From the NCBI GenBank assembly GCA_031279735.1, contig JAITHX010000122.1, forward strand, positions 1 to 30,245: a stretch of 30,245 nt of DNA. The letters run 5' to 3'. Under the pieces are notes generated by a model. It was not told the DNA's origin. It searched no databases and was given only the letters and a program-made list of their open reading frames with translations. This DNA comes from Prevotellaceae bacterium. Lineage in GTDB: Bacteria > Bacteroidota > Bacteroidia > Bacteroidales > UBA932. Positions 1 through 30,245 of the stretch are shown in pieces (positions within the stretch are counted from its first letter, which is position 1; each line of letters begins with the position of its first letter). A program made the position numbers and the translations under genes.

Positions 1-133
1 GAAGATTTTGAAGATTGATACGGGATTTTGGACACCCCATACCCCATAATAGGGTATGGGGTACTTCGCCCAACGGTAGCCGAATCCCTCCCGTTTGGCG
101 AAGCACCCCATACCCCATACCCTATACCCCATA
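1..133. repeat. Right end of a composite intergenic repeat (GAAGATTTT...GGACACCCC arm plus CCCCATA heptamer arrays)
   Basis: 1-38 matches the reverse complement of 9424-9461 with one mismatch. 104-129 is identical to 9685-9710. Internal hairpin 35-44/52-61. Inverted CTTCGCC/GGCGAAG at 64-70/97-103. Confidence 0.9.
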
Positions 134-180
134 ACGAAAAATACCGATTTTCGGGGATTGTGCGCGTGTCGTTAAAACGG

Positions 181-188
181 GAACTTTG
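181..188 (+). promoter_or_regulatory. Possible Bacteroidota -7 promoter element for the hmu operon
   Basis: GAACTTTG, one mismatch to TAnnTTTG, 25 nt before the hmuR ATG. Confidence 0.3.
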
Positions 189-213
189 TGCCGTCAAATT
201 CAAGTGTGTTTAT

Positions 214-2358
214 ATGTTCAGATATATTGTTCTTAGTTTAGCGTTCATTGCGATAAAGTGTCCGGCAGCGTTTGCGCAGGAAGGGAAAGTCAGGGTTTTC
301 GGGACGGTAATCACTGCCGACGGGTTGCCTGCCGAGTCAATTTCGGTTGCGGTCAGGGGAGCCGGCATAGAGACGGTGACAGATGCCGACGGAAAATTCT
401 CGTTCGAGGCTTTTCCCGGCAATTACAGTCTTGTTGCTTTTTCGATCATCGCACACAAAGTGGAAACCGCGATTGCGATAAGCGGTTCGGAATGTGTCCT
501 TCCGCCCGTTGCTATCATCGAAAACCGCCGTCAGCTCGACGAGGTGGTGGTGACGGGCACGAGAACGATGAAACGACTTTCGGAAACTCCCGTGCTTACT
601 ACCCTCATTCGCGAACGCGAGATTCGGGAATCGGGATCTGTGTCGGCTCTCGAAAGTTTGCAGGACAATATCCCCGGTATCGTCAGTTCGCCCAACGCCA
701 TGGGGAACAATCTGAGGATTCGCGGCTTGAACAGCCGATACGTTCTTTTTCTGGTGGATGGAGAGCGCATGGTGTCCGAGGGGGCTGGAGGCAATGTGAA
801 TTTGGATCAGATCGACGTGAACGGTATCCGGCGGATAGAGATGGTTAACGGAGCGTCGTCGGCGCTTTACGGTTCCAATGCCGCAGGGTCGGTGATTAAC
901 GTTATTACCAAAGAGCCTGTACACAAGTTTGAAGGCAGCCTCAGCCAGTCTCTGGAAAGCTACAGCACATGGCGCGCTAAAGCCGACGTCGGGTCGGCGC
1001 TGGACTGGCTGTGTGTCCGTGCGGACGGGGCGCGAACTGTTTCCGACGGCTTCGGCAGCGACGGCGGACCCTACGCCGCGCGTTACAGCGATTACAGCGC
1101 CGGAGTGAAACTGAACTGCAGACCGTCGAAAAGAGCCGACATCGGCCTTGCCGGAAGATTTTTCAGTCACGAAACCTTTAATCCTGAAAACAGCATGAAT
1201 GTTCGACATTCGCTTACTCACAATCTGACACTGGGCGCGAACGGAGGCATCGCATCGACCGACAGCCGAAATAAGGTGCGATTCAGTGTCAACGCCACAA
1301 AGTATTTTGATTACTACGTGCTGGAAAAAAAGAGCGGCGAACGCGATTTGCGAAATACCGCCTCCTATATTTCCGCCCGCACTATGGACACATGGACGCC
1401 TTCGGAAAAACTCGAACTTGTCGGAGGCGTGGAATACAATCACGAAGAGAACTTCGCCTCAACCACGCTCGGCTCCGTTCCTGCAACCAAAAGTCTCGAC
1501 GATGTGAACGGTTTCGCTCAGGGTCACTGCAAACCGGCGGAAAGTTTCGACCTCGTCGTCGGTGCGCGCTACACCTACAACACGCAGTTCGGAAGCTCCT
1601 TCACACCCAAACTGTCGCTTATGTACAGCGTTGCGGGATTCAAATTCAGAGGCGGCGTCGGGACGGCTTTCCGCGCTCCGAGCATTAAGGAACTGTATTA
1701 TGATTTTGATCATCAGGGCATGTTCTGGGTTTTCGGCAATTCGGAGCTGAAAGCGGAGAAGGGTGTCTGTTCCTCGCTTTCGGCTGAGTATTCCGCTGCC
1801 GGATTCAACGTTTCCCTCACGGGATACCACAACAGGATCAACAACAAAATCACACAGTATGACGTAATCAACGCTGCCGGTGCAAACGAGAAGTATTATC
1901 GCAACGTCAGCAGTTCGACGATTCGGGGTGCGGACGCAAACATATCGTATATTCTTCTCGGCGAGCTGGCGCTGAAAGTCGGATACAGCTATTGCGACGC
2001 GAAGGACAATTCCACAGGCTTGCAGCTCGAAAGCAATACCAGACACAGCGGCACCTGTTCGGCTACATGGAACGGAGCGATCCTTAAAAGTCCCTTCTCG
2101 CTGCAACTTGCCGGCAGACTACATTCGCCTAAACTTTATCAGAGCATTGTCGCCGACGCCGACGGAAACGGGAGGACTGAAACCGAACAGTCCAAGCCCT
2201 ATTCCATCTGGAAGGCAACGCTGGTGAAACCTTTCCGCCTGAACGCTCATCTTTTCGAGCTGACATTGAAGGCGGATAATCTGTTTAACTTCAGCGACGC
2301 CTCGTTTATCAACCCCGGCCGACAGTTTCTCGCCGGACTGAGGTATCGTTTCAAATAA
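214..2358 (+). CDS. hmuR: TonB-dependent heme receptor, HmuR-like
   Basis: Signal peptide from MFRYIVLSLAF (the ORF-track start at 28 lies in repeat DNA). Plug motifs LVDGER and SALYGSNAAGSVINVIT. FRAP motif, then DHQGMF, then GNSELKAE. C-terminal ...LRYRFK. First gene of a hmuYSTUV cluster. Confidence 0.88.
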   Translation: MFRYIVLSLAFIAIKCPAAFAQEGKVRVFGTVITADGLPAESISVAVRGAGIETVTDADGKFSFEAFPGNYSLVAFSIIAHKVETAIAISGSECVLPPVAIIENRRQLDEVVVTGTRTMKRLSETPVLTTLIREREIRESGSVSALESLQDNIPGIVSSPNAMGNNLRIRGLNSRYVLFLVDGERMVSEGAGGNVNLDQIDVNGIRRIEMVNGASSALYGSNAAGSVINVITKEPVHKFEGSLSQSLESYSTWRAKADVGSALDWLCVRADGARTVSDGFGSDGGPYAARYSDYSAGVKLNCRPSKRADIGLAGRFFSHETFNPENSMNVRHSLTHNLTLGANGGIASTDSRNKVRFSVNATKYFDYYVLEKKSGERDLRNTASYISARTMDTWTPSEKLELVGGVEYNHEENFASTTLGSVPATKSLDDVNGFAQGHCKPAESFDLVVGARYTYNTQFGSSFTPKLSLMYSVAGFKFRGGVGTAFRAPSIKELYYDFDHQGMFWVFGNSELKAEKGVCSSLSAEYSAAGFNVSLTGYHNRINNKITQYDVINAAGANEKYYRNVSSSTIRGADANISYILLGELALKVGYSYCDAKDNSTGLQLESNTRHSGTCSATWNGAILKSPFSLQLAGRLHSPKLYQSIVADADGNGRTETEQSKPYSIWKATLVKPFRLNAHLFELTLKADNLFNFSDASFINPGRQFLAGLRYRFK

Positions 2359-2411
2359 TCGACCGACATAAATAAATTCAGTGATAATTAATAATTAAAA
2401 ATTCAGATTCA

Positions 2412-3038
2412 ATGAAAAGAGTATTGTTTTTCTCAATTGCCGCGCTTACGGCAACCATTTTTACATCCTGTTCAAAGGATAAGGATGACAACAAAGCCGA
2501 ACAACCCGGCGCAACAACGGAATCGTATATCGACGCCTCGTCGAATACCGCATGGCATTATTATTCCTTCGGCGAAGACAAAGTACTGGGTTCGGCCGAC
2601 GAATCGGCTGAAAACAACGCCGCGTGGGCTGCCCGCAAGGACTGGGACATTGCCGTGAGAAGGTATAATATCCGCACCAACAGCGGCGAATTTACCGCTG
2701 CCGGCGCTAAGGGCGGGGTTGCAACTCAGGGAACGGGCGTCACGTTTGAATCCCTGCAAAAAGTGCCTGCCGGCGCAATCTTTGTCGGCGACAAAGCCGT
2801 GACTTCTTCCGGAATGGGCGGTACTACAACTGTAGTACGTTCGGAGGCTACCGTTATTCTGTTCAAGCAGAATGAAGACGGCTCTTTAGTCATGCCGCCC
2901 GTGTATTTGCCGGCTCCGACGCATATCTTCCGCACTGCCGACGGAGAAAACTATTACAAAGTGCGCTTTACTCAGTATCAGAACGCGGAAAGCGTAACCG
3001 GACACGTGAAATTCGATCGCGCGAAAATACCTCAATAA
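2412..3038 (+). CDS. hmuY: HmuY-family heme-binding lipoprotein
   Basis: Lipobox FTSC. WDIAVRRYNIRTNSG family motif. C-terminal YYKVRF...G.V.F. Lies between the TonB receptor and the chelatase. Confidence 0.88.
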   Translation: MKRVLFFSIAALTATIFTSCSKDKDDNKAEQPGATTESYIDASSNTAWHYYSFGEDKVLGSADESAENNAAWAARKDWDIAVRRYNIRTNSGEFTAAGAKGGVATQGTGVTFESLQKVPAGAIFVGDKAVTSSGMGGTTTVVRSEATVILFKQNEDGSLVMPPVYLPAPTHIFRTADGENYYKVRFTQYQNAESVTGHVKFDRAKIPQ

Positions 3039-3077
3039 ATATTTCGCCTGATTATTATTTTCCAAAATCAGATTCGC

Positions 3078-6000
3078 ATGAAAATACGCAAAAGGACGAT
3101 AAGGATTTTTTCCGTTCTATTCGCTTTAATCGTCTTAATCGTCGCGTGGCGGACGTGGGAGAGGCTTGCTTCTCCCACTAAAATCGCTTTGATAGACTTT
3201 CAGCCTTTTCAGATTGCGGGCATGGTCAAATCCAACAGCGACAGTTTTATTGAATACGAGGAGGTTGCCGGCGACGCCTTCGACCGGCTCGGACGCTACG
3301 ATTTCGTGCTGGGTTTCGGAATGGGGATGCGCATCTCCGCCGAACAGCGGGCGCAGATTCAACGCGCAGCCGACAAGGGTGTTCCGGTTTACATTCATGC
3401 CGCCACCAATCCCGAAAACAATATATGCAGTCTGGACAGCGTGCAGCGGAACAATATTGCCGAATACCTGAAAAACGGCAATAAACGAAACTATCAGAGC
3501 ATGGCGCGTTATGTCCGTCGGGCGATTGACGCCAAAACCTTCTTCGTGACCCCGCCGGATTCGGTCGTCGAGCTTGCTTCCGACGTCCTCTATCATCTGG
3601 ACGAAAACTTCTGCTTCAAAGAACTTGCCGACTATGAGACTTATCTGAAGAAAAACAGATTCTATAGGGACAATGCCCCGAAAGTTGCCCTCGTCGGCGG
3701 GTTGAACGATCCGTTTGGCGGCAATCGCGACAATATCGACAGCATAATCACGGCTTTTGAACGCGCGGGCTGGAACGTTTATCCGGTTTCGTCGGCAAGG
3801 ATGCGACTGGATTTCCTGAAGAAGATACAGCCGGATGCAGTTGTTTACTTTGCGCATGGACGTCTGGCGCCCGGACAGGCGGACACTGCCGTCGAATGGC
3901 TTAAGGAGCGCAACATACCGGTCTTTGCCCCTCTGTCGCTGCTGCAAACGCAGGCACAGTGGGAAGCCGATCCAATGGGAATGTCGGGCGGATTCCTGTC
4001 GCAGAGCATAGTAATGCCGGAGCTTGACGGTTCGATTTATCCTTATGTACTCAATGTGCAGGAAATAGACGGAGACGGGCTCTATCTCTTCAAAGCCATC
4101 CCCGAACGGCTGAAGAGCTTTACGGAGATTGTGACGAATTTCGTCCGGCTGAAACGGAAGCCCAATGCCGACAAGAAATTGGCTGTCTATTATTTCAAGG
4201 GTGCAGGACAGGCTACTCTTACGGCACAGGGGCTGGAAACCGTGCCTTCGCTCTACAATTTTCTGAAACGTCTGAAAGCGGAGGGCTACAGGGTCGATAA
4301 TCTCCCGTCGTCGGTGAAGGAGTTTGAAAAACTGCTGATGACACAGGGGGCTGTACTTAGCGCGTATGCCGAAGGAGCGTTCGACGATTTCCTGCTGAAC
4401 GGCAATCCGGCTCTCGTGGAAGCGCAAACCTACGAATCGTGGGCGAAACAGTCGCTCCCCGAAGCGCTCTATGCGGAGGCGGAGAACAGTTTCGGCGCAG
4501 CGCCGGGCAGATACATGTCCGTGCGGGAGGCGGATAAATCCTATCTTGCCGTGGCGCGAATCATGCTCGGAAACATCGCTCTGCTGCCGCAGCCGATGGC
4601 GGGACTCGGAAACGACGCTTTCGCCATTGTGCACGGAACCAAGTCGCCCCCGCCGCACGCCTACATCGGCGCTTACCTCTGGGCGCAACACGGGTTCAAT
4701 GCCGATGCAATGCTGCACTTCGGCACTCACGGCAGTCTGGAATTTACTCCGCAAAAGCAGGTTGCGACGGGGTGTTACGACTGGCCCGACAGACTTGCGG
4801 GCGATATTCCGCATTTTTACTATTATACTATAGGCAACATCGGCGAGAGTATGATGGCAAAGCGACGCGCCTACGCCACGACGGTGTCCTATCTCACGCC
4901 AGCCTTCATGGAAACCGGAATGCGGGTGCAGTTTAAAGCGCTTCAGGACATGATACGGAAGTATTACCAGTCGAATGAAAACGAACGGACGCGGCTTGCC
5001 GGCGACATGAAGAAACTTGTCGAGGAAATGGGACTGCATCGCGACCTGCGTCTCGACACGGCGACATCCAATCCTTATACTCACGAGGAAATAGAACGTA
5101 TCGACGATTTTGCGGAAGAAATAGCCAATGAAAAAATGACAGGACATCTCTACACCTCCGGCGTTCCGTACAGCCGCGAGAAAATCCGCTCGACAGTTCT
5201 GGCAATGAGCGCCGACCCGATAGCCTACAGTCTTGCCGCTCTGGACAGACTGAACGGACGGACAACCGAAAGGCAAACGGGCGGCAGAAGTTTCTTCACG
5301 CAGCAGTATCTCGTGCCGGCACAGCGTCTGGCGGGTCAAATCCTCGACGGAAAAGAGGTGAACGACGCGCTGATTTGCTCCGTAGCCCGGATTGTTCCGA
5401 AGGATCTGGAGGAAACAAAGACCATACTTGCCCCTCCGCGACGCTCCATGCCGGCTTTTGCGGCTTCGGATTCCAAACCAGTCGATCCGAAAAAGTCTTC
5501 CGGCGGAGGACATCCTTCATGGATACCTAAATTCGGCAGCCGTCCGGAATCAACCAAAACAGACAGACCCGCCGCCCCCGAAAAGCCCGAAACATATACG
5601 ACCGAACAGAAAAACCGCGCGCGCGCCATTGCGGAAATAGAACGCACGATGCGTAACGTCACGAGATATGAAACGGCGCTGAAGGAAAGTCCGGAAGAGG
5701 AGTTCCGATCCCTGTTGAACGCTTTGTCGGGCGGATACGTTGTTCCCTCGTCGGGCGGCGACGCCGTTGCGAATCCTTCCGCCGTTCCGACGGGCAGAAA
5801 TCTGTATGCCGTCAATGCGGAAGCCACCCCGTCGGAAGTTGCGTGGGACAAAGGCGTTGCGCTGGCGAAAGCCACGCTGGAACAGTACAGAAAACAGCAC
5901 GGAGATTATCCGCGCAAGGTGAGCTATACGTTCTGGAGCAGCGAATTTATCGAAACCGAAGGCGCAACAGTCGCACAGGCTATGTATATGCTGGGAGTGG

Positions 6001-7286
6001 AACCTGTTCGCGACCCGTTCGGGCGCGTGTCCGACCTTCGACTGATCCCTTCCGCCGCACTCGGACGTCCGCGTATCGACGTGGTTGTCCAGACTTCCGG
6101 GCAGTTTCGCGATTTGGCGGCTTCGCGTCTCGCCCTGATAAGCCGTGCCGTTGAAATGTCTGCATCCGCGAAGGACGACGGGCATGAAAATCGCGTTTCG
6201 GCAAGCGTTGTGGAAACGGAACGGCTTCTGGTTGAACAGGGCGTTGCGCCGAAGGATGCCCGCGAAATGGCTATGCTGCGTATCTTCGGCGGTATCAACG
6301 GAATGTATGGATCCGGAATACAGGAAATGATCACAAGCGGCGACCGATGGGAAAACGAGAAGGAAATTGCCGACACCTATATTCATAATATGGGCGCAAC
6401 GTATTCGGACAAGAAGGATTGGGGCGCGTATCACGACGGACTGCTGCGTGCCGCACTGCACAGCACGGACATCGTCGTTCAGCCCCGGCAGAGCAACACT
6501 TGGGGAGCGCTGAGTCTTGATCACGTGTATGAATTTATGGGGGGGATGAATCTTGCCGTTCGCAGCGTAACGGGCAAAGACCCCGAAGCCTACTTCGCCG
6601 ACTATCGCAACCGGAACAGCGCGCGCATGCAGGAGCTGAAGGAAGCCATAGCTGTGGAAGCGCGCTCAACGATATTCAATCCCGCCTACATCCGCGAGCT
6701 GATGAACGGAAATGCGTCGAGCGCCGCACAGATTACGGAGGCAGTGACCAATACCTACGGCTGGAATGTGATGAAACCCGCCGCAATCGACAGCGAAATG
6801 TGGGACAAACTCCATGACGTGTACGTAAAGGACGAGTACAGGCTTGGCACCGAAGCGTTCTTTCGACGTGAAAATCCGCAGGCATTGCAGGAAATCACAG
6901 CGGTGATGCTCGAAACGGCACGCAAGGGTCTATGGAAGGCATCCGAACAGCAATTGTCGGATATTGTGCGTCTCCATGTCGAACTTGTCAACGAGTTCGG
7001 GTCGTCGGCGTCGGGATTTGCAGGAGGCAACCTGAAGTTACAGGACTTTATCGCCGGCAAACTCGACAATGCTTCAGCTTCGGACTACACAAAGCGACTG
7101 AAAGAGATGCGCACATCCGCGAATACGGCCTCGCTCTCCGGCAAAGACGGCGTCACTCTGAAAAAGGATACGCTAAACCGTGAGGAACAGGGAGAAACAA
7201 ACCGGCTGAATGCTCTGATTGTGGCTGCTGTCGTGATGACGTTCTTTATAGCGCTGCTGATTGCGCGACACAGAAAAAAGAAGTAA
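3078..7286 (+). CDS. hmuS: CobN/Mg-chelatase-H family protein HmuS (heme de-chelatase type)
   Basis: 1402 aa with HFGTHGSLEF, PTGRN, GRPRIDV and WNVMKP motifs. N- and C-terminal transmembrane helices. hmu operon context. Confidence 0.9.
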   Translation: MKIRKRTIRIFSVLFALIVLIVAWRTWERLASPTKIALIDFQPFQIAGMVKSNSDSFIEYEEVAGDAFDRLGRYDFVLGFGMGMRISAEQRAQIQRAADKGVPVYIHAATNPENNICSLDSVQRNNIAEYLKNGNKRNYQSMARYVRRAIDAKTFFVTPPDSVVELASDVLYHLDENFCFKELADYETYLKKNRFYRDNAPKVALVGGLNDPFGGNRDNIDSIITAFERAGWNVYPVSSARMRLDFLKKIQPDAVVYFAHGRLAPGQADTAVEWLKERNIPVFAPLSLLQTQAQWEADPMGMSGGFLSQSIVMPELDGSIYPYVLNVQEIDGDGLYLFKAIPERLKSFTEIVTNFVRLKRKPNADKKLAVYYFKGAGQATLTAQGLETVPSLYNFLKRLKAEGYRVDNLPSSVKEFEKLLMTQGAVLSAYAEGAFDDFLLNGNPALVEAQTYESWAKQSLPEALYAEAENSFGAAPGRYMSVREADKSYLAVARIMLGNIALLPQPMAGLGNDAFAIVHGTKSPPPHAYIGAYLWAQHGFNADAMLHFGTHGSLEFTPQKQVATGCYDWPDRLAGDIPHFYYYTIGNIGESMMAKRRAYATTVSYLTPAFMETGMRVQFKALQDMIRKYYQSNENERTRLAGDMKKLVEEMGLHRDLRLDTATSNPYTHEEIERIDDFAEEIANEKMTGHLYTSGVPYSREKIRSTVLAMSADPIAYSLAALDRLNGRTTERQTGGRSFFTQQYLVPAQRLAGQILDGKEVNDALICSVARIVPKDLEETKTILAPPRRSMPAFAASDSKPVDPKKSSGGGHPSWIPKFGSRPESTKTDRPAAPEKPETYTTEQKNRARAIAEIERTMRNVTRYETALKESPEEEFRSLLNALSGGYVVPSSGGDAVANPSAVPTGRNLYAVNAEATPSEVAWDKGVALAKATLEQYRKQHGDYPRKVSYTFWSSEFIETEGATVAQAMYMLGVEPVRDPFGRVSDLRLIPSAALGRPRIDVVVQTSGQFRDLAASRLALISRAVEMSASAKDDGHENRVSASVVETERLLVEQGVAPKDAREMAMLRIFGGINGMYGSGIQEMITSGDRWENEKEIADTYIHNMGATYSDKKDWGAYHDGLLRAALHSTDIVVQPRQSNTWGALSLDHVYEFMGGMNLAVRSVTGKDPEAYFADYRNRNSARMQELKEAIAVEARSTIFNPAYIRELMNGNASSAAQITEAVTNTYGWNVMKPAAIDSEMWDKLHDVYVKDEYRLGTEAFFRRENPQALQEITAVMLETARKGLWKASEQQLSDIVRLHVELVNEFGSSASGFAGGNLKLQDFIAGKLDNASASDYTKRLKEMRTSANTASLSGKDGVTLKKDTLNREEQGETNRLNALIVAAVVMTFFIALLIARHRKKK

Positions 7287-7289
7287 TCT

Positions 7290-7535
7290 TCAATTACGAA
7301 TTACGAATTACGAATTACGACCGGCTTCGGACGTATCAATTACGAATCAATTACGAATTACGAATTACGAATTACGACCGGCTTCGGACGTACGACCGAC
7401 AGGTCGTAATTCGTAATTCGTAATTCGTAATTGATAAGCCGGTCGTAATTCGTAATTCGTAATTCGTAATTGATACGTCCGAAGCCGGTCGTAATTCGTA
7501 ATTAGTAATTCGTAATTGATTTGTAATTCGTAATT
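7290..7535. repeat. AATTACG/CGTAATT heptamer arrays with an 18-bp linker forming a large inverted repeat
   Basis: (AATTACG)n blocks at 7292-7376 and (CGTAATT)n blocks at 7405-7535. Linker ACCGGCTTCGGACGTATC (7320-7337) has an exact reverse complement at 7472-7489. Apex TACGACC-GACA-GGTCGTA at 7391-7408. Confidence 0.95.
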
Positions 7536-7541
7536 GAAAAG

Positions 7542-8240
7542 ATGGAATACATACTGATATTTTTTATCCTGACCGCCTGCTTTCTGAAGCTCAGCTTCCG
7601 GAACATGCAGCAGTCGGTGATATTCGCTTTGCTGTGCGCCGTTTTCGTAGTATGGTCGTCGCGCTGGGCTGTTGCCCAGTCGAAAACACAGCTGTCGGAA
7701 CTGCTCGACAATCCGACCGCAATGCAGAATGCCGCCGTATTAATCACCGCCGAATCCGCAATCTGTTTTGCCTTTTGCTTCCGCGAACTTCGCGCGCGAT
7801 TCAGTGCGAAAAAGAGAAGCCTCACGGAAACACTGCTCCGCCTTTATCCCGGGCTACTGTTGTTTCCCGTCCTGTTTTACCTTCATACGCAACTGATTTT
7901 CGCCATGCCCGGAAGCAACTTCACCCTATTGTCGCATGCATTTGCAGGCGTTGTAGCCCTTGCCTTGCCATTGCTGAGCTTTCTCGTCAAACGGTTGTGG
8001 CGCGAAAGGGAAGCGCGGCTGGAAATTTACTTTATAGTCTGTCTGTTCGTGTGCATCGTCGGACTGATAGCAACCGTCAACGGAAACACAACATATTCCG
8101 CCGTAAAAACTCAGGTAAACATAAAAGCCCTGCTGTTGTCGGTCGGGCTTTGTATTCTGCTCTTCCTGCTTGGCGTCCTGACAAGCAGATATAAATGGAC
8201 TTTTAAAAATCGTATAAATAAAAATGGAACTGATATCTAA
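7542..8240 (+). CDS. hmuT: HmuT-like multi-pass membrane protein
   Basis: Several hydrophobic helices and a YPGLL motif. Position between hmuS and the MotA/ExbB gene. Confidence 0.7.
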   Translation: MEYILIFFILTACFLKLSFRNMQQSVIFALLCAVFVVWSSRWAVAQSKTQLSELLDNPTAMQNAAVLITAESAICFAFCFRELRARFSAKKRSLTETLLRLYPGLLLFPVLFYLHTQLIFAMPGSNFTLLSHAFAGVVALALPLLSFLVKRLWREREARLEIYFIVCLFVCIVGLIATVNGNTTYSAVKTQVNIKALLLSVGLCILLFLLGVLTSRYKWTFKNRINKNGTDI

Positions 8241-8817
8241 ATCTTTATTCTGGCTGGCAAACAGCCTTCTGATTCCCGACATCATTCTGCTGCTTATTCT
8301 GTTCGGACGAGCCTTGCTGCTCGCCGGCGGATTCTACAGTCAGATGACGGTGAAACGCCGTAATGATGCGCTTTTCGACAGAAAAATAAAAGAACTGTCG
8401 CCCGCAACAGCAAGCGAACTGAACTCGCTGCTGCCCGAAAAGGACGATTCTCTTTTTGTGAAATACCTGCGCGATCTGCTCGCCTCCACACCGGACGAAG
8501 CCTATTCGGATTACCTGCTGTCGAGTCTCGAAAACGAGATACACAAAGACTTGGCTCTCTCGAAACTTCTGGCGAAAACAGGTCCCGTTCTCGGACTTAT
8601 CGGCACGCTGATAGCCATGAGTCCGGCGCTGGTCGGACTGTCCGCCGGCGACATTTCAGGCATGGCATACAACATGCAGGTAGTGTTCGCCACTACGGTA
8701 GTCGGACTGGTTGTCAGTCTTGTCGGGCTGGTGACGCTTCAATTCAAACAGCGCTGGTATGCAAAGGACGTTTACAGTCTGGAATATGTTTCACGAATAC
8801 TGAACGGCAGACGATGA
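8224..8817 (+). CDS. hmuU: MotA/TolQ/ExbB proton-channel family protein HmuU
   Basis: GPVLGLIGTLIAM and AFATT-like VVFATTVVGL motifs. Overlaps hmuT and hmuV. Confidence 0.85.
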   Translation: MELISKSLFWLANSLLIPDIILLLILFGRALLLAGGFYSQMTVKRRNDALFDRKIKELSPATASELNSLLPEKDDSLFVKYLRDLLASTPDEAYSDYLLSSLENEIHKDLALSKLLAKTGPVLGLIGTLIAMSPALVGLSAGDISGMAYNMQVVFATTVVGLVVSLVGLVTLQFKQRWYAKDVYSLEYVSRILNGRR

Positions 8818-9149
8818 GAAACAGCCGCCGCTCCGGTAAACTTCTCAAGGAGGACGACGGAGACCCGCTCAGCGTAGTGGTCAATTTATTCGACGTGGCG
8901 ATGGTCTTTGCCGTCGCCCTGATGGTTGCAATGGCGATACACCTGAACATGACGGAAGTTTTCACGCAGGAAGACTTCACCATAGTCAAAAACCCAGGCA
9001 AGGACAATATGGAAATCATCACAAAAGAAGGCAATAAGATCAATAAATACACTCCGTCCGACAACCAGTCGTCCGAAAAAACGAAAGGCAGGCGAGTAGG
9101 CGTAGCATACGAACTCGAAAACGGAGAAATCATATATATACCGGAGTAA
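8814..9149 (+). CDS. hmuV: DUF2149-family protein HmuV
   Basis: DPLSVVVNLFDVAMVF N-terminal motif and G...GVAYELENGEIIYIPE C-terminus. ATGA overlap with hmuU. Confidence 0.85.
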   Translation: MRNSRRSGKLLKEDDGDPLSVVVNLFDVAMVFAVALMVAMAIHLNMTEVFTQEDFTIVKNPGKDNMEIITKEGNKINKYTPSDNQSSEKTKGRRVGVAYELENGEIIYIPE

Positions 9150-9281
9150 ATTAAGAATTAAGAATTAAGAATTAAGAATTGCCTGCGGACGCGGGAGAAT
9201 TACGAATTATAAATTACGAATTACGAATTACGAATTGCCTGCGGACGCGGGAGAATTACGAATTACATATTACGAATTACG
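9149..9281 (+). repeat. AATTAAG/AATTACG heptamer arrays punctuated by two copies of GCCTGCGGACGCGGGAG
   Basis: Four AATTAAG units from 9149, linker 9181-9197, five AATTACG-type units, identical linker 9237-9253, four more units. Confidence 0.95.
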
Positions 9282-9283
9282 AA

Positions 9284-9411
9284 GCGAAGCCTTCGTGTTT
9301 CTTCGTGCCTTCTTCGTGTTTCTTCGTGTTTCTTCGTGTAACAAACACGCAACAAAAATATTATTACACGAAGAAACACGACGAAGACGCGAAGAAACAC
9401 GAAGGCTTCGC
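9284..9411. repeat. TTCTTCGTGT decamer array with an inverted copy (hairpin)
   Basis: Left arm 9284-9341 and right arm 9364-9411. GCGAAGCCTTCGTGTTTCTTCG pairs with CGAAGAAACACGAAGGCTTCGC. Confidence 0.9.
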
Positions 9412-9420
9412 CGGTATGAG

Positions 9421-9713
9421 GGTGGGGTGTCCAAAATCCCGTATCAATCTTTAAAATCTTCCTCCCGTTTTTCACCGCGTTGCGGTGTTTTTTTAACCGC
9501 TAAGGGCGGCTTCGCAGAGAACGCAAGGGCTTCGCGTCCTTTGCGCTGTGTGTGTGTCGCAAAGGACGCGAAGCCCTTGCGTTCTCTGCGAAGCCTCTGC
9601 GCCCTTAGCGTTTATAAAAAACACCGCAACGCGGTGAAAGCCGAGTGGAAGATTTTAAGACTTGCCCCCGTATTTTGGACACCCCACCCCATACCCCATA
9701 CCCTATACCCTAT
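9421..9713. repeat. Nested palindromic REP/REPIN-like element, likely bidirectional terminator of the hmu operon
   Basis: Perfect 38-bp stem 9508-9545/9558-9595 with a 12-nt loop. Outer stem 9471-9493/9616-9638. Outermost arms GGGGTGTCCAAAAT.../...ATTTTGGACACCCC, followed by a CCCCATA array. Confidence 0.93.
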
Positions 9714-9775
9714 ATTTAATCGTGTAAAAACCCTTGTTCGTCGATTTTCGGAGTGTTCGGACGTGCGATTAGGCG

Positions 9776-9783
9776 TATCTTTG
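9776..9783 (+). promoter_or_regulatory. Bacteroidota -7 promoter element
   Basis: TATCTTTG matches TAnnTTTG, 45 nt before the ATG at 9829. Confidence 0.7.
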
Positions 9784-9828
9784 CGCTATGTTTTTTATTA
9801 ATGAACAACAGGTATTAAAACAAAAGTT

Positions 9829-10584
9829 ATGGTTAAGACACATGGCAATTATGGCAATTCGAGAGTGACGCTGGGAATAGCGCTCATAGTGGTAGGGGCG
9901 CTGCTGGCGGCGCTTAATTTCAACGTGCTTCCCGCAAAGGCGGGCAGTATAATCTATTCGTGGCAGATGTTGCTGATTGTTATCGGGACGGTGTCGCTGT
10001 TCAGGCGGCGCGTTCTGTCGGGCGTGATACTGATGGTTATCGGCTGCTTTTTCATGGTTCCGCGTCTGGGACGGCTTTATCCCGAATCGTTTCCGGCGGC
10101 GGATACTTTCGTGTCGCTCTACTGGCCTCTGCTTCTCGTTTTCGCGGGGATTCTTGTGCTTGTCTTTCGGGCGCGCGGCAGGCGGCATCGTTCCGAGCGG
10201 TTCCGCTGCATGAAGAGCAGGTTGAGCGAGAGCGGGAAGCGGTATCCGGTGAACGAGGATTTTCGCAAGGTGAACGTTTTCGGCTACGGCGAGTATTTCG
10301 TCATGGACACCGAGTTCAACGGCGGCACGCTGACGGCGGTTTTCGGAGGGATGGAGGTTGATCTGCGCAAGGCGCTGCTGCCCGAAGGCGATACGTATCT
10401 TAAGGTAGAGATGGTGTTCAGCGGTCTCACTCTGTTCATCTCGGAGGAATGGACGGTCGATACGCAAATCGAAGTGGTTGCGGGAGGAATAGAAGACCGC
10501 CGCAAGGGCCGGACTGATTCGAGGGGACGACGGCTGATCATCTTCGGTTCGGTGGTGTTCGGCGGCGTCGAAATTAAAAACTGA
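9829..10584 (+). CDS. LiaF-like membrane protein (N-terminal TM region, C-terminal DUF2154-type domain)
   Basis: GIALIVVGALL, SWQMLLIVIG and YWPLLLVFAG TM pattern. C-terminal F.GG....VFGGMEVDLR...GGIED...VVFGGVEIKN. Confidence 0.78.
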   Translation: MVKTHGNYGNSRVTLGIALIVVGALLAALNFNVLPAKAGSIIYSWQMLLIVIGTVSLFRRRVLSGVILMVIGCFFMVPRLGRLYPESFPAADTFVSLYWPLLLVFAGILVLVFRARGRRHRSERFRCMKSRLSESGKRYPVNEDFRKVNVFGYGEYFVMDTEFNGGTLTAVFGGMEVDLRKALLPEGDTYLKVEMVFSGLTLFISEEWTVDTQIEVVAGGIEDRRKGRTDSRGRRLIIFGSVVFGGVEIKN

Positions 10585-10601
10585 CATAGCATCTGCCTCT
10601 T

Positions 10602-11510
10602 ATGCCCGAGAACAACCCGAAAAACATTATATACGTCTTGTCGTGGACGGTTTATGCGGCGCTGCATCTGGCTTCGACCTGTCCGCTGGTCGATGTGCCG
10701 CTTGAGCTGCTTGCTGTTGATGCGTGCCTGCACGCCGCGCTGTTTGCCGCTCTGGGTCTGGCAATACGTTTCGTGCTGCGCTATGCGAAGTGCGAAACTT
10801 TGCCGCCCGCGCGCCGATATTCCAACTTCGGCGTGCTTGCGCTTCTTACTGTTGCGCTCTGGACGGGAACGTGCTGGGCGGCGGAATACGCGCTGTTCGA
10901 TGAAACGGCTCTCGCGTTCGTCCCCCTGCTGCCTGTCAGGGCGCTGACAGGGCTTATGTTCTACGCGGTTGTCGTGCTTTTCTTCTACGTGACCGGCGGG
11001 CATGTCAACCCCGACAAGAACAAACTCATGATCGATGCCGGATTCGGCTACGTTCCGGAACGCGACGCGAACATCGCTGCCGAACCGGAACGCGAACCGG
11101 AACGCGAACCGGAACCGGAACGCGGATTGGAACCGGAATCGGAAGTCAAGCCCGACAGGAACTGCGACACGGAAGCGGAGATACCCGGTCGGGTCACGGT
11201 GAAGGTAAAGCAGAAGATACATCTCATTCCGCTGAGCGACATTGTATATCTGCAATCCTGCGGCGACTACGTGCAGATTATCACTCCGACGGGGAAATAT
11301 CTGAAAGAGCGCACAATGAAGTATTTCGAGGAGCATCTGCCCCGCGCTTCGTTCGTGCGTATTCACCGTTCATACATAATAAATGTGGACTACATTTCGA
11401 GCATCGAATCGGCAGGGCGTCAGAGTCAGCAGGTTTCGCTCAAAACGGGCGAATGGCTAAACGTCAGCATTACGGGTTACAAAGCCCTGAAAGCAGTTCT
11501 GAATTTGTAG
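10602..11510 (+). CDS. Membrane-anchored LytTR-domain transcriptional regulator (no receiver domain)
   Basis: About 4 N-terminal hydrophobic helices, an EPER-rich linker, and a C-terminal LytTR domain (IVYLQSCGDYV, FVRIHRSYIIN). Confidence 0.85.
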   Translation: MPENNPKNIIYVLSWTVYAALHLASTCPLVDVPLELLAVDACLHAALFAALGLAIRFVLRYAKCETLPPARRYSNFGVLALLTVALWTGTCWAAEYALFDETALAFVPLLPVRALTGLMFYAVVVLFFYVTGGHVNPDKNKLMIDAGFGYVPERDANIAAEPEREPEREPEPERGLEPESEVKPDRNCDTEAEIPGRVTVKVKQKIHLIPLSDIVYLQSCGDYVQIITPTGKYLKERTMKYFEEHLPRASFVRIHRSYIINVDYISSIESAGRQSQQVSLKTGEWLNVSITGYKALKAVLNL

Positions 11511-11518
11511 AAAAGTAT

Positions 11519-11526
11519 TATCTTTG
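11519..11526 (+). promoter_or_regulatory. Bacteroidota -7 promoter element for argC
   Basis: TATCTTTG 21 nt upstream of the argC ATG. Confidence 0.7.
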
Positions 11527-11547
11527 CGCGAATTTTTTTAAAAACAC

Positions 11548-12534
11548 ATGCGAAACAGGCAAACTAAACCAAGCGTGGGAATAGTCGGCGGCACGGGCTA
11601 CACCGCCGGCGAACTGCTGAGAATACTCGTCAATCATCCCAAGGTCGAAATAAAGTTCGTATTCAGCAGGTCGAATCCGGGCGCGGCGGTCACGTCGGCG
11701 CATACCGACCTCGCCGGCGACCTCGACTTGCGCTTTACGAACAAACTCGAACCGGCGGACTTTCTTTTTCTGTGTCTTGGTCACGGGGTGTCACGCAGCT
11801 TTCTCGCCGAAAACCCCGTCGGCTCCGAAACGAGAATCATCGATCTCGGTTCGGACTTCCGCGTGAATTCCACCGACGATTCGGGACGACAGTTTGTTTA
11901 CGGGCTGCCCGAACTGCGCTCGGCGGCGATAGCCGAAGCGCGGAACATCGCAAATCCGGGATGCTTCGCCACCGCGATCCAGCTGGCGCTGCTTCCCGTC
12001 GTCGAACTCCTCGCGCCGGAACACGAGATTCACGTCAACGCCGTTACAGGTTCGACGGGGGCGGGGCGCACGCTGAGCGAAACCTCCCATTTCAGCTCCC
12101 GCGAAAGCAACATGTCGATCTACAACCCGTTTACCCACCGGCATCTCGACGAAATCACCGCAACGCTGAAAACCCTATCGCCCGCGCTTCCCGAAATAAA
12201 CTTCATCCCCGTGCGCGGAAACTTCACGCGGGGCATATTCGCATCAGTCTATACCCGCTGTCGGGCAGACGAAAGCGAAATACGCCGACGCTACGAGGAT
12301 TATTACGCCGACAGTCCGTTCACCCATGTTGTCGGCAAGGCTCCCTGCCTGAAAGACGCGCTCAATACCAACAAATGCCTGCTCAACGCAACATGCTACG
12401 GCGACAGGCTGTTAATAGTGAGCGTCATCGACAATCTTTTGAAAGGCGCATCAGGGCAAGCGGTTCAGAACATGAATCTGATGGCTGGCTTCGCTGCGGA
12501 CTGCGGACTGCGGCTGAAACCCTCCGGATTTTAG
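11548..12534 (+). CDS. argC: N-acetyl-gamma-glutamyl-phosphate reductase
   Basis: VGIVGGTGYTAGEL Rossmann motif, NPGCF catalytic Cys, GSTGAG, and DNLLKGASGQAVQNMN. Confidence 0.96.
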   Translation: MRNRQTKPSVGIVGGTGYTAGELLRILVNHPKVEIKFVFSRSNPGAAVTSAHTDLAGDLDLRFTNKLEPADFLFLCLGHGVSRSFLAENPVGSETRIIDLGSDFRVNSTDDSGRQFVYGLPELRSAAIAEARNIANPGCFATAIQLALLPVVELLAPEHEIHVNAVTGSTGAGRTLSETSHFSSRESNMSIYNPFTHRHLDEITATLKTLSPALPEINFIPVRGNFTRGIFASVYTRCRADESEIRRRYEDYYADSPFTHVVGKAPCLKDALNTNKCLLNATCYGDRLLIVSVIDNLLKGASGQAVQNMNLMAGFAADCGLRLKPSGF

Positions 12535-12650
12535 GAATTAAGTTATGAATTATGAATTATGAATTATGAATTGCCTGTCGGAGGTGAGGAGGGTTAAGAA
12601 ATTAAGAATTAAGAATTGCCTGCCGGAGGCGAGGATGATTGAGAATTATG
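12535..12650 (+). repeat. AATTATG/AATTAAG heptamer arrays with two GCCTGYCGGAGGYGAGGA linkers
   Basis: Begins immediately after the argC TAG. Linkers at 12573-12590 and 12618-12635. Confidence 0.92.
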
Positions 12651-12662
12651 GATACAACAATC

Positions 12663-12693
12663 GTATAACAACAGTATAACAACAGTATAACAA
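12663..12693 (+). repeat. GTATAACAACA 11-mer tandem repeat abutting the argG start codon
   Basis: Two perfect units plus a 9-nt partial unit ending at 12693. ATG at 12694. Confidence 0.85.
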
Positions 12694-13890
12694 ATGAAAA
12701 AAGTAGTATTGGCATTCAGCGGAGGACTGGACACATCGTTTTGCGTTCAGTATCTCAAGAACGAGAGAGGATTGGAAGTTCACACTGCATTGGTGGACAC
12801 CGGCGGATTCGACGAGGCGGAACTCGCCGACATAGAAAAGCGGGCGATAGACCTCGGCGCGGCAACGCACGTGAATATCGACCGCGCGCAGGAATTTTAC
12901 GAAAAGGGAATACGATATATGCTTTTCGGCAATTCTCTGCGTCAAAACACCTATCCGCTTTCGGTGAGTTCGGAGCGCATCTTTCAGGCACTCGCCATAG
13001 TGGAGTATGCGCGCGAAATCGGCGCTTCCTACGTGGCTCACGGAAGCACGGGCGCCGGCAACGATCAGGTGCGTTTCGATCTGGTGTTTCAGGTCATGGC
13101 GCCGGAGATAGAAATCATCACTCCCATACGCGAGCTGAGGCTTGCAAGGCACGAGGAAATAGACTATCTCGCCCGACACGGCTTTTCGTTCAGCCGCGAA
13201 AAGGCGAAGTATTCCATCAATCGCGGATTGTGGGGCACGAGCGTGGGCGGAGCCGAAACGCTTGTTTCCGACGGAGTGCTGCCCGAATCGGCGTATCCCG
13301 CCGCCGCCGCAGCCGAGGGAAGCGAAACCGTAACGGTGCGATTTGAACGCGGCGAACCGCGCGGGCTGAACGGCAGCGACATGCAGCCCGTAGCCCTCAT
13401 TCGCGAACTGGAGCGCATTGCGGCAGCTTACGGCGCGGGACGCGACACGCATGTCGGCGACACCATCATCGGCATCAAGGGGCGCGTAGGGTTTCAGGCT
13501 GCGGCAGCACTCATCCTCATCAACGCTCACCGGCTGCTCGAAAAACACGTGCTGACGAAATGGCAGCAGTACTGGAAAGACCAGATAGGCAACTGGTACG
13601 GGATGATGATGCACGAAGCTCAGTATCTCGATCCGGTGATGCGCGACATGGAGGCATATCTCGAATCCTCGCAACGATACGTTAGCGGCGAAGTCGATAT
13701 AGTTCTTCGCCCCTATCGCTTCAACGTCACGGGCTGTCGGAGCGAGCACGACCTCATGTCGTCGAAATTCGGCGAATACGGCGAAATCAACAAGGCGTTT
13801 ACCGGCGACGATGTCAAGGGGTTCACCCGCATACTGTCGAACCAGACGAAAATCTATTACGCCGTCAACTCGCCCGAAAAACAGGACTAA
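12694..13890 (+). CDS. argG: Argininosuccinate synthase
   Basis: VVLAFSGGLDTS PP-loop, HGSTGAGNDQVRF, and GLWGTSVGG. Confidence 0.96.
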   Translation: MKKVVLAFSGGLDTSFCVQYLKNERGLEVHTALVDTGGFDEAELADIEKRAIDLGAATHVNIDRAQEFYEKGIRYMLFGNSLRQNTYPLSVSSERIFQALAIVEYAREIGASYVAHGSTGAGNDQVRFDLVFQVMAPEIEIITPIRELRLARHEEIDYLARHGFSFSREKAKYSINRGLWGTSVGGAETLVSDGVLPESAYPAAAAAEGSETVTVRFERGEPRGLNGSDMQPVALIRELERIAAAYGAGRDTHVGDTIIGIKGRVGFQAAAALILINAHRLLEKHVLTKWQQYWKDQIGNWYGMMMHEAQYLDPVMRDMEAYLESSQRYVSGEVDIVLRPYRFNVTGCRSEHDLMSSKFGEYGEINKAFTGDDVKGFTRILSNQTKIYYAVNSPEKQD

Positions 13891-13902
13891 GAAACGGCGG
13901 AC

Positions 13903-14421
13903 ATGACTAAGGAAACACTGTCGCTCTCGATAAACTTCATCGTTCTGATTCTGTTGCAGGCTTTCCTGTTCAACGCTATGTATCTGGGCGTTTACGTCAG
14001 TCTGCAGCTTTATCTGATGTTCATAATTTTCCTGCCGGCGAAACTGCCCGCCATAACAGTAATGGTTCTGGCGGCAATCACGGGAATAACGACCGACCTG
14101 CTCTCGTCGGGCGATATAGGCTTGCATCTTGCCGCCTGCGTGGCAATGGCTTATATTCGTCCGTTCATGCTGTCGAAAACGTCGCCGACAGACATACAGT
14201 TCGAAATACCGGACCTCGATCTCCCTCATTTCAGCGAATATCTCCTGTATGTCGGAATACTCGTCCTGATGCACCACTCCGTCCTGTTTATCTTTGAGAG
14301 CTTGAGCTTTAAAGAATTCGGATACATCGTGGCGCGAATTTGCGCGAGCGCCGCAGTAAATATCTTTCTCATCTGTGTCATAAAGAGTATTCCGCCGATA
14401 GTGAAGCATAAAAAAAGATAA
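13903..14421 (+). CDS. mreD: Rod shape-determining protein MreD (Bacteroidota type), stand-alone
   Basis: 172-aa hydrophobic protein with LLQAFLFN, LY..FI..LP, G...D....G.H, MAYIRP and HH..LFIFE pattern recognised from Bacteroidota MreD. Confidence 0.68.
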   Translation: MTKETLSLSINFIVLILLQAFLFNAMYLGVYVSLQLYLMFIIFLPAKLPAITVMVLAAITGITTDLLSSGDIGLHLAACVAMAYIRPFMLSKTSPTDIQFEIPDLDLPHFSEYLLYVGILVLMHHSVLFIFESLSFKEFGYIVARICASAAVNIFLICVIKSIPPIVKHKKR

Positions 14422-14423
14422 CT

Positions 14424-15464
14424 ATGTATAATAACGACATTGGCATTCCGAACGGAGAATATTTCGGAATGACTTGCGGCGACGAAAGCGAGATTGAGAT
14501 AATATCGGTGCCGTGGGATGCAACGGTTTCCTTTGGCGCCGGTACATCCAAAGCGCCGCAGGCAATCATCGACGCTTCGATTCAAGTGGATTTGTTTGAT
14601 GCGGACGTTGAGAATGCATGGGAAATGAAACTCTCCTCGACTATGCTCGACCTCTCCCGCTTGAACGGGGAAACCAGACTTGCTGCCGCAGCGGTTATCA
14701 GCCGGCTCGAAAAGGGCTGCAAGACCTCCGATGCCGACGTCGCTCTCATGCTCGAACAGGTCAACGCGGCTTCAGAGCTTGTCAACGGCGCAGTGTACGA
14801 TGCGGCGAAGGATATTCTGGACAGGGGTAAAACGCCCGCTCTCGTCGGCGGCGACCACAGCGTCCCGTTCGGACTGATTAAGGCAGTAGCCGAAAGACAT
14901 CCGGGCGTCGGCATCCTGCATATCGACGCGCACGCCGACTTGCGATGCGCTTACGAAGGATTCGTACATTCGCACGCTTCGATAATGTATAACGTGACCG
15001 AGCGTATCGCCGGCGTAGCCAGACTTGTGCAGGTTGCCGTGAGGGACTTTTGCGAGGAGGAGCGGCTGCGTGTCGCCTCGTCCGGCGGCAGGATAGTGAT
15101 GTTTACCGACGACAGTCTGAAAGCGAACGAATACGAGGGTGTGACATGGAGCCGCCAATGCTCGGAAATAGTTTCCTGTCTGCCCGACAAGGTTTATGTC
15201 AGTTTCGACATCGACGGCTTGTGTCCCTCTCTCTGCCCCGGCACCGGCACTCCGGTGCCCGGCGGTCTGGACTTTCCGCAAGCCATGTATCTGCTGAAGC
15301 GTATCGCGTTCTCCGGACGGGAGATTGTGGGGTTCGACCTCTGCGAGGCGGCACCGCGTAAAATAGACGGCGAGACAGACGGCGAGACAGACGGATGGGA
15401 TGCGAACGTCGCCGCCCGCGCGCTCTTTAAATTATGCTGTTATACCCGTCGTTCCGGCAAATGA
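14424..15464 (+). CDS. speB: Agmatinase / ureohydrolase family protein
   Basis: VPWDATVSF, GGDHS, HIDAHADLR and SFDIDG...PGTGTPVPGG metal-binding motifs intact. Substrate not provable from sequence. Confidence 0.78.
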   Translation: MYNNDIGIPNGEYFGMTCGDESEIEIISVPWDATVSFGAGTSKAPQAIIDASIQVDLFDADVENAWEMKLSSTMLDLSRLNGETRLAAAAVISRLEKGCKTSDADVALMLEQVNAASELVNGAVYDAAKDILDRGKTPALVGGDHSVPFGLIKAVAERHPGVGILHIDAHADLRCAYEGFVHSHASIMYNVTERIAGVARLVQVAVRDFCEEERLRVASSGGRIVMFTDDSLKANEYEGVTWSRQCSEIVSCLPDKVYVSFDIDGLCPSLCPGTGTPVPGGLDFPQAMYLLKRIAFSGREIVGFDLCEAAPRKIDGETDGETDGWDANVAARALFKLCCYTRRSGK

Positions 15465-15486
15465 CGATTCAAACTCCCGCACCCGT

Positions 15487-16440
15487 ATGCCTGTAACCGT
15501 TCCGCATGGCTTCCCCGCCGCCGAATATCTGAAAAGCGAGCATATTGCGGTCGATGAGCCGACAGCGGCACATTCTTTGTCTGCTCCGTCGTCCGCTCCG
15601 TCGTTCGCTCCGTCGTTCGCTCTGCGTCTTGCCGTTCTCAATCTGATGCCGATGAAGCGGGAAACGGAAGCGGACTTGCTGCGTCTGTTTTCAAATTCTC
15701 CCCTGCGGATAGAGATAGACTGGGTGCGCCCCGGCACGCATGTATCTAAAAACACGCCCGCCGAACATCTGCGCGAGTACTACGCGGTGATAGACGATGT
15801 GAAGGATCGGCTCTACGACGGATTCGTGGTGACAGGCGCTCCGGTCGAGCATCTCGAATTTGAAGCGGTGGACTACTGGGACGAAATCGCGGAGTTTCTC
15901 GACAGGATGCGTACCCGCGCGGGCGCTTCGCTGTTTGTCTGCTGGGCGGCTCAAGCCGCGCTCTATCACTATTACGGCGTGAGGAAATATCCGCTGCCGA
16001 ACAAGATGTTCGGAGTGTTCGAGCATACGGTCGGCGACGCGGCGAATCCTCTGTTCAGGGGTTTCGACGATGTGTTCTACGCGCCCCACAGCCGCTACAC
16101 GGAAATACGCAGGGAGGAGGTGCTGGCGGTGCCGGAACTGAGGCTTGTGTCCGAATCCGACGAAGCCGGCGTGTATGTCGTTCAGTCGCGCAACGGACGG
16201 GAAACGTTCGTGACCGGTCACTCGGAATACGCGCCCGACACCCTGCACAAGGAGTATTTGCGCGATGTGGCGAAGAATCTCCCGATCGACCCGCCCCGAA
16301 ATTACTATCCCCACGATAATCCCGACAATCCGCCGACGGTGCGCTGGCGGTCTCACGCAAACCTTTTGTTTGTCAACTGGCTTAATTATTGCGTGCTTAA
16401 AAATGCCCGCCCCCGCAACAACAATATCGAACTTTTATGA
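15487..16440 (+). CDS. metA: Homoserine O-acyltransferase MetA family (acetyl-specific signature)
   Basis: Start [11 protein letters not shown] (ORF-track start 15400 overlaps the upstream gene). LNLMP, TGAPVE, CWAAQA catalytic Cys, PHSR, and GHSEY catalytic His. Confidence 0.93.
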
Positions 16441-17138
16441 GACTGATACCCGCAATAGACATAATGGACGGCAAATGCGTGCGCCTCACCAGAGGCGACT
16501 ACTCCACAAGGAAGGTCTATAACGAAAACCCTCTCGATACGGCGAAGGAATTTGAAGCCGCCGGAATAAAATATCTGCACCTTGTCGATCTCGACGGAGC
16601 AAAATCCAGTCACATTGTCAACCACAGAGTTCTGGAGCAAATAGCGCGACACACCTCCCTGCAAATCGACTTCGGCGGAGGTCTCAAATCGGACGACGAT
16701 CTGCGCATCGCCTTCGACTGCGGCGCCGCACAGATAACGGCGGGAAGCATAGCCGTGAAGAATCCCGACCTGTTTCTGCAATGGCTTGACAAATACGGAG
16801 CCGACAGAATTATACTCGGAGCCGACAGCGCAAATCGCAAGATAGCGACTTCGGGCTGGCTGCAAACCTCGTCGCTCGACGTGCTGGACTTCATCTCGAT
16901 GCACGAGAAAAACGGAGTGAAATATGTGATATGCACCGATATCGACAGAGACGGAATGTTGCGCGGTCCCTCGTTTGAACTCTATGCCGAAATACTGCAA
17001 ACAACGTCCGTGCATCTGATAGCGAGCGGAGGAGTTTCGTGCATAGCCGACTTGCACCGTCTCGAAGAAACGGGATGCGAAGGCGTTATCATAGGCAAGG
17101 CGCTATATGAAGGGAGAATCACTCTCGATGAATTATAG
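16437..17138 (+). CDS. hisA: ProFAR isomerase (histidine biosynthesis)
   Basis: [43 protein letters not shown] and IIGKALYEG. Confidence 0.93.
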
Positions 17139-17163
17139 GGTATGGGGTATGGGGCGCTTCGCC
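17134..17163 (-). repeat. Inverted copy of the CCCCATA-array module overlapping the hisA stop codon
   Basis: TATAGGGTATGGGGTATGGGGCGCTTCGCC is the reverse complement of 97-126 with one mismatch. Confidence 0.88.
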
Positions 17164-17213
17164 TGATGGCAGGGATTCTATCTCTGTCTTTCCATGCCGA
17201 TACCCTACATCCG

Positions 17214-17325
17214 TTTTTCACCGCGTTGCGGTGTTTTTTTTACCGCAAAGGACGCAGAGGCATCGCAAAGGGCGCCAGGGCTTCGCGTCCTTTGCGGTAA
17301 AAAAACACCGCAACGCGGTGAAAAA
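17214..17325. terminator. REP-like palindrome; probable bidirectional intrinsic terminator after hisA
   Basis: Core CACCGCGTTGCGGTG (17219-17233) followed by a T8 tract. Inverted core at 17306-17320 preceded by an A7 tract. Arms of about 41 bp pair with one bulge. Confidence 0.78.
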
Positions 17326-17371
17326 TTATATTTCTGTGCAACGAACTTTTAAAGGATGACGAATAAATAAC

Positions 17372-17474
17372 TTAGCACACAGATAACACAGATAACACAG
17401 ATAACACGGATGACACAGATTTACGCGAATTTAAATCTGTATCGTCTGTATCGTCTGTATTATCTGCGTGCTGA
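17372..17474. repeat. ACACAGATA nonamer array with a degenerate inverted copy
   Basis: Left arm TTAGCAC(ACAGATAAC)n...GATTTA at 17372-17423. Right arm TAAATC(TGTATCGTC)n...GTGCTGA at 17432-17474. Confidence 0.85.
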
Positions 17475-17499
17475 AAACCCGAAAGTATCCTTTATAAGT

Positions 17500-17526
17500 G
17501 GTTCTGCTGGGAATTGTGTGGAAAAG
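17500..17526 (+). repeat. Third copy of a 27-28-bp TIR-like motif GGTTCTRCTGGRAATTGTGTGGAAAA
   Basis: Direct copy at 18164-18191 and inverted copy at 17850-17877. Confidence 0.8.
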
Positions 17527-17579
17527 CCATAAAACCCTTATTTTTCAAAGGTACCTTAGCAGCATCCGGACAGCATGTA

Positions 17580-17878
17580 TTCACCCTTATTCCCCTATTA
17601 AGGGATTAAGGGATCGTGCGGTTATTCACCGCGTCGCGGTGTTTTTTCACCGCAGAGGACGCAGAGGCTTCGCAAGGGGCGCAGAGGCTTCGCGACCTTT
17701 GCGCAAGGTCGCCGGAGGCTGCGGGTCAAGCCCTCAATACTTGTAATCGCGCGCCCTTCGCAAAGGACGCGAAGCCCTTGCGCCCTTTGCGAAGCCCTTG
17801 CGCCCCTTGCGTTACAAAAACACCGCAACGCGGTGAAAAGACACGCAAACTTTTTCCGCACAATTCCCAGTAGAACCT
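17580..17878. repeat. Left arm (about 300 bp) of a long inverted duplication, containing a REPIN-like hairpin 17625-17837
   Basis: Aligns by eye along its full length to the reverse complement of 18163-18452, with scattered substitutions and small indels. Confidence 0.93.
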
Positions 17879-17945
17879 TATAAGTTATTTGTTCGACATC
17901 CCTTAATTCGCGAAACCATGTCGAAAAACATATCGAACCTTATTT

Positions 17946-17997
17946 ATAGGAAGGATATAGGAAGGATATAGGAAGGATATAGGAAGGATACAGGAAG
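17946..17997 (+). repeat. ATAGGAAGGAT 11-mer tandem repeat
   Basis: Four perfect units (17946-17989) plus a degenerate partial unit. Confidence 0.93.
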
Positions 17998-18162
17998 ACC
18001 GAAAAAAGTCCGACAACGTTTGAACTTGCAATGCGCTACAGTGGGGCAGCGAAAAATGACGAAGCAAAACACACTTAAGCGCTGTTGGTTACAAACGACC
18101 CAAAACAGGCAAATCCTGCCGAAGAACATATCGCCGCGAAAAGAATTTTCAGGACAACATTT

Positions 18163-18452
18163 AGGTTCTACTGGAAATTGTGTGGAAAAAGTTTGCGTGT
18201 TTTTTCACCGCGTTGCGGTGTTTTTGTAACGCAATGGGCGCAAGGGCTTCGCAAAGGGCGCAAGGGCTTCGCGTCCTTTGCGAAAGGCGCGCGGTTACGA
18301 TTCTTGAGGGCTTGACCCGCAGCCTCCGGCGACCTTGCGCAAAGGACGCGAAGCCTCTGCGCCCCTTGCGAAGCCTTTGCGTCCTCTGCGGTGAGAAAAC
18401 ACCGCGACGCGGTGAAAACCGCACAATCCCTTAATAAGGGAATAAGGGTGAA
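18163..18452. repeat. Right arm (about 290 bp) of the long inverted duplication, containing a REPIN-like hairpin 18204-18416
   Basis: Inverted counterpart of 17580-17878. Confidence 0.93.
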
Positions 18453-19055
18453 CACTTATTATAAATAAGAATGGAGTATTTAACTTAAGGCACACATCGC
18501 TTAACAGTCGCGGAACGGGCTATCCCGTTCTTCTGCGCGAAGGGAGAACGTTTTTTTTGAATAAACGGACAGGCGGCTACGTTCCTTAAGTAAAAATGGG
18601 CTATATTTAACTTAAGATTTACGTTTGAAAAACGTTAAATGGGGCGATTTTAACAATTCTTTACGCGAATTTAACGTTTTAGTTTTAACACTCTTTTGCC
18701 TTATTATTTTTAACAAAAAGGGGTATTTACAGTATTAAACGGCTTTAGAATGAATGGAATAACTATATTTAAGTTTCTTAAATTCTAATCTCTTTCAGAA
18801 AAATTATATAAGCAAGATTCCGGCGTTTGCATCAAAGGCTTTAACTTATTGACTAATTTGGTGTAACAGCTGATTTTTTCGGTCGAATGGAAAGAGCGAT
18901 TCCTCCGTTGAAATTTACAACGCATTGTTTCATAACCGTTTATTTTGCAAGCCGATGAAGGCGCGTTGCCGTTCGGCTGAGGTTAAAAATGGTTAAGGGC
19001 GGTATTTATATTGTTAATAGTTATTTCCTTTGTGTCAATAAGCATTGGATGTAAA

Positions 19056-19766
19056 ATGAAATATCTTTATTCTATCATAGTAGTAGTGGTCGTAGCGATC
19101 AACACTGCGGGGGCAAGACAGAAAGATTTCGGAGTATTTATTCCGATTCAGGGCACACACGGGATCGATGTATCCAGGTATCAGGACAAAATCGATTGGA
19201 AACAGGTGGCAGGATTAAAGTACGGCGACGACGGCATCGGCATAACGTTCGCGTTTATCAAAGCCACCGAGGGTAAAACTCTCAAGGATTGTTTTTTCGA
19301 CCATAACTGGAAGGAAACGAAGAAACACAAAATAATACGGGGGGCATACCATTACTATAAGCCCAACGTGAGTTCGAGCGAACAGGCGGAGAATTTCAAG
19401 AAGAATGTTGTTCTTCAGAAGGGCGATCTTCCTCCGGTGCTGGACGTCGAAGAGCTTGGTAAGTTCGGAGTTCAGAATCTGAAGAAGGGATTGAAGAACT
19501 GGCTGAAAATAGTGGAAGCACACTACGGGATCAAGCCCATAATCTATACGAGCACGAACTTTTACAAAGCGTACTTGTCGGGCGACGATTTTAAGGAGTA
19601 TCATTTTTGGATAGCCCAGTACGGCAAAACTAATCCTCGTGTCGATCGGGACTGGCTTTTCTGGCAATACAGCGACAAAGGCATAATAAAGAACATCAGG
19701 TCGAAAGTTGCGCTGAATTATCACAAAGGAACGAAGGAAGAATTGCTGTCTCTATGTAAGAAGTAA
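19056..19766 (+). CDS. Glycoside hydrolase family 25 (lysozyme/muramidase), secreted
   Basis: Signal-like MKYLYSIIVVVVVAI, GIDVSRYQ, FAFIKATEG, RGAYHYY, LPPVLDVEE (DxE), WIAQY and WQYSD. Confidence 0.92.
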   Translation: MKYLYSIIVVVVVAINTAGARQKDFGVFIPIQGTHGIDVSRYQDKIDWKQVAGLKYGDDGIGITFAFIKATEGKTLKDCFFDHNWKETKKHKIIRGAYHYYKPNVSSSEQAENFKKNVVLQKGDLPPVLDVEELGKFGVQNLKKGLKNWLKIVEAHYGIKPIIYTSTNFYKAYLSGDDFKEYHFWIAQYGKTNPRVDRDWLFWQYSDKGIIKNIRSKVALNYHKGTKEELLSLCKK

Positions 19767-19930
19767 ATAAAAAATTAGTAAACAGTCAATTTTGTCCGAA
19801 TCGAGAAATTCTTCTCGTTTCGGGCAATTTTATTTATTTCCGGCTCAACCCCGCTTCGGGAAACCTCAGATATCGTTTCTTGAAACATAAGAGATTATAA
19901 TAACGATTACCATAATTAAAAAAGATTTGA

Positions 19931-19938
19931 TATTTTTG
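19931..19938 (+). promoter_or_regulatory. Bacteroidota -7 promoter element upstream of parA
   Basis: TATTTTTG(CG) matches TAnnTTTG, about 100 nt before the parA ATG. Confidence 0.5.
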
Positions 19939-20037
19939 CGCCGAATATGTGCAAGGATGCGTCCGAAAGTCATATTGAAAAACAAGTGGTAGATTTTAGA
20001 TCTATTTGATAGGTAATATTTTATATAGTGTAATTTT

Positions 20038-20826
20038 ATGGGAAAAGTCATTGCGATAGTTAACCAGAAGGGCGGCGTGGGAAAAACAACGACGGCGATA
20101 AACGTGGCGGCAAGTCTGGGCGTTCTGGAAAAAAAAGTCTTGCTGATAGATGCCGATCCTCAGGCAAATGCGTCATCGGGAATGGGATTCGATATTAATT
20201 CCGTAAAAAACAGCATATACGAGTGTTTCATAGGAAAATCGACGGCAAAGGACGCCATACTGAATACTGAAATAAAAGGATTTGACCTGATCAGCTCGCA
20301 CATTGATCTGGTGGGAGCGGAAATAGAAATCCTCAACATGCCCGACAGAGAAAAGATAATGAAATCCGTAATCGACAAGGTTAAAGATCAGTATGACTAT
20401 ATTTTCATAGATTGCTCGCCCTCGCTGGGGCTAATTACGGTCAACGCGCTCACAGCCGCAAATTCGGTAATAATACCCGTCCAATGCGAGTATTTCGCGC
20501 TCGAAGGACTGGGAAAGCTGCTGAACACCGTAAAGCTCATACAGGTGCGTCTGAATCCCGAGCTCGAAATCGAAGGGTTCCTGCTCACGATGTACGACGC
20601 GCGGCTGCGGCTGGCAAATCAGGTGGTCGAAGAAGTACGGCGGCATTTCGGAAAGATGGTGTTTCAAACTATCATTCAGAGAAACGTAAAACTTGGCGAA
20701 TCGCCCTCTTTCGGAAAGCCCGTAGTGCTTTACGACGCCTCATCTGTCGGAACTGCAAATTATCTCAACATGGCAAAGGAAATCCTGAAAAACAATTCGA
20801 ATAAAGAATCGCAAAAGGCTCATTAA
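20038..20826 (+). CDS. parA: Chromosome partitioning ATPase ParA/Soj
   Basis: Deviant Walker [30 protein letters not shown] and [12 protein letters not shown]. Confidence 0.96.
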
Positions 20827-20831
20827 AGTCC

Positions 20832-21695
20832 ATGACAAAAAAAAACGCATTGGGAAAAGGATTAGGCGCCTTGATCTCCGATGCTCCTCAGAGCACGGAA
20901 AACATCTCGGTGGCCAACTACGAGATCGACATAAGCAAAATCAGTGTGAATCCGGGTCAGCCGCGAACCTCGTTCGACGAGGAATCACTGACGGAGCTTG
21001 CCGATTCGATAAGAATGCACGGAATAATACAACCTCTCACCCTGAGAGAAATAAATAAGGACGAATATCAGATAATCAGCGGAGAACGACGCTTCAGGGC
21101 GGCGAAAATGGCGGGACTGACAACAGTGCCGGCTTTCGTCAGAACAGCCAACGATCAGGAAACCCTCGAAATGGCTCTCATCGAAAACATTCAGAGAGAA
21201 GACCTCGACGCGATGGAAATAGCCCTCTCCTACAACCGTCTGATAGACGAATGTCAACTCACTCAGGAAGAATTGAGCGTGCGCGTCGGAAAAAAACGCG
21301 CCACGGTGACGAACTACCTGCGCCTGCTGACCCTCGAAGACGAAGTGCAACAGTCCATCAAGGAACGAAAAATCAGCATGGGGCACGCAAGAACCCTCGC
21401 CGGAATAACCGACAAAAAGATTCAGCGGAAACTTGCGGGCAAAATAATCAGCGAAGATTTGTCGGTGCGTCAGATAGAGGAGATCGTGAAGAAAATGAAC
21501 GAGGAAAAACCCTCGAAATCAAACGGCAAGCAGGAGGAATTATCGGACAGGTTCTGTGTGCTGGTGGAACTGCTGGAATCGAAGTTCAACAGCAAAATCC
21601 ACATCAAGCGCAATAAGAAGGGCGAAGGAAGCATCATCATCAACTATGCTTCCGACGACGACATAGAAACCTTCATAAAGAATCTAAGCGTCTGA
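20832..21695 (+). CDS. parB: Chromosome partitioning protein ParB/Spo0J
   Basis: NPGQPR, GIIQP, IISGERRFRA, ALIENIQREDL, HTH region and ISMGHAR. Confidence 0.96.
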   Translation: MTKKNALGKGLGALISDAPQSTENISVANYEIDISKISVNPGQPRTSFDEESLTELADSIRMHGIIQPLTLREINKDEYQIISGERRFRAAKMAGLTTVPAFVRTANDQETLEMALIENIQREDLDAMEIALSYNRLIDECQLTQEELSVRVGKKRATVTNYLRLLTLEDEVQQSIKERKISMGHARTLAGITDKKIQRKLAGKIISEDLSVRQIEEIVKKMNEEKPSKSNGKQEELSDRFCVLVELLESKFNSKIHIKRNKKGEGSIIINYASDDDIETFIKNLSV

Positions 21696-21715
21696 AAACG
21701 GAAGAAAAGAACGCC

Positions 21716-22714
21716 GTGCACCCTTATCGGAAAAAACTTTTCGCGGAACTGTCGGGAATCCTGCCGGCGCGACTTGTGTTTTGTTTCCGGTTCTGTTTCC
21801 GGTTTTGTTTCCGGTTTTGTTTCTTGTTCTGTTTCCTGTTCTGTCTCTTGCCCTCCGCCGGCGTCTATGCTCAGATAACTTCCTATTCTCAGGAACAAAA
21901 GGATCCTGCGGAAGAAGAGGCAAAAAACATCGAAGTCAAAGAACGAAAAAGCTATATAAAGGGTCTCAAAGGCACGGATTCGCTTTCGATAAGCCGGGTC
22001 GTCACAGCATCGATGCTTGTGCCGGGCTACGCTCAGGCATACAACAGACAGTACTGGAAAATTCCGGCGCTCTACGCAGGGGGAGCGGCATTGATTTACG
22101 GCGGAGCGCGAAGCAATGCGCTGTACAGGCAAACGGGCAAAGAGAGATACCTCTCCCAAAGCAAATACTGTTACGCGGGAGCGGGCTTGTTCTATCTTGC
22201 GGGTCTCATCGACGGACTGACAAACTACAAAACTCCGAAAGGCGTTATCGTCCCCGTAAAAGCCACGTTTTATTCCGCTTTTCTGCCCGGGCTCGGACAA
22301 GCCTACAACGGGGACTACTGGAAGATACCTCTCATTTACGGCGGGTTTGCTTTCTGGGCATACTGGCTCGACATTAACGCCATGCAGTACAACCGGTTTC
22401 GCAACGCCTACAATATAGAGGACGCGCGCGCTAAGGGCGACACGGAACAGACAAGCGAGTTCGAGGGACGGCTGTCGCTGGAAAGCATCAGAAGCTATCG
22501 CGACAGTTACAGGCGCCAGAGAGACTATGCCGTTCTGTATCTTGCTCTCTGGTATGCGGTGAATATCGTTGACGCAACGGTATTCGCTCAATTGAGCAAT
22601 TTCGACGTAAGCGAAAATCTTTCGTTCAATATTTCGCCGGCGCTGATACCTTTGAATTTGTATGCACAAGGCGAACCGGCAATAGGATTCAACTTGAAGA
22701 TAGGATTAAAATAA
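21716..22714 (+). CDS. DUF5683-family membrane protein with a duplicated motif
   Basis: PG(Y/L)(A/G)QAYN..YWKIP twice and NIVDATVFAQL.NFDVSENLS near the C-terminus. Usual position after parB in Bacteroidota. GTG start uncertain. Confidence 0.75.
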   Translation: MHPYRKKLFAELSGILPARLVFCFRFCFRFCFRFCFLFCFLFCLLPSAGVYAQITSYSQEQKDPAEEEAKNIEVKERKSYIKGLKGTDSLSISRVVTASMLVPGYAQAYNRQYWKIPALYAGGAALIYGGARSNALYRQTGKERYLSQSKYCYAGAGLFYLAGLIDGLTNYKTPKGVIVPVKATFYSAFLPGLGQAYNGDYWKIPLIYGGFAFWAYWLDINAMQYNRFRNAYNIEDARAKGDTEQTSEFEGRLSLESIRSYRDSYRRQRDYAVLYLALWYAVNIVDATVFAQLSNFDVSENLSFNISPALIPLNLYAQGEPAIGFNLKIGLK

Positions 22715-22850
22715 TTTAACGTGCGACATACGGGTTTAAAATCAGCGATTTAACAAATATTTAAACTGTTTTTCCACTCAGGGTGGATATAAATGCGTAC
22801 CTTTATCCCGTAATTTTACGGCGTACTTTGTTGTATAAAAATTTAAAAAT

Positions 22851-24392
22851 ATGTTAGTATTCGGAAGAATTGTGTTTTTAACTGCATTTTTCGTTTTATC
22901 TTTCACCTCGCGTTCGCAGGGCATAAACGAAAAAGCCTTGTTCAACGCCAGCGAAGCAAGGCGAATTTCCGAAAGGAAAAATAATCTCTCGAACAGACAG
23001 TCGAGAACGTTTTCTCCTTATTATTCGTCGGAAAACGAAACAAAATCATTTTCGGAAGGCCTCGACATTCAAACTGTCGAGAGATTGTTGCAAGACCCCG
23101 ACGATATTATTCTCTATCCCGACGAAGAGCTGCCGCCGGCGGATATGCCCGATTCGGTTTACATTCGCAGAATCACGGCGATGCCCTCCATAATATCTCT
23201 GCCCTACAACGAAATAGTCCGAAATCACATCGTTCTGTACGTCCAGAAGCGGGCTGAACGTTCGGAATATCTGCTGGGACTGGCGGAATATTATATGCCC
23301 ATATTCGAAGAAATACTGGATACCTACGATATCCCTCTCGAAATGCGGGCTTTACCCATCATCGAATCGGCTCTCAGCCCCGTTATCGTTTCGAGGCGCG
23401 GAGCAACAGGCATGTGGCAGTTCATGCTCAATACCGGCAAACACTACGGTTTGACCATCAACACTTACGTGGACGAACGCCGCGATTTCATAGCTTCCAC
23501 TCACGCCGCCGCCAAATACCTTAACACTCTCTACACCCGATTCGGCGACTGGACGCTCGCCATCGCCGCCTACAACTGCGGAGAAGGAACGGTGGAAAAA
23601 GCCATAATCCGCGCCGGAAGAAAACGGGACTACTGGGAGATTTATCCCCATCTGCCGAGAGAAACCCGAAACTACGTGCCGGCTTTCGTTGCCGCCAACT
23701 ACCTGATTACTTATTATAAGGAGCACCGGATGGAACCGAGAAAGATAATCAACTTTGAAACCCGAATCGATACTTTCATGGTCGGCACCAGAATGCACCT
23801 CGAACAGATAAGCAACGTAATCGGACTGTCGCTTACCGAATTGAGACGACTGAACCCTCAATACAAAAAGGATGTCATCCCCGGCACCGAACGCCCCTAC
23901 GAACTCCGAATCCCTTCGGATTTTACCGATGTTTTCATAGAAAGAGAAGAAGAAATACACAATCAAAACACAAAGTATTTCAGAAGCAGCATCGTCATCA
24001 ATCCCGTCAATGAGACGAAACCCAAAAGAAATTACACGGAACCGCCGAAAAGCGCCGACACTCCGCCCGCGCCTCAAAGGGTAGCCGTAAAGGAGGCTTC
24101 GACCCACATAGTGGGACCGGGCGAAAGTCTTGGCACCATCGCACTTAAATATAAAGTGAAGCTGAGCGATCTGTGCGCGTGGAACAATATCAAGTCAACC
24201 ACAACGATATTTCCGGGACAAAAACTTGAAATCTACGGAAAAACGCAAAGATACCACATAGTTATGCAGGGCGATTATTTGCTCAGCATAGCGAAAAAAT
24301 ACAATGTCAAACTCGACAGCATGTTGAAATTAAACAATATGACGAGGGACAGCAAGCTGATACCCGGACAAAGACTGCTTTTGCCCGATTGA
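22851..24392 (+). CDS. mltD: MltD-like lytic transglycosylase with C-terminal LysM domains
   Basis: LPIIESAL (catalytic Glu), ATGMWQFM, AIAAYNCG and ETRNYVP. Two clear LysM repeats (HIVGPGESL..., HIVMQGDYL...). Confidence 0.9.
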   Translation: MLVFGRIVFLTAFFVLSFTSRSQGINEKALFNASEARRISERKNNLSNRQSRTFSPYYSSENETKSFSEGLDIQTVERLLQDPDDIILYPDEELPPADMPDSVYIRRITAMPSIISLPYNEIVRNHIVLYVQKRAERSEYLLGLAEYYMPIFEEILDTYDIPLEMRALPIIESALSPVIVSRRGATGMWQFMLNTGKHYGLTINTYVDERRDFIASTHAAAKYLNTLYTRFGDWTLAIAAYNCGEGTVEKAIIRAGRKRDYWEIYPHLPRETRNYVPAFVAANYLITYYKEHRMEPRKIINFETRIDTFMVGTRMHLEQISNVIGLSLTELRRLNPQYKKDVIPGTERPYELRIPSDFTDVFIEREEEIHNQNTKYFRSSIVINPVNETKPKRNYTEPPKSADTPPAPQRVAVKEASTHIVGPGESLGTIALKYKVKLSDLCAWNNIKSTTTIFPGQKLEIYGKTQRYHIVMQGDYLLSIAKKYNVKLDSMLKLNNMTRDSKLIPGQRLLLPD

Positions 24393-24448
24393 AAACTCTG
24401 CATTTGAAATTCAATAATTTAATTTGTTCAATAATTTAATTCGGATTT

Positions 24449-24832
24449 ATGAAAAATATACTCATCGGAGTGGATCATCCGGCAATAGCTGCGGATGACG
24501 TGGAAAAACTGTCGAAATGGTACTGCGAAGTACTCGGCTACAAGGTGTGGGTCATCACCAAAACGCCTGTCTATTTGCTGGAAGCGCCCGACAGGACTTA
24601 TCTCGAAATAATGCCCCGCGACGAAACCCCGCGTCCGGAAAGAACGCTCAAAACTCCCGGATTTTCGCATCTGGCGCTGAGAGTAAGCGATATCGATGCT
24701 GCCGTCGAATGTCTCGACAAAGCCGGCGCAAAATGGAGCGGCGAGGAATTTGACGCTGTCGGAGGCGCCCGCATCCGCAATTTTCTCGACCCCGAAGGCA
24801 ACATCCTGCAAATTGTTCAGCGACCGGAATAA
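24449..24832 (+). CDS. VOC (glyoxalase/bleomycin-resistance/dioxygenase) family protein
   Basis: DHPAI, WY.EVLG, LEIM, HLALRVSDID and F.DPEGN.LQ pattern. Confidence 0.85.
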   Translation: MKNILIGVDHPAIAADDVEKLSKWYCEVLGYKVWVITKTPVYLLEAPDRTYLEIMPRDETPRPERTLKTPGFSHLALRVSDIDAAVECLDKAGAKWSGEEFDAVGGARIRNFLDPEGNILQIVQRPE

Positions 24833-24856
24833 ACAGGAACATCAAGTCGTAGAATA

Positions 24857-25840
24857 GTGATTTTCGACAATATACGACGAAATCTCACGGCGATTTTCGT
24901 CTCCGCTTTCTTTGCTCTGGCTCTTTTCTGTTCTGTGACGCTGTTGGATATCCGGCAAAACGGAACGATAGACAGGGAATGGGCGTGCTCTGTCTTTTCC
25001 GGTCTGCCCGACTTCATTCCCGCAAACGCGAGCGTCGCCGTATCCATAGCGCTGCTGCTGCTGACCGGATTGCTGCTCTACAAAATCAACATGGAGCACC
25101 TTTCGGTCAAAAGCAGGGAACATCTGCTTGTCTTTCTGTGGATCATTCAGACGGGAGGATTCACCTTCCTGCATGTCCCGACCGAAGCGCATTTTGCGGC
25201 GATTTTCATCCTGTGTTCCTGCGACAGTCTGTTCCACATCAGCAAAAAGACCATAGGCTACAGCGAAGTCTTCATGTCGGCAATGTATCTCGGCTTGGCG
25301 AGCGTTTTCTGCAGCATAGCGGCATATCTGTTCGTTGCCTACATTATCGCCTTATACAGATTCAAGTACGTGACATTTCGCGACTGGGCGATTGCCGTTG
25401 TCGGATTCCTGATGCCGTTTTACTTTTCCTCTCTCGTGTCGTTTTTCGTTTCGGGCAGCTGGTCATATCCGATTCGCGTCACGCTGAGCAATCTCGTTCC
25501 CGAATTTCCGGTTGTGTTCCCCGATTTTTCGGCGATGCAGATAGTTTTCGTCACTCTCGTTCTTCTGCTGACTCTGGCGAAAATCCTGGCGGAAATGAAG
25601 TTCGGCGAGGGATTGAGTCAAAAGACTATTTCGTCGAACCTGATTTTCTCTATATTCCTGCTGTTTTCGGTTGTTCTGTTCGTTGTTTTCGCCTCGAAAA
25701 GCAAGTCGATACTCATGATAATATTCACCTTCGCCACCCCTCTGCTGCGAGTTCTGTTCGTAATCATCAAGAAGAATTTCCTCGCCAATTTGATATTCGC
25801 CATACTGGCGGCATGCTCGTTCGCCTGTCTGTTTTTCTGA
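24857..25840 (+). CDS. Multi-pass membrane protein of unknown function (DUF6427-like)
   Basis: 327 aa with about 9 hydrophobic segments filling the gap between the VOC gene and the ppdK promoter. Family name is recollection only. Confidence 0.65.
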   Translation: MIFDNIRRNLTAIFVSAFFALALFCSVTLLDIRQNGTIDREWACSVFSGLPDFIPANASVAVSIALLLLTGLLLYKINMEHLSVKSREHLLVFLWIIQTGGFTFLHVPTEAHFAAIFILCSCDSLFHISKKTIGYSEVFMSAMYLGLASVFCSIAAYLFVAYIIALYRFKYVTFRDWAIAVVGFLMPFYFSSLVSFFVSGSWSYPIRVTLSNLVPEFPVVFPDFSAMQIVFVTLVLLLTLAKILAEMKFGEGLSQKTISSNLIFSIFLLFSVVLFVVFASKSKSILMIIFTFATPLLRVLFVIIKKNFLANLIFAILAACSFACLFF

Positions 25841-25857
25841 ATCCCGAATTAATGTCG

Positions 25858-25865
25858 TACATTTG
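25858..25865 (+). promoter_or_regulatory. Bacteroidota -7 promoter element for ppdK
   Basis: TACATTTG 48 nt upstream of the ATG. Confidence 0.68.
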
Positions 25866-25913
25866 TCGCCGAAATTGACTTTATAATTAAAACATTTAAA
25901 ATATTCTACATAT

Positions 25914-28649
25914 ATGAGTTTAAAAAAGCGTGTGTATTTCTTCGGAAACAAAACAGCCGAAGGAAACGGAAAAATGAAAGAATTGCTCGGAGGAAAGGGC
26001 GCCAATCTGGCGGAAATGAATCTTATAGGTCTCCCCGTGCCTCCCGGCTTCACCATCACGACGGAAGTCTGCAACGAGTATTACATATACGGAGAGCAAA
26101 AAATCGTCGAACTTGTCAAACAGGAAGTCGAGGATGCCATGAAACAGGTGGAAAACACTGCGGGCGGTCCCAAATTCGCCGACAGCCTCAATCCCCTGCT
26201 CGTCTCGGTGCGCTCAGGCGCTCAGGCTTCGATGCCCGGAATGATGGATACCATCCTGAACCTCGGAATGAACGACGAGGTGGTCGAAATAATCGCCAAA
26301 AAAACGGCAAACCCGCGTTTTGCATGGGATTCGTATCGACGCTTCGTGCAGATGTACGGCGATGTGGTGCTCGGACTTAAACCCGTCAAAAAGGAAGACC
26401 ACGATCCTTTCGAAGTGATTATCGACGACATGAAAAAAAGCAAGGGCGTAACTCTCGATACCGAACTCTCCGCCGACGATCTTAAAGCTCTCGTGCAGCA
26501 ATTCAAAGCCGCCGTCAAGGAGAAAACCGGCAACGACTTCCCCTCCGACCCCTGGCAGCAGCTTTGGGGCGCAATCATGGCGGTGTTCAACAGCTGGATG
26601 AACGACCGCGCCATTCTCTATCGCAAAATGGAAGGCATCCCCGACGAATGGGGCACCGCCGTCAACGTTCAATCCATGGTGTTCGGCAACATGGGCGACA
26701 ATTCCGCCACCGGTGTGGGATTCTCGCGCGACGCCGCAACGGGCGAAGACCTCTTCGTGGGCGAATATCTCGTCAACGCTCAGGGCGAAGACGTGGTGGC
26801 GGGTATCCGCACCCCGCGGCAAATCACCAAAACCGGTTCGCAGCGCTGGGCTGTTCTCGCCGGCGTTGCGGAGAACGAGCGGAAAAGCAAATATCCCTCC
26901 ATGGAAGAGGCTTTCCCCGAAATCTATACCGAACTCGACGCCCTGCAAACCAAACTCGAAAACCATTACAGGGACATGCAGGACATGGAGTTCACCGTTC
27001 AGGAAGGAAAACTCTGGTTTCTGCAAACCCGCAGCGGCAAACGCACCGGCGCCGCAATGGTTAAAATAGCCGTGGACATGCTGCATCAGGGCATGATAGA
27101 CGAAAAAACAGCCCTCCTGCGAATCGACCCCAACAAACTCGACGAACTGCTGCACCCCGTCTTCGATAAAAACGCAATGAAGCAAGCCGTCGTCATAGCC
27201 AAAGGACTGGCCGCCTCGCCCGGCGCCGCATCGGGAAAAATAGTGTTCAATGCCGACGACGCCGCCGACCGCGCTCTCAATAAAAAGGAAAAAGTCATCA
27301 TGGTACGCCTCGAAACCTCGCCCGAAGACCTTGCGGGAATGGCTGCCGCCGAAGGGATTCTCACGGCTCGCGGAGGAATGACCTCCCACGCCGCAGTCGT
27401 GGCTCGCGGCATGGGCAAATGCTGCGTATCGGGCGCGGGAACCCTGAAAATCGACTACCGCGCCAAAACCATGGAAGCGAACGGGAAAGTGTTCAAAGAA
27501 GGCGATTACCTGTCTATCAACGGTTCCAACGGAGAAATCTACGAAGGGCAAGTCGCGACGAAAGAAGCCGAACTCGACGAAAATTTCGCCGAACTCATGT
27601 CGCTCGCCGACAAATACACCGAAATGAAGGTGCGCACCAACGCCGACACTCCCAACGACGCCGCCGTCGCTCGCCGCTTCGGAGCCTCCGGCATAGGACT
27701 GTGCCGCACCGAACACATGTTCTTTGAAGGCGAAAAAATCAAAGCCATGCGCGAAATGATTCTCGCCGAAAATTCCGAAGGACGACGCAAAGCTCTGGAA
27801 AAAATACTGCCCTATCAGCAGGAGGACTTTGAAGGCATATTCGAAGCCATGAACGGACTGCCCGTCACCGTGCGGCTGCTCGACCCCCCGCTGCACGAAT
27901 TTGTTCCCCACGAAACCAAAGGACAGGAAGAGCTGGCGGAAGCAATGGGCGTTGACGCGAAAACAGTGAAACAGCGCGTCGATGCGCTGCACGAACAAAA
28001 CCCCATGCTGGGACATCGCGGAGCGCGACTGGGCAACACCTATCCCGAAATCACCGAAATGCAAGCCCGCGCAATTCTGGGCGCGGCACTGAATCTGAAG
28101 AAAAAAGGCATAGTTGCCGTTCCCGAAATCATGGTGCCCCTCACCGGCATCCTCTACGAATTTCTCGAACAGGAAAAAATCATCAGAGCCACCGCCGCCA
28201 AACTCTTTGAAGAAAGAAACGACAGCATAGACTTCACCGTAGGAACAATGATAGAAATTCCGCGCGCCGCCCTCACCGCCGACCGCATCGCATCGGCAGC
28301 CGAATTTTTCTCGTTCGGAACAAACGATTTGACCCAGATGACTTTCGGATACTCGCGCGACGACATCGCATCCTTCCTGCCCGTGTATCTCGAAAAGAAA
28401 ATCCTCAAATTCGACCCCTTCCAAGTGCTCGACCGCAAAGGCGTCGGTCAGCTCGTGAAGATGGCAGTAGAAAAAGGGCGCGCCATTCGTCCGGAACTCA
28501 AATGCGGCATCTGCGGAGAACACGGAGGCGAACCCTCCTCAGTGGAATTTTGCCACAGCGTTGGACTCGACTACGTGAGCTGTTCGCCATATCGAGTGCC
28601 GATAGCCAGAGTTGCCGCCGCTCAAGCCGCAATCAAAGAAAAACGATAA
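25914..28649 (+). CDS. ppdK: Pyruvate, phosphate dikinase
   Basis: GGKGANLAEM, PLLVSVRSGA, GGMTSHAAVVARG (phospho-His), GIGLCRTEHMF, SFGTNDLTQ and CGEHGG. Confidence 0.98.
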   Translation: MSLKKRVYFFGNKTAEGNGKMKELLGGKGANLAEMNLIGLPVPPGFTITTEVCNEYYIYGEQKIVELVKQEVEDAMKQVENTAGGPKFADSLNPLLVSVRSGAQASMPGMMDTILNLGMNDEVVEIIAKKTANPRFAWDSYRRFVQMYGDVVLGLKPVKKEDHDPFEVIIDDMKKSKGVTLDTELSADDLKALVQQFKAAVKEKTGNDFPSDPWQQLWGAIMAVFNSWMNDRAILYRKMEGIPDEWGTAVNVQSMVFGNMGDNSATGVGFSRDAATGEDLFVGEYLVNAQGEDVVAGIRTPRQITKTGSQRWAVLAGVAENERKSKYPSMEEAFPEIYTELDALQTKLENHYRDMQDMEFTVQEGKLWFLQTRSGKRTGAAMVKIAVDMLHQGMIDEKTALLRIDPNKLDELLHPVFDKNAMKQAVVIAKGLAASPGAASGKIVFNADDAADRALNKKEKVIMVRLETSPEDLAGMAAAEGILTARGGMTSHAAVVARGMGKCCVSGAGTLKIDYRAKTMEANGKVFKEGDYLSINGSNGEIYEGQVATKEAELDENFAELMSLADKYTEMKVRTNADTPNDAAVARRFGASGIGLCRTEHMFFEGEKIKAMREMILAENSEGRRKALEKILPYQQEDFEGIFEAMNGLPVTVRLLDPPLHEFVPHETKGQEELAEAMGVDAKTVKQRVDALHEQNPMLGHRGARLGNTYPEITEMQARAILGAALNLKKKGIVAVPEIMVPLTGILYEFLEQEKIIRATAAKLFEERNDSIDFTVGTMIEIPRAALTADRIASAAEFFSFGTNDLTQMTFGYSRDDIASFLPVYLEKKILKFDPFQVLDRKGVGQLVKMAVEKGRAIRPELKCGICGEHGGEPSSVEFCHSVGLDYVSCSPYRVPIARVAAAQAAIKEKR

Positions 28650-28682
28650 ATCACTTTTTCATATAAATATACTATTAAAGAT

Positions 28683-28707
28683 GGCTGCCGGAACGGCAGC
28701 CTTTTTT
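28683..28707 (+). terminator. Rho-independent terminator of ppdK
   Basis: GGCTGCCG-GAA-CGGCAGCC 8-bp stem followed by TTTTTT. Confidence 0.9.
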
Positions 28708-28773
28708 ATTGGTGCGATTTCATTGCGACGCCAAAATGTCCGTGAAAAATTCACGGATATTCATTTTTTATCG

Positions 28774-28781
28774 TAACTTTG
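28774..28781 (+). promoter_or_regulatory. Bacteroidota -7 promoter element for the ATPase gene
   Basis: TAACTTTG(CA) 32 nt before the ATG at 28814; supports that start over 28709. Confidence 0.72.
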
Positions 28782-28813
28782 CAACCGATATTAACAACAT
28801 TAATATTTATGTT

Positions 28814-30121
28814 ATGTTACTTAGATTTAAGATAAAGAACTTCCTCTCGTTTTGCGAAGAAACGGTATTCGACATGTTTCCAAATACTAAACGCGAGAAA
28901 TTCACCAGCCATATTTACGCAAACATGGAAGTTCCGCTATTGAAACAAGCCGCCGTTTACGGGGCTAACGGTTCCGGCAAATCGAACTTCATCAAAGCCA
29001 TGTCTTTCCTGCGCGAGTTCGTCACGCGCGAAAACTTTCTCGAAAGCATTGATGTGCACGACTACTTTTTTCAATTGACGAATAAAAAACTGTCGGTCAT
29101 TTCCCTTGAGATTGAGTTTTTTCATGCCGGCGGATATTACATTTACGGTGTTGAAGCCGGAAAAAAAAACGTATCGGAAAAACTGATGATTTCGGGATTG
29201 GGCAAGTCGGAGGACAAACTGCTTTTCGAGCGAAAGGGCAATAAGATCAAGTCCCCGTATTTACAGAACGAAGATTCGGCGAAACAGTTATTGTCCATGA
29301 ATCCGCAGTCTTCGTTATTGTTTCTGAACTCGCGATTTCCCGTATTGTCAAATGAAGACGTAAAAAAGGTGTATGCATGGTTTTCAAAATATTTGGAAAT
29401 AATTTCAATTAACAGTGAAATTCCCGCCCTGATAAGCCTGCTGTATGGAAACCCCGAACTGTTGCGTTTCGCCAATAAGGTTTTCGACTGTATCGGAATT
29501 GGAATCAAAAGTATGGGAATAAGTAGCGTTCCTTTTGAAGAATGGGCTGTCGGGGCAAAAAATGCAAATGAACTGGAGCAGATCGTCGGCATGAATCGGG
29601 GACAATCCGACGGAACCGTATCGCAGTTGAAAAACAAGAGAAACATATTGAATGTAACCATTCAAAACGGACTAAAAACAGTGCAGGAATTACTGTTCGA
29701 CCAGTTGGGACAATCGGGTTACAGCAAGAAAATGAAGATATCCGCTCAATCGGATGGAACAGTACGACTGTTGACGCTTGTTCCGGCTCTGTATTTCGCC
29801 ATGCATGAACGAAAAGTAGTCCTTATCGACGAAATAGACAACAGCATTCACCCCAACTTGACGTTCGAACTGATACGGTTCTATGCCGATAACGAATCAA
29901 ACGGACAGCTGATTTTCACAACGCATACGACGAAATTAATGAACCAGCAAGAATTACTTCGCCCCGACGAGATCTGGCTGACCGAAAAATCCGAAGGAAG
30001 CACGAAAATGTTTTCGCTGAACGATTTCAGACTGCATAATACGTTGAATATTGAAAATGGCTATTTGGACGGTCGTTATGGTGCCGTTCCCGTCATTGAA
30101 CCGAGTATGGGGGATGTATGA
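28814..30121 (+). CDS. ABC-type AAA_21 ATPase (RloA/AbiLi-like)
   Basis: MLLRFKIKNFLSF start, Walker A GANGSGKS, signature SDGT.RL, Walker B LIDEIDNSIHP, H-loop QLIFTTH, and C-terminal GYLDGRYGAVP. Confidence 0.88.
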   Translation: MLLRFKIKNFLSFCEETVFDMFPNTKREKFTSHIYANMEVPLLKQAAVYGANGSGKSNFIKAMSFLREFVTRENFLESIDVHDYFFQLTNKKLSVISLEIEFFHAGGYYIYGVEAGKKNVSEKLMISGLGKSEDKLLFERKGNKIKSPYLQNEDSAKQLLSMNPQSSLLFLNSRFPVLSNEDVKKVYAWFSKYLEIISINSEIPALISLLYGNPELLRFANKVFDCIGIGIKSMGISSVPFEEWAVGAKNANELEQIVGMNRGQSDGTVSQLKNKRNILNVTIQNGLKTVQELLFDQLGQSGYSKKMKISAQSDGTVRLLTLVPALYFAMHERKVVLIDEIDNSIHPNLTFELIRFYADNESNGQLIFTTHTTKLMNQQELLRPDEIWLTEKSEGSTKMFSLNDFRLHNTLNIENGYLDGRYGAVPVIEPSMGDV

Positions 30122-30245
30122 GAAGCTACGAAAAATCCAGTCCTGAAAAACCTGCTGCTGAACCGATACGACGAATAGCGGCACCCGATAAAGATAACGT
30201 CATCGTTAAAATAAAAGATGCGGGTCAGGGTTTAAGGAAGGAAGA
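30118..30245 (+). CDS. 5' fragment of a gene translationally coupled to the ATPase (possibly RloB/AbiLii-like); truncated by the window end
   Basis: ATGA overlap with the ATPase stop and an open frame MRSYEKSSPEKPAAEPIRRIAAPDKDNVIVKIKDAGQGLRKE to the edge. Identity inferred from context only. Confidence 0.5.
   Translation, partial: MRSYEKSSPEKPAAEPIRRIAAPDKDNVIVKIKDAGQGLRKE

Follow-up and report, generated by a model that had tools for sequence, protein, structure and literature searches.

Intergenic repeat blocks in a termite-gut Bacteroidales genome are probably stacks of small palindromic insertion elements that lack genes

Results

Three intergenic blocks in a 30,245-nucleotide stretch of a Prevotellaceae genome (the window) are, in our judgment, probably stacks of small palindromic insertion elements that carry no genes, belong to several genome-wide families, nest in one another and abut stop codons. 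These families have probably proliferated in a termite-gut Bacteroidales lineage. An earlier note on this DNA had described unrelated "vocabularies" of repeat units, each built as array, loop and inverted array, and had proposed one copying mechanism for all, analogous to REP/REPIN and RAYT. These vocabularies turned out to be separate elements, dispersed through the genome and nested within one another (Table 1). Two families are ordinary miniature transposons (MITEs), and the others use a mirrored layout of repeats that, in related bacteria, surrounds two small gene families. The dispersal of non-autonomous elements at gene 3' ends survives from the earlier interpretation, but not the REPIN/RAYT analogy or the single mechanism.

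Table 1. Positions of repeat features in the window
Feature	Position	Strand	Description
Composite AATTACG heptamer hairpin	7290..7537	.	Fills the junction between a CobN-family (hmuS-like) gene and the next ORF
Direct heptamer block	9149..9283	+	(AATTAAG)4, linker TTGCCTGCGGACGCGGGAG, (AATTACG)5, linker TTGCCTGCGGACGCGGGAG, (AATTACG)4
10-mer (TTCTTCGTGT / ACACGAAGAA) hairpin element	9284..9411	.	Bounded by GCGAAGCC...GGCTTCGC
Layered palindrome	9412..9714	.	Outer arms around GC-rich palindrome 9468-9640
Direct heptamer block	12535..12650	+	(AATTATG)4, linker, (AATTAAG)3, linker; directly after argC stop
11-mer array GTATAACAACA, 2.8 units	12663..12693	+	Just upstream of argG start
(GGGTATG)3 array	17131..17154	+	Overlaps hisA stop codon
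Free-standing GC-rich palindromic element	17214..17325	.	T-module, CGCAAAGGA/CGCAGAGGC units, loop, mirror image
9-mer (ACACAGATA) hairpin MITE, left and main part	17343..17499	.	Diverged left TIR, array, apex, inverted array
380-bp ISL3-derived MITE	17500..17877	+	26-bp TIR GGTTCTACTGGGAATTGTGTGGAAAA; carries GC-rich palindrome 17625-17837
Right TIR TATTTGTTCGACATCCCT of interrupted 9-mer MITE	17886..17905	.	Compared with family consensus
11-mer array TATAGGAAGGA, 4.8 units	17945..17997	+	In the 258-bp stretch separating the two 380-bp MITE copies
Second, inverted copy of ISL3-derived MITE	18164..18455	-	Lacks first ~78 nt; own GC-rich palindrome 18202-18418

Five very stable hairpins, made of tandem units of 7-11 nt, were found in the window. 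Their RNA folds had energies of -45 to -149 kcal/mol (z = -8.3 to -18.2), and 0 of 200 shuffled sequences folded as well. The AATTACG hairpin at 7290-7537 (58-nt arms, 98% complementary; dG -148.5 kcal/mol, z -18.2) consists of arrays with a mirrored linker, CGACCGGCTTCGGACGTATC, on both arms and an apex near 7391-7408, while the 10-mer hairpin at 9284-9411 has 46-nt arms that are 93% complementary (dG -78.9, z -14.3). In the layered palindrome that follows, the outer arms carry GGGTGGGGTGTCCAAAAT... / ...ATTTTGGACACCCCACCCCAT together with ACCCCAT/ACCCTAT arrays, and the GC-rich core, capped on either side by a terminator-like T-module, has perfect arms of 38 nt (9508-9545 / 9558-9595); this inner part folds with dG -85 and z -13.4. 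Palindromes of the same GC-rich, CGCAAAGG type lie at 9468-9640, 17214-17325 (dG -81.6, z -12.8), 17625-17837 and 18202-18418. The terminal modules that the earlier note saw as shared between hairpins are indeed common to them: CACCGCGTTGCGGTG plus a T-run was counted 139 times in the genome, 8 of them in the window. On both strands this module reads as a GC stem and then a T-run.

The plan of array, loop and inverted array held at 7290-7537, 9284-9411 and 17377-17469 (an inverted pair of ACACAGATA arrays), but not at 9149-9283 and 12535-12650. Because the latter two blocks have no inverted partner and fold weakly (z = -4.9 and -2.7, respectively), they are array-plus-linker direct repeats outside that plan. 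The first of them begins on the TAA stop of a DUF2149 gene, and its linker recurs 42 times on 20 contigs. Also set aside was a description of the CGCAAAGGA-type blocks at 17580-18452 as free-standing arrays; they are two copies of the 380-bp MITE, one of them truncated.

The source is a termite-gut Bacteroidales MAG of 259 contigs, 62.6% complete, whose contigs break at these repeats. Short arrays make up 17% of its intergenic DNA. The repeats are far too numerous for chance and not confined to the window: there are 943 AATTACG doublets, on 113 of 259 contigs, 1044 period-7 TRF rows and 312 inverted pairs of the same unit (gap of 150 nt or less). The AATTACG and CACGAAG hairpins recur at dispersed sites in stereotyped form, each around a conserved centre that is not repetitive. 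The AATTACG family has 71 strict copies with a 26-31-nt centre, and its modal count of 4+4 units argues for copying rather than independent growth. The CACGAAG hairpin measures ~125 bp. The 10-mer hairpin, a dispersed element of ~125 bp, has at least 17 copies, a flippable AT-rich loop and a usual position within ACCCCAT arrays. The 11-mer TATAGGAAGGA forms 8 doublets on 5 contigs.

Could the hairpins be fold-back chimeras or collapsed repeats of a metagenome bin? The MAG is fragmented, 178 of its 518 contig ends lie inside arrays, and among the independent Logan contigs from the termite-gut run behind the MAG not one crosses an array from end to end, so that unit counts are the MAG assembly's own. 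However, those same contigs reproduce the gene-to-array junctions at 7490-8484 and 8652-9172, the arms are imperfect and vary between copies, and the same mirrored designs are present in other taxa whose genomes are complete; we find an artefact scarcely credible. Repeat k-mer depth was 100-700x that of single-copy genes.

Two families are MITEs. In the first, of ~150 bp, the 9-mer hairpin (ACACAGATG, ACACAGATA/G) forms the core, the TIRs are 22 bp long and the target-site duplication is TNA. There are 26 complete copies of this 9-mer MITE, 131-195 bp long, with a 3-bp TNA duplication; its family TIR, GGGATGTGTTAGAAATAACTTA, has 152 matches on 98 contigs. In a comparison with 60 relatives, 131 TIR matches were counted here and at most one in each relative. 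A TIR search of this genome and the 60 relatives revealed no autonomous partner. By ISfinder rules, the TNA duplication suggests a putative IS5/IS1031-like type. The second family, the 380-bp MITE, has sharp ends, ~22 near-full copies and 139 TIR matches, many of them at contig ends. An ISL3-family insertion sequence of a same-genus genome has matching 26-bp ends and 8-bp duplications, and there the same TIR lies downstream of the C-terminus of an ISL3 transposase (G005:C279). Another genome (G002) carries a 230-bp version with perfect 8-bp duplications but no palindrome. In the window the 380-bp MITE sits inside the 9-mer MITE, flanked by the duplication TTATAAGT at 17492-17499 and 17878-17885. 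Nesting is mutual, since a 9-mer MITE was also found inside the loop of a 10-mer hairpin.

Two comparisons of filled and empty sites bear on mobility. One paralogous MITE copy (C176) holds at its apex a complete 135-bp element, a 9-mer element, whereas 11 other aligned copies are empty, which shows mobility and insertion as a unit. The repeats are also lineage-specific: at the argC-argG junction the spacer is 159 nt here, compared with 31-43 nt, array-free, in 10 of 10 same-genus genomes; judged from these spacers, the heptamer block at 12535-12650 is an insertion relative to all ten, so that repeats are not identical in position and length across relatives.

Conversely, the GTATAACAACA array in the same spacer has a single doublet in the whole genome, and relatives carry ...GATAACAG...ATAAACATG at its site; it probably arose by local slippage of the ancestral spacer. 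This unique array favors an account without mobility, in which arrays grow by slippage in situ in a slippage-prone lineage and gain inverted partners by intra-strand template switching (palindrome growth). So do the different top units of each same-genus species, the 966 in-frame arrays within ORFs, which imply that a general slippage-prone background contributes, and changes within the arms. Among aligned MITE copies there were flipped loops, single-arm gains of 20 nt and a 293-bp fully palindromic variant; after insertion, single arms gain or lose units, loops are inverted, and one arm can be replaced by a mirrored copy of its partner. Nevertheless, slippage as the whole explanation is quite unlikely, given that many loci have non-repetitive centres and linkers in common, as well as termini of 22-26 bp and target duplications, and given the single filled MITE copy and the modal 4+4 hairpin. 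The earlier note had judged slippage insufficient; whole-element insertion and common centres and termini bear this out, although slippage and arm mirroring also contribute.

Placement at gene 3' ends was confirmed: an array lies between -25 and +100 nt of 28% of 3' ends, and of these 385 arrays 201 begin before the stop codon or no more than 5 nt beyond it. Hairpins occupy 25% of convergent spacers versus 8-9% of tandem or divergent ones. This placement, the extreme stability of the stems, the two-stranded T-module and the presence of an RNase III gene would suit hairpins that were mainly selected RNA signals, i.e., bidirectional terminators, mRNA 3' stabilizers or intra-operon RNase III sites. 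The sense-strand fold was also the more stable in 77 cases versus 44 (p = 0.008), a weak bias among copies that are not independent. We consider selection for such signals unlikely as the main cause, however: the ten same-genus species have no hairpins at argC-argG, hairpins also occur in divergent spacers, within other repeats and 6 nt before an intra-operon start codon, and copy number and nesting look parasitic.

The earlier note placed heptamer arrays beside IVP genes and 9-mer-type arrays beside GxxExxY genes, and both associations proved sound. In other genomes, 25 of 40 IVP genes (19/29 + 6/11) lie between inverted arrays of the same unit, versus 0 of 25 control genes; this is the standardized count, and looser counts were also made. 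The flanks are AATTAAG/CTTAATT for a same-genus IVP gene (L197) and AATTAAG/CGTAATT for a Planctomycetota one. GxxExxY genes in other genomes are framed by CGCAAAG, CGCAGAGG, CACAGAG, CACGAAG and CGCGGAT units, and also by TTTTCACCGC...GCGGTGAAAA ends. In other genomes such repeats thus do frame recurrent protein families.

It does not follow that these proteins are the autonomous partners. Across phyla each gene copy is paired tightly and specifically with a unit of its own, as one would expect if IVP or GxxExxY proteins, from genes elsewhere in the genome or the community, recognized the units and drove copying or homing of cargo-bearing and gene-less hairpins alike. IVP genes occur in 7 of 12 same-genus genomes, and GxxExxY has a PD-(D/E)XK nuclease fold (PMC3424549). 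Against this, neither gene was found in the 62.6%-complete MAG despite hundreds of hairpins, and array density does not follow IVP count (33 period-7 arrays per 100 kb in G009 with 1 IVP gene, 12 in G026 with 12), and we regard such a role as improbable.

Discussion

We favor stacked insertion elements as the explanation of these blocks. Since they share units and layout with the cassettes of relatives, the hairpin cores may be cargo-less versions of "array, gene, inverted array" cassettes of IVP (PF05635) or GxxExxY (PF13366); the link would rest on those common features rather than on a deletion series traced in the lineage, and short AT-rich or CGCAAAG-like units could have converged. Spread would have been partly by hitch-hiking in MITEs of DDE transposases and partly by another route. 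Once transcribed, stems of -45 to -150 kcal/mol might serve as processing sites of terminator-like or RNase III type. Their position at stop codons may reflect a TNA/AT-rich target preference together with tolerance, because arrays containing stop trinucleotides close whatever reading frame enters them after a few units.

Instead of one common copying mechanism, at least two transposase types and a further mechanism appear to be involved. Mobilization in trans by a RAYT (Y1, IS200/IS605-like) transposase is very improbable, even though palindromic structure, intergenic position, high copy number and frequent inverted doublets would fit it, and the small CACCGCGTTGCGGTG hairpin is REP-like. The Y1/RAYT family (PF01797) had zero matches in the 62.6%-complete genome, each arm is a tandem array, not a single REP, and the long TIRs and 8-bp or TNA duplications of two families are characteristic of DDE enzymes, one family being tied to an ISL3 transposase. 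Genes for IVP, GxxExxY, RAYT and the ISL3 transposase were all looked for in the 62.6%-complete MAG and not found, so the analogy fails.

Some likeness to proteobacterial REP/BIME and REPIN-RAYT systems (PMC3116915) remains, in the high-copy intergenic palindromes, inverted doublets, 3'-end placement and terminator-like potential; array arms, DDE-type ends and duplications in two families, and the failure to find a RAYT gene set the present elements apart. DDE-derived MITEs are closer, with TIRs, target-site duplications, lengths of 130-380 bp without an ORF and tens to >100 copies, and one family here has an end in common with a transposase gene of a related genome. However, the interiors here are long palindromes of tandem 9-20-nt units with other hairpins nested at their apices, and no transposase for them came to light in the MAG.

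The cyanobacterial STRR (short tandemly repeated repetitive) heptamers and small dispersed repeats of Nostocales offer another parallel, with intergenic tandem arrays in which small hairpin modules are embedded. The ACCCCAT unit resembles cyanobacterial STRR1, and exact (AATTACG)4 is present in many Nostocales genomes. Unlike STRR, the arrays here have a Bacteroidales host and form inverted pairs and nested palindromes.

The 23S rRNA IVS (S23p / 23S_rRNA_IVP, PF05635), which is ORF-bearing or short and ORF-less, differs in lying in rRNA helices, whereas the present elements lie between protein-coding genes, have arms of 7-11-nt tandem arrays and, unlike the ORF-bearing IVS, come from a genome in which no IVP gene was found. 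As in the IVS, however, inverted arms form a long stem, a small four-helix-bundle gene or only a short loop lies between them, host function is undisturbed by insertion, and the product is an expected RNase III substrate.

Hairpin Elements in the Window

The three intergenic repeat blocks are best read as stacks of nested palindromic insertion elements that carry no genes. TRF and an inverted-repeat search located inverted pairs of arrays built from 7-, 10- and 9-nt units, together with four GC-rich palindromes of the CGCAAAGG type. Here, as in IVS-type cassettes, inverted arms made of one tandem unit form a long stem, and RNA folds of the window hairpins ranged from -45 to -149 kcal/mol (z -8.3 to -18.2). 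An earlier note had described at least four repeat units as each built from an array, a loop and an inverted array. Extended to every block, this description fits the inverted pairs and palindromes but is only partly true, because two heptamer blocks consist of direct arrays with linker repeats, without an inverted partner, and fold weakly.

Coordinates of repeat features in the window
Feature	Positions	Identified by
ACCCCAT arrays at contig start (unit shared with 9686-9714)	1-133	
AATTACG inverted array pair	7290-7537	TRF + inverted-repeat search
Heptamer block, direct array + linker repeats	9149-9283	
TTCTTCGTGT inverted array pair (10-mer)	9284-9411	TRF + inverted-repeat search
Heptamer block, direct array + linker repeats	12535-12650	
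9-mer MITE, interrupted by ISL3-type MITE	17343-17499 and 17886-17905	
ACACAGATA inverted array pair (9-mer)	17377-17469	TRF + inverted-repeat search
ISL3-type MITE, 380 bp	17500-17877	
Non-coding stretch, 258 bp	17906-18163	
ISL3-type MITE, second copy, inverted and truncated	18164-18455	
In-frame 6-/12-nt tandem repeats in ordinary genes	11081-11144, 15365-15394, 15579-15622, 21777-21850	

Two familiar explanations for such arrays were rejected. The units of 7-20 nt run head-to-tail with constant linkers, whereas a CRISPR array would have 24-48-nt repeats with unique spacers, and the arrays sit after stop codons rather than in the promoters or 5' coding regions where phase variation would place them. 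A scan of the whole window against Rfam gave zero family matches.

Two Families Are MITEs with Array-Hairpin Interiors

Two of the element families are best interpreted as standard MITEs of the DDE type, with array hairpins as their interiors. The ISL3-type MITE has sharp, recurrent ends formed by a 26-bp terminal inverted repeat (TIR), GGTTCTACTGGGAATTGTGTGGAAAA, with 139 matches in the genome under study (G000), many of them 50-200 nt from contig ends; about 22 copies are near full length, at 77-94% identity. Its target-site duplications are 8 bp long (TTATAAGT in the window and AGAATTAA on contig C178), and many older copies have none. The form in the same-genus genome G002 is 230 bp long and lacks the GC-rich palindrome, and its 8-bp duplications (TGCAAAAT and ATTTAAAA) are both perfect. 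In another genome of the genus (G005:C279), the TIR of this MITE comes immediately after the C-terminus of an ISL3-family transposase. The second window copy, being inverted and truncated, explains an apparent 870-bp inverted duplication, which we had considered as one unit and rejected. The stretch separating the two copies lacks recognisable element ends and includes an 11-mer array of 4.8 units (TATAGGAAGGA), of which there are eight doublets on five contigs genome-wide.

A second MITE, of 131-195 bp with a 22-bp TIR, GGGATGTGTTAGAAATAACTTA, is built around the 9-mer hairpin. This TIR has 152 matches on 98 contigs, is essentially private to G000 in comparison with 61 related genomes, and bounds 26 complete copies; a 3-bp TNA duplication accompanies about 20 of 24. 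No autonomous, transposase-coding partner was found in the 61 genomes.

The AATTACG hairpin has the form TC(AATTACG)n, a conserved centre of 26-31 nt with a GTAC apex, and (CGTAATT)nGA. There are 71 strict copies, most commonly with 4+4 units, and the hairpin frequently sits in the 9-mer MITE, nested at its apex. The 10-mer hairpin is a unit of about 125 bp with at least 17 copies, usually nested between inverted ACCCCAT arrays; its loop occurs in either orientation, and in two copies a 9-mer MITE is inserted there. The GC-rich palindromes carry CACCGCGTTGCGGTG and a T-run at both ends, giving the pattern of an intrinsic terminator on both strands. The CACCGCGTTGCGGTG modules form inverted doublets, but they enclose arrays and lie inside MITEs.

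Contig ends repeatedly show one order (for example C38:92, C65:24, C70:36, C172:233 and C256:146), i.e., MITE end, CTTTCTTTC, AATTACG hairpin, GAAAGAAAG, MITE end, which suggests either tandem MITEs left unseparated by the assembly or a composite unit of larger size.

Transposition, Slippage, Loop Inversion and Arm Mirroring

In an alignment of 12 ISL3-type MITE copies, only the one on contig C176 has a complete 9-mer element of 135 bp, precisely at the apex of its palindrome; the element is absent from the remaining 11. Among the other copies, units of 20 nt have been gained or lost on a single arm, the central segment has been inverted, or a mirrored right arm has taken the place of the left to give a full palindrome of 293 bp. 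Taken together, the C176 insertion and these arm and loop differences document transposition, slippage, loop inversion and arm mirroring. This perfect long palindrome, a variant of 284-293 bp, lies at C12:3924-4216, C72:6910-7202 and C103:5211-5494; its left half has been exchanged for a mirrored right half, a clean example of arm-to-arm conversion.

One orthologous spacer is filled in G000 and empty in relatives: that between argC and argG is 159 nt long in G000, as against 31-43 nt and free of arrays in all 10 same-genus genomes (10/10). A unique 11-mer array beside argG seemingly arose from the ancestral spacer, so that some arrays are local. In G009, the closest relative, repeats also follow the CobN-family gene (L128, C103:3210-3800), with partly different units: GCAGAAA/GCAGAAG heptamers, tandem units of about 40 nt, a CACAGATG-type hairpin and a CGCAAAGGG palindrome. 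At another G009 locus (L152, C135, ~894-2990), homologues of the ORF at 7542-8240 and of the ExbB-like gene, which overlap in G000, are about 2.1 kb apart; sequence has been inserted between them in G009.

Tandem repeats also occur in frame within ordinary genes of the window, i.e., those for a LytTR regulator, an arginase-family/HTS region and a DUF5683 protein, and 966 short arrays lie inside ORFs across G000. The lineage therefore looks generally prone to slippage, independently of the hairpin elements.

Genome-Wide Extent and Placement

The earlier note had called for every unit to be mapped genome-wide, and the repeats did prove to be genome-wide. TRF returned 3559 rows for G000, 1044 of them of period 7. 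AATTACG forms 237 arrays on 112 contigs, 153 of which belong to inverted pairs; other units are AATTATG (173 arrays), AATTAAG (152), AACCACT (98), ACACAGATG (80) and AACAATT (80). Inverted pairs of one unit with a gap of at most 150 nt number 312. The density of period-7 arrays was 51 per 100 kb in G000, 33 in G009 and 17 in G011 (both same genus), and 12 in G026 and 1 in G018 (both same family).

By a rough ORF-based gene map, arrays make up 17% of intergenic and 1.6% of coding DNA, and 800 of 1025 period-7 arrays are intergenic. An array lies between -25 and +100 nt of 28% of gene 3' ends (n = 385 arrays), and 201 of these 385 begin either upstream of the stop codon or at most 5 nt beyond it; arrays lie further from start codons than from stops. 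Hairpins occupy 25% of convergent spacers, as against 8-9% of tandem or divergent ones. The fold on the sense strand is favoured in 77 cases versus 44, a weak bias among copies that are not independent.

G000, of which the window is contig C131, is a metagenome-assembled genome of 2.03 Mb in 259 contigs, 62.6% complete. Its contigs end inside arrays in 178 of 518 cases, and many further ends lie inside the ISL3-type MITE; arrays and this MITE are the cause of its fragmentation. The window encodes a TonB-dependent receptor with a CarboxypepD_reg domain, HmuY, a CobN-family chelatase, an ExbB-like protein, DUF2149, argC, argG, hisA, ParAB and DUF5683; HmuY, the receptor and DUF5683 mark this gene content as that of Bacteroidota. 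Most of the window is present in one public run only, a termite gut metagenome, and none of the RNA runs contains the locus. Logan contigs from this source run reproduced the gene-to-array junctions but stopped short of spanning the arrays, so that array lengths were not confirmed by them; the depth of repeat k-mers was 100-700 times that of single-copy genes. A second public run (X2), from a different sample, contains a relative whose contigs differ by about 4-8% in nucleotides; the repeats of G000 reach very high depth there, and contigs break at the shared gene/array boundaries 12533 and 9151.

Inverted Arrays Frame IVP and GxxExxY Genes in Other Genomes

Exact (AATTACG)4 occurs in genomes of Nostocales, Planktothrix, several Bacteroidota, Acidobacteriota, Planctomycetota and Chloroflexota. 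In five genomes carrying it, 25 of 30 sampled genes of the four-helix-bundle IVP family (PF05635) lay between two short arrays, mostly of one unit inverted, the unit differing from gene to gene. In same-order genomes, six of them of the same genus, 24 of 25 IVP genes had arrays on both sides, 17 being strictly inverted. When one rule was applied throughout (arrays no further than 200 nt from either end of the ORF, both of one unit, inverted), the counts were 19/29 and 6/11 for IVP genes, compared with 0/25 for response regulators of those genomes, which bears out the earlier note's statement that heptamer arrays flank IVP genes. The arms are AATTAAG/CTTAATT at an IVP gene of the same genus (G011:C263) and AATTAAG/CGTAATT at one from Planctomycetota.

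The note's companion statement, that 9-mer-type arrays flank nuclease-fold GxxExxY genes (PF13366), was also correct: such genes have CGCAAAG, CGCAGAGG, CACAGAG, CACGAAG or CGCGGAT arrays on either side in inverted orientation, one being additionally bounded by TTTTCACCGC...GCGGTGAAAA ends. The window has these arm units as its GC-rich, 9-mer and 10-mer vocabularies.

Of 12 same-genus genomes, 7 carry IVP genes. G000, at 62.6% completeness, gave zero matches to PF05635, PF13366, PF01797 (RAYT) or PF01610 (ISL3 transposase), and the ORFs enclosed by its distant inverted arrays included no recurrent family, being either ordinary genes or spurious frames that run across repeats. Because the assembly is incomplete and breaks exactly at hairpin repeats, these absences are weak evidence. 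As IVP and GxxExxY genes lie between arms in relatives and neither was found in G000, the window copies are at most gene-less derivatives.

Discussion

The hairpin cores are probably cargo-less derivatives of IVP/GxxExxY cassettes, whose design and units they share. A plausible, predicted role for the hairpins is as terminators or RNase III sites, to which the T-module pattern, the extreme stability of the stems, the RNase III gene found in G000 and the slight sense-strand bias point. Going further, we offer as a tentative and rather unlikely scheme that array-armed hairpins constitute a distinct class of selfish cassette found across phyla, in which the IVP or GxxExxY cargo would work on its own tandem-unit arms, G000 would represent a MITE-like, gene-less stage with hundreds of copies, and the same process would explain STRR.

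Repeats between bacterial genes, REP, BIME and STRR among them, are common markers that are poorly explained; to our knowledge, the heptamers of cyanobacterial STRR have long lacked an explanation. The record in G000 is unusually dense and recent, with nested elements and paralogous filled and empty sites, and it tells apart MITE transposition, slippage and arm mirroring. It further connects the hairpin vocabularies with the arms around two large, uncharacterised protein families, which thereby gain a concrete candidate nucleic-acid partner, and it suggests an origin for tandem heptamer repeats in very different phyla. In practical terms, such repeats account for the strong fragmentation of MAGs from this genus. 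In the literature searched, array-armed IVP/GxxExxY cassettes are not described outside rRNA, and searches for the AATTACG string and STRR gave nothing relevant.

Among known systems, a RAYT gene flanked by repeats is the feature of REPIN-RAYT, and G000 (62.6% complete) has no match to PF01797, leaving the common REP/REPIN-like mechanism first proposed unsupported. REPINs also pair two short inverted REP palindromes as a hairpin doublet; the CACCGCGTTGCGGTG doublets of G000 enclose arrays and lie within MITEs. IVS-type cassettes share inverted arms of the same unit, although no PF05635 or PF13366 gene was found between the arms in G000. In IVS, RNase III cuts the stem out of the transcript; G000 has an RNase III gene. 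Like STRR, the repeats here are intergenic tandem heptamers at many loci, but the STRR hosts are heterocystous cyanobacteria, whereas here the gene content is that of Bacteroidota and the source a termite gut. The GC-rich stem-loop and T-run of an intrinsic terminator are matched, as judged from sequence, by eight putative T-modules in the window, on one or other strand. With DDE-derived MITEs, two families share TIRs with recurrent sharp ends (26 and 22 bp), duplications of fixed length (8 bp for the ISL3-type and 3-bp TNA for the 9-mer MITE), and presence/absence polymorphism, seen in the 9-mer element confined to C176 and in the interrupted 9-mer MITE of the window.
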